Source: Patescibacteria group bacterium
GTDB taxonomy: Bacteria; Patescibacteriota; Minisyncoccia; Moranbacterales; DUUL01
Assembly: GCA_015493225.1 (NCBI GenBank)
Contig: WGDO01000032.1
Location: 1 to 58,234, forward strand
Length of the DNA: 58,234 bases
Direction of reading: 5' to 3'
Shown here: positions 1 to 58,234 of the stretch, one piece after another
Layout: each line of letters starts with the position of its first letter
Numbering within the stretch: position 1 is the stretch's first letter
Program-made: the position numbers and the translations under genes
Notes under the pieces: model-generated
The model's database searches: none
Told to the model about the DNA's origin: nothing
What the model saw: only the letters and a program-made list of their open reading frames with translations

Positions 1-63
1 AGCTGGAAATACCCGGATGTATCACATTATTTTATTGATTTTCTGATTGGTCCAGCTAATTGA
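1..63 (+). CDS. possible 3' end of an upstream CDS (SWKYPDVSHYFIDFLIGPAN*)
   Basis: Frame 1 is open from the window edge to TGA at 61-63 and a terminator-like hairpin follows; too short to assign. Confidence 0.3.
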   Translation, partial: SWKYPDVSHYFIDFLIGPAN

Positions 64-147
64 TTGAATGCTAACCTCAACTCTGATATATATATATATA
101 TCCTTAATTGGTAAAACTGATTAAAGATGAATATATGTGTATCAGGA

Positions 148-184
148 AAGGTGTCGTAGAGTAAAACTTTACGGTGCCTTTTTT
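148..184 (+). terminator. intrinsic terminator-like hairpin
   Basis: AAGGTGTCGTAGAG...CTTTACGGTGCCTT stem with G-U pairs, followed by a T-run. Confidence 0.55.
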
Positions 185-230
185 AATATACAAAACAAAA
201 TATTTCCAACAAAAATAAAACAAAAACCGG

Positions 231-321
231 TGTTTCCTTTTAACCATATAAGGTAACAATTAATTTTTAGTCTAAGGGGGTTTAAAAGAGGAGCACTTCC
301 TTATAACCATATAAGGTAACA
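231..321. repeat. pair of ~28-bp imperfect palindromes (TGTTTCCTTATAACCATATAAGGTAACA family)
   Basis: Copies at 231-258 and 297-321; the same motif recurs at 47220-47299. Confidence 0.8.
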
Positions 322-451
322 GGTAGGGCAGTAGGGAAAGTAATGGGGTCAAAGATGGTGGTAGGCGGAGTGTTATGATGTTGGATGTTAAAGAGGAGTA
401 TTATGATATTATGAATAATATCATAATAGGTAAAATAGAGGTAAAATTTAT

Positions 452-480
452 TTGCTTATTTAAAAAAATTTCAGTATAAT
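452..480 (+). promoter_or_regulatory. sigma70-type promoter
   Basis: TTGCTT-N17-TATAAT upstream of the ORF at 529. Confidence 0.6.
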
Positions 481-528
481 GAAAAACTAGCTTAAAAAGA
501 CTAGCTTAAATATTAAGGTGAAATCAAA

Positions 529-1149
529 ATGGAATTAAAAGATTATTTACAAATTATTAAAAAATACCCAAAAATATTTTGGGGCATTTGGGGGAGTATT
601 GTTTTTTTAGGTTTATTTGCAGTCGCAGTTCAACCAGTTATTTATCAAGGAGAAACCACAGTGATGATTTTAAGGGAGCATCCGCAGAAAAATTTAAAAG
701 TTTCCGATAAATACGATTATTATTATCAGCTGGAAGCCAATAAGGATATTTCCACCATTGTAAAAAATATTTTCAAAGACAAAGCAGTCCTTTTGAGAAG
801 TCTGCGACCAAAAGGAGAAAATAATTTACAAAGAGGTATGTCCCCGGAAGAAACTTGGATAATTTCTAAACTAAGAACAGAAGATTTAGGGGCAGGGTAT
901 GTTAAATTGATTATTAAGGCTCATCAGCCAAAAGAAATTGAAAGATTGACTCAGGGGCTTAGAAGAGAATTGGATTATAAAATATCATTGCTAGGTGGAG
1001 ATAAGGATAGAATTTTAAAAATTAAAATGGAGCCGGTAATAATTACTGCTCTTAGTAAGTTATATTTACCGGTTGGTCTGGCAGTATTTTTCGGAGGATT
1101 ATTGGTGGCAGTGATTGGGGTGTTGGCGGTGGAGTATTTTAGGGAGTAG
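529..1149 (+). CDS. Wzz/CpsC-like polysaccharide chain-length determinant family protein
   Basis: MELKDYLQII start, N- and C-terminal TM helices around a soluble loop; lies upstream of glycosyltransferases. Confidence 0.65.
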   Translation: MELKDYLQIIKKYPKIFWGIWGSIVFLGLFAVAVQPVIYQGETTVMILREHPQKNLKVSDKYDYYYQLEANKDISTIVKNIFKDKAVLLRSLRPKGENNLQRGMSPEETWIISKLRTEDLGAGYVKLIIKAHQPKEIERLTQGLRRELDYKISLLGGDKDRILKIKMEPVIITALSKLYLPVGLAVFFGGLLVAVIGVLAVEYFRE

Positions 1150-1154
1150 AACTA

Positions 1155-1246
1155 AACTAAATCCACCCCTAACCCCTCCTTTACAAGGGGGGGGAACTAA
1201 AACTAAATCCACCCCTAACCCCTCCTTTACAAAGGAGGGGGACTAA
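1155..1246 (+). repeat. two tandem 46-bp REP-like units (AAATCCACCCCTAACCCCTCCTTTACAAAGGAGGGG)
   Basis: Direct tandem copies 1155-1200 and 1201-1246; further copies at 22187, 34643 (inverted) and 36363. Confidence 0.9.
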
Positions 1247-1255
1247 GGTAAATGA

Positions 1256-2446
1256 ATGAACAATCATAAACAACAACTAAAAACCAAAAACAAACCAAAA
1301 ACCATCGGCATTGATGGACGTTGCTTGTTGGATGAAAATTATACTGGGGTTAGTGAATACACCGTTACCTTGATTAAAAAACTATTAAAAAAATATCCCC
1401 ACAATAAATACATTATTTTTCTAAACAGTTTTAAGGGGCGAGATATTCAGGAAAAATTATTATGGTTACGAAGATATCCCAATGTCTCTTTAAAGCATTT
1501 TTATTGGCCAAATAAATTATTAAATTTTAGCCTATGGTTTTTTCGTTGGCCAAAATTAGATAAATTAATTGGTGGAACAGATATTTTCATTGCTCCTAAT
1601 ATTTCTTTCCTTGGAGTTAGTGAAAAAACGAAATTCGTTTTAACTGTTCATGACCTATCTTTTGAAAGATTTAAAAAAACTTTTTCCTGGAAACGACGAC
1701 TTTGGCATTTTATTATTAATCCTCGTCAATTAAGCAAACAAGCTAATGAAATTTGGACTGTCTCCAACTCTACCAAATGGGACTTAGAATCTTTATATAA
1801 AATTCCTGGTAAACAAATAAAAGTAAAACCGATTATTCAAAATTTACAAGCCTTTAGAAAAGAAAATATAAAACAAAGCAAAATTAAGTTTATTCAAAAA
1901 AAATATAATTTACCCAATAAGTTTATTTTATATTTAGGAACAATCGAGCCTCGGAAAAATATTATTAAGTTGGTTCAGGCTTTTGAGTATCTACGAAAAA
2001 ACAAATTAATTAATTCGGATTATAAATTGGTTTTGGCAGGACAATTTGGCTGGAAATACGGCAATATTTTGAAATATATAAATAATTCATCTTATCGGTC
2101 AGAAATTATTCTACCTCAATTTGTCAAGCCAGAAGATAAACCATATTTTTATTATCTGACAACTGTTTTTGTTTTTCCATCTTTATTTGAAGGATTTGGC
2201 ATTCCGGTGGTGGAAGCAATGGCCAGCGGAACGCCGGTAATTACTTCCAATAATTCTTCTTTGCCGGAAGTGGTCAACGATGCCGGTATTTTAATTGATC
2301 CTGACCGGACCGAAGATTTAATTGATGCTCTGGAACTATTGTTAAACAATAAAATTCTGCGAAAAGAATTTCACGACAAAGGGTTGGAGAGGGTGGTGGA
2401 GCTGGAGAGGGTTTCGGAGGATTGTTTTTTGAATTTTAATTTGTAA
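1256..2446 (+). CDS. glycosyltransferase family 4 (GT-B)
   Basis: [21 protein letters not shown] and [21 protein letters not shown] motifs. Confidence 0.92.
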
Positions 2447-2467
2447 TTTGTAAATTAAGGCGTTGCC

Positions 2468-2621
2468 AATTTTAATTTGTAATTTGTAAATTTTAATTCA
2501 ATTTTAAATGCTCCAATTTTAAATGGCTAAAACAAACTGTAAATTACCGATTATTAATTATTCATTTGAAAATTTACACAATTAGATTTGAATTACAAAT
2601 TACAAATTACAAATTAAAATT
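2468..2621. mobile_element. 154-bp MITE-like element with heptamer-based terminal inverted repeats
   Basis: Ends AATTTTAATTTGTAATTTGTAA / TTACAAATTACAAATTAAAATT; near-identical copy at 17196-17349. Confidence 0.7.
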
Positions 2622-2712
2622 TTTTTAAGTTGCTAGCCCAAAAAGCACCATTATGTTATTATGCAAAGGTAAGATCTCATTTAAAATAAACTTGCATATT
2701 AAGCATGCCATC

Positions 2713-2805
2713 GAGCTTTTCGGGCGTTATTTTCTACCTGATGTTCGACCTCTCTTTATTTCTGGGGCGTCGAACATGCGTCCGAAAATAACGCCCGAAA
2801 AGCTC
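2713..2805. repeat. long GC-richer inverted repeat
   Basis: Perfect 22-bp arms 2713-2734/2784-2805 plus inner ATGTTCGAC/GTCGAACAT. Confidence 0.85.
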
Positions 2806-2864
2806 TCTAAATAAGGGAGTTTAGCAATTTACTTTAAATGGCTTATAATTAAGTCTATAAATAA

Positions 2865-4052
2865 ATGCTTAAAATCAAAAGTAAAAAAAAACAAAAAGTT
2901 TACCGCATTGGCATTGACGCTAGGTTCTTTGGTTTGGAAAATAAAGGACTGGGACGATATACAAATGAATTAATTAAGTGGTTGGAGAATATTGACGAAA
3001 GAATTCGAAAAGACAACCAGTCTAAAAAAATTGAATTTTATGTTTTTTTACGAAAAAATAATTTTTCTGAATATATTCCTCAAAATAAACATTTTCATAA
3101 AGTTTTGGCTGATTTTCATTGGTATTCCTTTGCAGAACAAGTCAGATTTCCTTTTTTGCTCAATAAATATAAATTGGATTTAGTCCATTTTCCTCACTTC
3201 AACGTTCCCTTGCTATACCGAAAAAAATTTATAGTAACGGTTCATGACTTAATTCTTTTTCATTATCCAACGGTGAGAAATACAACTCTAAATAAGTTTG
3301 TTTATTGGTTTAAATTATTGATGTACCATCTGGTTATTCGCTCAACCATCCGACGAAGCAACTTGGTAGTTGCCATCTCTAAATTTACGAAAAACGACCT
3401 GATAACTACTCTAAAAACACCATCTCAAAAAATAGAAGTTATCTATGAAGGAGCTGAATTTAATTTAAACAAAGAGCATAACGTCTCAGAACAACAAAAG
3501 AATACTTTTTTTAAAAAATATGGTATAATAAAACCATATTTATTATATGTTGGCAATGCCTATCCTCATAAAAACTTGGAACGGCTTGTTTTGGTTTTTA
3601 AGAGGTTGGTACAGAATGGATTTGATAAACAGCTGGTCTTGGTTGGTAAAAATGATTATTTTTATCAACGACTTAAGAAGTTTATTCAAAATAATAAAAT
3701 TAAACAGGTTGTCGTTACTGATTATGTGGATGATATTGACTTGGAGCAATTATATCAGAAAGCAGAAGTCTTTATTTTTCCTTCCTTGTATGAAGGATTT
3801 GGATTGCCACCTTTGGAAGCTTTAGGCTATGGCTTACCGGTAATAAGTTCTAATAAAAGTTCTTTGCCGGAAATATTAGAAGATAAAGTAATATATTTTA
3901 ATCCGGAAAGTAAAGAAGATATGGCGAATAGCATTTTAAAATATAATCAACAAACAAAAATAAGCAGGGTAGACATTGCTAAGCTAAAAGAAAAATATTC
4001 TTGGCATAGAATGGCTAAAGAAATTTATCAAATTTATTTGAAAGTTTTATAG
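2865..4052 (+). CDS. glycosyltransferase family 4 (GT-B)
   Basis: IGIDARF, HFPHFNVP, GNAYPHKN and FPSLYEGFGLPPLEA motifs. Confidence 0.92.
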   Translation: MLKIKSKKKQKVYRIGIDARFFGLENKGLGRYTNELIKWLENIDERIRKDNQSKKIEFYVFLRKNNFSEYIPQNKHFHKVLADFHWYSFAEQVRFPFLLNKYKLDLVHFPHFNVPLLYRKKFIVTVHDLILFHYPTVRNTTLNKFVYWFKLLMYHLVIRSTIRRSNLVVAISKFTKNDLITTLKTPSQKIEVIYEGAEFNLNKEHNVSEQQKNTFFKKYGIIKPYLLYVGNAYPHKNLERLVLVFKRLVQNGFDKQLVLVGKNDYFYQRLKKFIQNNKIKQVVVTDYVDDIDLEQLYQKAEVFIFPSLYEGFGLPPLEALGYGLPVISSNKSSLPEILEDKVIYFNPESKEDMANSILKYNQQTKISRVDIAKLKEKYSWHRMAKEIYQIYLKVL

Positions 4053-4061
4053 AAAATAATC

Positions 4062-6710
4062 TTGATGACAAATCAAAAATTACCAAAACAAAATATTATT
4101 CGTAATACCGGTGATATTGCTCCGCCTCAACGGACTAGTGTTAAAAGTGTCAAAAATCCTGTTGCCAAACAAGTTATTCCAGGGGAAAATACTTCCCAAG
4201 GGATAAGACCGTCTTCTACTCAGGATCAAAAAAATTCCCAGGCTCAGTATAATGAACAGTCGCCTGACAGTGATCCTCAAAATAAGGTTATTACTGAAAC
4301 CCCTTTTATTCAAAAAATTGGAGAATATAACAATGACAACAAAGTAACGGACGATTTGAATTTTGGCAAGCAATCCTTAGGAGTGTCAGTACCATCAGTA
4401 CCATCAGTGTCATCAGACAGTGTCATAAATGATGTTGTGCAACCAAAAATAATATCATTTAATCATTCCCAACATATTTATGAAGACGAGGAAGAGCAAA
4501 ATGAGAGAAAAAATAGCAAACAAGAATATGAAATAAGAGATACGGATACTTCAACCAATGATACAATGTCATCGGTGGGCACTGAAAAACAAAATACACC
4601 AATTAATACTGATGGGCAGAATAATTTTCAGGCAAATTTTCAACAAGATAGAACCGACCAACAAATAGCCGGCTTTTTTCAGGGGCAGAAGAAAATAAAT
4701 TTACAAAGTAAACCAAAAAAGAAAAAACAAACAGGAAGAAAAGCTCCTTTATTGGGATTTTCTTTGGGGGCAATTACAGCCTTGTTTTTGATAGGGGTAG
4801 GAGTGTTTGCATCTTTTGGTTATCAATCTAAAAAAACAATAGAAGTTAAAGGAGCTCAGGCTGTTAATTATTTGCAAGAGGCAAAAGTAAATTTAAAAGA
4901 TAAAAATTTTGAATTAGCTTCAACAAATTTATTGGCAGCCAAGCAGGAATTTCAAGATTCTCAAAAAGAATTAGATAAACTTGGGGGAAAGAAATTAAAC
5001 TTACTAAAGCACATTCCTATTTTGTCAAAAGTAAGTAGCGGTAAAAATGTGGTTGATTTAGGAAAAAATCTAACGGATGCAGTTTATGAATTATCAAAAA
5101 TTTCTAAGTTGCTAGATGGAATACAAAACCCTTTTGATTTAGAAAATTCAAATTCTTTTTCTTTGACAGCTATTCTAGTAGAAGCTCAAAAACATATTGA
5201 TATTGCCAGACAATCATTGCACAGGGCTGAAATTGCCAGCCAGGGAATTAAGCTAGAAGATTTGCCGAAACAATATGTTGGTAAAATAAAAACAATTCAA
5301 GAATTATTACCCTTGGTAAATGACAATTTAGAAGATACCGACAGATTTACCAAAATATTTTTAGAACTTTTTGGGCATTATGGACCACGCAAATATTTAA
5401 TAGTTTTTCAGAATAATCAAGAGATGAGAGCAACGGGTGGGTTTATTGGTAGCTACGGCTTACTAGAGACAAACGCTGGCAGAATAGAAAAATTAAAGGT
5501 GGAAGGAATATACAATCCCGATGGACAGTTAAGAGTTAATGTTGTTCCACCCCGACCAATTCAAAAAATGTCTGCCACCTGGACTACCCATGATGCCAAT
5601 TGGTGGCCAGATTTTCCTAAATCGGCTCAGAAAATAGCTTGGTTCTATGAAAAAACTGGTGGACCAACAACCGATGGAGTGATTGCCATAACTCCAACTG
5701 TACTAGAAAAAATGCTAGCAGTTACTGGACCAATTGAAATGCCAGAGTATGATATAACTGTTACCGATAAAAATTTTACTAAAGTTATTCAAAAGCAGGT
5801 CGAGGAAGATTATGACAAAGAAGAAAATAAGCCCAAAAAGATATTGGCAGACTTGACCCCCAAATTATTTGCCAAATTTTTTGATTTAAAAAACCCAAAA
5901 CAAATGGCTGAAGCAGTTAAAGTTTTACTTAATGCCCTAGAAGAAAAACATATTTTACTATATTTCACAGACCAAGAAGCGGAAAAAACTGTTGTTGATC
6001 AGAAATGGGCTGGTAAAATATTAGACACAGATAAAGACTATTTAGCAGTTATCAATACCAACATCAATGGGTATAAAACCGATGGAGTTATAGATGAAGT
6101 AATTAATCATCAGGCAAAAATTGAAACAGATGGCTCAGTAGTTGACACAGTAACTATCACCAGAAAACATCTGGGAGGCAACACAGATTATGAGTGGTGG
6201 AATAAAGTCAATTCAGATTATATGAGGGTTTATGTTCCCAAGGGAAGTAAGTTAATCTCAGTTAGTGGACAGACCAGGGAGTTCAATGAGCCTCGCTTGG
6301 TCTATGATAAATTGGGATTTCAAATTGATAGCGATGTAGCTAAAGAGGAAAAGTATATGAAAATAGACCCCAATAGTGGTACGAGAATTTATGACGAAAA
6401 TAATAAAACAATTTTCGCCAATTGGGTTTATGTTTCACCCCATGAACAGGTGACCGTAATTTATAAATATAAATTACCATTTAAAGTTAATCCTTCTGCG
6501 GAGGGAGAAGGAGGGTATTCATTTTTAATGCAGAAACAATCTGGATCAACCCATTCTAAATTAATTGCCGAAATAGAATTTCCTTTTCGCTGGGAAACAA
6601 CTTGGTTACATCCGGAGGATATGAATTTTGACAAAGAAAATAATAAATTCATTTATAGACGTAATTTAAATACAGACCAATTTGTAGGGGTTGTATTCAA
6701 GGAGAAATAA
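4062..6710 (+). CDS. DUF4012 domain membrane-anchored protein with long disordered N-terminus
   Basis: One TM helix, then YLIVFQNNQEMRATGGFIGSYG, DANWWPDFP and DGVIAITP motifs typical of DUF4012; start codon uncertain. Confidence 0.8.
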   Translation: MMTNQKLPKQNIIRNTGDIAPPQRTSVKSVKNPVAKQVIPGENTSQGIRPSSTQDQKNSQAQYNEQSPDSDPQNKVITETPFIQKIGEYNNDNKVTDDLNFGKQSLGVSVPSVPSVSSDSVINDVVQPKIISFNHSQHIYEDEEEQNERKNSKQEYEIRDTDTSTNDTMSSVGTEKQNTPINTDGQNNFQANFQQDRTDQQIAGFFQGQKKINLQSKPKKKKQTGRKAPLLGFSLGAITALFLIGVGVFASFGYQSKKTIEVKGAQAVNYLQEAKVNLKDKNFELASTNLLAAKQEFQDSQKELDKLGGKKLNLLKHIPILSKVSSGKNVVDLGKNLTDAVYELSKISKLLDGIQNPFDLENSNSFSLTAILVEAQKHIDIARQSLHRAEIASQGIKLEDLPKQYVGKIKTIQELLPLVNDNLEDTDRFTKIFLELFGHYGPRKYLIVFQNNQEMRATGGFIGSYGLLETNAGRIEKLKVEGIYNPDGQLRVNVVPPRPIQKMSATWTTHDANWWPDFPKSAQKIAWFYEKTGGPTTDGVIAITPTVLEKMLAVTGPIEMPEYDITVTDKNFTKVIQKQVEEDYDKEENKPKKILADLTPKLFAKFFDLKNPKQMAEAVKVLLNALEEKHILLYFTDQEAEKTVVDQKWAGKILDTDKDYLAVINTNINGYKTDGVIDEVINHQAKIETDGSVVDTVTITRKHLGGNTDYEWWNKVNSDYMRVYVPKGSKLISVSGQTREFNEPRLVYDKLGFQIDSDVAKEEKYMKIDPNSGTRIYDENNKTIFANWVYVSPHEQVTVIYKYKLPFKVNPSAEGEGGYSFLMQKQSGSTHSKLIAEIEFPFRWETTWLHPEDMNFDKENNKFIYRRNLNTDQFVGVVFKEK

Positions 6711-6733
6711 AGAGTGAGCAAAGCCGGGTTTAT

Positions 6734-6796
6734 AGGGAGATGGTTATTTCCTAGCTTCCCTCCTTTGAAAAAGGGGGGACTGAGGGGGGATTTTAA
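6734..6796. repeat. REP-like unit (CTTCCCTCCTTTGAAAAAGGGGGGACTGAGGGGGGATTTT)
   Basis: Near-identical copy at ~36285-36346; related units at 34746-34870 and 39353-39440. Confidence 0.85.
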
Positions 6797-6806
6797 GAAA
6801 CAGCAC

Positions 6807-6834
6807 TTGACATCAAAAACAAAACAATTATAAT
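6807..6834 (+). promoter_or_regulatory. sigma70 promoter
   Basis: TTGACA-N16-TATAAT; predicted start site ~6841. Confidence 0.7.
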
Positions 6835-6841
6835 AAATAAT

Positions 6842-6928
6842 ATGTTAAGTTTAAATCAAGTTAAAAATTATTTCTTTTGGTTTTTTGCCGGTTTTCGACC
6901 CGGTCTATTTTCGTTTGTGAATAATTAA
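6842..6928 (+). CDS. putative Phe-rich attenuator leader peptide (MLSLNQVKNYFFWFFAGFRPGLFSFVNN)
   Basis: 28-aa ORF at the predicted start site, 7 Phe codons including YFFWFF, overlapping alternative hairpins. Confidence 0.55.
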   Translation: MLSLNQVKNYFFWFFAGFRPGLFSFVNN

Positions 6929-6986
6929 AATATATATTTTACAAATAAAAATAGACCGGCTTCAAAAGTCGGTTTTTTGTTTTTTT
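6887..6986 (+). promoter_or_regulatory. putative transcription attenuator
   Basis: CCGGTCTATTTT(6900-6911)/AAAATAGACCGG(6948-6959) competes with terminator ACCGGCTT/AAGTCGGT(6955-6973) plus T-tract. Confidence 0.6.
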
Positions 6987-7019
6987 AGGGGATGTTCTTT
7001 GCTAAATTAATCTAGAGAG

Positions 7020-7226
7020 GTGATGGGGATGTACGCAACATCCGTAATTGAAGGTGTTACTCACAGTTTTCCGGTTAAGCATGAATTAAATAAATGTCCG
7101 GAGTGTTTTACTAAAAACAAAGATGGAAAATTATGGAGAGAATCTTCTCCAGTTGTACGACAGTGTAGAAAATGTGGCGCTGTAATAGATATTGAAATTA
7201 ATGAAACCATTGTTAAAAAAGACTAA
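7020..7226 (+). CDS. small Zn-ribbon-like orphan protein
   Basis: CPEC...CRKC; SD-like GAGG upstream. Confidence 0.6.
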   Translation: MMGMYATSVIEGVTHSFPVKHELNKCPECFTKNKDGKLWRESSPVVRQCRKCGAVIDIEINETIVKKD

Positions 7227-7243
7227 AAAGGAGTGAAATTACA

Positions 7244-7501
7244 ATGAAGAGGGGAATATTAACATCAGGAGATACAACTAGCTTTGGTAGAATAGTGTTG
7301 TGTGCAATCAAGACACAAAAAAGGTGTCACTGTTGCAACGGGCAATATTATGCGCTAAAGACATCTTTGGGAGGTGTGGTTGAAATTAATCATGCCCAAT
7401 GTCACGGGTGTGGAAGATTAACTCCATTTGTGTATGACAATTTTGGGGACGATTTTTATATCATTAAGAATATGTCTAGTCCCTGGCCGATATCAAGTTG
7501 A
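7244..7501 (+). CDS. small Zn-ribbon-like orphan protein
   Basis: CHCC...CHGC; SD AAGGAG upstream. Confidence 0.6.
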   Translation: MKRGILTSGDTTSFGRIVLCAIKTQKRCHCCNGQYYALKTSLGGVVEINHAQCHGCGRLTPFVYDNFGDDFYIIKNMSSPWPISS

Positions 7502-7530
7502 TACTCTTATATAGGGTAACATCCCAAAAG

Positions 7531-7572
7531 CCGGACAAGATTCACAAGGATTTGTCCGGTTTTATTTTTTTT
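7531..7572 (+). terminator. intrinsic terminator
   Basis: CCGGACAAG...TTTGTCCGG stem followed by a T-tract. Confidence 0.7.
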
Positions 7573-7585
7573 GGATTAGAAACAA

Positions 7586-7837
7586 TAGACCTCTCCGAAA
7601 ACTAGCTTCGTTACGAAATTTGCTAGTTTTGAGTAAAATTTATTGAACAACTTTTGAAAATTTAGCCTTGGCTAAGTTGAAAAAGTTTGCCAACCAAAGG
7701 TTGACCAGCAATTTGTGATAAATGTCATATTATTAATCACTTGAAACTTTCGCTCCGAAATTGGTCAGCCTCTGGCTGGAAATAAATTTTATCAAAAATG
7801 GAAAATTGCAGTAGGAGATAGTTTTCGAAGAGGTCTA
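7586..7837. mobile_element. 252-bp MITE-like element
   Basis: 19-bp terminal inverted repeats TAGACCTCTCCGAAAACTA / TAGTTTTCGAAGAGGTCTA (1 mismatch); no ORF. Confidence 0.7.
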
Positions 7838-7862
7838 ATTACTTTTTAGAGTTTTTAAAAAC

Positions 7863-8402
7863 CTAGTTTTCTACCTCTGGAAATACCCTCAAGGCATCAT
7901 TAAAACGATTAATATAATTAAATAATCCAACAACGCTAGTAATCTCCACAATTTGTTGATCAGTGAAATTTTCTTTCATTCTCAACATTAGATCTTCATC
8001 TATTTTATAGGCCTCATTATTTACAGCCTTAGCATAATCAATTGCTAAACATTCTTTATCGTTGCAAACTTTTTCAATATCCACTAACTTTTCTTCAGCA
8101 ATTCCAAGAGTGTCAAGCTGTTTTTTTGTAACACTGACACAGTAGTGACATTTATTTAATTCCGAAACCACAAAAGCCACTTTCCATTTTAGTAGTTTAT
8201 CGGTAGGAGCATCATCCATTAGAGATTTAAAGAGAGAAAAAAATCCCACTAGGCTATCATCACAATTAGCCATTACCCGCATCCACTTTGGTACTTGCCC
8301 GGTAGATTCCTCCATTTTCTCAAAAATTTCCTTAGCTTTACCATCCACTTCATCATCGCCTACCATTTTAACGACTGGTGTTGTCAATTTACTTTCACTC
8401 AT
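7863..8402 (-). CDS. AhpD/carboxymuconolactone decarboxylase family protein
   Basis: VSELNKCHYC (CxxC) and FNYINRFNDAL; start moved to ATG at 8402 (MSESKLT). Confidence 0.85.
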   Translation of the reverse strand: MSESKLTTPVVKMVGDDEVDGKAKEIFEKMEESTGQVPKWMRVMANCDDSLVGFFSLFKSLMDDAPTDKLLKWKVAFVVSELNKCHYCVSVTKKQLDTLGIAEEKLVDIEKVCNDKECLAIDYAKAVNNEAYKIDEDLMLRMKENFTDQQIVEITSVVGLFNYINRFNDALRVFPEVEN

Positions 8403-8518
8403 AGTTTTGTTTTTAATATTTATATATGTCTTAAGTGTAACACAAAACACTGCGTTGACCAAGGTAAATATAAGAGTATAATTGTAATTAAGAGATAAAT
8501 AATCTTTAATAAAAACAA

Positions 8519-11002
8519 ATGACAAAAACACAATTAAATAATGAAAATCATACCGAGCAGGACAGTCCCCAAAAAATATCAAAACTAATAGGGGCTTTAA
8601 TAGCAGTTTTATTAATCAGCATTTTGGGGGCAGGTATTATCTTAGCTCAGAGAAATGGTTTATTGAATTCTTTTATTGCCAAAATAAAACATATTCAACA
8701 AAATAATAAAATAGATAAAACAGAAAAAGCAAATAAACTTGCCAGCGGTGATGAAAAAAATAACATTCCAGAAAAAATAGAAAAAAAACAACTTGGTTTT
8801 CCCGCCTTCAATTACAAACCATCAGAAGTTACACCAAAAATTCCCAAGTATAAAATTTCCCTAGATGAATTAACAAATTTAAAATTTTTTACCGCTAAGC
8901 CTGAAGACCCAGAATATAAACCATTGGAAATGAATACAGCCAGGGAGAATGCTCTAATAAAAAATGGTTTTTTTATTACTCTAGATAAAGATAAATTTTT
9001 TAATACCGATGCAGATGCTAATACTGGTCGGGTGGATGATTGGACAGACCTCTATGAATACATTGGTGGTAGCTCTGATAAACATTATAGACGACCAGAA
9101 AATTCCATTTTTATTACCAGTGATTTTGCTTTGCATCTCTATCATCGTTTACTAGATAAAGAATTTAAATATATTGAACAGAAAGAATTTTATCCACGTT
9201 TAGAAAAAATAACAAACAGAATGTTTAATTCTAGCGTAGAGGCTTATCAAAAAACTAACAATAAAAAAGCAAAAGAAAGCTACCAGCGATTAATCGCTTA
9301 TTTTGCTATACCAAAAGCAATTTTAAATTCAGCAAATAATTTCTCCGAAAAAGGACTAATTAATGATGATAAATCAGATAGTGATGAAAATATATTGACA
9401 GAGTTGGAAAAAATCAAGGGTCAAATGCTAGTTGAATCATATCAAATTGCTAAAACTGAAATAGAGAGAATCAATAAGGGTGAAGGAATGGCAAATTCTT
9501 CTTTGTTTGGTAAATATTATCAAGCTAAAGACTTAGACATTAAAGAAGATTATACTCAATTTGTGCCACGTAGTCACTATGAAGAAAATCCAATATTACG
9601 TTCTTATTTTAAAACAATGATGTGGTATGGCCGAAGTAACTTTGTGGTAGCTAGTCCGGAATTAACCAGGGATGCTATGAATATCACCCTGTTAATGAAA
9701 GATAATAATTTATTAGATGATTGGCAAGAAATTTATTTGCCAACCGTATTTTTTGTCGGTAAGAGTGATGACTTAGGATTGGCAGAATATCAAAAAGCTT
9801 TAGATAGTCATCCAGAATTGCATCCAGGAGATCAGTTAACCGCTCAACTCCAAAAAGATATTGCCGAAATGCCTCAGCCGAAAATTATGTCAACTGTTTT
9901 TGGGGAAATTAATAATAGAGATAAAGAAGGCTTGAAAAATGCTACTAAGGGATTTCGTTTTATGGGTCAGCGATTTGTACCCGATGCTTTTATTTTTTCA
10001 ACTTTAACCCAGGGAGTTGAACCAGCAGATCCAGAAACAGGAGAAAGTTTACCCAGTACTCCCACAGCCCTAATGGTGGTATCTTTATTAGGTAACAAAA
10101 CGGCCTATAATTATCTACAACAATGGATAAATACGGAAGCTCCTAATTCAAAAAGAGTTTTAGCCAAAAAATATACTGAACTGGAAAACTCATTTAATAA
10201 ACTCACCGAAGATGATTGGACTCAAAATATTTATTGGGGCTGGCTATATACCTTAAAAGCATTTAACAATGATTTTATTTCCGAAGAGGGTTATCCTCAG
10301 TTTATGAAAAATAAAAATTGGAATGATAAATCTTTGCAGGCAAGTCTAGGCTCTTGGACAGAATTAAAGCACGATACCTTATTATATGCCAAACAATCCT
10401 ATGCCGAAATGGGTGGAGGTTATGATGAATATAAAGACATCCCGCCGGTTCCAAAGGGTTACGTTGAGCCAAACATCGAATTTTGGGATAAATTAATTGC
10501 TTTGGCAGAGATGACTAAAAATGGCTTGCAAAGTGGGGATTTACTCCCTCAGGAATTTTCTGGTAGAAATGATAAATTATTATCAGGATTTAAATTTATG
10601 AGAGATATTGCTATTAAAGAATTGAATAATCAAAAAATCAGTGATGATGAATTTGAGCAACTACGCTTGATTGCCGGTAATATGGAAAATGTGATTTTAC
10701 CATTACCCTCAGAAACACAATTGGAAAAAAATGCCCGTTCAGGACTTATTGCCGATGTGCACACCGATGCGGTTAAACATCAAATACTTTATGAAGCTGA
10801 TGCCATACCAAATTATATTTATGTGGCAGTTAAAGATGTCAACGGGACAAGATTGACCAAAGGATTAGTTTTTTCTCAAAGAGAGTTTACAGCTCCTTTG
10901 CAAAAACGACTTACCGACACTGATTGGCAAAAGCAAGTTTATTCAGAGAGCACAAAAAATTTACCATCTTTACCAACCTGGTCCAAAAATTTAATGCCTT
11001 AA
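8519..11002 (+). CDS. DUF3160 domain membrane-anchored protein
   Basis: N-terminal TM; IFITSD, EDYTQFVPRSHY, YFKTMMWYGR, WTELKHDTLLYAKQ and GYVEPN motifs. Confidence 0.85.
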   Translation: MTKTQLNNENHTEQDSPQKISKLIGALIAVLLISILGAGIILAQRNGLLNSFIAKIKHIQQNNKIDKTEKANKLASGDEKNNIPEKIEKKQLGFPAFNYKPSEVTPKIPKYKISLDELTNLKFFTAKPEDPEYKPLEMNTARENALIKNGFFITLDKDKFFNTDADANTGRVDDWTDLYEYIGGSSDKHYRRPENSIFITSDFALHLYHRLLDKEFKYIEQKEFYPRLEKITNRMFNSSVEAYQKTNNKKAKESYQRLIAYFAIPKAILNSANNFSEKGLINDDKSDSDENILTELEKIKGQMLVESYQIAKTEIERINKGEGMANSSLFGKYYQAKDLDIKEDYTQFVPRSHYEENPILRSYFKTMMWYGRSNFVVASPELTRDAMNITLLMKDNNLLDDWQEIYLPTVFFVGKSDDLGLAEYQKALDSHPELHPGDQLTAQLQKDIAEMPQPKIMSTVFGEINNRDKEGLKNATKGFRFMGQRFVPDAFIFSTLTQGVEPADPETGESLPSTPTALMVVSLLGNKTAYNYLQQWINTEAPNSKRVLAKKYTELENSFNKLTEDDWTQNIYWGWLYTLKAFNNDFISEEGYPQFMKNKNWNDKSLQASLGSWTELKHDTLLYAKQSYAEMGGGYDEYKDIPPVPKGYVEPNIEFWDKLIALAEMTKNGLQSGDLLPQEFSGRNDKLLSGFKFMRDIAIKELNNQKISDDEFEQLRLIAGNMENVILPLPSETQLEKNARSGLIADVHTDAVKHQILYEADAIPNYIYVAVKDVNGTRLTKGLVFSQREFTAPLQKRLTDTDWQKQVYSESTKNLPSLPTWSKNLMP

Positions 11003-11006
11003 TTTA

Positions 11007-11966
11007 ATGAATAGGCTAAATAAAATTTTTATATTTGTTATAGGGGCAGGTATAGTTATCAGCGGTTATTATTGGTGGCAAAGTGGATTGAAAAATAAAA
11101 CCATAAATAAAGACGGACAAAATAACACTGTTAAAAAAGAAAACATCATCAAAACTTCTTCTCATAATTCAGAAGGCAAATCTCTGCATAGTTTCTTTAA
11201 TCAAAAAGAAGATTATTTAGAAGCATTTGCATCCTGTGATAAAATGCAACGGATAAATTTTACTAGTTCTCCCAGAGTTGGCATTGTTTCCCATCATTTT
11301 TTAGCCAAGAATAGCATTGCTTGTTTTTTTGATAATTTTCCAAATAAAAACAAAATTACAACTATTATTTTAATTGGCCCAGATCATTTTCATTCTTTTG
11401 GGGAAAAACAATCTTTGTTTTTTACAACTAAAACAAAATGGTCTACTCCTTTTGGAAATTTATTACCAGAGGATAAAATTATTAATAATTTATTGAAAAA
11501 TAAATTAGTTATGGAGAATAATCCGGTTTTTCAAACCGAGCATTCTATTTACACAGAAATACCTTTTATCAAAAAAGCATTTCCCCAGGCTAAGGTTGTC
11601 CCGCTGATTGTTAAAAATAATTTTGATTATACTACTTTTCAAGATTTTGGGAGAAAGATATTGGCGCCGTTAATTAAAAAGAACTCTTTGATTATAGTTA
11701 GTAGTGATTTTACGCATCACAGTACAAACAAAGAAGCTCGCCAAATAGACAGAAAAAGTTTGGAGGCTTTAGAAAATCTATCAATTAAAACTTTGCCAAA
11801 AATAACTTCCGATTGCCGGGCTTGTCTGGCGTTGATGTCAGGTTGTTTACTAAAAGAAAATGGCAAGGATAACAATAAGCATTTTAAGTTATTTGCTAAT
11901 CAAAATTCCACCGACTTCGGCGGGGAAGATAAAAATGTTACCAGTTACATATTTGGATATTATTAA
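11007..11966 (+). CDS. MEMO1/AmmeMemoRadiSam protein B-like protein with N-terminal anchor
   Basis: GIVSHH, LIGPDH, WSTPFG, EHS and IVSSDFTH motifs. Confidence 0.8.
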   Translation: MNRLNKIFIFVIGAGIVISGYYWWQSGLKNKTINKDGQNNTVKKENIIKTSSHNSEGKSLHSFFNQKEDYLEAFASCDKMQRINFTSSPRVGIVSHHFLAKNSIACFFDNFPNKNKITTIILIGPDHFHSFGEKQSLFFTTKTKWSTPFGNLLPEDKIINNLLKNKLVMENNPVFQTEHSIYTEIPFIKKAFPQAKVVPLIVKNNFDYTTFQDFGRKILAPLIKKNSLIIVSSDFTHHSTNKEARQIDRKSLEALENLSIKTLPKITSDCRACLALMSGCLLKENGKDNNKHFKLFANQNSTDFGGEDKNVTSYIFGYY

Positions 11967-12008
11967 TGAAATAAACTTAAGAATAATTAATAATTAAAAT
12001 AACTAGCT

Positions 12009-14390
12009 ATGAAATCAGAAGAGATAAAAAGATTGGGAATTAGTAGTTCGCAAAAGTATTATAATTATCTCTCTGAAAATGGTCAGGGTGTTGTAATAAT
12101 TAATATTATTGATAAATCTAGAAGAGGAGAAATTTTTAAATTTAGTCTAAATAGAAAAATACACAATATTGAAATGATTGAGTTTGAAATATCTGGAGAG
12201 CAAATTGATTCAGATAGAATTAAGATTATTGAGTACGATAGGGATAATAACACACTCACAGTAAAGCCCATTAAGAATTTACAAGAACAGTTTAGGAAAT
12301 TACACAATGATGAGATAAGGATTATTTCAGATTTAAAATTTCTTATTAAGCGAGTAGAAGATTGGTATGAAAAGCATGGAGATGAAATCAAAATTCCCTC
12401 TCCAGGTGTTTCACTACATATTAATACCCCAACAAATGAAGATTTTTTCCCTGAGATGATGCCATCACCTGATCAAAGATTGGGTATAGAGGCAATTTTT
12501 AATAGTCCATTGAACTATGTTTGGGGAGCACCAGGCACAGGGAAAACGCAGTTAGTACTTGCATATTCTCTCATTCAATATATACGTTCAGGAAAGAAAG
12601 TAGCTATTTTTGCTGCCACAAATAATGCCTTAGAGCAGATTTTATACGGCGTACTAAAGATGACTAAAGAAGCAGGGATTGAAGATAGTAAAATTCTCCG
12701 ATTAGGAACTCCTTCGAGTAAATTCGCTCAAGAACATCCTAATTCTTGTGAATCAATAGGAGTCCAACGAAGGATAAGTGAACTTAATAATCAAATTGAA
12801 ATTATCAAGAAAGGTATAGAACACAAGGAGCTATTTGAAGCCTTAAAGATAATTAAAGACAAAAGTCAAGAAATATTTTCTCAATTTGAAGAGGTATATA
12901 TACAAAAAGAGAAAATTCGACTAGGTATGAAATCAATAAAGGAGAATATTCTACATTCACAATATGTATTGGATAAGTTGCAACTGCAAGTATTAGAATT
13001 AGAGGAAAATATTAAACAAAAAGAAAAAATTAAGGCAGCTTTCTCATATAGGCTCAAGAAATTATTTACTAAAAATATAAATCTAGAGATAGAACTCAGA
13101 GAAGAAAGAATTAGATTATACGAAATCAAAAATGAGAGCAATATAAAAGAAGATGAAGTTAGTATCCTTAGGCGACAGTACAAGGAATTGGAAATAGAGC
13201 ATAATGATTCATCGGAGAGTGTAAAACTAATTGAAGATATTCAAAGTCTTTGTGCCAACAATGAGCAGATAGAAGAAATCGTTTCCAGTATAACATTGCA
13301 GAATTATCAAAGTATTCAAAATAATTTGAACGCGTATGTACAGGAGTATAATGAGATGTTGATTACAGAAAAGTACATTAGATTAACAGAGCAAGAACTG
13401 TTAAAAAAATTAAAAAATCTGGAGTCTAAAAAAAATAATCTTGAATCAGATAGTACAGAAAGTGTAGAGAAAGCCAATGTTATTGCACTTACTTTAGATT
13501 GTTATATTGGTAGATACCAGGACAAAGAACTACCTGCCGAGCATTATTTTCTTGATGAGGCTGGGTACGCTAGTCTGATCAAAGCACTTACACTTTTCAG
13601 AAGAAATATCCCTATTACGTTATTGGGTGATCATATGCAATTACCACCTGTTTGTGAAATGAATGATAGTAACATAGAAGAGGATAATCAAGATATTTTT
13701 ATGTGGGCACAATCATCTTTGTATGCTGAATGGATTTTTACAAAGGAGAGTCAAGAAACATTTCTAGATTATTCTAAAAGGAACCCTTACGTTTTTAATA
13801 GAACAAAAAAAATAGATTTATTGCATACATATCGATTTGGAGCAGCATTGGCGCACAAATTGGACGAGTTTGTTTATCAGAATGGATTTGTTGCACATGA
13901 CCAAATTGGAGAGACGGGGGTTTATTATGTAGATGCACCGCACACTAGTCCACAATCACCAGCAATTGTTAATGGTCACGAAACTCATTCACCTTCAAGG
14001 GAAAATCAAGCTGAGGCTTCTAAGATTCGTGAATTAGTTGGTGACCTTGATGAAAACAGTTTTGCTATTCTAACACCCTATAGAAAACAGGCAACACTCA
14101 TTGAAAATGAATTGCCAGGGGCAAGGCGTAACCAAAGAATCATGACAATACACGGATCTCAAGGGAAAGAATGGGATGACGTAGTTTTAAGTGTTGTCGA
14201 TACAGACAGAATGTATTTTGTTAATACTCTTAATAGGCAGATTAGAGGTCTTAATATTTTAAATACAGCGGTAAGTAGGGCAAGGAAAAGATTATTTATT
14301 GTTTGTAACTACAATTTTTGGATTAGGCAAGATAATCAACTAATTAAAGGACTTTTAGAGACGGCAACACCAGCGGAAAATATTGAATAA
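12009..14390 (+). CDS. superfamily 1 (UPF1/DNA2-like) helicase with long coiled-coil insertion
   Basis: Walker A GAPGTGKT, Walker B DEAG, GDHMQLPP, YRF, ILTPYRKQ, TIHGSQGKEWD and LNTAVSRAR. Confidence 0.88.
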   Translation: MKSEEIKRLGISSSQKYYNYLSENGQGVVIINIIDKSRRGEIFKFSLNRKIHNIEMIEFEISGEQIDSDRIKIIEYDRDNNTLTVKPIKNLQEQFRKLHNDEIRIISDLKFLIKRVEDWYEKHGDEIKIPSPGVSLHINTPTNEDFFPEMMPSPDQRLGIEAIFNSPLNYVWGAPGTGKTQLVLAYSLIQYIRSGKKVAIFAATNNALEQILYGVLKMTKEAGIEDSKILRLGTPSSKFAQEHPNSCESIGVQRRISELNNQIEIIKKGIEHKELFEALKIIKDKSQEIFSQFEEVYIQKEKIRLGMKSIKENILHSQYVLDKLQLQVLELEENIKQKEKIKAAFSYRLKKLFTKNINLEIELREERIRLYEIKNESNIKEDEVSILRRQYKELEIEHNDSSESVKLIEDIQSLCANNEQIEEIVSSITLQNYQSIQNNLNAYVQEYNEMLITEKYIRLTEQELLKKLKNLESKKNNLESDSTESVEKANVIALTLDCYIGRYQDKELPAEHYFLDEAGYASLIKALTLFRRNIPITLLGDHMQLPPVCEMNDSNIEEDNQDIFMWAQSSLYAEWIFTKESQETFLDYSKRNPYVFNRTKKIDLLHTYRFGAALAHKLDEFVYQNGFVAHDQIGETGVYYVDAPHTSPQSPAIVNGHETHSPSRENQAEASKIRELVGDLDENSFAILTPYRKQATLIENELPGARRNQRIMTIHGSQGKEWDDVVLSVVDTDRMYFVNTLNRQIRGLNILNTAVSRARKRLFIVCNYNFWIRQDNQLIKGLLETATPAENIE

Positions 14391-14447
14391 TAGTATTTAT
14401 TGATAAGTAACATATTTTTATTTACAATTGACATAATTGACACAATG

Positions 14448-14476
14448 TTGACGAGGATTGTTTTATAGGGTATATT
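14448..14476 (+). promoter_or_regulatory. sigma70 promoter of the glyQS leader
   Basis: TTGACG-N17-TATATT. Confidence 0.7.
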
Positions 14477-14482
14477 AATAAA

Positions 14483-14634
14483 TGAAAGGAGATTGGAACC
14501 TTTTGTCAGTTTATAAAAAAGGTGTCCAGCTGTTTTGGAATAGCTGGGAAACTAGATGGAACCGCGAGAATCTCTCGTTCTAGTAACCAAAAATACTTTT
14601 TAGTATTTTGGTTATGAGAACGAGGGATTTTTTT
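14483..14634 (+). promoter_or_regulatory. T-box riboswitch leader (atypically short)
   Basis: Antiterminator ACTAGA-[TGGAACC]-GCGAGA...TCTCGT-TCTAGT (14551-14584) overlapping a terminator (14570-14634), upstream of an aminoacyl-tRNA synthetase. Confidence 0.8.
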
Positions 14635-14784
14635 GTTAATAATTTGTACAGTCCTCAAAGTCTATAAACCAGGCATTTGCCGGTCAAGAGTCTGTAAAGT
14701 AGAAATCTTAAAATAGCCAAAAATGATTTTAAAATCATTCAAGAAGTTGTGAAAAGTATTTAAAATAATTATTAAATCAAACCC

Positions 14785-16227
14785 ATGAGTAAAAATCAAG
14801 AAGACATGTCCAGCGAAGCTCCAGCGAAGTTGGAAAATAAACAAGATGATAAATTAATGGAAAAAATAGTCAGTTTTGCGAAACGGCGAGGATTTGTTTT
14901 TCCGTCCAGTGAAATTTATGGTGGCTTCGGAGCGGTTTATGACTATGGTCCCTATGGTGTAGAGTTGGCTAAAAATATCAAGGAATCCTGGTGGAAGGCC
15001 ATGGTGCAAGAAAACGAAAACATTGTCGGTTTGGATGCCAGTATTTTTATGAGTCCAAAAGTTTGGGAGGCCTCAGGCCACGTCAGCGGTTTTAGTGACC
15101 CTTTGGCAGAATGTAAACAATGTCATTCCAGAATAAGAGTTGATCATTTATTAGAAGATGCCGGTATATTTGCCGATGAAAAAATGACCGAAGAAGAAAT
15201 AAATAAATTATTAAATGAAAACAAGGATAAATTAAAATGTCCAAAATGCGGAACAAAGGGAAAATTTACCGAAGCAAAAAGTTTCAATCTTCTGGTACAA
15301 TCAAATCTAGGAAACTTTACTGGAGATTGGGACAAGGAACCAACTTATTTAAGAGGAGAAACTTGTCAAGGAATTTATGTTAATTTCAAAAATGTTTTGG
15401 ATTCCACCCGGGTAAAAATTCCTTTTGGCATTGCTCAAATTGGTAAAGCCTTTAGAAATGAAATTACCGCCCGTCAATTCATTTTTCGTAAGAGAGAATT
15501 TGAGCAAATGGAAATGCAAATGTTTACTCACCCCGATGAGGATATGAAAATTTATGAAGAGTGGCGAGAACGAAGATGGCAATATTATTTAGACCTAGGA
15601 ATTAAAGAAGAAAATTTACAATGGCATAAACATGAAAATTTAGTTTTTTACGCCAAAGCCGCCTGGGACATTGAATATAAATTCCCATTTGGTTTTAAAG
15701 AGTTGGAAGGAATTCATGCTCGAGGAGATTATGATTTAACTCAACATAGTAAATTTTCTGGAAAAAAATTAGAATATCGGGACCCCCAAACAAATGAAGT
15801 TTATACTCCCCATGTGGTGGAAACTTCAGTAGGGACAGATAGAACTTTTTTAGCAGTTCTCACTGAAGCATTTAGGGAAGAAGATTTAGGTGAAGGGAAG
15901 AGCCGAATAGTTTTAAAACTACCAAAGAAATTAGCACCAATCAAAGTAGCCGTTTTTCCTTTGATGAAAAATAAACCAGAGTTAGTGAAAAAAGCCAAGG
16001 AAATTTTTGATAAATTAAAAATGGAAATGATGTGTGAATTTGATGACAATGGAAATGTGGGGAAGCGATATCGTCGCCAAGATGAAATAGGAACGCCTTA
16101 TTGTGTAACAGTTGATTTTGATACTTTAGAAACCAATGAGGTAACCGTGCGTAATCGAGATACAATGGAACAAGAGAAAGTGAAAGTTGAAGAATTGGAA
16201 AAATGGCTAAAGAAAAAATTCAGCTAG
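14785..16227 (+). CDS. glyQS: glycine--tRNA ligase (alpha2 type)
   Basis: KRRGFVFPSSEIYGG, LRGETCQGI, QIGKAFRNEI, REFEQME and GKRYRRQDEIGTP. Confidence 0.96.
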   Translation: MSKNQEDMSSEAPAKLENKQDDKLMEKIVSFAKRRGFVFPSSEIYGGFGAVYDYGPYGVELAKNIKESWWKAMVQENENIVGLDASIFMSPKVWEASGHVSGFSDPLAECKQCHSRIRVDHLLEDAGIFADEKMTEEEINKLLNENKDKLKCPKCGTKGKFTEAKSFNLLVQSNLGNFTGDWDKEPTYLRGETCQGIYVNFKNVLDSTRVKIPFGIAQIGKAFRNEITARQFIFRKREFEQMEMQMFTHPDEDMKIYEEWRERRWQYYLDLGIKEENLQWHKHENLVFYAKAAWDIEYKFPFGFKELEGIHARGDYDLTQHSKFSGKKLEYRDPQTNEVYTPHVVETSVGTDRTFLAVLTEAFREEDLGEGKSRIVLKLPKKLAPIKVAVFPLMKNKPELVKKAKEIFDKLKMEMMCEFDDNGNVGKRYRRQDEIGTPYCVTVDFDTLETNEVTVRNRDTMEQEKVKVEELEKWLKKKFS

Positions 16228-16235
16228 AGTAAATT

Positions 16236-16265
16236 TTGACAAAAAATTATCTAGAGGGCTATAAT
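16236..16265 (+). promoter_or_regulatory. sigma70 promoter
   Basis: TTGACA-N18-TATAAT. Confidence 0.55.
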
Positions 16266-16299
16266 TAAGAATCTTAAGAAGTAACTAAAAAAACAAAAA

Positions 16300-17124
16300 A
16301 TGAAAAAAACATATTACAACGGAAAAATAATTTCGGAAGATGAGGTGAAAATTAATTTTAATGACTTGGGGTTTGCACGGGGATATGGGGTTTTTGACGC
16401 CATGAGAACAGTAGAGGGACACCCATTTTTATTGAAGGCACATTTTAAGAGATTACAAAATTCCGCTAAGTTGTTAAATATTAATCTCAAATTATCTTTA
16501 TCTGAATTAGTCGGAATCGTTAATGAATTATTAGTATTAAATAAAAATATATTTTCTAATAACGATGTAACTATTCGTACAACCGTTACTGGCGGAGTGT
16601 CATCAAATGGTTTAAAGATGGACGATGAACCAACAGTCTTGATAACCATAAATGACTTAAGTCTAGTCACCCCAGATAAAGAATTATATAAAACGGGGGC
16701 TAAAATTATTACCATTGATTTTCAAAGAATAATGCCGGAGGCCAAAACTACTAATTATCTGACTGCTATTTTGCACCAAAAAGACAAAGAGGAAAGTGGA
16801 GCAACAGAAATTGTTTATCACCATAATGATTTATTATTAGAAGGAGCCACCAGTAATATTTTTATTGTTAAAAATGGAGAATTTATTACTCCTGATAAAA
16901 ATGTACTTTCCGGAACAACTCGAAATTTGGTCGTTAAATTATTATCAGAAGCAGGAGAAGTAACAGAAAAACGAAATGTTAAAATAGAAGAGTTGTTTGA
17001 GGCCGATGAAGTTTTTTTAACTGGTACATTTAAGGGTGTTTTGCCAATAACTAAAGTTAATGATAAAATGATTGGAGATGGGCAGGTAGGAGAGAAGACG
17101 AAGTTGGCGATGGAGTTAATATAA
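16300..17124 (+). CDS. class IV PLP-dependent aminotransferase (IlvE/Dat/PabC family)
   Basis: RGYGVFD, HFKRL, AKTTNY, EGATSNIF, LSGTTR and ADEVFLTGT. Confidence 0.9.
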   Translation: MKKTYYNGKIISEDEVKINFNDLGFARGYGVFDAMRTVEGHPFLLKAHFKRLQNSAKLLNINLKLSLSELVGIVNELLVLNKNIFSNNDVTIRTTVTGGVSSNGLKMDDEPTVLITINDLSLVTPDKELYKTGAKIITIDFQRIMPEAKTTNYLTAILHQKDKEESGATEIVYHHNDLLLEGATSNIFIVKNGEFITPDKNVLSGTTRNLVVKLLSEAGEVTEKRNVKIEELFEADEVFLTGTFKGVLPITKVNDKMIGDGQVGEKTKLAMELI

Positions 17125-17195
17125 CTGGAAGGTTATAAATTATGGATTTGCCGACTAAGAGTCTGTAAAATTTATAAAGTATAAAGTTGAGATTA

Positions 17196-17349
17196 AATTT
17201 TAATTTGTAATTTGTAAATTTTAATTCAATTTTAAATAATCTAATTTTAAATGTTTAAAACAAGCTGCGAGTTACCGATCGTTAATTATTCATTTAAAAA
17301 TTTACACAATTAGATTTGAATTAAAATTTACAAATTACAAATTAAAATT
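17196..17349. mobile_element. 154-bp MITE-like element (second copy)
   Basis: Perfect ~33-bp terminal inverted repeats; colinear with 2468-2621. Confidence 0.72.
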
Positions 17350-17391
17350 ATTCTCAAATAGAAATTCATAATTCATAATTCATAATTACAA

Positions 17392-18075
17392 ATGCAACCT
17401 CTAGTTATTTTTGACATTGACGGAACAATTTTTCGTAAAAATTTACACTTTGAGTTAATTAATCAATTAGTTTTGATGGGTGTTTTTCCGGAAAGCATAC
17501 GCAAAGAACTAACAACTTTATATTCTAAGTGGCTAGAGCACGAGGGAACCTATGGACAATATCGAGATGCTTTGGTAAAATTATATGCGGAAAATATTCC
17601 CGGCGTCACAGTGGACACTGTTAAAATTGCCAGTAAACGAATGATTGAATTCCATAAAAAGCGAACCTATATTTTTGCCGAACGATTAATTAAACATCTT
17701 CGAGAGAAGAATTATTATATTATTTCCGTCTCTGGTTCTCCCGAAGAAGCAGTGCAAGAATACAATAAAGTTCATCTACATTTTGATGAGGTATTTGGAA
17801 CAATGTACGAAGAAATAGAAGGAAAATATACTGGTAAAGAAAAAGAAACTCCAGTAGTGGACAAGAAAAAATTCGTAGAGAAATATATGAAGGAGAATAA
17901 TTTTAATAAAAAAGATTCCTATGGGATTGGGGATACGGAATCTGATGCTGGCTTTTTGGAATTAGTAGATAACCCCATTGCCTTTAATCCGGACAGTAAT
18001 TTAAAAAATATTGCCGAAGTGAAGAATTGGAAAATAAAGGTGGAGAGAAAGGATGTTGTCTACGATATAATCTAG
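17392..18075 (+). CDS. HAD-IB (SerB-like) hydrolase
   Basis: FDIDGT, VSGS, K and GDTESD motifs. Confidence 0.88.
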   Translation: MQPLVIFDIDGTIFRKNLHFELINQLVLMGVFPESIRKELTTLYSKWLEHEGTYGQYRDALVKLYAENIPGVTVDTVKIASKRMIEFHKKRTYIFAERLIKHLREKNYYIISVSGSPEEAVQEYNKVHLHFDEVFGTMYEEIEGKYTGKEKETPVVDKKKFVEKYMKENNFNKKDSYGIGDTESDAGFLELVDNPIAFNPDSNLKNIAEVKNWKIKVERKDVVYDII

Positions 18076-18185
18076 AAAATTCTACGAATTTTCTGAAAAT
18101 TTTAATTTGTAAATTTTAAATTTTAATTCAATGACTTAATTTTAAATGAAAAAATTATTTAAAAATTAAGTTATTAAGTATAAAG

Positions 18186-19025
18186 ATGAATAAAAAACAT
18201 ATTATTTTATTAAGTTTGTTTGGGGCGGTTTTTTTGGCGGGATGTGCCGAGATGCCGGCCACAAACAATGGAACTATAAGTAATGAAAAAGAAATAAAAA
18301 CAGAAATTCCTAGAAATAATCAAGCGGATAATACTAAATTGGGTAATAATACTCAGGAGCTGGTTAATTTGAGAAAAAAGCAAGAAGCTGAAAATCAACA
18401 AAGCAAAAAAACTCAAGAGTCTGTCGAAAAAAAATCAGCAGATGAAAATAATTTAAATAATAAATCAATAAATCAAATGAGTAATGAAGAAAATAGTAAT
18501 ATAAATATGGAATTGGCAAAAACTTGTCAGTCAGTTACTTTGGATACAACTATGGGAAAAATAAAAATAAAACTATATGGTGATAAAGCGCCAACAACTG
18601 TGGCCAATTTTTGCACCTTGGCGAAAAAAGGTTTTTATGATGGTATTAAATTTCACAGAGTGATTGATGGATTTATGATTCAAACTGGGGATCCAAAATC
18701 AAAAGATAATAGCTTGAAAAGTGAGTGGGGAACAGGAGATCCAGGATATAAATTTAAAGATGAACTTCCTCAGGCTGGAGAATACAAACTTGGTTCAGTA
18801 GCCATGGCCAATTCCGGACCTAATACTAATGGAAGTCAATTTTTTATAGTCTCTGGACAATCCGGCGTAACTTTACCACCAGCGTATTCTTTATTTGGAG
18901 AAGTAGTAGAAGGAATGGATGTAGTAGAAAAAATTCAAAAAGTAGCTACCGAAGAAAAAGGCATCAAAGACCGCCCAGCAGACGACATCACCATCAAAAC
19001 CGCCGTCCCGGAAATTAAGAAATAA
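18186..19025 (+). CDS. lipoprotein cyclophilin-type peptidyl-prolyl isomerase
   Basis: Lipobox FLAGC; APTTVANF, FHRVIDGFMIQTGDP and MANSGPNTNGSQFFI. Confidence 0.92.
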   Translation: MNKKHIILLSLFGAVFLAGCAEMPATNNGTISNEKEIKTEIPRNNQADNTKLGNNTQELVNLRKKQEAENQQSKKTQESVEKKSADENNLNNKSINQMSNEENSNINMELAKTCQSVTLDTTMGKIKIKLYGDKAPTTVANFCTLAKKGFYDGIKFHRVIDGFMIQTGDPKSKDNSLKSEWGTGDPGYKFKDELPQAGEYKLGSVAMANSGPNTNGSQFFIVSGQSGVTLPPAYSLFGEVVEGMDVVEKIQKVATEEKGIKDRPADDITIKTAVPEIKK

Positions 19026-19178
19026 CAGCCACCCTTGGCGCCTGTCCCTCGTAGTTGATTAGGCGAAGTGGGATAAAGGGGGTCAAATTTTCTCAGTTTA
19101 TTATTTACAAATCATTATCTTTCCATTCCACAAAAACAAGAAAGAGATTAAATCTCGGTATCAATAAGTATTTTAAAT

Positions 19179-19211
19179 AAGACTCTTAAGATTTTTAAGG
19201 GTCTTGTTTTT
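19179..19211 (+). terminator. intrinsic terminator-like hairpin
   Basis: AAGACTCTTAAG/TTTAAGGGTCTT stem followed by a T-tract. Confidence 0.55.
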
Positions 19212-19331
19212 ATCAACCACAAAACATTTTTCGAGCCAATACTTCAGCGATACCTCCCTAAACGGCAGGCAGGTGTATTACTAAAATATTGACTTGTTTT
19301 CTTTTTCTTAATTTTTTATTCCTTATTTAAC

Positions 19332-19373
19332 GCCCGTTACGTCTAGCTCACGGCCGTGAGTTTGACGTAACGG
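19332..19373. repeat. near-perfect palindrome upstream of clpB
   Basis: CCCGTTACGTC-TAGCTCACGGCCGTGAGTTT-GACGTAACGGG. Confidence 0.8.
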
Positions 19374-19556
19374 GGTATTTTGGTTTGGTAAGATCTTTTT
19401 TTGAGTTTTAAATTTTGAAATTTTTGGATTTGGTGATATAATAATAACAGTCAAAAGTCTATAAAGTCCATAAAGTTGAAAGTCAGATAAAATATTAATT
19501 TTAATGGACAAGGGACTTTATAGAATTTTGACTTTATAAACTTTAGACTTAATATT

Positions 19557-22160
19557 ATGGATTTAGAAAAACTAACCACAAAATCACAAGAAGCAATTCA
19601 GCAGGCTCAACAATTAGCGGCCCAGAACGGACATCAGCAAATTGATGTTTGGCACTTATTGTCGGCTTTAATTAATCAAGATGGTTCGGTAATTCCCACC
19701 ATTCTTGATAAATTACAGGTTGACAGTAATGCTTTAAGCCAAGAGATTCAGGAGGAGTTAAAAAAGAAACCGACTATTACCGGTGGAGTAGAAGCCGATA
19801 AGGTTTATGCCACCCAAGAAATTTCTAAAGTGATAGAAGGAGCTTTTTCCGAAGCAAAAACAATGGGAGATGAATATGTTTCCACTGAACACCTTTTGTT
19901 GAGCTTAATGAATATTAGTTCAGAGGTTAAAAATTTATTGGAGAAATATCAAATAACTTCTCAAAAAATAATGGATATTTTGAAAGAAGTGCGAGGTAGT
20001 CAAAAAGTTGATTCGCCAGACCCAGAGGGAAAATATCAGATTATTAAAAAGTACACGGTGAATTTAACAAAAGAAGCGGAAGAAGGAAAAATGGATCCGA
20101 TTATTGGGCGAGATGAGGAAATTAGAAGAGTAATCCAAATCCTAACTAGACGAACTAAAAACAATCCAGTACTTCTGGGAGAGCCAGGAACAGGAAAAAC
20201 CGCCATTGTGGAAGGGTTAGCCCAGCGAATTATCAATAAAGATGTGCCGGATAATTTGCAGGACAAGGAAATTATCGTTATTGATATGGGCTCTTTATTG
20301 GCGGGAGCAAAATACCGAGGTGAGTTTGAAGACCGTTTAAAGGCCTTGATTAATGAAATTGAAAAATCTGACGGACACTATATTCCATTTATTGATGAGT
20401 TGCACACTTTGGTTGGAGCCGGTGCCGGTGAAGGACAGGCCGATGCTTCCAATATGCTTAAGCCAGCCTTAGCCCGTGGAAAATTGAAAATGATTGGGGC
20501 AACTACTTTAAAAGAATATCAAAAATATATTGAGAAAGATGCCGCCCTGGAAAGAAGATTCCAACCAGTTTACGTAGATGAACCTACCGAGGAAGACGCC
20601 ATTGCTATTTTGCGAGGAATTAAAGAAAAGTATGAATTGCATCACGGAGTGCGAATTACGGATGATGCGGTGAAGGCGGCCGTGAAATTAGCGGTGCGAT
20701 ATATTCCGGAAAGATTTTTGCCAGACAAGGCAATTGATTTGTTGGACGAAGCTACGTCTGCTTTGAGAATGGAAATAGAATCTCGTCCAACGGAAATTGA
20801 TCAAATGGAAAGAGAATTGACCAAGTTAGAAATTGAGGAGAAAGCGCTTCAAAGAGAAAAAACGGAAAAATCCAAAAAACGGATAGAAGAAATTAAAAAA
20901 GAAAAGGCTCAGATTAATGATAAGTTAAAAGCAGTTAAGGTGAAATGGCAAAGCGAGAAGGAATTGATAGATAAAATTAAAAAAGATAAAGAGGAGATTG
21001 ACCGTTTGAAAAATGAAGCAGAACAGGCGGAGAGAGAAGGTCATCTAGATAAGGTGGCGGAAATTCGCTATGGAGAAATTCCAAAACTAGAAGAGGAAAT
21101 TAAAAAAACTCAAAAAGAATTAAATAATATCCAGAAGCAGGGTGGTATTTTAAAAGAAGAAGTTACCGAGGAAGATATTGCCAAAGTTGTTTCTCGTTGG
21201 ACGGGAATTCCAGTGGATAAAATGTTAAAAACAGAAAATCAAAAACTAGTACAAGCAGAGAAAGAGTTGTCTAAAAGAGTTATCAGTCAGAGAGAAGCCA
21301 TTAAAGCTGTTGCTAATGCCTTGCGAAGGAACCAGGCTGGACTGACTGATGAAAATCGTCCCATCGGTTCTTTTATGTTTCTTGGTCCGACCGGAGTTGG
21401 TAAAACTGAGTTGGCTAAAGCCTTGGCGGAATTTTTGTTTGATAATGAAGATGCTTTGATTAGAGTGGACATGAGTGAATATATGGAGCAACATAGCGTA
21501 GCCAAATTTATTGGTTCGCCTCCGGGTTATGTGGGACACGAAGAGGGTGGACAATTAACAGAAAAAATTCGACGAAAACCCTACAGCGTGATTCTTTTTG
21601 ATGAAATTGAAAAGGCCCATCCGGAAATCTTTAATATTCTATTGCAAATCTTAGATGATGGAAGATTGACGGATGCTAAAGGACGAACGGTTGATTTCAA
21701 AAACACAGTGATTATTATGACTTCTAATTTAGGCAGTGACGTTATTATTCAAACCTATGATGAAGCTAGAAAAAAGAAAGAAAAAGTTAACCGAGAGGCT
21801 TTAAAACAAAAAGTTCTTGATATTTTACATCAAAGATTCAAACCAGAATTTCTAAATCGCTTTGATGAAATTATTGTCTTTGAATCTTTGAGTCGAGAAG
21901 ATATTGAAAAAATTATTGATTTACAAATTGCTAAAGTAAATCAACGATTAAAAGAAAAGGGTGTGACAATAGAATTGACCGCCAAGGCTAAGAAATTTAT
22001 TCTTGACCATGGTTATGATCCAGCCTACGGCGCCCGTCCTTTAAAAAGAGCTATTCAAAAATATATTTTAGATGAATTAGCTTTACGGCTGATTGAAGGA
22101 AAAATTAAAAAAGGAAAAGTAAAAGTTGATGTAGAGAAGGGAAAGGTTGTGTTTGGATAA
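19557..22160 (+). CDS. clpB: chaperone ClpB
   Basis: Clp N-domain, two AAA+ modules ([16 protein letters not shown]), middle coiled coil, GARPLKR. Confidence 0.96.
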
Positions 22161-22186
22161 GGTTGGTTTGTTTTAAGGAACTAAAG

Positions 22187-22228
22187 AAATCCACCCCTAA
22201 CCCCTCCTTTACAAAGGAGGGGAACTAA
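22187..22228 (+). repeat. REP-like unit
   Basis: Same sequence as the 1155-1246 units. Confidence 0.88.
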
Positions 22229-22249
22229 AATCACTAATTTCTCAAAGTT

Positions 22250-23071
22250 TTGTTTCTAAAATTTAAATTAATTATTTTAAGTTTTATTTTTGCTACCGGA
22301 CTGGGAGTTTTTTCTTGGCGAGCCGATTTATATTTTGGGGTTTTGGGATTTTTGATATTATTTAATCTTCTATTGATTTGGCCACTATCAGAAAGAATAC
22401 GTTTTCTAGCCATTCCATTTTTTCTTAGTATCGGTTCCTTAAATTTACTTTATTTGATTGATGGGCAAATGGAGAGAATTCTTTTTATAATCTTGGCTAC
22501 CATTATTCATTATTTATCATTATTGGGAGCTTATCGTCTAAAGCAATATGACTGTGACCAAACGGCCCAGGGAATGATTAATTTAGCCACCATTATAACA
22601 ATTTTTTTCTGGTTTGTCTCTAATTATGGCTGGTATTTAAATTTTGCCATTGATAGTTGGGTGCTGGTAGTTACTTTTGTCGCTTCCACTTTTTTTATTA
22701 CTTTACCGTCCTTAACAATTTGTTTTGTTTCCTGTTATAAAATTAATTATAGACAAAAGAAACAAAAAGAAACAAAAAAGAATTTTGTTATTGCTCTGAA
22801 ACAGCAATTAAAGGTGGAAAAAACAGCCTTATTTTTTAGTAGCATTTTAGCTTTTATTATGGGAGAAGTGATTTGGGGGCTATCATTCTGGCCATTTGGG
22901 TATTTAATAACTGGAATGACGGCGGTAATCATTTTCTTTTTATTCTGGTCAGTGGTGCGTCGTTTCATAATGGGTCGTTTGACAAAAAAGTTTATGGCTG
23001 TTAACATAGTTATGATGTTGACCTTAGTGGTATTAATGATTCTAACTTCCCCCTGGGATATTATAAAATGA
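22250..23071 (+). CDS. multi-pass membrane protein, unknown function
   Basis: Many hydrophobic helices; TTG start; stop overlaps the next start (ATGA). Confidence 0.7.
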   Translation: MFLKFKLIILSFIFATGLGVFSWRADLYFGVLGFLILFNLLLIWPLSERIRFLAIPFFLSIGSLNLLYLIDGQMERILFIILATIIHYLSLLGAYRLKQYDCDQTAQGMINLATIITIFFWFVSNYGWYLNFAIDSWVLVVTFVASTFFITLPSLTICFVSCYKINYRQKKQKETKKNFVIALKQQLKVEKTALFFSSILAFIMGEVIWGLSFWPFGYLITGMTAVIIFFLFWSVVRRFIMGRLTKKFMAVNIVMMLTLVVLMILTSPWDIIK

Positions 23072-24201
23072 TGAAAAAAAGTATAAAATTTATTTTAGGG
23101 ATTATTCTATTTATAGGCTCAGTTTTATTTCTAGCCCTTTTTGTTGCACCAAAAATTTCTACTATGCCCTGGTTTTTAAAATATAATTTATCGGGAAGTA
23201 ATAATCAAAAAACAGTGGTTATAAATAAAACGGAAAAAGTAACCGTCCAGGAGAATTTTTCCCTGAAAAAAGTTGCTGAAAATACTTTGCCCAGTATAGT
23301 GCAAGTTATCTTTGAGCCGACTAAGCCCAAAAAGGGCCAAATTATTTTACCGGTTTCTCAAAGTGGTATTATTTTATCCAGTGACGGAATTATTGTTACA
23401 TCCATTAGTAACAATGATGAAAAATTTATTAATTCAAAATATAAAATTGAAATTTCTTTAAATGATGGAGAAACTATTGAAGCGAAAATTATAGCAAATG
23501 ATGACTTTAATAATTTAGTTTTTTTGAAAGTTGATAAAGACAATTTACCGGTTGCCCCATTTGGTGAAACCGATTCTGTGGAAAGCGGAGAAAAAACCGT
23601 GTTGATTGGACACTCCAAAGAAAATACCGAACAATTATTAATGTCTAACTTAATAGAGGAATATCAAAGAAACTTCAATTCCAGCGGAGCTAAATTTATT
23701 TTTTCCGATAAAAACAGTAATGTTTTAAAATTGGGAATGCCTCTTTCTAACAAATTTATCGGCGGTGCCACAATAGATTTTCAAGGGTCATTGATAGGGA
23801 TTATCAATCAGAGAAGTGATTATGCCGGTAAAGAACATTTTTTTGTTACTCCTATAGAAAATATTCAAAATTCATTTCAACAATTAATTCAAAACAAAAA
23901 AATCAGTTATCCTAAGTTAGGGATATATTATTTAAATATTAATCCAAGCCTAGTTAGATTAAATAGTTTGTCTTCGAAAAATGGGGCTTTGATTTATACT
24001 CCTTCCGGTAAATTAGTTACCATCAAGGGTTCCCGTGGTCGATTGGCAGGATTACGTTTTGGTGATATTATTCTTAAAGTTAATAATGAAGATATTACAA
24101 CAGAAAATACCTTGGGTATGATTTTAAATAAATATAGAGCGGAAGATAAACTGGAATTAGAAATTAAGCGTCAGGACAAAATAATACAGGTAAAGTTATA
24201 A
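23068..24201 (+). CDS. HtrA/DegP-like trypsin-PDZ protein, catalytic motifs degenerate
   Basis: TM anchor, PSIVQV, SGIILSSDGIIVT, GG...GSLIGI and C-terminal PDZ (AGLRFGDIILKVN). Confidence 0.8.
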   Translation: MMKKSIKFILGIILFIGSVLFLALFVAPKISTMPWFLKYNLSGSNNQKTVVINKTEKVTVQENFSLKKVAENTLPSIVQVIFEPTKPKKGQIILPVSQSGIILSSDGIIVTSISNNDEKFINSKYKIEISLNDGETIEAKIIANDDFNNLVFLKVDKDNLPVAPFGETDSVESGEKTVLIGHSKENTEQLLMSNLIEEYQRNFNSSGAKFIFSDKNSNVLKLGMPLSNKFIGGATIDFQGSLIGIINQRSDYAGKEHFFVTPIENIQNSFQQLIQNKKISYPKLGIYYLNINPSLVRLNSLSSKNGALIYTPSGKLVTIKGSRGRLAGLRFGDIILKVNNEDITTENTLGMILNKYRAEDKLELEIKRQDKIIQVKL

Positions 24202-24500
24202 AAAATTTTTATTTGATTTTAAAACAGGCTATTTAATAGCTTGTTTTTTTTGTTACCCCCTATGAAAAGGAGAATGGGGGAGGGTCGGTTAGTTATTTAA
24301 AATTAATGATTTTGCCTATGATCAAAATATGGCATTATAGATTATCGTTTAAAATATTTAAAATTTAAAATTAAATATTCATTTAAAATTTAAAACTTAA
24401 AACTTAAAATTCCCCCTCATCCCCTTTTTACGAAAGGATGACCGCCTTTATCCTACTTTATTAAAATTATGCGGAATAGACTCAGGGGGTATCCCAGCTA

Positions 24501-24528
24501 TTGACAATATTTAAAAACGCGTTATAAT
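24501..24528 (+). promoter_or_regulatory. sigma70 promoter
   Basis: TTGACA-N16-TATAAT. Confidence 0.65.
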
Positions 24529-24554
24529 AAAGCGTCATAGTTAATTTTAATCAA

Positions 24555-25826
24555 ATGGACAATTATTTTCAGAAGACAACTAAATCTTGGCAAACTGTAT
24601 TATTTTTTGTCATATTACTAGGCAGTGCCGTTTTTATCGGTAGCGTTTTTGGTTTGGGCGGATATGTTGCTGAAACAGATTTATTGGTAGTCGCCAGTAA
24701 TCCTCAGATTAATCGTGCTTATAATTATGGTGACCTAGGGCAAACCTTAAAAGTAGTTTTGCGAGAGGATGCTTTTCATAAATTGTTGCAGGATAAATTT
24801 TCCTTTGATGTCCCAGATAAAAAAATTAGAGTAAGGCATTATAAAAAAACAGACGTTTTAAAAATCAAAGTGAGAGATAAATCAGTTGCCAATACTCAAA
24901 AGGATATAAAAAATATTTATCAGGCAATTGTTTCATATGCTCCAGAATATTATACCCAGAGTGATAAAATTATTATCAAAACTCTCAAAGCTCCCCAACT
25001 AGTAGACAGCTACACCTTGGCTTGGCAAAGAGGTCTGGAAGGAGCGTTTGCCGGATTGGTAGTTGGCCTACTGGTCATTTGGTTTACTGATTTTCGGCTA
25101 GATTTGTCATTACAAGGAAAATCATCTCGAGCAATAGTTAGACAGAAATTAAGAAGGGAGTTAGAGCGAAGTAACTTTAAAAAAGAATTAGAACCGGAAG
25201 TAGAAGAGTATGTTTTTACTAGTAATGGCTTATTAAAAAATGGTCAATTAGAAAAACTTAAAAAAGAAAAAGAGAAGCAATCTTCTAAAAAACAGAATCA
25301 AAATGCTTTAAAAAAATCCAATTTAACCGAAGTAGATCAGAAAAATAAAAGGAGTAATCAAGACAAAATAACAATAAAACCACAATGTATTACCCTTAAT
25401 ACTTTTGTGGATGATGATTTAAAAGGTAGGAGGCAGAAAGAAATAATTCCGGACAATTTACCAGTTTTTGTTGATGAAAAATATAATAAGGAAAACGAAC
25501 TGGAGCAAGAAAATAGTGACAATAAAAGCACGGAGAAAGTAGAAGAAGTTAGTGTTGATAAAAGTATATCCAAAGAAACAGAAAATATTATTCAGAAAGA
25601 GGAAAGGCAAGTGAAAGAAGTAGCGGAAAAGGAAGACAAAAAAAACATCCAGCAACCCCAAAAAGTTATTTCTTCTTTGGAAAAACCGGAAGCAAAAATT
25701 CCCAGTGCTCATAATATTGCCAATGGTTTTACCCCACCAGTTATTCCAGATATTCCGGCCGATGAAGATTTAAGCCCCGAAGAAATCAAAGATCGCCTCA
25801 ACAAACTATTGAGGGGAGATTTATAG
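24555..25826 (+). CDS. Wzz-like membrane protein with long charged C-terminal tail
   Basis: Two TM helices around a loop as in 529-1149, then a K/E-rich tail ending EEIKDRLNKLLRGDL. Confidence 0.55.
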   Translation: MDNYFQKTTKSWQTVLFFVILLGSAVFIGSVFGLGGYVAETDLLVVASNPQINRAYNYGDLGQTLKVVLREDAFHKLLQDKFSFDVPDKKIRVRHYKKTDVLKIKVRDKSVANTQKDIKNIYQAIVSYAPEYYTQSDKIIIKTLKAPQLVDSYTLAWQRGLEGAFAGLVVGLLVIWFTDFRLDLSLQGKSSRAIVRQKLRRELERSNFKKELEPEVEEYVFTSNGLLKNGQLEKLKKEKEKQSSKKQNQNALKKSNLTEVDQKNKRSNQDKITIKPQCITLNTFVDDDLKGRRQKEIIPDNLPVFVDEKYNKENELEQENSDNKSTEKVEEVSVDKSISKETENIIQKEERQVKEVAEKEDKKNIQQPQKVISSLEKPEAKIPSAHNIANGFTPPVIPDIPADEDLSPEEIKDRLNKLLRGDL

Positions 25827-25839
25827 ATAATAAAAAACT

Positions 25840-26832
25840 ATGTCTAAAGAAGTAAAAAAATTAACAGCACTATTACCAACGAGGAGCAGGGATTTTACCT
25901 TGTTGCAAAAAGCTGTCGCCTCGGTAGACTGGGCAGATGAGATATTAATTGCCGATTCTTCAAAGAATAAAAATGGTGCTAAAAAAATTAAAGAATTTGC
26001 CAAAAAGATTGGCGCAAGATATATTTACAGAGATTATAAATATAGTGCCAATTTTAAAAATTGGGTCATTCCCCAGGCTAAATATAATTGGATTCTTTTG
26101 CTTGATTCTGATGAAATAGTGACTGATAAGTTAAAAAAGTATACCAAGAAATTATTAAAAAGTAAATCAATTAATAATTATGATGGTTTTGGAATTGCTA
26201 GAAAACATTTTTTCTTTGGTAAATTTTTAAAGTATGGTGGTAGATACCCATTATATAATATTAGACTTTTTAATAAAAAATGTCGTTATGAAGATAGAAA
26301 CGTACATGCTCATATTATTGTTAATAAAGAACGTTTATTAAATATTAATCCTACTCACGGAGACATTTTACATTTTTCTGATAGGAACTTTGATCAATTT
26401 TTTGAAAGATTTAATCGTTACAGCGATTACCAGGCTCAATATATCTTAAAAATGGCTAAGAAAAAATTATCAATTAATTGGTGGCAATTTTTAACTAATT
26501 TTTTGTATTTTAAAGCAACAATGAAGGATATTTGGTTCTTTATTCCCGGGCATAGCCTCTGGCGTTTTGTTTGGATGTATATTTTGAAATTTGGTTTTAT
26601 GGATGGCAAGGCCGGTTTAAATATTGCTGTATTGTATGCTTTTCAAGATTTTATTTCCAAGACAAAATACTATCATTTGATAGGTAGGAAAGCAAAATTA
26701 AGAACAACCTATCAAAATATATTAATTTATCTCATAGCAACATTATTTAATAACCGTAGTCAATTTATAGAAGAATATCAGAATTTATTTTTTATTAATA
26801 AAGGAAAAGTTAATATCATGAAGAGCGTTTAG
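25840..26832 (+). CDS. glycosyltransferase family 2
   Basis: WADEILIAD, WILLLDSDE (DxD), RLF and VHAH, like LPS beta-glucosyltransferases. Confidence 0.88.
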   Translation: MSKEVKKLTALLPTRSRDFTLLQKAVASVDWADEILIADSSKNKNGAKKIKEFAKKIGARYIYRDYKYSANFKNWVIPQAKYNWILLLDSDEIVTDKLKKYTKKLLKSKSINNYDGFGIARKHFFFGKFLKYGGRYPLYNIRLFNKKCRYEDRNVHAHIIVNKERLLNINPTHGDILHFSDRNFDQFFERFNRYSDYQAQYILKMAKKKLSINWWQFLTNFLYFKATMKDIWFFIPGHSLWRFVWMYILKFGFMDGKAGLNIAVLYAFQDFISKTKYYHLIGRKAKLRTTYQNILIYLIATLFNNRSQFIEEYQNLFFINKGKVNIMKSV

Positions 26833-26855
26833 TTATAATTAATTTATTTAAAAAT

Positions 26856-27569
26856 ATGCGAAACAATAAATTAGACAACAACTTACAACCATTAAAAAAT
26901 ATTTGGCAATCACGCAATATTGTTTTTTGGCTGGCTATTATTATGGCGATGATTTTTTTTGTGATTAGTGCCTTGATTCCGCCTTCCTACAAATCATTGT
27001 CCACCATAGCCGTCAATCAATCCCGAACAGTTGGTTTAGATGCTTACCGAGAGGCGAAATCATCAGAGTTTATTGCTCGTTCTATTAAAGAAATGGTTAT
27101 AGCCAATTCTTTTATGCAAACAGTCATCAATGACGATAATATTCATTGGGAAAAAATAAGTAAAGAAAAAAGTCAAGATAAAAAAATCAAGTTATGGAAA
27201 AAGAAAATAAAAGTTACCATTGTGCCCAACACTGGGATTGTGCATATTTTAGTATACACAAATGACAGAGAGCTATCTAAAGCCATAAATGCAAAAATAA
27301 TAAATACCCTAAAAGATAAGGAGCTAGTCTTTTTTTCAAAAAAAGGAATTAATTTAAATGTTATTGATGAACCTTATTATTTTTATAAACCGGCTTTTCC
27401 AAATTTAATTCTCAATACTTTGTTAGGATTTGTTTTTGGAGGAATGTTTGCGATTATTTTAATTTTGTTAAGTGACGATGAAAAATCAAAAATATCTTCC
27501 CCAATAATCAATCTTGGAGTAAATAAAAAACAAAAATATATAAAAATAAAAGATGAAGATTTAAATTAG
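26856..27569 (+). CDS. Wzz/CpsC-like chain-length determinant family protein
   Basis: TM-PPSYKS-loop-VIDEP...PAFPNLILNTLLG-TM architecture. Confidence 0.75.
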   Translation: MRNNKLDNNLQPLKNIWQSRNIVFWLAIIMAMIFFVISALIPPSYKSLSTIAVNQSRTVGLDAYREAKSSEFIARSIKEMVIANSFMQTVINDDNIHWEKISKEKSQDKKIKLWKKKIKVTIVPNTGIVHILVYTNDRELSKAINAKIINTLKDKELVFFSKKGINLNVIDEPYYFYKPAFPNLILNTLLGFVFGGMFAIILILLSDDEKSKISSPIINLGVNKKQKYIKIKDEDLN

Positions 27570-28957
27570 ATTTTATTTTTATTATTTACCGCCAACCAAC
27601 CAGCCAGAAGAGACCAGGTAAACAGGTGAATAAAATTACCTTCGTAATAAGATTCAACGGTACTAATTATGGTCAAAGAAACAAGAAGGGCGATGGCTCC
27701 CCAACTTATAATTAAATAAGAAGCTTTATTGGGACTTCTGCTGGATGTAATTTGCAAATGAGTTTTAATAATTTGATAATAAAAACTAAAAATTAAAACC
27801 AAATATAAAACAACACCCAATAAGCCATTTTCGACGGAGAAAAATACTAAGTCATCATGAGGATTTTCCGTACCATTGGCTGATTCTTTGGCATCATTAA
27901 TTATTTTTGGGAAACTGCCTGCCCCATAGCCAAAAAAAGGTTTCTCAACAAATTTACGTCTGCTCAGATACCAAATATTTTCTCGGGCGTACATAGAGTC
28001 AAACATAGTATGATTAGTGAAGCCTTCAATTCTATTTTTAGTCGGTTCAAAGGATAACAGTAAAGGAATTAATAATACCGTTAAAAAAATACCAACCATT
28101 ACCAACTTTTTCTTTTGCAGAGAAAAAATTCCTAGAAAAATTATAAAGCCAAGCCAAGCAGAACGAGAAAAAGTCATAATAAATATAGGCATAGCTAGAA
28201 ATAAATAGCTCAATAATAGCCAAATATATTTTTTAATATTTTGTTTCTGAAAGTGAAATAGTAAAATAATTGCTGAGGCTATGGTTATTAACAAAAAACT
28301 TCCCAATAGATTAGGACTATCAAAAGGGCCGGACACTCTTTTGATATCCAGATCACTATACTCATAAAAAATCCCTCCAAATATTTGATAATACGATAAT
28401 AGAATAGCTGGTAGAGAAAGCGTTATTAAAAAAGTCACTAAATGATAAAAGGATTTAATATTTTTAATAAGAGTATAAGTGGTTAAAAATAAAAAAAACA
28501 AAACCAAATAAAAACTAAGTTGGATATATTTATCATCCCCCTGGGACCATAGTACTGAAAGACAGAAATATCCAAGGGTCAAGAGAATTATTTTTGCATT
28601 GGGAATAATCTTTAACTTAGCTTTTTTTTTCCAAAGGATTAATCCGGAAAATAAAGTTATTAGAGAGAAACCAATTATTCTTGGGTCAATGGCATAAAAA
28701 GAAAACGATAGATTGGTTTGACTTTGGTAAACCTGACCGATGATAGATAAATTTTGCAAGAGAAAGAAAACGGGCAATAAAAGTAGGGATACAAAAAAAG
28801 CATAATCAATCTTTAAAAGAGCTACCAAAAAAACACCTATTAATATTGCATCAATAAAAATGGTGTCCATAATCAGTTTATAATCAGTACTGAAAAGTGA
28901 AATAATAAGATGGTAACTAAGGCCACCAATTAATATTAAAAAGAAATACTTTTTCAT
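27566..28957 (-). CDS. O-antigen ligase/polymerase family protein
   Basis: Polytopic; RVSGPFDSPN, TFSRSAW, PFFGYGAGSF and PHDD motifs. Confidence 0.85.
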   Translation of the reverse strand: MKKYFFLILIGGLSYHLIISLFSTDYKLIMDTIFIDAILIGVFLVALLKIDYAFFVSLLLLPVFFLLQNLSIIGQVYQSQTNLSFSFYAIDPRIIGFSLITLFSGLILWKKKAKLKIIPNAKIILLTLGYFCLSVLWSQGDDKYIQLSFYLVLFFLFLTTYTLIKNIKSFYHLVTFLITLSLPAILLSYYQIFGGIFYEYSDLDIKRVSGPFDSPNLLGSFLLITIASAIILLFHFQKQNIKKYIWLLLSYLFLAMPIFIMTFSRSAWLGFIIFLGIFSLQKKKLVMVGIFLTVLLIPLLLSFEPTKNRIEGFTNHTMFDSMYARENIWYLSRRKFVEKPFFGYGAGSFPKIINDAKESANGTENPHDDLVFFSVENGLLGVVLYLVLIFSFYYQIIKTHLQITSSRSPNKASYLIISWGAIALLVSLTIISTVESYYEGNFIHLFTWSLLAGWLAVNNKNKI

Positions 28958-28984
28958 TGTTTAAGTTTAAAAATTTCTTGGTTT

Positions 28985-29035
28985 ACCCCCTGCGTAAAGG
29001 GGGCCAAATTTTCTCAATTACTTTTATTTGACAAC
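28985..29035 (-). repeat. half copy of hairpin-carrying REP-like element
   Basis: Reverse complement matches the right half of 55666-55761. Confidence 0.75.
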
Positions 29036-29068
29036 ACAGTGTCAATGCTTTTTTATATGACCCAAGAA

Positions 29069-30073
29069 TTAAACCAGCCCCAATAATTCTAGCCTAAGAG
29101 CATCAACATTCTCCGGATGTTTAAGCTCTGCAATAGCTGCCTGTACTTTTTTGGCTAAAGCTTTTCTTTTTAGAGGATTGCCTTTCATATAAAATTGGAC
29201 ACTGCGAGTATAACCAAAATTTATGGTATCAAAGCCAAACTTCTCATAGTTTTTGATAAAGTCTGGTAGCTCATCTAGGTTTCGCAAAAGCAAAGTCATA
29301 TGACCAATAATATTTAAATCTGTCCCCAGGAGTTCTTTTTGCTTTTTAATCTTTTGAATATTTTCCAAAACCCGCTCCCAATTAGAACCACGATTAATGG
29401 CTTCGTGAGTTTCTTTAGTAGAGGCATTAAGAGAGATATGTACAAACTCCGAATGACGAGCAATCTTTTCCGCCCAAATATCATTAACCAAAGTGCAATT
29501 GGTTATCAGGTTTATTTTTTTACCCTGGGAGGTGGCATGATCAAAAAATTGGTTAGCTTCTTTTATAAATAAAGATTCACCACCCTGGGAGTCAATAGAT
29601 TCAAAAGGGCGAAGGTCAATATTTTTTTTCATTACATCCATACTCAGTACTTGCTTGGCATTGCTATTTTGATGACACATCACACAGTTAAGATTACATT
29701 TTTCCGAGAATAACATTCTTAATTTTTTCATTTTGCCATAATCAGCTTTTGGTTTTTTGTTAAAATCCGGCTTGATTTTATCTTTCTTTAAAAGACGACA
29801 ATTTTTGTAACATTTCAATTTTCCATTTAAAGAATCCCGACGCATTTGTTGGTAGGTTTCACTGTTACAAATTTCCGTTAGGGTATTGTGATATAAATTA
29901 CCAACTTCCTGGGGTCGTTCACAGCAAGGGAAAACAGCTCCGTCTTCCACAATAAAAAACTCTTCCCATAATTTAGGGCAAAAAGTATGTTTAGTTGGTT
30001 TAGTATCTTCTTTGAAATTATGCTCCAACTCCTCAGCAAAAGAAGTGGAACAATTTGTGGTACATTTTGACAT
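29069..30073 (-). CDS. radical SAM protein with N-terminal SPASM-like domain
   Basis: CNLNCVMC and GGE; N-terminal C...DGAVFPCC...GNL...CYKNC. Confidence 0.85.
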   Translation of the reverse strand: MSKCTTNCSTSFAEELEHNFKEDTKPTKHTFCPKLWEEFFIVEDGAVFPCCERPQEVGNLYHNTLTEICNSETYQQMRRDSLNGKLKCYKNCRLLKKDKIKPDFNKKPKADYGKMKKLRMLFSEKCNLNCVMCHQNSNAKQVLSMDVMKKNIDLRPFESIDSQGGESLFIKEANQFFDHATSQGKKINLITNCTLVNDIWAEKIARHSEFVHISLNASTKETHEAINRGSNWERVLENIQKIKKQKELLGTDLNIIGHMTLLLRNLDELPDFIKNYEKFGFDTINFGYTRSVQFYMKGNPLKRKALAKKVQAAIAELKHPENVDALRLELLGLV

Positions 30074-30081
30074 AAGCTTAA

Positions 30082-30233
30082 TAAATTTTAAATTTTAAGT
30101 TTTAAATTTTAATTCAATTATTTTATTTTTAAATTTTTAAATGAATATTGTTATTTTAAATATTTATTCTAGAGCCTTTAATCATTTATTAATTTAAAAT
30201 TGAATTAAAATTTACAAATTACAAATTAAAATT
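30082..30233. mobile_element. degenerate heptamer-TIR MITE-like element
   Basis: Right end TTGAATTAAAATTTACAAATTACAAATTAAAATT identical to the 17196 copy; left end is (AATTTTA)n. Confidence 0.6.
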
Positions 30234-30325
30234 ATGTAAGACATATTATAATAACACACTTCTAATAAAAAAGCAACCCCCAGCACCGATAATACAAGTG
30301 CTGAGGGCGAGACCGAGGTCCCTGG

Positions 30326-30925
30326 TTAGTCGCAGGACCTAAGCCATGGCCCGAAGACCATATCCGGTTCCCAATTTTTTGTTGGGATTGGAGGGGTAGG
30401 CCTGCTAATTAAAGTAATAATATTGCCCCAAGCTTCTCCCTTGGTCGGAGGACACTGTTTGCCAATATTATCATAGCAACGAATGCCTACGTGGCCCCAT
30501 TGGCCATCTTTTTCTCCAGGGTGAGAAGTCTTGTCTGTTCTCCATGCCACGGAGAAATTTACATCTTGCTTGGTGGAGCAAATAGGAATACCTTTTGCAA
30601 TTTTCTCTTCGACTTTTTTTGGGTCTCTGGCAGGAGCATTTTGAAAAGAAACCCAAACAAGTTTTCCGTCTGCTCGTTGAACCTGTGCCCACACTTTTTT
30701 GTCTCCTGCACTTCCCCAGGCATTTTCCGGCACAGGGTGTATCCAGGTTGACGAAGTGGCTTTTTTTGCCACAGTTGAATTTTTAACCCACGGGGGAGTT
30801 TTCGTTACCCCGTGGATAACCTGCATTTTTACCTCCCGTGGAGCAATTGGTTGCTCTGCAACAGCAAAGGTGGTTATGCCCAGAATAATAAACAGGACAG
30901 ATAATAATACCGTAATCTTTTTCAT
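30326..30925 (-). CDS. secreted orphan protein
   Basis: Signal peptide (MKKITVLL...AVA), SD GGAGG, own promoter. Confidence 0.7.
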   Translation of the reverse strand: MKKITVLLSVLFIILGITTFAVAEQPIAPREVKMQVIHGVTKTPPWVKNSTVAKKATSSTWIHPVPENAWGSAGDKKVWAQVQRADGKLVWVSFQNAPARDPKKVEEKIAKGIPICSTKQDVNFSVAWRTDKTSHPGEKDGQWGHVGIRCYDNIGKQCPPTKGEAWGNIITLISRPTPPIPTKNWEPDMVFGPWLRSCD

Positions 30926-31051
30926 CTTTTTTCCTCCAAAGAATTGATGAAAATAATCTTTTCCCCTCTATCACCCGACAGCAACAACGCTGACGGAGAG
31001 GGGAGTTAATGTACAAACTCTCAGTGACTTGCAATATCACTGAGATATTTT

Positions 31052-31079
31052 ATTGTATCACCTTGACAAAACTTGTCAA
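31052..31079 (-). promoter_or_regulatory. sigma70 promoter (extended -10)
   Basis: TTGACA-N16-TACAAT with TG on the minus strand. Confidence 0.65.
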
Positions 31080-31095
31080 GGAGATATTAGGAAAA

Positions 31096-31746
31096 TCAGT
31101 AATGTCCAACAAACTGATTTCCGTAGATATCCCCATTATTTCCAGGTGTGCCTGGCGGGGGAAGTTGCATTGAGGTTATGACCTGATTAAGTCCAGGCCA
31201 TTCGTTCTCTGTTGCCCAGCTCCGCTCGTCGTAGCTGGTAACTAGGATATGCCAAGCATCGGCATACCAAGCCACCGCTACGGAATACCTGTAATTTTTT
31301 TTGTGGTACTTTGAAATACTGCGATACACCACAATCCGATCAGGGTCAACAAACCCTTTAAACAGATAATGACCAGCAGGCTTTTGATAAACCTCCCAAT
31401 CCTCCTGACCAGGGATTCTACGTGCCCAAGATAATAAGGATTGATATTCACCTATCACCTGATAAATCTTAGTCCAATTTTCCTTTTCGGGCTTAGAAAG
31501 ACCCGAATAGGAAGTAATCACGGTTCTAGCGATACCGTGATACTTTACTAACATCACAGTATAATCATATCCCTTCGAATGATGATCGGTTTTTTCCCTG
31601 AAAATCGGCGTTCGACTGCCAGCCTGAATTGCCGGCATAAAGATTACAAAATTGTTTCCAGCCTGGGCCATTCGTACTGACATGACCCCAAACAGTATAG
31701 TTCCCCCAAATACAAATATCAGGAGGAATAAAGCTAGTTTTCTCAT
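31096..31746 (-). CDS. secreted orphan protein with internal repeat
   Basis: Signal peptide (..MAQA), SD GAGGTG; two similar segments (HHSKGYDYTV..VITSY / YHKKNYRYSV..LVTSY). Confidence 0.7.
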   Translation of the reverse strand: MRKLALFLLIFVFGGTILFGVMSVRMAQAGNNFVIFMPAIQAGSRTPIFREKTDHHSKGYDYTVMLVKYHGIARTVITSYSGLSKPEKENWTKIYQVIGEYQSLLSWARRIPGQEDWEVYQKPAGHYLFKGFVDPDRIVVYRSISKYHKKNYRYSVAVAWYADAWHILVTSYDERSWATENEWPGLNQVITSMQLPPPGTPGNNGDIYGNQFVGHY

Positions 31747-31816
31747 AACGCACCTCTTTCTTTTTTGAATTTTTTATATGAACATCCCAGTAATCCTGCA
31801 TTACTGAGAATGCTTA

Positions 31817-31844
31817 ATCATAGCATAAAAATAGAAAAAGTCAA
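31817..31844 (-). promoter_or_regulatory. sigma70 promoter (extended -10)
   Basis: TTGACT-N16-TATGAT with TG on the minus strand. Confidence 0.6.
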
Positions 31845-31926
31845 GGGTTTTTGACATAATCCGGTGTGCTTTTAGACAAATAATAAAGTAATTTTTATAA
31901 AAAAAGCAACTAAAAAACTATTTCTT

Positions 31927-31980
31927 AAAAACCCCCCAAAATCTTCGTCCCTCAGATTTTGACCCCCTTTACACAGGGGG
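31927..31980 (+). repeat. REP-like element with short internal hairpin
   Basis: AAAACCCCCCAAA...TTTGACCCCCTTTACACAGGGGG ends shared with 40888 and 55666. Confidence 0.8.
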
Positions 31981-32089
31981 TGGGAGAAGTTGGTTTTTGG
32001 TTGAAAAATTGTGGGGAGGTGGTATACTTTGGGTAGTGTGGAAATGAGACTGTTTAAAAATTTTCGCAAGAATTAAACTATATAAATAA

Positions 32090-32698
32090 ATGAATTGTTG
32101 TAAAAAAATACGAGAAGTATTGAGTAAAAAAATAATCAAATTACTATTGTCTGCGACATTGATTGGGGGCTTGTTTTTTATAGTTGTTATTAGTACACAA
32201 AAACTAAAAGAATTTATTGTTATTAAAAAAGACGAGGTGATTAAAGAAAGTCTAAATGTGGCTGATGATTATATTAAACAAGAGCAAGAGGGAGATTTTA
32301 ACAAATTAAAAAACAAAATTCTCCAAAGTAAGAAAGATGTGGTCGAACTAGATGATTTGTTAACCAAAATAAATAAAAGACGTTGGTTATATTTAACACC
32401 GAAGGAAAAAGACGCTTTGCTGGATACTTCTTGGAAGCTGGAAAAAGATTCTCTAAGAATAGGAAATACCATAATGGTTCATTATAATGATTTGTCTGTT
32501 AATTTATATCCTCGGCGAGATGAAGAAATTATAAAAAAAAGAGAAGAATATTGGGCAATGCAAAAATTGATGGAAAGAACGGTTAGAGATGTGGAAAGAT
32601 TGGTTTACACTCCTCGTCCAAGCAAATGGCAAATGAAAAAACTGGAAGAAAATTTGAAAGAGATTAAAAATAAAATTAACAAAATATCAGTGGAATGA
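32090..32698 (+). CDS. hypothetical membrane-anchored helical protein
   Basis: N-terminal TM followed by charged helices. Confidence 0.6.
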   Translation: MNCCKKIREVLSKKIIKLLLSATLIGGLFFIVVISTQKLKEFIVIKKDEVIKESLNVADDYIKQEQEGDFNKLKNKILQSKKDVVELDDLLTKINKRRWLYLTPKEKDALLDTSWKLEKDSLRIGNTIMVHYNDLSVNLYPRRDEEIIKKREEYWAMQKLMERTVRDVERLVYTPRPSKWQMKKLEENLKEIKNKINKISVE

Positions 32699-32784
32699 AT
32701 TTTGTTTTGAAATAAATATTATCATATCATTGACAAAGTTTGTCAAGAAAAATATACTATAAGTATAAAAATAAAATACATTTT

Positions 32785-33087
32785 ATGAGCAAAGAAGAAA
32801 TTAAAAAAGCTATTTTAAAAAATATCCAAAACAATGAATTCAAAGATGACATTAAAAGTGTTTCATTATTTGGGTCATATGTTTATAACAAAGAAACCAA
32901 GAATAGCGATGTAGATATTTTAATAAGTTTTCATCCACAAGCAACCGTGGGGTTTTTTAAGTTGGCTAAAATAAAAAAAAGTTTAGAAGACTCTATCAAG
33001 AGAGATGTAGACTTAATTACTCCTGAGGCTTTAAGTCAATATTTCAAGCAAGATGTAATTAACAATGTCGAACAAATTTATGCTTAG
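32785..33087 (+). CDS. minimal nucleotidyltransferase (MntA-type antitoxin)
   Basis: LFGSY-X8-SDVDIL and RDVDL; start placed at ATG 32785. Confidence 0.88.
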   Translation: MSKEEIKKAILKNIQNNEFKDDIKSVSLFGSYVYNKETKNSDVDILISFHPQATVGFFKLAKIKKSLEDSIKRDVDLITPEALSQYFKQDVINNVEQIYA

Positions 33088-33421
33088 TAAAAAAGATGTT
33101 GTATATTTAAAACATATTCGTGATGCAATTATAAATATTGAAAATTATTTAAAAGATTGCACCTATACTAAATTAGAAACAAATTCTATGATTCTTGATG
33201 CTGTTGTTAGAAATCTGGAAATTATTGGAGAAGCAACAAATAACCTAAGTGATGATTTTCAAAGTAGTTATTCTGAAATTATTTATTCCGACATAGTTAG
33301 TATGCGTAATTTTTTGATTCATGAATATTTTGGAGTTAATCCAAAGGTTGTTTGGGATACTTACAAGGCAGATCTGCCAACGTTGAAAAAACAAGTTTTA
33401 AATATACTACAACAAAAATAA
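33080..33421 (+). CDS. HEPN/DUF86 RNase (HepT-type toxin)
   Basis: RNLEIIGEA and RNFLIHEY (RX4HXY); overlaps the MNT gene. Confidence 0.9.
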   Translation: MLSKKDVVYLKHIRDAIINIENYLKDCTYTKLETNSMILDAVVRNLEIIGEATNNLSDDFQSSYSEIIYSDIVSMRNFLIHEYFGVNPKVVWDTYKADLPTLKKQVLNILQQK

Positions 33422-33494
33422 GTCGTTACAGTAAAACTGCCCATGCGAGGTGGTTTTTTTGATATTTAAGTGTTAGTGTGGTAGTATGGTAATA

Positions 33495-33541
33495 TAGACA
33501 GTAGACTGGTAGACAGTAGATAGTAGATAGTAGATAGTAGA
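33495..33541 (+). repeat. heptamer tandem array (TAGTAGA)n, ~6 units, partly degenerate
   Basis: Directly visible; reverse complement of the array at 36409-36474. Confidence 0.85.
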
Positions 33542-33560
33542 CGATTAAATTTAAAAACTT

Positions 33561-34619
33561 ATGTTAAACAAACTATTAGGAAAATTTAGCAAAGACATTG
33601 GCATTGACCTGGGAACGGCCAATACTTTAGTTTATGTTAAAGATAAGGGTATTGTTATCAATGAGCCATCGGTGGTAGCCTTGAATAAAAAAACTGGGCA
33701 GATTTTAGCCATTGGTAAAAAAGCCAGAGAGATGGTTGGAAAAACCCCAGCCCACATTATTGTAACTAGGCCATTGGTGGACGGAGTAGTTTCTGATTTT
33801 GAGACAACAGAACAAATGCTTAAATATTTTATTGACAAGGTGCATAAGGATAGTTTTACTCTTTTACCTCGTCCCCGAGTTATAGTGGGAATTCCTTCCG
33901 GCGTTACCGAAGTAGAAAAGAGGGCGGTAATCGATGCTACTATTAATGCCGGTGCCAGGGAGGCTTATTTAATTGACGAACCCATGGCGGCAGCCATCGG
34001 AGCCCGTTTACCAGTACAGGAAGCGGCCGGAAATATGATTGTGGATATTGGCGGAGGAACGACAGAAGTGGCAGTAATTTCTCTGGGAGGAGTAGTGGTT
34101 AGCCGTAGTCTACGAATTGCCGGCGACGAAATGAACGAAGATATTATTCGCTATGCTCGCAATGAACATAATTTACTCTTGGGCGAAAGAACCGCCGAAG
34201 ACACTAAGATTGCTATTGGCAATGCCTACAAAACAGACAAGTCGGAGAGCAAGGAATCGCCAATCAGGGGAAGAGATTTAATCAGTGGCTTGCCGAAAGA
34301 AATTTATATAACGGACGACGAGGCTCGCAAGGCAATATCCCGCTCCATTAAAGTAATCATTAACAATGTTAAATCTGCCGTAGAGGAATCTCCGCCAGAG
34401 TTAGTGGGAGAGATTATGCAGAAGGGAATTATTTTGGCCGGTGGTGGTGGATTGATTGGAGGACTAGATAAACTAATTTCTGAACAAACAGAAATGCCCG
34501 TGCATAAAATGGAAGACCCTTTAACCGCCGTAGTCAGAGGGATTGGAATGGTTCTAGAAAATTTAGATTCTCTAAAGGAAGTCTTGATTGAAACGGGGGA
34601 TGAGAAGAAAATAAAGTAG
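33561..34619 (+). CDS. mreB: rod shape-determining protein MreB
   Basis: IGIDLGTANTL, EPMAAAIGA, DIGGGTTEVAVISLGG. Confidence 0.97.
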   Translation: MLNKLLGKFSKDIGIDLGTANTLVYVKDKGIVINEPSVVALNKKTGQILAIGKKAREMVGKTPAHIIVTRPLVDGVVSDFETTEQMLKYFIDKVHKDSFTLLPRPRVIVGIPSGVTEVEKRAVIDATINAGAREAYLIDEPMAAAIGARLPVQEAAGNMIVDIGGGTTEVAVISLGGVVVSRSLRIAGDEMNEDIIRYARNEHNLLLGERTAEDTKIAIGNAYKTDKSESKESPIRGRDLISGLPKEIYITDDEARKAISRSIKVIINNVKSAVEESPPELVGEIMQKGIILAGGGGLIGGLDKLISEQTEMPVHKMEDPLTAVVRGIGMVLENLDSLKEVLIETGDEKKIK

Positions 34620-34642
34620 ATATAGAGTAGGCTATAAATCAG

Positions 34643-34906
34643 TAGTTCCCCTCCTTTTTAAAGGAGGGGTTAGGGGTGGATTTTCTTTAGTTTCCCCCCT
34701 TTGTAAAGGAGGGGTTAGGGGTGGATTTAGTTTTAAAAAATTCTTAAAATCCCCCCTCAATCCCCCATTTACAAAGGGGGGAAGCTACAGAAATTTCCCC
34801 TCAATCCCCCCCTACAAAGGGGGGAAGCTAATGAATAATCCCCTCTCTATAATAAAAAAGGGGAAAGCTGGAAAACAAACCTCTTTCTACGCAGGGGGTA
34901 TAGCTA
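34643..34906. repeat. cluster of ~6 REP-like units between mreB and mreC
   Basis: Two inverted copies of the 1155-type unit (34643-34732), then four CCCC..TTT/AAA..GGGG-AAGCT-type units. Confidence 0.88.
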
Positions 34907-34919
34907 AATTAAAAATTCC

Positions 34920-35732
34920 ATGCCATTATTTAAAAAACATCAAAAAATTTTCTACACCATATTCATAATTTTAGCGGTGCTGATCGGGACTCGTTTTTTG
35001 GCAGTGGGAAAAAACAAAACAATAACAAATGTATTTTCTATCATAACCAGGCCAGTGGGAACAGTTTTTTCAACCATGGGTTGGTGGACTCATCAAAAAT
35101 TATCCTTTTTTATTAATATCGGCGACTTAAAAAATCAGAATCAAAAACTATTTAATGAAAATTTAACATTGCGTAGCCAAGTCGCCCAACTGGAAGAAAT
35201 AAAAAATGAAAATAATATTTTTAGGGAACAATTAAAACTCGCTCCCAGAGAAAAATATAATTTACTACCAGCTTTAATTATTGGTAGAGAATCAGGAGGA
35301 TATTCGGAAATTGTTTATATTAATAGAGGGCTTGGAGATGGAATAAAAAATAATATGGCAGTTTTAGTGGATAAAGGTGTCTTAATTGGTAGAGTGGTGG
35401 AAGCAGAAAAACACACTGCTAAGGTACGTTTAATTACAGACAAGGACTCTCGTCTAAATGCTCAAATAGTTAATAGCTCCGGCAAGGGATTGATAAAGGG
35501 GCAATTTGGTACCTCAATGATTATGACCATGATTCCCCAGACAGTGAAACTAAATAAAGGTGATACGGTGGTTACGTCCAATCTTAGTAATTATTTTCCG
35601 GAAGGATTATTGGTTGGCTACATCCAGGAAATAACCAGCAGTTCGGATCAACTTTTTCAACAGGCAACTATTTTTTCACCAGTTGATTTTGACAATTTAC
35701 ATTTAGTTTGGGTTTTGTTAGAAGGTAGATAG
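34920..35732 (+). CDS. mreC: rod shape-determining protein MreC
   Basis: TM, coiled coil, INRGLGDGIK, LIGRV, GDTVVTS, FPEGLLVG; follows mreB. Confidence 0.92.
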   Translation: MPLFKKHQKIFYTIFIILAVLIGTRFLAVGKNKTITNVFSIITRPVGTVFSTMGWWTHQKLSFFINIGDLKNQNQKLFNENLTLRSQVAQLEEIKNENNIFREQLKLAPREKYNLLPALIIGRESGGYSEIVYINRGLGDGIKNNMAVLVDKGVLIGRVVEAEKHTAKVRLITDKDSRLNAQIVNSSGKGLIKGQFGTSMIMTMIPQTVKLNKGDTVVTSNLSNYFPEGLLVGYIQEITSSSDQLFQQATIFSPVDFDNLHLVWVLLEGR

Positions 35733-35771
35733 AGGTATTAATTTTAAAGCTTTTCTTCTTACCATAATATT

Positions 35772-36245
35772 ATGAAAAAAAGATACATTTTTCTATTTCT
35801 ATTCCTATTCTTTTTCTTGGATTTTGCTTTTTTGCCAAATTTATTTACCGGACACTGGCGATTTCCATATTTTTTAGCTTCATTTTTAGTTTTACTATTA
35901 ATAAAAAGGAACTTTAGAAAAAATATTTTAGTATTGTTTGTGACTACTTATTTATTAACTATTGTCACCGGAATATCCTGGTGGTTAATGGTTTTAATTT
36001 GGCTGGGCATAGTCGGTTTAATCCTATTTTTAAAGGCAATTTTTTTAGAAAAGAATGTTTCTTTCCGACAAGCCAATTTAATTTTTTTAATTATTATGAC
36101 AATTTATTTTACAGGGATAATAATAATCAATAAATTTTTTATTGCTAGCTCACCTTATTTTACCTATTGGTTTGATTGGATATTTTACTTTCTGCTACTA
36201 ATGTTATTTTTTAATTTTAATTTATGGTTGGAAAATAAATTTTAA
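35772..36245 (+). CDS. mreD: probable rod shape-determining protein MreD
   Basis: 157-aa polytopic membrane protein between mreC and mrdA; call rests on synteny. Confidence 0.65.
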   Translation: MKKRYIFLFLFLFFFLDFAFLPNLFTGHWRFPYFLASFLVLLLIKRNFRKNILVLFVTTYLLTIVTGISWWLMVLIWLGIVGLILFLKAIFLEKNVSFRQANLIFLIIMTIYFTGIIIINKFFIASSPYFTYWFDWIFYFLLLMLFFNFNLWLENKF

Positions 36246-36284
36246 TTATTCAGTTTTGTATTAAAGCTCATTGTTTATTTCCAA

Positions 36285-36402
36285 AGGGAGAAATTATTTC
36301 CTAGCTTCCCCCCTTTGAAAAGGGGGGATTGAGGGGGGATTTTAAAGGTTTATCATCAATCTAAATCCACCCCTAACCCCTCCTTTACAAAGGAGGGGAA
36401 CC
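36285..36402. repeat. two REP-like units between mreD and mrdA
   Basis: ~36285-36346 matches 6734-6796; 36363-36402 matches the 1155-type unit. Confidence 0.88.
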
Positions 36403-36408
36403 AAAAAA

Positions 36409-36474
<66 letters not shown>

Positions 36475-36478
36475 ACCT

Positions 36479-38422
36479 ATGAATCTCAAACGAAGAAAAA
36501 AAATAATCAGTCTAGAAATTGAAAATCCCTTGGATGAAGTATCCTTTACCAGGGAGACCTCGGAAATTATCAAGACTGAAAATACTAACTGGCAATATCG
36601 CGTTTTCTTTTCGATTATTTTTTTATTATTGGGAATATTATTTTTGAGAATGTTCTTTTTGCAAGTTTTAAAAGGAAATTATTATACAAAAGTAGCTAAT
36701 AATAATAGAATTAGAAAAGTGGTTATTAAAGCTCCTCGGGGAATTATTAAAGATGTTAAGGGAGAAGTTTTAGCTAGAAATATTCCTAGTTTTGAATTAA
36801 CTTTTGTGCCGGCTTTTTTACCTAGGGATAATCAAAAATTAGATGATATTTTAAACAAGATAGCGAATTTAACTGGCACTTCCAAAGAAATTCTGTGGCA
36901 AACAATTAACGAACAAAAAAGAACAGACCGCAGAACTTTTCAATTAATAGAACATTTAGATAATGATTTAGCCCTAAGACTTAAAGAGCAAAATAATATT
37001 TTATTAGGTATTGATGTTAGCCAAACCGCCCAGCGAGAGTATAATAAGGGAGAAATTTTTGCTCATGTTATTGGTTATGATGGAAAGGTGAATAAAAAGG
37101 ATTTGGAAAAATATCCCAATTATTTGCTGATTGATTATGTTGGTAAAAATGGACTGGAGGAGACTTATGAAAAATATTTACATGGAAAACATGGGGAGCA
37201 TCGTTATGAGGTAAATGCCCAGGGAAAAATTATTCAAGACCTGGGAGTAGTCGCTCCAACACCTGGCTCAGAATTAATTTTAAATATTGACGCAAAATTA
37301 CAAGAAAAAATTTATCAAGAAGCAGGTAAAATGATGGAGAAAAATAATGATGCCACAGGAGTAGTGGTAGTGGCTATTGATCCACGCGATGGAGCAGTGA
37401 GAGCCTTGGTTAGCTATCCAAGCTTTGATAATAATTTATTTACTAGGGGAATTTCTCAGGAGGTTTATCAAAACTTATTAAATGATTTTCATAAACCTCT
37501 TTTGAATAAAGCAATTTCTGGAACTTATCCTCCCGGTTCAACCTTTAAACCTCTGGTAGCTTGTGCCGCCCTAGAAGAGCATGTAGTTGATGAACACACA
37601 ACGGTAGATTGTCATGGACACATTAATGTTGGAAAGTGGCAATTTCCTGATTGGAAAGCTCATGGAGTAACTGACATTCGTAAAGCTATTGCTGAAAGTT
37701 GTGATGTTTATTTTTATGCCGTTGGAGGAGGATGGCAAAATATTAAAGGGTTGGGAATTGAGCAATTACGACGATACTCTAAATTATTTGGGTTAGGAGA
37801 TTATCTAGGAATAGATTTACCAGGAGAAAAAAAGGGATTGGTGCCGGGTACAACTTGGAAATTTAAGGAGTTGGGAGAAAGATGGTATATTGGAGATACC
37901 TATCACGGATCCATTGGACAAGGATATTTATTAACCACTCCTTTGCAAATGGCCAATGTAACTGCCACCATTGCCAATGGTGGAAAATTATATAGACCTA
38001 GAATAACAAAAGAGATTATTAATCCCTTAACAAAAAAGAAAACAGAAATAAAAAAAGATATTTTAAATGAAAATTTTATTAGTCCAGAGAATATTAAAAT
38101 TGTTCAGGAGGGAATGCGTCAAACCGTTACTGCTGGGTCGGGTAGAGCTTTAAATAATTTAAAAGTACATACAGCCGGTAAGACAGGAACTGCTCAATTT
38201 GGCAATGAAGATAAAACTCATTCTTGGTATGTTTCCTATGGTCCCTATGAAAATCCAGAATTGGCTATGGTTGTTTTGGTAGAAGGAGGCGGAGAAGGGC
38301 ATGAATGGGCTGTCCCCTTGACGAAGGAGGTATATAAGTGGTATTTTGATGAAGGGAGAGGAGCGACACCGATAATTAGCGTTGATATAGATAGAGTGGA
38401 CAAAAAAGATAGTAGCAATTAA
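36479..38422 (+). CDS. mrdA: penicillin-binding protein 2
   Basis: APRGII, GKNGLE, YPPGSTFK (SxxK), SCD and AGKTGTAQ. Confidence 0.94.
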   Translation: MNLKRRKKIISLEIENPLDEVSFTRETSEIIKTENTNWQYRVFFSIIFLLLGILFLRMFFLQVLKGNYYTKVANNNRIRKVVIKAPRGIIKDVKGEVLARNIPSFELTFVPAFLPRDNQKLDDILNKIANLTGTSKEILWQTINEQKRTDRRTFQLIEHLDNDLALRLKEQNNILLGIDVSQTAQREYNKGEIFAHVIGYDGKVNKKDLEKYPNYLLIDYVGKNGLEETYEKYLHGKHGEHRYEVNAQGKIIQDLGVVAPTPGSELILNIDAKLQEKIYQEAGKMMEKNNDATGVVVVAIDPRDGAVRALVSYPSFDNNLFTRGISQEVYQNLLNDFHKPLLNKAISGTYPPGSTFKPLVACAALEEHVVDEHTTVDCHGHINVGKWQFPDWKAHGVTDIRKAIAESCDVYFYAVGGGWQNIKGLGIEQLRRYSKLFGLGDYLGIDLPGEKKGLVPGTTWKFKELGERWYIGDTYHGSIGQGYLLTTPLQMANVTATIANGGKLYRPRITKEIINPLTKKKTEIKKDILNENFISPENIKIVQEGMRQTVTAGSGRALNNLKVHTAGKTGTAQFGNEDKTHSWYVSYGPYENPELAMVVLVEGGGEGHEWAVPLTKEVYKWYFDEGRGATPIISVDIDRVDKKDSSN

Positions 38423-38447
38423 GATGAAAGTAAGTAGTTTGTGTCGC

Positions 38448-38604
38448 AATTTTAAGTTTTAAATTTTAAGTTTTAAATGAATTTTAAATGATTTAGTGAT
38501 AAATTTTAAATATAGTTATAATACTATTCTTTTTTATTTAAAATTGAAACATTTAAAATTGGAATATTGAATTAAAATTTAAAATTTACAAATTAAAATT
38601 AATT
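38448..38604. mobile_element. degenerate heptamer-TIR MITE-like element
   Basis: (AATTTTA)n left end and TTGAATTAAAATTTAAAATTTACAAATTAAAATT right end; ~155 bp. Confidence 0.6.
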
Positions 38605-38621
38605 TTTTAAGAAAAAATTAT

Positions 38622-39341
38622 ATGTCAGGACATAGTAAATGGTCAACCATCAAACACAAAAAAGCGATTAACGATGCCAAACGAGCCAATGTTTTTACCA
38701 AGTATGCCAAAATAATTGAAGTGGCGGCGCGAAATGGTGGCGACCCGGAAATGAATTTTGGTCTTCGGATGGCCATTGATAAGGCTCGTTCAATTAATAT
38801 GCCAAAAGACAACATTGAAAGAGCTATTAAACGAGGAACCGGCGAAGCCAAAGACGGAGTTATTTTGGAAGAAATAACCTACGAAGCCTATGGCCCAGGG
38901 CAGGTTTCTATGTTAATCCAGTGTATTACGGATAATAAAAACAGAACTCTAACCGATGTCAAAACAACCCTAAAAAAGAATAAGGGTAAATTTGTGGAAG
39001 GAGGCGGAGTCAGTTGGCAGTTTGAACAGAAAGGACTAATTGTGGTGGAAGATATCAAACCAGAAGAGCAAGAAAAAATAGAAATGGATATTATTGAAAG
39101 TGGCGCAGATGATTATGAATTTGACGACGAGATGGCGATGATTTACACAAAAGGTAATGAATTAAAAAAGGTACAAGATACTTTGGAGAATGCCGGTCTA
39201 AAAATCACCGAAGCAAAAATAATTTTTGATGCCAAAGATAAAATCTCCGTTTCCGACGAGGAATTGGCAGACCTAGAAAACTTAATAGGATTATTAGAAG
39301 AAAATGACGACGTCTCAGAAGTCTGGACGTCGTTGGAGTAA
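38622..39341 (+). CDS. yebC: YebC/PmpR family protein
   Basis: MSGHSKWSTIKHKK, NMPKDNIERAI, YEAYGPG, TDNKNRT. Confidence 0.95.
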   Translation: MSGHSKWSTIKHKKAINDAKRANVFTKYAKIIEVAARNGGDPEMNFGLRMAIDKARSINMPKDNIERAIKRGTGEAKDGVILEEITYEAYGPGQVSMLIQCITDNKNRTLTDVKTTLKKNKGKFVEGGGVSWQFEQKGLIVVEDIKPEEQEKIEMDIIESGADDYEFDDEMAMIYTKGNELKKVQDTLENAGLKITEAKIIFDAKDKISVSDEELADLENLIGLLEENDDVSEVWTSLE

Positions 39342-39352
39342 GAATTGCTCTC

Positions 39353-39440
39353 CAGCTCCCCCCTTTTTTTAAAGGGGAATTGAGAGAGGATTTTCGTAGC
39401 CTCCCCCCTTCACAAAGGGGGGATTGAGGGGGGATTTTTA
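39353..39440. repeat. two REP-like units
   Basis: CCCCCTT..AAAGGGGG-ATTGAG(G)GGATTTT, as at 6734 and 36285. Confidence 0.82.
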
Positions 39441-39571
39441 GACTGAAGAGATAAAATGAATTAATTTTTAATTTTAAACTTTTCAACAAGATCAAAAGAT
39501 AAAGCTCACCCATAATAACTAATAATTTTTATTAAATGAAATTAGACAAAAACAAATAACATTAAAACCCA

Positions 39572-40204
39572 ATGACAAAAAAACTATCTGAAAAAGAAAT
39601 AACCTTGCAAACCTATAATAAATCAGCCAAAGAATTGGCTGAATATTTTAATAGTATTGGCTCTCGTAAAAGTGATATTAATAGGGCTTTCTCTTATATA
39701 AATAAAAAAGAGCCAAAGGTATTAGAAATTGGTTGTGGGGATGGTCGTGATGCGGAATATATTATAAATAAAACGAAAAATTATGAGGGATTTGATTTAT
39801 CTGAGGAGATGATAAATACAGTTAAGACAAAAGTATCTAAAGGAAATTTTCATGTGGCTGACTTAGAAGAATATTTTTTCAAAAACAAACCAAATAAAAA
39901 GTATGACATTATTTTTGCCTTTGCATCACTACTACACAGTAATAAACAGACATTAAAAAAAGTAATTTTAAGAGTTAGTGACTTTATAACGAAAGGAGGA
40001 ATATTTTATATCTCATTAAAAATAAAAAAAGTTTATACAAGAGAAACAAAAAAAGATAGATTTGGTACACGGGTATTTTATTATTATACCCCAGAATTAA
40101 TTCAAAATTTTGCGCAAAATAGATATAAAACTCTTTTTATGGAAACTCAAATAATTGGTAAAACAGAATGGTTGACCATCATTTTACAAAAAACTAAAAA
40201 TTAG
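39572..40204 (+). CDS. class I SAM-dependent methyltransferase
   Basis: VLEIGCGDGRD, GFDLSEEM, YDIIFAFASLLH. Confidence 0.88.
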   Translation: MTKKLSEKEITLQTYNKSAKELAEYFNSIGSRKSDINRAFSYINKKEPKVLEIGCGDGRDAEYIINKTKNYEGFDLSEEMINTVKTKVSKGNFHVADLEEYFFKNKPNKKYDIIFAFASLLHSNKQTLKKVILRVSDFITKGGIFYISLKIKKVYTRETKKDRFGTRVFYYYTPELIQNFAQNRYKTLFMETQIIGKTEWLTIILQKTKN

Positions 40205-40216
40205 GGATTAAAAACA

Positions 40217-40729
40217 ATGAAAGATAAAAACAAAGAAATAATTATTCTCGGTATTGACCCGGGGACGGCGATTACTGGTTGGGGAATTATTAAGGATGGG
40301 AAGAAGGAGATGGAGGTAGTGGCTTATGGCTGTATTGAGACGAGTAAAAACAAAACCGATGTGGAAAGATTAAAAGAAACAGCTAAAGATTTACAGGCAA
40401 TTATCAAAGAATACAAACCAGATGAAATGGCCATTGAGGAATTATTCTTTTTTAAGAATCTAAAGACAGCTATAAAAGTAGCTCAATCCCGAGGAGTACT
40501 AATGTTTGTTACTGCCAAGCAGAAAATTTCGGTGGCGGAATATACTCCCTTGCAAATTAAGCAAGCCTTAACTGGTTACGGGAGAGCAGATAAAAAACAG
40601 ATGCAAATAATGGTGCAAAGCATTCTTAAACTTAAAACTATTCCTAAACCAGATGATGCTGCTGATGCTCTGGCCGTCGCCATCTGTCATCAACAATCTC
40701 GCAAACTAGAACAACTGATGAAAAAGTGA
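40217..40729 (+). CDS. ruvC: Holliday junction resolvase RuvC
   Basis: ILGIDPG, AIEELFF, GYGRADKKQ, DDAADALA. Confidence 0.96.
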   Translation: MKDKNKEIIILGIDPGTAITGWGIIKDGKKEMEVVAYGCIETSKNKTDVERLKETAKDLQAIIKEYKPDEMAIEELFFFKNLKTAIKVAQSRGVLMFVTAKQKISVAEYTPLQIKQALTGYGRADKKQMQIMVQSILKLKTIPKPDDAADALAVAICHQQSRKLEQLMKK

Positions 40730-40741
40730 TTGATTTTAAGT

Positions 40742-40979
40742 TGCCCCCTTTTTAAAGGGGGCAGAAGGCTGGACAAATTTTTTTAGTTTGCGTAGTTGTG
40801 AATTTATCCCGCGAAGCCAAAGGCGAAGTAGGAGAGTGGAATAAAAAGAATTTGTTCAGGCTTCGGGGGTTTTTAAGTAGCTAACCGAAAAACCCCCCAA
40901 ATTCTCTTATTACTTTTATTTATCAACTTCGTTGATAAATAAAAGTAATAAGAGAATTTGACCCCCTTTACACAGGAGG
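40742..40979. repeat. two oppositely oriented hairpin-carrying REP-like elements
   Basis: Reverse unit ~40742-40875; forward unit 40888-40979 with a perfect 30-bp stem (40898-40960). Confidence 0.8.
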
Positions 40980-41014
40980 CAGACCAAGACAATTTTAAAT
41001 TTTAACAAAAAATC

Positions 41015-42319
41015 ATGCAAGAAAATAATCAAAAACGAATAATTAACTTTGAAAAATATGAGTTAGCCAACGGGGTGAGGGTGGTTTTGGCTCCAGATGA
41101 ACGAGCAGTAGCAACCATTGCTCAAGTTTTGGTTGGCACTGGTTCAAAATATGAAAATAAAAAAAATAACGGTATTTCCCATTTTTTAGAACATATGGTT
41201 TTTAAGGGAACGAAAACTAGACCGTCCACCAAAGCCATAGCCGAAGAGGTAGATAGTGTTGGCGGACAAATGAATGCTTTTACCGGACAAGAAGAAACTG
41301 GTTATTGGATTAAAATGCCAACGGAACATAGTGGATTGGCTTTGGATTTGGTGGCGGACATTTATCTTAATTCCTTACTGGAGCAAAAAGAACTAGAGAA
41401 AGAAAGAGGCGTAATTTTACAGGAGATGGCTATGTATGAAGATATGCCAATGCGTAAAGTGGAAGAAGTTTTTGAGGAGTTATTATATGGCGATCAACCA
41501 GCTGGATGGCCAATAATCGGTCAGGAAAAAAATATTCAAAAACTGACTGCCCAAGATTTAAAAAAATACATACAAAAACAATACCTGCCGGCCGAAACAG
41601 TCGTAACGGTAGCTGGTAATTTTTCCGTTCCGAAGATTAAAAAACAAATACAGGAATTATTTGGTAAGAAAAGAAAGACAGATAAAAGAAATAAGCGACC
41701 AGAAGTTAAAGAAAAACAACGACAGCCTCGTTTGCAAATAGAAGAAAAAGACACTGACCAGACTCATTTGGTACTGGGCTTTCGTTCCTATAATATGTTT
41801 GACCGACGAAAATATGCCCTAAGTTTATTGTCTAGTATTCTCGGCGGGGGAATGAGTTCTCGGATGTTTCTGCGAATTAGAGAACGAGAAGGACTGGCTT
41901 ACTACATTCACACCGCCAGTGAAACAAATTTAGATACGGGGGTTTTTGCTATTCAAGCTGGTGTCAGTCACGATAATTCAGAAAAGACCGTTAAATTAAT
42001 TTTGCAGGAGGTTCTAAAAGTCGCTAAAAAGAAAGTAACAGAAAAAGAGTTGAAAAAATCCAAGGATAAAATCAAAGGTTCTTTTACAATGGGATTAGAG
42101 ACCATTCAATCCCGGGCTGGATTTTTAGCCAACCAAGAACTTTTCCGAAGAGATATTAAAACGGTTAAATATATTTTAAAACAGTATGATAGAGTAACCG
42201 CAGAAGACATTCAAAAAGTCGCCCAACAAATTTTCAAAAATTCCAAACTCAACCTAGCCATCATCGGCCCGCATAAGAATAATGAAGAAAGGTTGAAAGA
42301 AATTTTGAAGGTTTCTTAA
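41015..42319 (+). CDS. M16 family zinc peptidase
   Basis: HFLEH (HxxEH), NAFT, ERGVILQE, GGMSSRMF..IRE..GLAY. Confidence 0.92.
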   Translation: MQENNQKRIINFEKYELANGVRVVLAPDERAVATIAQVLVGTGSKYENKKNNGISHFLEHMVFKGTKTRPSTKAIAEEVDSVGGQMNAFTGQEETGYWIKMPTEHSGLALDLVADIYLNSLLEQKELEKERGVILQEMAMYEDMPMRKVEEVFEELLYGDQPAGWPIIGQEKNIQKLTAQDLKKYIQKQYLPAETVVTVAGNFSVPKIKKQIQELFGKKRKTDKRNKRPEVKEKQRQPRLQIEEKDTDQTHLVLGFRSYNMFDRRKYALSLLSSILGGGMSSRMFLRIREREGLAYYIHTASETNLDTGVFAIQAGVSHDNSEKTVKLILQEVLKVAKKKVTEKELKKSKDKIKGSFTMGLETIQSRAGFLANQELFRRDIKTVKYILKQYDRVTAEDIQKVAQQIFKNSKLNLAIIGPHKNNEERLKEILKVS

Positions 42320-42482
42320 AAATTTTAAATTTTAAATTTTAAGTTTTCCAGCCTTACTGAAGTATTGACTGAGCTGTTAATGTTGTGCTAACCTTAATTT
42401 GTAGGTATAGGGTGTACATTAAAGATGGTGCTAAAATTAAATTAGCATAATCAACAAAATAATTTACAGAGGAGGAATTGGC

Positions 42483-42668
42483 ATGACCAATATCATAACA
42501 TTTTTTTTGGGGTCAAGTAATAATATAAATCCTTTATTTACTACACTAGGTGTTGGGTGGCTATGTGTTTTTATTTACCTGCTGTGGCAAAAGGGTCGTC
42601 TAGAAAAATATATGAACAAAATAACCAATGTTGAATTTTGTTATACTGTCAGTTCTGGTGATAACTGA
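42483..42668 (+). CDS. small orphan membrane protein (possibly truncated)
   Basis: SD GGAGG, one TM; promoter-like TTGACT-N18-TAACCT at 42365-42394. Confidence 0.45.
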   Translation: MTNIITFFLGSSNNINPLFTTLGVGWLCVFIYLLWQKGRLEKYMNKITNVEFCYTVSSGDN

Positions 42669-42914
42669 GCGGTCACTATACATACGTTCATATGTGTCGG
42701 GAACACATACTGGGAGGCAGTACCTTTGTTTTTGTTCTTTGTTGTGGTAAGAAAATGTATTTACGATGAAGATATTGTAAGAAAAATGACAAAAGAAAGT
42801 TATCGAGACTCAGAATTAATCATCTGGCAATGTCGCTGGGCAGTTAAGAAAATCGAAAAAGATGGTGCTAAAATTGAATTGGTGCAATCAGCAGATTAGC
42901 CTTTGGAGGGTGTC

Positions 42915-43510
42915 ATGAACAAAAAGGGAAAAGCGGCAAAAAGAAAACAAGCAAAAAAAACGGAAAAATACTGCAATAAAAAGAAAAGCCGAGGTGCTTA
43001 TAACGTCGAAATCAAGATGGGTTGGCTGGATGAGGGAGAGAAGATACTCTGACTTGAAAAAGCAGCTAAGTAAAAAGTCCCTAGAAATTGTTCGGGCGAG
43101 AACATTAATTGAGGACATTGTTTTTTTTAAATGCTGGTACAGAGCCATTCGTGCGTATTGAATTATCTACGCCCAATTCTCATGTTAAAGCCCTGGATAA
43201 ACTTGTCCGGAAAAAAACATTCAAGGGGGACAATTTTGTAAATTTAGCAACCAGACAGCGTTATTCGACAAATTGTGCCTTTTCTAGAGAAAATTTATTT
43301 TTAGTTGGTTATTTATCAGAAGATGAGTATGCCGAATTTGAACGAATTTCCACAGGAGGCTCTTCATTGTCATGGACAGCAGAAGTTATTGTTTACAATT
43401 TTCCTCGTGAAAAGACTAAGATTGTCGAAGTTTATGCAGATGTTAATTGGTCTATGGACAGGGAATTGATTTCTAGGGATCTTGAAGTATATAATTTTCA
43501 GGGGTTGTAA
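42915..43510 (+). pseudogene. orphan gene apparently broken by two frameshifts at homopolymer runs
   Basis: SD GGAGG and ATG 42915; +1 shifts at the A-run (42953-42960) and T-run (~43120-43128) join three open frames through to 43510. Confidence 0.4.
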
Positions 43511-43583
43511 AATATCTTATGGCAGTTTTATGGCGATGTTTATTCGAGTATTTCCTATTGGGTGAATATCGTCTTTTTTATCC

Positions 43584-43612
43584 TTGATATTTCTTTCAAA
43601 GTAGGCTATTAT
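43584..43612 (+). promoter_or_regulatory. sigma70 promoter of the putative ncRNA
   Basis: TTGATA-N17-TATTAT; predicted start ~43619, exactly where the structured region begins. Confidence 0.65.
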
Positions 43613-43618
43613 AAAACC

Positions 43619-43812
43619 AATCTCGGGTGGAATGGCACAGAACCACCCAATTAAGAGATAAAGTGCCATTGACTCATCGGTTTTGTACGAATCCTTAAGT
43701 AGCGGCGAGCGAACGGGGTATAAATCTCTAAGTAGCGGCGAGCGAATGGAGATAGATATGTACAAACACAACTAACAAGTTGTGGGACAAACGTTCACCG
43801 ATGAGTTTTTTT
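43619..43812 (+). ncRNA. putative novel structured ncRNA with pseudoknot and two 23S rRNA helix-13-like hairpins
   Basis: Multiple nested stems, 8-bp pseudoknot, duplicated TAAGTAGCGGCGAGCGAA, closing 11-bp stem followed by a T-tract. Confidence 0.72.
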
Positions 43813-43897
43813 GTTTTTAAAATCAAGATATTATAAATGGGATTATGCGACAAAAAATCTTTATGGGTCGCCATCTATAATTGCTGGCATAAATAGC

Positions 43898-43925
43898 ATA
43901 CAACTATTCAATTGAATAGTTGTAT
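43898..43925. repeat. perfect 28-bp palindrome ATACAACTATTCAATTGAATAGTTGTAT
   Basis: Upstream of the ArsR-like gene; identical cores at 44348-44383 and 44486-44513. Confidence 0.95.
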
Positions 43926-43998
43926 AACTTAATAAACTGTGTTATGATAATAAACCAATTTACTATTGGTAAGTTTATTATTAAGATAAAATATTGTC

Positions 43999-44277
43999 AT
44001 GAAGAACAAAATCAAAAAAAGCAATCAATTGGATTATATTGTAAAAGGTTTTGCAAATAAAAGAAGAATTGATATTATTTTTCTCTTAGAAAAATATCCG
44101 GAATTATCAGTATCGGATATTGCTAAGCATTTTAACATTAGTTATACGGCAGTATCTAATCATTTGTTAAAGATGATGAGCAGAGGAATAGTAATGAAAC
44201 GAAATGATAAATCGGAGGTTAGGCATGCTTTAACCAATAAAGGAAAAGCAATTGCTAACTTTCTATCAAAAATATGA
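43999..44277 (+). CDS. ArsR-type winged-helix DNA-binding protein
   Basis: FANKRRIDIIFLL, LSVSDIAKHF, AVSNHLLKM..RGIV. Confidence 0.85.
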   Translation: MKNKIKKSNQLDYIVKGFANKRRIDIIFLLEKYPELSVSDIAKHFNISYTAVSNHLLKMMSRGIVMKRNDKSEVRHALTNKGKAIANFLSKI

Positions 44278-44347
44278 AATAATTTTTTTATCACAATTGT
44301 TAGATTAACATCCGGTGATTTATGCTCAATTATTTGGAATTGTGTCG

Positions 44348-44513
44348 GACTATACAACTATTCAATTGAATAGTTGTATAGTCGTATTTATATTTAAGCT
44401 TAGGATGGGATAAAAAGTGGGAGATACAAATTATCTCCTGTAGCACTGATCAACTATTCAATGTATACAATCATTCATTTAATATATACAACTATTCAAT
44501 TGAATAGTTGTAT
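44348..44513. repeat. two more copies of the palindrome plus a half-site
   Basis: 36-bp perfect palindrome 44348-44383, 28-bp copy 44486-44513, half-site CAACTATTCAAT 44451-44462. Confidence 0.95.
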
Positions 44514-44561
44514 GGTTGTTAAAAGAGTATAAAGATTATATTGATTAATGATTTGGTTTAC

Positions 44562-44590
44562 TTGATAAATTAACAAATTACAGGTATTAT
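44562..44590 (+). promoter_or_regulatory. sigma70 promoter
   Basis: TTGATA-N17-TATTAT upstream of the AI-2E gene. Confidence 0.55.
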
Positions 44591-44640
44591 AAGAGTAGAG
44601 AAATGAAGGAAGTGGACAGAATAATCATTAAAATATAATC

Positions 44641-45675
44641 ATGCATCAACAGACAAAAACCATCGAAATTTCTTTGAAAACGATTTGGTATACAGTCTTC
44701 ATTGTGGCCGGAGCTTGGTTTTTGTTTGCCATTAGAGACATTTTATTACTTTTGTTTTTAGCCATTATTCTTTCCAGTGCCATTCAGCCAATCGTTGATA
44801 AGCTAGAAAAGAAAAAAATACCTCGCACCCTAACCACATTAAGTATTTACATTTTAGCTCTGGTTGTTTTTTTCTGGTTCTTTAATATTATTATTCCTAT
44901 CCTGGGCAGTGAATTAAAAGAATTAGGTTTAGTGCTGGGAACTTATTTTGGCAACTTTAACAATATTTTCAGTGGGTACATAAATATGATTAGTAACTGG
45001 AATATTTTAGATCAACTAGCAACCATCAAAGAAAGTACTTCCGGGGGAGTAGCCCAACTAGGTGCAAATATTTTTTCCAATACAGTAGGTGTCTTTACTG
45101 GACTCTTTAAAACCATGATTGTTCTTTCCCTATCTTTCTATATGATTGTTAAAAAAGATGGAGCCTGGGGATTTGTGAATAATGTTGTACCAAAAAAATA
45201 TGAAAAATACACCATTAATTTAATTAAGAGAATACAACATCAGGTAGGTCGCTGGATGATTAGTCAATTTATTCTAGCTGGCATTATTTTTGTTTTAGAA
45301 TATTTGGTTTTAATGTTGTTGAACGTACCCTTAGCTTTAACCCTAGCTCTACTGGGAGGCCTCTTGGAAATAATTCCTTACATTGGACCAACGATTAGTG
45401 TTATTCCCGCTGTTCTAATAGGGCTAACTATTTCTCCCTGGGTAGCGGTTGTTATTTTTCTATTATATATTTTAATTCAACAACTGGAAAATCATATTAT
45501 TGTACCCTTGCTTATGAAAAAAGCAGTTGGATTAAATCCAGTGGTGGTAATTTTAGTTTTACTGATCGGAGGAAAATTGGCAGGAGTAGCCGGATTAATT
45601 TTAGCCGTACCCCTTACCGCCGCCGCCAGTGTTGTTTGGGATGATTTGGTGAATAGGGAAGTCGCTAAAAGATAG
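44641..45675 (+). CDS. AI-2E family transporter
   Basis: LEIIPYIGP, IQQLENHIIVP, GLNPVVVIL, GLILAVP. Confidence 0.92.
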   Translation: MHQQTKTIEISLKTIWYTVFIVAGAWFLFAIRDILLLLFLAIILSSAIQPIVDKLEKKKIPRTLTTLSIYILALVVFFWFFNIIIPILGSELKELGLVLGTYFGNFNNIFSGYINMISNWNILDQLATIKESTSGGVAQLGANIFSNTVGVFTGLFKTMIVLSLSFYMIVKKDGAWGFVNNVVPKKYEKYTINLIKRIQHQVGRWMISQFILAGIIFVLEYLVLMLLNVPLALTLALLGGLLEIIPYIGPTISVIPAVLIGLTISPWVAVVIFLLYILIQQLENHIIVPLLMKKAVGLNPVVVILVLLIGGKLAGVAGLILAVPLTAAASVVWDDLVNREVAKR

Positions 45676-45752
45676 AAATATTTAAGAATAAATAAAAATG
45701 GGCGTGCCATATAAATTTATGACAGCCCAAATTACTCTGTTGAGATTCTCCC

Positions 45753-46064
45753 TTAATCTTCTTTGAAAGTAGTGTTACAAGAAGCCGGGGTGATAGATTC
45801 TGATATTGAGACCTTATTACCCAGTGAATTGTTAGAAATGAAAACCATTTCATGTTGAAGAAAGCACTCAGTGGTATTCATTTGAAATAAAATCCAGGTA
45901 GAAATGTTTTGTTTCCTTATAATCTGGCTATCACGTTGAAGCATTTTAGCCCCAGGTGGGAGAGCTGGTATAGTGTTTTTTCCGCAATCACTCGCCGAAG
46001 CAAGCGATGTAAGAAAAATAACAATACCAATACAAATTAGGGAAAGAACTAACGATTTTCTCAT
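45753..46064 (-). CDS. small secreted orphan protein
   Basis: Signal peptide (..LASA), SD AAGGAG, promoter TTGACA-N16-TATAAT at 46154-46127. Confidence 0.65.
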   Translation of the reverse strand: MRKSLVLSLICIGIVIFLTSLASASDCGKNTIPALPPGAKMLQRDSQIIRKQNISTWILFQMNTTECFLQHEMVFISNNSLGNKVSISESITPASCNTTFKED

Positions 46065-46203
46065 AATAAATCTCCTTGTTATGAGGGTTGAGTAAAAATT
46101 TATTGAAATTATTAAGCCAACATTCTATTATACACCATTATGTTATTATGTCAAGAAAATAAATGTTTTAAATCACAAACTCTAATTTCTAATTAAAGCA
46201 CCT

Positions 46204-47160
46204 ATGTTAATCGATGATGTCACAATTAAAGTAAAAGCAGGGCGAGGAGGAGATGGTTTATCTACCTTTTCCAAGGTTGTTCTTGAAAATGGGCCAACTG
46301 GTGGTGATGGTGGACGAGGAGGAAATGTTGTCATAAAAGGAGTAACTGATTTGGGAGCTCTTAGACAATTTCAACATAAAAAAGTCATCAAAGCTGCGCC
46401 CGGAGGACGAGGCGGTCAAAATACTCGAGAAGGAGCTGGTGGTAAAGATGCCGTTATTTTAGTCCCCATGGGAACAGTCATTCATAATCTAGATAATGAC
46501 ACCAGCCAAGAAATTACAAAAAAAGATGCGGAAATAATCATTGCCCGTGGAGGCAATGGTGGTTTTGGAAATCATCATTATCGTTCTAGTAGAAATACCT
46601 CGCCCACTAGAGCCAACGAGGGTGCCCCAGGAGAAGAATTTACTATTCGCTTAGAACTAAAATTAATTGCCGACATAGGATTAATTGGTTATCCCAATGT
46701 AGGAAAATCTACTTTTTTAAATACCTTTACCAGTGCTAAGAGTAAAGTAGCTAATTATCAATTTACTACTCTAGAACCTCATTTAGGGGTTTACTATGGT
46801 TTAATTTTGGCGGACATTCCCGGCTTAATAGAAGGCGCAGCCCAGGGAAAAGGCCTGGGGCATAAATTTTTGCAACACATTGAACGAACTAAAATGTTAT
46901 TTCATTTCATCGCTTCAGACAGTATTGACCCAATTAATGATTATTTAATCATTCGAAAAGAGTTGGAAAAATTTAACCCAAAAATGTTAAAGAAAAAAGA
47001 GTGGATAATTTTAAGTCGGATTGATGAGACAGACCAAAAAGAATTAAAGCAAATAGAAAAGAAATTACAAAAATATAATAAAAATGTTATCGCATTAAGT
47101 GTAGTCGATGATGATAGTATAAAAGAAATGAAGGAGTTTTTGAATAAAATTAAAGACTAG
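46204..47160 (+). CDS. obgE: GTPase ObgE/CgtA (no C-terminal domain)
   Basis: Gly-rich Obg fold, GYPNVGKST, YQFTTL, DIPG. Confidence 0.94.
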   Translation: MLIDDVTIKVKAGRGGDGLSTFSKVVLENGPTGGDGGRGGNVVIKGVTDLGALRQFQHKKVIKAAPGGRGGQNTREGAGGKDAVILVPMGTVIHNLDNDTSQEITKKDAEIIIARGGNGGFGNHHYRSSRNTSPTRANEGAPGEEFTIRLELKLIADIGLIGYPNVGKSTFLNTFTSAKSKVANYQFTTLEPHLGVYYGLILADIPGLIEGAAQGKGLGHKFLQHIERTKMLFHFIASDSIDPINDYLIIRKELEKFNPKMLKKKEWIILSRIDETDQKELKQIEKKLQKYNKNVIALSVVDDDSIKEMKEFLNKIKD

Positions 47161-47219
47161 AACAAAAACAGTAATTAAACAGAACAAGTAAGACAAGAAC
47201 AATTACTAGAAAACAACTC

Positions 47220-47299
47220 GCGTTACCTTATATGGTTATAAGGTAACGCAATACTACAACCGTCAAACTTTGTTTCCTTATAACCATATAAGGAAACAA
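47220..47299. repeat. pair of ~30-bp palindromes, same family as 231-321
   Basis: GCGTTACCTTATATGGTTATAAGGTAACGC and TTGTTTCCTTATAACCATATAAGGAAACAA. Confidence 0.85.
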
Positions 47300-47332
47300 A
47301 GTAAACCAATAAATTAATTGAATTACAGTGAG

Positions 47333-48067
47333 ATGAATTTTAAATGTTTAAATGTCAAAATTGATAATTTATCACGGAAGGAAATATCGGATAGAATTAG
47401 AAATGTTTTGAATCAGAAAGGTCAAGATAAAGCCTCTCTTCAAATTAACACAATCAACCCGGAATTTATTCTGGAGGCACAAAAAAATCAAAAATTTAGA
47501 GACATTCTCAATGCAAAAACAAGTTTAAATATCGCTGACGGTATTGGTGTTAAATTCGCTAGTTGGCGTTACGGAAAAAATTTAAAACATCGTTGGGCAG
47601 GGGTTGATTTGATGCAAGAGATTTTAAAAATTGCCAACAAAAACAAACAAAAGGTTTTAATTATAACCCACAAAGACAGTTTGAGTAGCAAGAATGACAT
47701 TAAAACAGTCGTTAAGGAATTATATCCAAAATTAAAAGTCAAAATAATTACAATGCAAAGGTTCAACCTTCGCAAAGATGAGGATTGGAAATTTACAAAT
47801 ATGAATTATGATATTGCGTTATGTAATTTTGGTGCACCACAACAAGAAATGTTATTACACAACTTACAAAACTATAACATAGAATTGGCAATGGGCGTCG
47901 GAGGTAGTTTTGATTTTTTAACTGGGAAAATTAAACGGGCACCGAAGTGGATGCGAAAAATCGGGCTAGAATGGCTCTGGCGTTTAATCCTGGAAGCACG
48001 CTATCGTTTAAAAAGAATCTGGCAAGCAGTAATCGTGTTTCCAGTAAAAATTATGTTTAATAAATGA
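47333..48067 (+). CDS. WecB/TagA/CpsF family glycosyltransferase
   Basis: TINPE, ADGIG, GAPQQE, GVGGSFD, RAPKWMRKIGLEWLWRL; start placed at ATG 47333. Confidence 0.92.
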   Translation: MNFKCLNVKIDNLSRKEISDRIRNVLNQKGQDKASLQINTINPEFILEAQKNQKFRDILNAKTSLNIADGIGVKFASWRYGKNLKHRWAGVDLMQEILKIANKNKQKVLIITHKDSLSSKNDIKTVVKELYPKLKVKIITMQRFNLRKDEDWKFTNMNYDIALCNFGAPQQEMLLHNLQNYNIELAMGVGGSFDFLTGKIKRAPKWMRKIGLEWLWRLILEARYRLKRIWQAVIVFPVKIMFNK

Positions 48068-48178
48068 TTTAAAATAGATGGATAAACAAATCAATAAATT
48101 TAATAAAAATAGTCAGGAAAGATTACCTGAAATAAAATTAAAAAAAATGTCTGTTGATAATAAATAACTTAAATCACA

Positions 48179-48766
48179 ATGGAAAAAATAAAGAATTCAT
48201 ATAATATTTTAACAAGCGAAGAAACTGTTGAGAAAAGTGAACAAGAAAAAGAAATACATTCATTGGTCAATAATATTCAAGAGAGATTGTCCAAACAATA
48301 TCCTAATTTGAGAATTGTTTTTAGAGGGATGCAAAAAGGTGCCTCAGCACATAATATACCAGATAGCTATCTATTTGATATATGGATGGAACCATTAATA
48401 ATCAAACAACAACCAACAACTATCACCTTATTGACACTAAACGAACAATCTTTAACCACAAAAACAAAAGAAACATTATTGGCATACATAGACAGTGCTA
48501 TTAAATCGGTTGAAGACGAGTTAAAGCCAGAATACCCTGATTTAAAAATAGCATACAAAGATTATAGCTCCATGCTTGGAAATTATCATTTTTTTCAATT
48601 AATTTATCCGGGACTAATTCCACCCAGCCCAACAGATGGAAAATCATCAACACCAATCAGTTTAAAAAGTATTTCCAAAAGAGAGTTATTTAAAAAAACA
48701 AAAGCCGTATTAGATATGTATAAAAAGTATGGAAAACAATGGCCTCAACAAGAGTTAGATATTTAA
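48179..48766 (+). CDS. hypothetical protein
   Basis: 195-aa ORF with an apparent internal duplication (KQYPNLRIVF / PEYPDLKIAY). Confidence 0.6.
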   Translation: MEKIKNSYNILTSEETVEKSEQEKEIHSLVNNIQERLSKQYPNLRIVFRGMQKGASAHNIPDSYLFDIWMEPLIIKQQPTTITLLTLNEQSLTTKTKETLLAYIDSAIKSVEDELKPEYPDLKIAYKDYSSMLGNYHFFQLIYPGLIPPSPTDGKSSTPISLKSISKRELFKKTKAVLDMYKKYGKQWPQQELDI

Positions 48767-48770
48767 ATTT

Positions 48771-48841
48771 CGGGGTGTAGTATAAAGGTAGTACGCACGC
48801 ATGGGGTGTGTGTAGCCTGGGTTCGATTCCCAGCATCCCGA
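48771..48841 (+). tRNA. tRNA-Pro(GGG)
   Basis: Acceptor CGGGGTG/CATCCCG, anticodon arm CACGC-ATGGGGT-GTGTG, T-loop TTCGATT; CCA not encoded. Confidence 0.92.
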
Positions 48842-48873
48842 CATTGAATTAAATAAATTAAGTAAAATTTATT

Positions 48874-49860
48874 ATGATAAACAAGAAGCAAAGTAGTGTT
48901 ATTATTTATGAAGGTGCCAAAGGTCAGCCTAAAATTGAAGTACATTTTGAAAATGAAACGGTGTGGTTAACAATTAATCAAATGGCTGAATTATTTGATA
49001 AGGCTCGCTCTACTATAAATGAGCATATTATTAATATATACGAAGAAAAAGAGCTTGCTAAAAAAGAATCTATGAAAAAAATCGGAAATTCCGATTTTTC
49101 TACTAAACCTACAAACTTTTATAATTTAGATGTAGTTATTTCGGTTGGATACAGAGTAAAATCATTACAAGGTACCAGATTTCGTATTTGGGCAACCAAA
49201 AGACTTAAAGAATATCTCATAAAAGGATTTACAATGGACGATGAAAGGCTTAAGGATACAGGTGGTGGAGTATATTGGAAGGAATTATTGGAGAGAATTC
49301 GTGACATTAGAAGTAGCGAAAAAGTTTTATATCGTCAAGTACTAGATTTATATGCGACAAGTATTGATTATAATCCGAAAAGTACAGAGTCTGTAAAATT
49401 CTTCAAAATAGTTCAAAATAAATTGCATTATGCAGTCAACAAAAAAACTGCGGCGGAAATTATTTATAATCGTGCAAATGCGAAAAAGCAATTTATGGGT
49501 ATGACTACTTTTGCTGGTGATATGCCCGTAAGATCAGAAATAGGAATTGCAAAAAATTATTTAACTAAAAGTGAGTTGTTTAGGCTTAATAGATTAGTGT
49601 CGGCATTTTTTGATCTTGCGGAAATAAAGGCGCAAGAACATATAAAAATGAGCATGGCAGATTGGAGAATAGAACTTGATAAATTTACACAAACATATGG
49701 AAAAGGAGTATTGCAAAATGCAGGAAAAATAAGTCACGAGAAGGCTCTAAAAAAAGCAGAAAAGGAATATAAAAAATATCAAACTAAAACACTTTCACCT
49801 GTCGAAGTCGCATATTTAGATAGTATTAAAAATTTACAAAAAAAGGTAAAAAAAATCTAA
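48874..49860 (+). CDS. RhuM family (virulence RhuM) protein
   Basis: ETVWLT..QMAELF, YNLDVVISVGYRVKS, FRIWAT, RIRDIRSSEK, VQNKLHYA. Confidence 0.9.
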   Translation: MINKKQSSVIIYEGAKGQPKIEVHFENETVWLTINQMAELFDKARSTINEHIINIYEEKELAKKESMKKIGNSDFSTKPTNFYNLDVVISVGYRVKSLQGTRFRIWATKRLKEYLIKGFTMDDERLKDTGGGVYWKELLERIRDIRSSEKVLYRQVLDLYATSIDYNPKSTESVKFFKIVQNKLHYAVNKKTAAEIIYNRANAKKQFMGMTTFAGDMPVRSEIGIAKNYLTKSELFRLNRLVSAFFDLAEIKAQEHIKMSMADWRIELDKFTQTYGKGVLQNAGKISHEKALKKAEKEYKKYQTKTLSPVEVAYLDSIKNLQKKVKKI

Positions 49861-49870
49861 TAAGTAAAAA

Positions 49871-50662
49871 ATGAATAATAAAGAGATTAAAAAAGAGTTG
49901 CGAAAATACGCTTCGTTGGAACGAAAGAAAACCAATGAGTGGTTTTTTAAAACTGGGAAAGGGCAGTATGGAGAGGGAGATAAATTTATTGGTGTGCGCG
50001 TGCCAGATGTTCGAAAAATAGCTAGACAGTTTGTGGAGATAGAATTAGAAGCATTGGCAAAAATTTTGCAATCAGAAATTCACGAAGAGCGACTAGTGGC
50101 ATTATTGATTTTGGTTGAGAAAAATAAAACCGCAATTAAGAAAAAAGATCGTATCGAGCAAAAGAAAATTGTTGAATTTTATTTAAATAATAAAAAGTGG
50201 GTAAATAATTGGGATTTGGTTGATTTATCGGCTCACTATATTTTGGGGCAGGCAGTTTTTGATGGTTTAAAGCCTAAGAATATTTTTACAAAATTAACTG
50301 ATTCGTCATCGATGTGGGATAGGCGAATTGGGATTATTGCTCCTTGGATTTTTATTAGAAATGGAGAAATAAATTTAACTTTGCGTCTATCAAAAAAATT
50401 GTTATCAGATAAAGAAGATTTAATGCATAAAGCAGTAGGGTGGATGTTGCGAGAAGCATGGAAATTGGGAGAGCCAAACAAGAAATCCGCCATTACACTC
50501 AAGGCGGACAAGCAGAGCAGGAAAAAAGGCAAAAAGTCTCAAGAACAAGTAGAACAATTTTTAATTCAAAATTACAACCACCTTCCCCGCACCACCCTCC
50601 GCTACGCCATTGAACGAATGGAAGAAGCGAAAAGAAAAAGATTTTTGGAGGGGAAATTTTGA
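49871..50662 (+). CDS. DNA alkylation repair protein (AlkD-like HEAT repeat)
   Basis: FFKTGKGQYGEGDKFIGVRVP, NNWDLVD, HKAVGWMLRE, PRTTLRYAIER. Confidence 0.9.
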   Translation: MNNKEIKKELRKYASLERKKTNEWFFKTGKGQYGEGDKFIGVRVPDVRKIARQFVEIELEALAKILQSEIHEERLVALLILVEKNKTAIKKKDRIEQKKIVEFYLNNKKWVNNWDLVDLSAHYILGQAVFDGLKPKNIFTKLTDSSSMWDRRIGIIAPWIFIRNGEINLTLRLSKKLLSDKEDLMHKAVGWMLREAWKLGEPNKKSAITLKADKQSRKKGKKSQEQVEQFLIQNYNHLPRTTLRYAIERMEEAKRKRFLEGKF

Positions 50663-50689
50663 TAATTTATAAAGGAATAATTCAATATT

Positions 50690-51370
50690 ATGAATAAAAA
50701 ACAACGTATCCAAAAAATAGAAAAAATTGCCAAGAAATATTTTAAAAAAACTAACCCTTGCCACGATTGGACACATGTGGAGCGAGTAAGAAAATTAGCA
50801 TTACATATTGGTCAAGAAGAGGGGGCGGATTTGGAGGTATTGGAAATTGCTTCTTTGTTACATGATATAGGTCGCCTGGAGGAAGAAAAACATAAAGGAC
50901 AGAAAAAATGTGGGATAAAATTATGTCATGCCGTAATCGGTGCCGAAGAAGCGAAAAATATTTTAAAGAAATATAATTTTTCGGCGGATACCTTTAATAA
51001 TATTATTCACTGTATTCAAAGCCATCGTTTTCGCGGCATAAACAAACCAAAAACCTTGGAGGCGAAGATATTATTTGATGCAGATAAATTAGACTCTATT
51101 GGTGCGATAGGAGTAGCAAGGGATTTTTTATTTGCCGGTGGACCAGGTTCACAGACTCTTTATACAGGCAATGAAGAAAAATTAGCCAAGAATAATAAAG
51201 ATTATTCTTACACCAAAGAGGATTCGGCTATTTTGGAGTATGAAATAAAATTAAAATATGTAAAAAATCGGATATTGACGAGCGCTGGAAGACAAATTGC
51301 TAAAGATAGGCATGATTTTATGAAAAAATTTTTCCAAAGATTTTGGCAAGAAGTAGCTGGAAAAAAATAG
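50690..51370 (+). CDS. HD domain phosphohydrolase
   Basis: HDWTHVERV, LLHDIG, DADKLDSIGAIG. Confidence 0.9.
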   Translation: MNKKQRIQKIEKIAKKYFKKTNPCHDWTHVERVRKLALHIGQEEGADLEVLEIASLLHDIGRLEEEKHKGQKKCGIKLCHAVIGAEEAKNILKKYNFSADTFNNIIHCIQSHRFRGINKPKTLEAKILFDADKLDSIGAIGVARDFLFAGGPGSQTLYTGNEEKLAKNNKDYSYTKEDSAILEYEIKLKYVKNRILTSAGRQIAKDRHDFMKKFFQRFWQEVAGKK

Positions 51371-51436
51371 TAATATAATTAGACAAATAATCAATTATTA
51401 CCTTATGAGGTGATGGATAATCAATATTTTTAGATC

Positions 51437-51799
51437 ATGAAAAAAGAATTAAAATTAGTGGAGGAGTTTCATCGTAAATTTAAAGCTCCGGTTTTAAAGA
51501 AACCATCTTTGATTTCCGAAGAGCGAGCGGAATTTAGATTTAAGTTAATGAAGGAAGAAGTGGAGGAGTATTTGACAGATGGGGTGAAAAGTAAAAAAAT
51601 TGAAAATATTGCCAAAGAGTTAGCAGATATACTTTATGCAGCTTACGGTACAGTTCTCGAACATGGATTACAAGATAAAATGGAAAAAATTTTTCTAGAA
51701 AATCATCACTCGCAAATGAGTAAAGAATATCACCAATATAAAATGGTCAAGGGCAAAAATTTTAAAGAAGCGGATATTAAAAAAATTCTAAAAGATTAA
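51437..51799 (+). CDS. MazG-like NTP pyrophosphohydrolase
   Basis: EEVEEY, KELADILY, MSK and KG motifs. Confidence 0.8.
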   Translation: MKKELKLVEEFHRKFKAPVLKKPSLISEERAEFRFKLMKEEVEEYLTDGVKSKKIENIAKELADILYAAYGTVLEHGLQDKMEKIFLENHHSQMSKEYHQYKMVKGKNFKEADIKKILKD

Positions 51800-51802
51800 T
51801 AT

Positions 51803-52528
51803 ATGCTTCAAAAAGTCTTAGAAACAAAAAGAGTGGTGGCTGGATTTACCGACCGGTGGGATGGGGTGAGTAAACCGCCCTATAATACTTTAAATTTAGC
51901 CCTACGCGTTGGGGACAGTGGCAAAGATGTCCTGGAAAACAGACAACTATTAGCTGAAAAATTAACAATAAAGCCGAGTAATTTTGCCTGGATGAATCAG
52001 GTACATTCTGATAAAATTGTGCCTGTTATAAAAAGCGGAGAAGTCTTAAAGACTGACGGGCTAATAACCACTCAACCAGAATTAGCCCTAATGGTTTTGG
52101 TAGCAGATTGTATCCCGATTTTATTTTATGATCCAAAGCAAAAGATAATTGCCGTTGCTCACGCTGGACGAGAGGGTAGTTTCTTAAATATTGCCGGAAA
52201 AATGATTTTAAAATTGCAAAAAGAATATAATTCCAATCCTCAAAATATTAAAGTATATTTAGGGCCATCTATTCAAAAAGAATGTTACCGAGTTGACCAA
52301 AAGATTATTAAACGATTTAAAAAACAGTGGGGTGAAAAATATATTTATAACAACACTAATCTTGATTTGCCCTTACTGAATCAAGATCAACTATTAAAAA
52401 CCGGCATTAAAAAAGAAAATATATTTGTCAGTAAGATTTGTAATCACTGTAACCAAAATTATTTTTCCTATCGTCGTGCCGAAAACAATCGTACGGGTCG
52501 TTTTGGAGGAATTATTATGTTAAAATGA
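51803..52528 (+). CDS. pgeF: PgeF/YfiH family protein
   Basis: QVHS, ADCIPIL, HAG, GPSI, FSYR. Confidence 0.9.
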   Translation: MLQKVLETKRVVAGFTDRWDGVSKPPYNTLNLALRVGDSGKDVLENRQLLAEKLTIKPSNFAWMNQVHSDKIVPVIKSGEVLKTDGLITTQPELALMVLVADCIPILFYDPKQKIIAVAHAGREGSFLNIAGKMILKLQKEYNSNPQNIKVYLGPSIQKECYRVDQKIIKRFKKQWGEKYIYNNTNLDLPLLNQDQLLKTGIKKENIFVSKICNHCNQNYFSYRRAENNRTGRFGGIIMLK

Positions 52529-52572
52529 AGGCCCGTCACAATTGAGTAAACGGGCCAGGAAAGAACAGGTTT

Positions 52573-52809
52573 CTAAGGAACAAACTGCATGAGCTGTTCG
52601 GTAGTATGACCACCAAACAATTCATCAATTTCAATGTTATGTTTTAATAGAAAACATGTTGTTTCAATGTCATTATTATTAAAACATAAATCAATCACTT
52701 TTGTTTTCAGGATATATGCTTTTTGAAAAGAATCTTTGGCTAAATCATAGTCTAAATATAGCCATAAAATAATTGCCTGACAACAATGTAGTCTTGCTAT
52801 GTCTATCAT
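52573..52809 (-). CDS. small hypothetical protein
   Basis: 78-aa ORF with upstream GGGGG and a convergent hairpin at 52530-52556. Confidence 0.4.
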   Translation of the reverse strand: MIDIARLHCCQAIILWLYLDYDLAKDSFQKAYILKTKVIDLCFNNNDIETTCFLLKHNIEIDELFGGHTTEQLMQFVP

Positions 52810-52887
52810 AATAAATTCCCCCCATCTAAATTTAAATTGACTGTAGTATAAAAGTATATTAACATTTATTTATAATTATGTAAAAAT

Positions 52888-53307
52888 ATGAAAAAAATCA
52901 TCGTATTTGGAACTTTTGATGTTTTTCATCCTGGACACCAGGATTTTTTTCGTCAAGCTAAAAAGTTTGGTGATTTTTTGATAGTAGTAGTAGCTAGAGA
53001 TAAAAATGTTAAAGATATCAAAGGAACTTGGCCAAGAAATAATGAAAGAAAAAGATTAGAAATTATAAGTAGGTATAATTTGGTAGACAAAATTCTTCTG
53101 GGAAATAAAAATGATGCAAATGATTATAAATATAAAATTTTACAGGAAGAAAAACCTGATGTAATTTGTCTTGGCTATGACCAACGAGTAAATGAGAAAG
53201 AGTTGCAAAAAAAGCTAAAAGAATATAGAATGGATAAGGTGGAAATGGTAAGATTAAAGCCTTATAAAGAAGATATTTATAAGTCGTCGTTACTTTCGGA
53301 CAATTAG
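52888..53307 (+). CDS. cytidylyltransferase-family protein (RibL FAD synthase/TagD-like)
   Basis: FGTFDVFHPGH, VVARD, PDVICLGYDQ, KSS. Confidence 0.85.
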   Translation: MKKIIVFGTFDVFHPGHQDFFRQAKKFGDFLIVVVARDKNVKDIKGTWPRNNERKRLEIISRYNLVDKILLGNKNDANDYKYKILQEEKPDVICLGYDQRVNEKELQKKLKEYRMDKVEMVRLKPYKEDIYKSSLLSDN

Positions 53308-53371
53308 CTCAGTTGGTTAGAGCGCTCGCTCGACATGCGAGAGGTCACAGGTTCAAATCCTGTATTGTCCA
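53298..53371 (+). tRNA. tRNA-Val(GAC)
   Basis: Acceptor GGACAAT/ATTGTCC, D-arm GCTC..GAGC, anticodon arm CTCGC-TCGACAT-GCGAG, T-loop TTCAAAT. Confidence 0.9.
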
Positions 53372-53430
53372 CAGGTTCTCACCCTAAACGGGTGACCAAT
53401 CATAGATTGGAAATCCTGTATTGTCTACCA
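53370..53430 (+). repeat. duplicated tRNA-Val 3' segment interrupted by two hairpins
   Basis: CACAGGTTC + 32-nt insert + AAATCCTGTATTGTCTACCA. Confidence 0.85.
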
Positions 53431-53448
53431 TAATGTTTAAATAAATCC

Positions 53449-54039
53449 ATGAAACGACAAATAATTTTAGCATCACAATCACCGAGACGAAAGCAATTGT
53501 TGAAGCAAATTGGTTTAACTGATTTTATTATTCAAGAAAGTGCTTATGAGGAGGATATGACTCTAGACAAGACACCGGAAGAATTAGCAGAATTCTTATC
53601 TTTAGAAAAGGCAAAAGAAGTGGCTAATCATTATGACGACGCCGTCATTATTGCCGGTGATACAATGATTTTTTTCAAAGACAAGGTAATTGGTAAGCCC
53701 AAAAATAAAGAAGAAGCAATAAAAATGTTAACAAAATTTTCTGGACAAAAAGTAGGGTGTGTTTCCGGATTAGCAATAATTGACACTAAAAATAATAGAA
53801 AAATAGTTAACCATGATATTGGTTGGGTAAATTTTAGAAAATTAGACAAGAAAGAAATTATTGAATATGTAAATAGTGAAGAGAATGTACTAGGATTTGC
53901 CGGTGGGTTTGGGTTATTAAATAAAGGTGCAATTTTAATTGATTCTACGGAAGGAGACTTTTTCTCAATAATTGGACTACCTCTAACAAAACTATATTTA
54001 GGATTAAAAGATTTGGGAGTAGATATTTTAAAAATATAA
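53449..54039 (+). CDS. maf: Maf family nucleoside triphosphate pyrophosphatase
   Basis: IILASQSPRRKQLL, GDT, GKP, GDFFSIIGLP. Confidence 0.92.
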   Translation: MKRQIILASQSPRRKQLLKQIGLTDFIIQESAYEEDMTLDKTPEELAEFLSLEKAKEVANHYDDAVIIAGDTMIFFKDKVIGKPKNKEEAIKMLTKFSGQKVGCVSGLAIIDTKNNRKIVNHDIGWVNFRKLDKKEIIEYVNSEENVLGFAGGFGLLNKGAILIDSTEGDFFSIIGLPLTKLYLGLKDLGVDILKI

Positions 54040-54091
54040 ATTAATTTAGTGAAAAGCATTTGGTTAAAAAAGTATAATAAATAAAAATTTT

Positions 54092-55612
54092 ATGGATAAA
54101 AATAATAAAGAAATTCGAACTCGTTTTGCGCCGTCACCAACGGGAGAACTACACATTGGTGGATTAAAAACAGCCTTGTTTGATTATTTACTCGCCAGAA
54201 AAAATAATGGCAGTTTCATTCTAAGAGTTGAAGATACCGACCGCAAAAGATTAGTAGAGGGTGCAGTGGAGAGAATGATAGCAGACTTAGCTTGGGGCGG
54301 AGTAAAAGTAGATGAGGGAATGAAAGTTGATCAGAACGGCGCCCTAGCAGAAGTTGGTAAATATGGGCCGTATATTCAATCAGAGAGATTAGATATTTAT
54401 AAAAAATATATAGACCAATTAATAGATACAGGAAAAGCCTATCATTGTTTTTGCTCCCCAGAAAGATTAGCCGAAGTTCGTAAAACTCAACAGCAAAATA
54501 AGCAGGCCCCAAAATATGACCGACATTGTCTAAATCTTTCTCCAGAGGAAGTGCAAAAGAAAATTGAAGCCGGTGAATCCTATGTTATTCGTTTTAAAAT
54601 TCCGGAAGGCATAACAACCTTTGAGGATGAGGTTTTTGGTGAAGTATCTGTTAAAAACGAAACCTTAGGTGATCAGGTGATAATGAAATCTGATGGTTTT
54701 CCCACTTATCATTTAGCTGTGGTTGTTGACGACCATCTAATGAAAATTTCTCACGTCATCAGAGGCGCCGAATGGCTCCCTAGCACTCCGAAACATGTTT
54801 TATTGTATGAAGCTTTTGGTTGGAAGAAAGAGATGCCTAAGTTTGTTCATATGGCTAATATTCTTAATAAAAATAAGAAAAAACTTTCTAAACGAGAGGG
54901 CAGTGTTAGCGTGGCTGATTTTAGAGAGGAAGGGTATCCAGCAGAAGCTTTAATAAATTTTATTGCCTTACTGGGCTGGAATCCAAAGACCGAACAAGAA
55001 ATTTTTACAATGGAAGAATTGATTAAACAGTTTGATGTTACTAAAATGAATAGAGCCGGTGGAGTATTTGATTTAGACCGTTTAAGCTGGATTAGCAATC
55101 AACATATTAAAAAAATGTCCATTGATGATTTATATAACCAGGGAATTGAGTTTTTAGAAAAACAAGATTTTTATCAACAATTTCTAAAAAATACATCCTT
55201 GACTACGGCTGAAATAAAAAATTATGTCAAAAAGATTTTGAAAGTAGAACAAGAACGATTAAGTAAATTTACAGAAATTGGCATAGAAAATAAATTTTTC
55301 TTTAAAACTGCCGAAGAATTAGACTTTTCCCTGGAAGATATTAATTGGAAAGAAAATAATGCCGAAGATACAAAAAAAGCCTTAATTGAAATAGAAGAAG
55401 TTTTTCAAAATATTCCTGAAGAAAAATGGACAGAGGAATATATCCAGGAACAATTATTAGAATTAGCCGGAGAAAAGAGGGGGGACTATTTATTTCCACT
55501 TCGCTGGGTTCTGAGTGGTCAACAAAAATCTCCTTCACCCTTTGAAATTTCCTGGGTACTGGGAAAGGAAGAATCCCTAAGAAGAATTCAGAGTGTTATT
55601 AATAAGTTCTAG
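54092..55612 (+). CDS. gltX: glutamate--tRNA ligase
   Basis: RFAPSPTG, HIGG, RVEDTD, PTYHLAVVVDD, KLSKR. Confidence 0.96.
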   Translation: MDKNNKEIRTRFAPSPTGELHIGGLKTALFDYLLARKNNGSFILRVEDTDRKRLVEGAVERMIADLAWGGVKVDEGMKVDQNGALAEVGKYGPYIQSERLDIYKKYIDQLIDTGKAYHCFCSPERLAEVRKTQQQNKQAPKYDRHCLNLSPEEVQKKIEAGESYVIRFKIPEGITTFEDEVFGEVSVKNETLGDQVIMKSDGFPTYHLAVVVDDHLMKISHVIRGAEWLPSTPKHVLLYEAFGWKKEMPKFVHMANILNKNKKKLSKREGSVSVADFREEGYPAEALINFIALLGWNPKTEQEIFTMEELIKQFDVTKMNRAGGVFDLDRLSWISNQHIKKMSIDDLYNQGIEFLEKQDFYQQFLKNTSLTTAEIKNYVKKILKVEQERLSKFTEIGIENKFFFKTAEELDFSLEDINWKENNAEDTKKALIEIEEVFQNIPEEKWTEEYIQEQLLELAGEKRGDYLFPLRWVLSGQQKSPSPFEISWVLGKEESLRRIQSVINKF

Positions 55613-55665
55613 ATCACTAGATCATACGAAAACCATTGACTTTGGGAATTTTAAGCAACGAACAG

Positions 55666-55761
55666 AAAAACCCCCCCAAAAAATTTTCTCCTTACTTTTA
55701 TTTGTCAACTACGTTGTCAAATAAAAGTAAGGAGAAAATTTGACCCCCTTTACACAGGGGG
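55666..55761 (+). repeat. hairpin-carrying REP-like element
   Basis: Same ends as 40888-40979; ~28-bp stem with covarying differences. Confidence 0.85.
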
Positions 55762-55794
55762 TAGTCTAAGGGATTTATACCAGGCGTAGCGGTC

Positions 55795-56148
55795 TTATTT
55801 TGCTTTTTTAAAGTTTATCTTATAAATAGGTTCATAAAGAGTATCCCATTGGTCACGTACTTCCACAGTTTTTCCATCCATTAAATTAGTCATAGCCACA
55901 TCTGTTAAAATTTGTTCCAGATCTTTAATTTTAATTTTATTATCCTCTAACTTATCCCAGGCAGTACCCAATTCATTCTGAGCGGATAATTCAATTTCTT
56001 TTTTTTCAGCTCGTAGAGCATCTAATTTTTCAGTTATAGCTTCATATTCAGATGATTGCAATAAAATATTGCGATAATCTTTGCGGGTAACTTTAATTTC
56101 ATTTTTAAGCTCTTGGAGCTCATTAAATACTTCTTGGACATCTTTCAT
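55795..56148 (-). CDS. hypothetical coiled-coil protein
   Basis: Start placed at ATG 56148 (MKDVQEVF); ends YEPIYKINFKK. Confidence 0.65.
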   Translation of the reverse strand: MKDVQEVFNELQELKNEIKVTRKDYRNILLQSSEYEAITEKLDALRAEKKEIELSAQNELGTAWDKLEDNKIKIKDLEQILTDVAMTNLMDGKTVEVRDQWDTLYEPIYKINFKKAK

Positions 56149-56201
56149 TTTATTTTTTTTAATTTTTAAACACAAAATTAATTATAACACAAAAATTAAT
56201 T

Positions 56202-56230
56202 TAGACAAAATTACATAAAAATGTTATAAT
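56202..56230 (+). promoter_or_regulatory. sigma70 promoter
   Basis: TAGACA-N17-TATAAT with TG. Confidence 0.55.
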
Positions 56231-56273
56231 AACCTCAGGAGTAATTAATTTACAGAAGTGCTTAAAATATACT

Positions 56274-57569
56274 ATGACTATTTTATCCAATCAAAAAAAT
56301 ATATTATTTTATCTAGGTTTACCAATATTATTATTGGCTCTTTTGGCTTACAGTATTAATTTTGTTAGTGCCTCCGTTGTCAATTTAGATAAAATTAACA
56401 AAACCAATGATCCCAAAAAATTAGAAAAGTATAAAGACAAGGTAGAAAAGCAACTGAAAAGTACTACCCAACAAAAAAATATTCTTAGTAATCAAGTTAA
56501 GCTATATGATTTAAAAGTAACTACGGCTAAGAGAAATTTAAATAACGTTCAAAAAGAATATGAAAGAAATCAACTAGAGTTAGAAAAATTACAAAAAGAA
56601 CTTCAAAAAAAGGATGAGAAAATTAAAATATTTAAAGAACAGCTCAAAAAGAATTTAGTAATTTACCAGCAAAATGACGATAATTTTAAAATAAAAATAC
56701 TTTCCAGCAAGAATGATATTACTTCATTATTAAATCAATCAGAGTATTTAAAACGTTTATCCGGAGAGATAAATAAAAAGATTAAAAAAATTAAACAAGA
56801 TAAGGAAGAGATAGAAAAGAAAAAAATAAAAATTGAAGAATCAAAAACAAAAATTGAAGACAATAAAAAAGAATTATTGAAGAAAAAAGAGACATTTGAA
56901 TCGCAAAAAAGAATCAAGAATGATTTTTTGGCAAAAACCCAGGGAGATGAAAATAAATATAAGTCTCTATTGGCTCATATTGAAGAGCAAAAAAGAAAAT
57001 TATTTAGTTTCAGTGACGTCTCTTCGGCTGTTAAGTCATCCGTCAAAGAAATCCAAAGAAGTGCCAAAAAACCATCCAGCGGACTAGCCAGTAACTCCTG
57101 GTATTATGCTCAGGACAATCCTAAATGGGGATACAAAAATATTGGTTTTTCTAAAACTTTGATGAAAGATTATGGCTGTGCTGTAACTGCCTTGGCGATG
57201 GTTTTTAGTAAAAATGGCGAAAAAATTAATCCTGGGAAATTAGCTAAAAAACCATTATTTTATCGTGATTTAATAATGTGGCCAAATACCTGGGGAAAAT
57301 TGAAATTAACCTCTGGACGTGGACATGGTAATATCAACTGGAATACAATAGATAAAAAAATTAAAAAGGGCATCCCAGTGGCTGTATTTATTAGGTCACG
57401 GAGTGGGGCAGGGCACTATGTGGTTATTCACCACAAGGATAAGAAGGGTAAATATGTCGTTCACGACCCATTGTTTGGAGCTAACATTTATTTAGAAACA
57501 AGTAAAAAATTAATTTCCTCAATTTATAAAAGTGGAGTCACTATTGATCAAATGATTATTTATGAATAA
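56274..57569 (+). CDS. secreted coiled-coil protein with C39-like cysteine peptidase domain
   Basis: Signal/TM, PcsB/CwlO-like coiled coil, then YYAQ..WG, GCAVTALAMV, GHYVVI and HDP. Confidence 0.8.
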   Translation: MTILSNQKNILFYLGLPILLLALLAYSINFVSASVVNLDKINKTNDPKKLEKYKDKVEKQLKSTTQQKNILSNQVKLYDLKVTTAKRNLNNVQKEYERNQLELEKLQKELQKKDEKIKIFKEQLKKNLVIYQQNDDNFKIKILSSKNDITSLLNQSEYLKRLSGEINKKIKKIKQDKEEIEKKKIKIEESKTKIEDNKKELLKKKETFESQKRIKNDFLAKTQGDENKYKSLLAHIEEQKRKLFSFSDVSSAVKSSVKEIQRSAKKPSSGLASNSWYYAQDNPKWGYKNIGFSKTLMKDYGCAVTALAMVFSKNGEKINPGKLAKKPLFYRDLIMWPNTWGKLKLTSGRGHGNINWNTIDKKIKKGIPVAVFIRSRSGAGHYVVIHHKDKKGKYVVHDPLFGANIYLETSKKLISSIYKSGVTIDQMIIYE

Positions 57570-57625
57570 GAATATATTTTGTGGGATGGCTTACTTACAA
57601 ATACCCTTTTGTTTGGATTATTAAA

Positions 57626-57652
57626 TTAGCACTCATAAGTATTGAGTGCTAA
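57626..57652. promoter_or_regulatory. CIRCE element (HrcA operator)
   Basis: Exact consensus TTAGCACTC-N9-GAGTGCTAA. Confidence 0.9.
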
Positions 57653-57837
57653 TCTTTAAATTAAAGTATTTTTAAAATTAGTTAAACACTTTTTTAAAAA
57701 TTTATTTATTAATTTAATAATTTGATGATTTAATTATCTAGAAAGGCATTGGTTATATTAAGTACTGAAAAAAAATCTAAAAAATATTATTAAATTTTTA
57801 AATATTTTCAGATGGAATGAGTTTTTTAAAGTTAATA

Positions 57838-58044
57838 TTGAGGTGAAGAGCTATTATATTTTTGTCAAAAAATTAATTGAGATGAAGAGCTATTATATTT
57901 TTGTCAAAAAGTTAGAGGTAGGTAGATGCCTGTTTTTAACGCATAAACTTCACCAGATGTCTTCTGGTGTCTGAAAATGATCTAATGATACCTAGGGGCA
58001 TATTTTTGAAAAAAGTTGCAGGTAGGTAGATACCTGTTTTTTAA
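57838..58044 (+). repeat. overlapping direct repeats in a long non-coding region
   Basis: 28-bp TGAAGAGCTATTATATTTTTGTCAAAAA at 57844 and 57883; ~45-bp ATATTTTTG..AAAAAGTT..AGGTAGGTAGAT.CCTGTTTTT at ~57895 and ~58000. Confidence 0.8.
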
Positions 58045-58234
58045 TCCAAAAAAGCTGTTTAATGTTTCTTGAAAAATTGGCATATAGTGCCCAATGGGAC
58101 CTAACATGTTAAACTAACCTAGTATTTAACTAGGTTTTTTAACATTCAAACGTATGAATAAGAAAAAATGTCCTTATTGCAACAATAGCAAATGTATTAA
58201 AAAAGGTAAAAGAGATGGTCATCAGAGATGGCAA

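Follow-up and report, generated by a model that had tools for sequence, protein, structure and literature searches.

A predicted small RNA of Patescibacteria carries two tandem hairpins resembling helix 13 of 23S rRNA

What is a short copy of a 23S rRNA helix doing, twice over, in a stretch of DNA that lies outside any rRNA operon? The question is raised by a contig of a Patescibacteria group bacterium (WGDO01000032.1, assembly GCA_015493225.1), the whole 58,234 nt of which we refer to as the window. An initial annotation of the window described a structured RNA gene with two tandem mimics of 23S rRNA helix 13 (H13) and a 5' pseudoknot, and named a series of sequence elements, each of which proved to be where it had been placed. 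The features of the locus are as follows.

42320..44640 (no strand): 2.3-kb insertion holding the RNA gene, absent from the relatives G001, G005 and G020
43584..43612 (+): promoter-like site TTGATA-N17-TATTAT from a promoter scan, 10/12 matches, a consensus match only
43619..43812 (+): predicted small RNA, ~190 nt, fold z -4.0, without an Rfam family match
43620-24 / 43655-59 (+): 5' stem ATCTC/GAGAT
43625..43648 (+): 5' hairpin GGGTGG/CCACCC (43625-30 / 43643-48) with 12-nt loop AATGGCACAGAA, in the minimum free energy (MFE) fold
43631..43670 (+): pseudoknot strands, loop AATGGCAC (43631-38) and linker GTGCCATT (43663-70), 8 Watson-Crick pairs
43671..43681 (+): long-range closing helix, 5' strand GACTCATCGGT, pairing with 43797-43807
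43682..43766 (+): arm TTTGTAC (43682-88) / GTACAAA (43760-66), enclosing both H13-like hairpins, in the MFE fold
43691..43719 (+): H13-like hairpin 1, core 43698-43713, closing stem ATCCT/GGGGT, 90% identity over 30 nt to the genome's own 23S
43724..43753 (+): H13-like hairpin 2, core 43731-43746, closing stem ATCTCT/GGAGAT, 43.0 bits with the hairpin model (R1)
43767..43784 (+): hairpin CACAACT-AACA-AGTTGTG (stems 43767-73 / 43778-84), in the MFE fold
43785..43796 (+): short hairpin GGAC (43785-88) / GTTC (43793-96), only 4 pairs, without comparative support
43797..43812 (+): closing helix, 3' strand ACCGATGAGTT (43797-43807), running into a T7 tract (43806-43812), a likely intrinsic terminator

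The segment 43619-43812 (+) has an MFE of -58.5 kcal/mol (z -4.00; none of 200 shuffles folded as well), and in that fold each of the three arms forms, as do the 5' stems and the closing helix; the opposite strand folds less well (z -2.64). Its ends are those implied by the promoter-like site (5') and the U-tract (3'). The promoter-like site alone is weak evidence, because the scan returned 11 such sites from the region, compared with 6.6 +/- 2.6 in shuffles of this AT-rich DNA; several relatives of the RNA have comparable sites 50-90 nt upstream of their H13 core. At the 3' end, the closing helix and U-tract were missed by the terminator scan because the loop limit of that scan is 8 nt. No other rRNA sequence lies nearby and the genome's own 23S gene is on another contig (C6), in agreement with the earlier description of a stand-alone RNA gene outside an rRNA operon. 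An assembly chimera with rRNA reads was checked for and not borne out: a single independent Logan contig covers 42000-43926 at uniform depth with 0 differences, a result that bears on the assembly only, since the sequence was traced to the probable source DNA run alone and to no listed RNA run. We conclude that 43619-43812 (+) is a stand-alone predicted small-RNA gene of ~190 nt.

This RNA matches no known Rfam family, as had been suspected. A scan of the whole window with Rfam 15 at the gathering score returned two tRNAs only, and relaxing the threshold to E values up to 10 over 43450-43950 returned nothing above 20 bits, the sole rRNA signals being two short LSU pieces (14.5 and 10.9 bits). 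The related loci described below likewise gave no Rfam family match; an L20_leader match on one of them, L059 (27.9 bits, E 0.23), was treated as chance. Several specific identities were considered and rejected. The genome encodes its tmRNA and RNase P RNA elsewhere (C24:49977-50399 and C87:36469-36902), and ARAGORN found no tmRNA in the window and nothing at the related loci. A type III antitoxin RNA is countered by the presence of two repeats only (repeat family D5) and of no adjoining endoribonuclease toxin gene, and a ribosomal-protein leader by the downstream ORF, which encodes a winged-helix protein and not a ribosomal protein. For SRP RNA, neither RF00169 nor RF01854 matched in the window or the genome, and PF02978 was not found in the genome or in 27 genomes of the family. 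A separate motif search of the genome for an SRP-like domain IV gave no matches; one of its two patterns was possibly too strict and is given no weight here.

The proposal of two tandem H13 mimics held up. The hairpins include identical 18-mers (43696-713 and 43729-746, family D5) in a tandem duplicate with a 33-nt period, and their closing stems differ while both pair. Their 16-nt core matches the genome's own 23S at 15 of 16 positions and the common bacterial form of H13 at all 16; the own 23S carries the T variant of the core and the window hairpins carry the C variant. Both align weakly to positions 236-263 of the Rfam LSU_rRNA_bacteria model, with the 14.5 and 10.9 bits given above. At E < 0.01 the only other match in the genome was the own 23S gene, over the 30 nt at 90% identity (query 77-106), and this similarity ends at the hairpin base; there is no third copy within 3 mismatches. 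A test for an LSU rRNA gene or fragment found no contiguous 23S similarity beyond the single helix. The core consists of a bulged-G (AGUA/GAA) module followed by two G-C pairs and a GNRA-like loop. Bulged-G modules with GNRA-like loops also serve, quite generally, to dock one RNA surface onto another, and much of the conservation of the core is demanded by the fold itself. The window hairpins share with H13 of 23S the core letters, the register of the closing stem and an unpaired flanking pair; unlike H13, they have no flanking 23S sequence, and the sequence of the closing stem differs in every copy.

The window RNA is not unique, as judged from sequence comparison across its order: several small RNAs there contain the H13-like hairpin, a module that recurs and is usually present singly. 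Among 319 genomes of the order, at least 16 have the exact core outside 23S genes, at 17 loci in all, where ~0.3 chance matches are expected by our own arithmetic and a reversed-pattern control gave 0 matches in every genome listed. Five further genomes contain one-letter core variants or a one-nucleotide loop deletion, and ~21 genomes are known among the 319, of which the relaxed search, with a 36-nt hairpin model, covered 151. All 17 loci have the C variant, and most 23S genes of the order the T variant; in other orders the 23S has the same core followed by A. A pattern search at the level of the class (401 genomes) could not separate small RNAs from 23S genes and yields no count. Even a single genus can be mixed (in genus g63, 4 of the 10 genomes have the RNA), so that the distribution is patchy, and neither of the two genomes from the same genus as the window, both 86% complete, has it.

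The hairpin shows compensatory change. In an alignment of 19 copies (A1), 81.6% of cells pair, compared with 27-42% when the partner columns are slid, and the covariation score is 0.627 against 0.199 in shuffles, none of 500 being as high. The four inner pairs of the stem are formed in 19, 18, 17 and 14 of the 19 copies, with 4-6 pair types each. By comparison, the two G-C pairs of the core are invariant in the 19 aligned copies and in the five variant-core members, whose changes are confined to core positions 1, 3, 7 or 8 or to the one-nucleotide loop deletion; this points to a constraint on the letters themselves in addition to the structure. The invariance of the exact-core set is partly ascertainment, because that set was found by searching for the core, and members found by other routes do vary in it. 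Loop variants stay GNRA-like, including a clean 4-nt GCGA loop in the related locus L113.

Beyond the hairpin, at least four RNA classes carry the same module without other mutual similarity. The window RNA has an H13-core hairpin with a covarying closing stem, in two copies, which places it in class A of the H13-hairpin small RNAs, a class defined in the present analysis. It has no detectable similarity to its relatives outside the core and the closing helix. BLAST of a 203-nt element in 40 relatives returned only 23S H13 matches and one single-hairpin relative, and no whole-element homologue was present in a phage collection. A two-core pattern occurs in three stretches of genome contigs and two of metagenome contigs, and all five lie inside 23S genes, as placed by Rfam for the first three and, for the remaining two, by visual inspection of their flanks; these contigs gave no tandem form outside 23S genes, and the window RNA is the one RNA found with two modules. 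One 23S gene also has the hairpin, within 413 nt inserted at the tip of a helix, and viral contigs have it with closing stems of 7 and 10 bp.

The closing helix is homologous in seven single-hairpin relatives from three families, with 61 of 64 cells paired over the eight RNAs, and double changes occur at p1, p4 and p8 (UA/CG) and at p6 (GC/AU). The window RNA forms all 8 of the 8 consensus pairs, and all eight RNAs have a U-rich tail after the helix. The strands were located by degenerate motifs written after the sequences had been seen, with strand-to-strand pairing not imposed, and class A membership by closing helix is partly circular because of those motifs. GCTT directly precedes the 3' strand in 7 of the 8 members; the window RNA has GTTC there, and lacks the class A feature of GCUU before the 3' strand together with an A-rich stretch further upstream.

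The pseudoknot stood in part. Its 8-bp strands are present where they had been proposed, and only 2 of 2000 shuffles of the 12 nt preceding the closing strand reach the same complementarity to the hairpin loop; this is significant only in the restricted test of the hairpin loop against the last 12 nt, since an unrestricted longest-complement search (80 x 16 nt) was matched by 115 of 1000 shuffles of this AT-rich DNA and is not significant. The same loop-to-linker topology occurs in L113 (50/2000 shuffles) and L061 (102/2000), and complementarity in L065 and L110 is weaker and not above chance. In the same restricted test it is absent from L048, L051 and L063, and L066 and L111 have no 5' hairpin under the criteria used. 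On geometric reasoning, the ATCTC/GAGAT stem, the GGGTGG/CCACCC stem and the full 8-bp pseudoknot may be mutually incompatible. Overall, relatives exist, and compensatory changes are seen in the hairpin stem and the closing helix and, more weakly than in these helices, in the pseudoknot.

From these comparisons a predicted family plan emerges. A promoter-like site is followed by a 5' hairpin whose loop is able to pair with a linker immediately ahead of the main domain, and then by a closing helix of 8-11 bp that runs into a U-tract; the closing helix encloses an arm that ends in a hairpin bearing the 16-nt 23S H13 core, along with 0-3 further hairpins. On this evidence, the window RNA belongs, as a variant with two modules, to a small-RNA family that is undescribed and patchy in the order. 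A stand-alone small-RNA family with a letter-perfect copy of an rRNA helix is apparently undescribed as far as Rfam 15 and literature searches reach: a full-text search, with supplementary files outside its reach, returned no paper containing the 16-mer core, and the literature on structured RNAs or rRNA mimics in Patescibacteria has none on such a family by title or abstract. With ~20 sequences, the family is already usable for a covariance model.

The RNA gene sits in an island that occurs once in the genome. In G001, G005 and G020 an M16 peptidase gene is followed directly by an AI-2E transporter gene, without the insertion. On the same strand as the RNA and 186 nt from it lies an ORF (43999-44277) for a 92-aa ArsR/MarR-type winged-helix protein, flanked by operator-like 28-nt palindromes. 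PADLOC gave only generic winged-helix matches for this ORF and nothing for the other island ORFs, among which no toxin family was found with Pfam or PADLOC. Two frameshifts interrupt the 198-aa-type gene of the island, which is an ORFan, and the island's 133-aa ORF has one relative, P0002, which has no Pfam or PADLOC family, no usable Atlas match and no match in the other 318 genomes of the order. Convergent ORFs (117-920 aa) are found no more than ~200 nt from the U-tract at 10 of the 17 related loci, and the relative in G020 lies antisense between two + strand genes. No family of neighbouring ORFs is common to more than 4 of the 17 loci, and no ribosomal-protein gene lies downstream in any locus looked at. 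A NUDIX gene divergent from the class C RNAs, considered as a shared neighbour, proved to be merely local synteny within one family.

What might such an RNA do? In E. coli, a lineage other than that of the window, several contacts join bL35 to H13, and bL28 is next to it at the same site, as described in PMC13372681. The same paper describes an E-site pocket of the 50S subunit to which H13 and H21 contribute their tips and H88 its base, and the H13 tip as a proven antibiotic contact (G248-C249), with deletion of C249 giving resistance. Bulged-G modules are often associated with protein binding, and one has been proposed as an rRNA mimic for archaeal eL15, according to PMC7247131. The best explanation, one that we advance tentatively as falling a little short of probable, is that the two-module variant uses its hairpin as a portable handle, bound by a factor that recognises H13 in 23S rRNA. 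Since bL35 and bL28 share the H13 site in E. coli, the small RNA would carry or sequester the protein of that site or another H13-specific factor, and the window RNA would bind two copies of it. The RNA might in this way buffer a ribosomal protein in its free state, form a ribonucleoprotein that does a different job, or serve some further purpose. Against the handle weigh the consensus-only promoter, the patchy distribution, the general docking ability of such modules, the lack of similarity to relatives outside the core and the closing helix, the confinement of the tandem form to one RNA, and the origin of the protein contacts in E. coli.

Known systems offer partial precedents for such a handle. 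Leaders of ribosomal-protein genes that mimic rRNA (those for L20, L1, S8 and S15) are, like the window RNA, non-ribosomal RNAs that copy an rRNA binding site (reviewed in ref. 7 of PMC7247131). Such leaders belong to the 5' UTR of their target protein's own gene and are only loosely rRNA-like, whereas the window RNA stands alone, is unlinked to ribosomal-protein genes and matches all 16 core letters, twice.

Mimicry of rRNA is thus known from cis-acting leaders, and sequestration of proteins by small RNAs from CsrB/RsmZ, with their repeated GGA hairpins, and from 6S RNA. The latter resemble the window RNA in standing alone, with their own promoter and terminator (predicted here) and one or several copies of the target; they differ in that the mimicked target here is an rRNA helix and that most members of the family have a single module. 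The 23S-methyl RNA motif of the Lactobacillales in Rfam likewise has two similar tandem hairpins followed by a terminator and is thought to be tied to 23S rRNA biology, but it lies upstream of rRNA methyltransferase genes, and the window has no Rfam match to it at the gathering score or at E up to 10. Type III antitoxin RNAs of the ToxI kind also consist of tandem repeats of ~33-36 nt, then a terminator, then a gene; in contrast, the window RNA has its two repeats inside a larger fold and a winged-helix regulator downstream, and its relatives have a single hairpin.

In archaea, L7Ae recognises K-turns both in rRNA and in numerous small RNAs. There too one small module is common to rRNA and unrelated small RNAs, the K-turn being a handle for one ribosomal protein, and we regard this as the best analogy for a hairpin known from four or more RNA scaffolds as well as from one insertion in an rRNA and from viral contigs. 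The analogy has its limits: the present module is a bulged-G hairpin and not a K-turn, the organisms are bacteria and not archaea, and the protein is a candidate only. Carried further, the analogy would make the H13 hairpin a bacterial counterpart of the K-turn/L7Ae principle, a handle recruiting an E-site protein (bL35 or bL28) to otherwise unrelated small RNAs, an rRNA expansion segment and phage RNAs in Patescibacteria, with the window RNA as a sponge coupling the free protein pool, and hence ribosome assembly, to an accessory island; we consider this extension doubtful, at roughly one chance in four. If the hairpin does bind an H13-specific protein, it would offer a handle on the management of ribosome components in minimal, host-dependent bacteria, a natural affinity tag for that protein, and a recurrent RNA module to seek in other genomes and phages.

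Conservation of the hairpin could also reflect a purely internal role, as an RNA-only structural module that docks within the same RNA or stabilises it and shares only motif ancestry with the ribosome, another part of the molecule being the one that acts. It is general knowledge that the bulged-G fold itself needs the AGUA/GAA letters, the loop variants keep their GNRA-like form (down to the 4-nt loop of L113), and the 5' hairpin, pseudoknot and closing helix are also conserved and could be the business end. However, the two G-C pairs never covary while the adjacent closing stem varies freely, the tandem duplication in the window RNA suits added binding valency better than an internal dock, and the occurrence of the hairpin in at least four RNA classes, a 23S insertion and viral contigs, unrelated scaffolds all, argues for an autonomous function. 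An internal role is possible, in our estimation, but unlikely.

A handle for a resident factor differs from a false target for a hostile one. As a decoy or immunity RNA, the molecule would divert an attack on the H13/E-site region of the ribosome by presenting a sham H13 to the attacker. That attacker might be a toxin, a nuclease, a modifying enzyme or a peptide, originating in a phage or a competitor or encoded by a linked toxin gene. Such a role would suit a copy housed in a strain-specific 2.3-kb island, the patchiness within genus g63, the copies in viral contigs and the arrangement of tandem repeats before a terminator, which recalls type III antitoxin RNAs. The antibiotic contact at G248-C249 also marks the H13 tip as a point of attack (PMC13372681), but because the pocket also needs H21 and H88, a lone H13 hairpin would probably be a poor target mimic. 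No toxin-like gene lies nearby, the downstream ORF being the 92-aa regulator with its generic PADLOC matches, the 198-aa-type gene of the island is a frameshifted ORFan, and the relatives carry one hairpin without a common gene neighbour. We judge a decoy improbable.

The position of the regulator ORF, on the same strand with the RNA 186 nt upstream, brings to mind a cis-acting leader in which binding of a factor would stabilise the closing helix and terminator and control read-through into 43999-44277. A closing helix that runs into a U-tract is indeed the design of protein-dependent attenuators such as the ribosomal-protein leaders of Firmicutes. Against such a leader, which we hold to be very unlikely, the regulator gene is flanked by its own operator-like palindromes, the next long ORF is convergent at 10 of 17 related loci, the G020 relative is antisense between its neighbours, and no ribosomal-protein gene was seen downstream at the loci looked at.

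Slighter still is the case for a non-functional relic or artefact, whether this be a stretch of captured 23S sequence, a chimera made in assembly or a remnant of the island in decay. Although a protein gene of the island is broken and no close homologue of the whole RNA was found, a single independent contig spans the element at flat depth, the resemblance to 23S breaks off precisely where the hairpin begins, the core has the C variant and the own 23S has not, each copy has a closing stem of its own and both stems pair, the closing helix fits the family consensus with compensatory changes, and the fold has a z of -4.0; we disfavour this explanation strongly. Least credible is a highly divergent housekeeping RNA such as SRP RNA or 6S RNA, which would fit the failure of RF00169 to match in any of 151 genomes of the order and of RF01854 and the 6S models to match in 5 genomes, as well as an internal loop, short stem and GNRA-type loop that loosely recall SRP domain IV, but no SRP RNA partner is evident because the Ffh M domain (PF02978) was found in none of 27 family genomes, only a minority of the genomes carry the small RNA, the tmRNA and RNase P RNA genes are at other places in the genome, and the four-way junction is unlike 6S RNA.

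Finally, the half-site of the CACAACT hairpin recurs in the palindromes of the island, and the relative in G020 has a similar hairpin, TACAACT...AGTTGTA.

Every sequence element that the initial annotation had claimed for positions 43584-43812 is present exactly as described, and the helices drawn there are contained in the minimum-free-energy structure of the plus strand. The region holds a predicted small RNA of ~190 nt (43619-43812, plus strand; the window RNA) and the following elements, read from the sequence:

43584 onwards, plus strand: promoter-like TTGATA-N17-TATTAT, also found by promoter scan (10 of 12 matches)
5' part of the RNA: stems ATCTC/GAGAT and GGGTGG/CCACCC
43631-43638 and 43663-43670: loop AATGGCAC, complementary to GTGCCATT 25 nt downstream
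43671-43681 and 43797-43807: long-range (closing) helix of 11 bp, GACTCATCGGT/ACCGATGAGTT, running into seven T
Within the RNA: three arms
43691-43719 and 43724-43753: hairpins 1 and 2, with an identical 18-mer at a spacing of 33 nt (repeat family D5)

The plus strand folds at -58.5 kcal/mol (z -4.00), which none of 200 dinucleotide shuffles equalled, and the minus strand folds more weakly (z -2.64). The TTGATA/TATTAT site is a weak argument by itself, because the region contains 11 promoter-like sites against 6.6 +/- 2.6 in shuffles.

At gathering score, Rfam 15 identified two tRNAs and no other family in the whole window, in keeping with the original failure to recognise a known family here. 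With E up to 10, the region gave two short pieces of the bacterial large-subunit (LSU) rRNA model on the two hairpins (14.5 and 10.9 bits; model positions 236-263 and 237-262) and, apart from these, no Rfam match above 20 bits. The only other resemblance in a whole-genome search (E below 0.01) was a 30-nt stretch of contig C6, 90% identical, which is helix 13 (H13) of the genome's own 23S gene; the proposed H13 identity of the hairpins is thus borne out. The similarity stops at the hairpin base, and position 6 of the 16-nt core shared by both hairpins is C in the two window copies versus T in the genome's own 23S. No third copy with up to three mismatches was found in the genome, and its tmRNA and RNase P RNA are located elsewhere. 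An independently assembled Logan contig from the probable source run, whose data come from the same sample as the assembly, spans 42000-43926 with no difference and one flat depth, and therefore speaks against a chimera with rRNA reads. As to known identities, the window RNA lacks the tested defining features of an Rfam family, an LSU gene, a ribosomal leader, a type III antitoxin RNA, tmRNA, RNase P RNA and SRP RNA.

Terminator-ended small RNAs displaying an H13 hairpin form a family, and the window RNA is a member with two hairpins. BLAST of the element against its own genome and 40 relatives gave 15 places in 13 of the 41 genomes: the query itself, 13 places in 23S genes, on the H13 part of the query, and one on hairpin 2, where contig C11 of genome G020 has, between genes, a terminator-ended RNA bearing just one H13-like hairpin. 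A core pattern allowing C or T at position 6 matched in 218 of 319 genomes of the order, and the reversed pattern gave zero matches in every listed genome. We inspected the genomes with two or more matches, together with the listed single matches of the C variant. Homologues of the kind anticipated were thereby collected: the exact core lies outside 23S genes at no fewer than 17 loci in at least 16 of the 319 genomes (families f1, f2, f5, f6, f7 and f9), counts that are lower bounds because the 87 matches beyond those listed were resolved only for genomes with two or more. The C variant is present at 17 of 17 of these loci, versus T in most 23S genes of the order, and none of them matched an Rfam family, a tRNA or tmRNA. 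A 36-nt covariance model built from 19 copies and run on 151 of the 319 genomes, plus BLAST within one family, added five members (in G148, G016, G024, G316 and G076) with a core one letter off or a 1-nt loop deletion; the false leads were a eukaryote-like LSU contaminant and an ordinary 23S gene.

The copies also allowed the predicted pairing to be assessed by alignment. In an ungapped alignment of the 19 copies, scored over a six-pair closing stem and two core pairs, 81.6% of cells are paired, compared with 27-42% when the partner is slid by one to three columns, and the covariation score of 0.627 (0.199 +/- 0.042 in shuffles) was reached by none of 500 shuffles. At the four inner closing positions, pairing is seen in 19, 18, 17 and 14 of the 19 copies, and each position shows four to six pair types. 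Two G-C pairs separate the bulged-G module from the loop; neither changes in any of the 19 copies or in the five variant members, which instead change core position 1, 3, 7 or 8 or lose one loop nucleotide, leaving a four-nucleotide GCGA loop. Judged from these alignments, the hairpin forms and the constraint on its core goes beyond structure, with part of the core invariance reflecting ascertainment, since the core itself was the search target that recovered most members.

Beyond the core, an all-against-all comparison with the core masked separated at least four RNA classes with no other shared sequence, plus singletons, and the window RNA matched none of these classes. Seven RNAs (L048, L051, L063, L065, L110, L111 and L113; families f1, f6 and f7) do have its layout, in which the 5' strand of an 8-position helix lies 10-46 nt before the hairpin and a U-rich tail comes immediately after the 3' strand. 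In these seven and the window RNA, 61 of 64 cells of this closing helix are paired, with exchanges of U-A and C-G at p1, p4 and p8 and of G-C and A-U at p6; the strands were located by degenerate motifs written after viewing the sequences, and pairing between strands was not imposed. By architecture, as far as sequence comparison goes, the window RNA is thus a member of one of these classes, differing from the other seven in its two hairpins and in lacking the GCUU that they carry before the 3' strand.

The proposed 5' pseudoknot fared less uniformly. In a restricted test of the 5'-hairpin loop against the last 12 nt before the closing strand, the eight pairs of the window RNA were reached by only 2 of 2000 shuffles, but an unrestricted complement search was not significant in this AT-rich DNA. 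The same restricted test gave 50 of 2000 for L113 and 102 of 2000 for L061; complementary runs in L065 and L110, and the short runs in L048, L051 and L063, were not above chance, and L066 and L111 had no 5' hairpin under the criteria used. A pseudoknot recurring in part of the family is plausible from these sequences, though not established. On geometric grounds, formation of the outer ATCTC/GAGAT stem may preclude the full pseudoknot, and vice versa.

Consistent with the claim of a stand-alone RNA gene, the loci have varied surroundings. At 10 of 17 loci, the first long ORF beyond the U-tract is convergent and no more than ~200 nt away; the G020 copy lies between two plus-strand genes, antisense to them, and no ORF family is common to more than four of the 17 loci. 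Among the convergent cases is class C (L055, L057, L058 and L080, of genus g63, plus L053), which has the 3' end of secA on one side and a divergent NUDIX hydrolase gene on the other; its RNA is present in 4 of 10 g63 genomes, and compensatory changes in the second hairpin of this RNA distinguish G153 from the others.

The window RNA itself lies in a 2.3-kb stretch (~42320-44640) between an M16 peptidase gene and an AI-2E transporter gene, which adjoin in that order in G001 (a genome of the same genus), G005 and G020, all three of which lack the stretch. No copy of this island was found elsewhere in the genome. It includes:

42916-43510: gene related to the 198-aa ORFan P0002 (84% identity), with two apparent frameshifts in homopolymer runs (T run at ~43120-43128; in or near an A run at ~42955)
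43999-44277: 92-aa ArsR/MarR-type winged-helix gene
43897-43926, 44348-44383 and 44486-44513: perfect 28-nt palindrome ATACAACTATTCAATTGAATAGTTGTAT, three times, bracketing the winged-helix gene

The P0002-type gene matched neither Pfam nor PADLOC families and gave no Atlas hit, and a search of the remaining 318 order genomes did not find it. The palindromes, probably operators of the winged-helix gene, are confined to the island except for weak matches at C67:2726-2749 (three mismatches) and on C13 (82-84%, 37-44 nt); their half-site ACAACT...AGTTGT forms a hairpin inside the window RNA (43767-43784) and recurs in its G020 relative. Between the first two palindromes (43897-44365), Logan depth in the probable source run falls to 157, about half that of the flanks (328 and 336), which could reflect a regulator gene carried by a fraction of the population. 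The M16 peptidase gene is followed immediately (42320-42347) by an AT-rich AAATTTTAAATTTTAAATTTTAAG-like repeat that turns up dozens of times in the genome and may be a common post-gene element.

What might such RNAs do? According to a 2026 study (PMC13372681), a pocket in the E. coli 50S E site is built from the tips of H13 and H21 together with the base of H88; an antibiotic contacts G248-C249, equivalent to core loop positions 8 and 9, and deletion of C249 is tolerated. In E. coli, bL35 touches H13 at multiple points and bL28 sits beside that helix (PMC13372681). Bulged-G modules are often protein-binding (PMC7247131). Our leading, though tentative, suggestion is that the hairpin would serve as a portable handle to which a factor recognising H13 binds, the first candidates being bL35 or bL28; the window RNA would be a bivalent form of this handle. 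We favour this because the G-C pairs are invariant, because the module is found in unrelated scaffolds and also in an rRNA insertion and viral contigs, and because the hairpin is duplicated in the window. The main rival, a purely structural role of the hairpin at the RNA level, is less likely. The RNA could also act as a decoy against an H13-directed agent, although the genes lend this no support. Readings as a cis-leader, as a relic or as a divergent housekeeping RNA are each unlikely. The known kinds that come closest are leaders of ribosomal-protein genes that mimic rRNA, small RNAs that act as protein sponges, and the K-turn/L7Ae principle. Mimicry of rRNA is already known, and what appears to be new here is its occurrence in stand-alone small RNAs: a full-text search for the 16-mer and a topical search judged by title and abstract, with supplementary files outside their reach, found no published description of such an RNA.

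Signal recognition particle (SRP) components in the lineage merit separate study. The RNA family RF00169 was found in 0 of 151 order genomes (12 of 14 controls), RF01854 in 0 of 5 (9 of 14 controls) and the Ffh M domain PF02978 in 0 of 27 family genomes (14 of 14 controls); either the SRP RNA-binding module is lost or strongly diverged, or it was missed by the first-look filter.

Several further H13-like hairpins were seen. L059, L060 and L064 (G093, G044 and G312) form a separate class of ~330 nt with one such hairpin near the 3' terminator; by eye, their extreme 5' end is complementary to the second-hairpin loop, with letters covarying across the three, which suggests a 5' pseudoknot. Two loci were rejected as small RNAs: L062 is a second rRNA operon, and L056 (G179:C19, ~2786-3199) is a 413-nt insertion at a helix tip near LSU model positions 1750-1775 of a 23S gene, which carries an exact H13-like hairpin closed by a stem of its own; a group I intron lies further along the gene. 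The L112 contig (G031:C160) is a probable contaminant of its genome bin, with what appears to be a eukaryote-type LSU rRNA 5' end.

Viral contigs carry the exact core at L091 14830-14845, L099 6843-6858, L097 7968-7983, L100 5323-5338, L090 971-986, L096 175-190 and L098 145-160; only copies with good stems count, because the 20 exact matches are about what chance and 23S contamination of the collection would give. The L091 copy, closed by a 7-bp stem, comes 25 nt after a tRNA-His within a tRNA array including CTA-anticodon tRNAs, the L099 hairpin has a 10-bp closing stem, and the L097 and L100 cores are within ~600 nt of tRNA genes. The hairpins of L090, L096 and L098 each sit inside a region that is tRNA-like by eye (T-arm-like GGTTCGAATCC, paired acceptor-like end), where ARAGORN and Rfam called no tRNA. 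Finally, tandem duplications of the H13 region occur inside 23S genes of two rRNA operons of a SAR324 MAG, an Amycolatopsis scaffold and two metagenome contigs (L021, L022 and L023 among genome contigs; L049 and L050 among metagenome contigs), and could be real local duplications or assembly artefacts.
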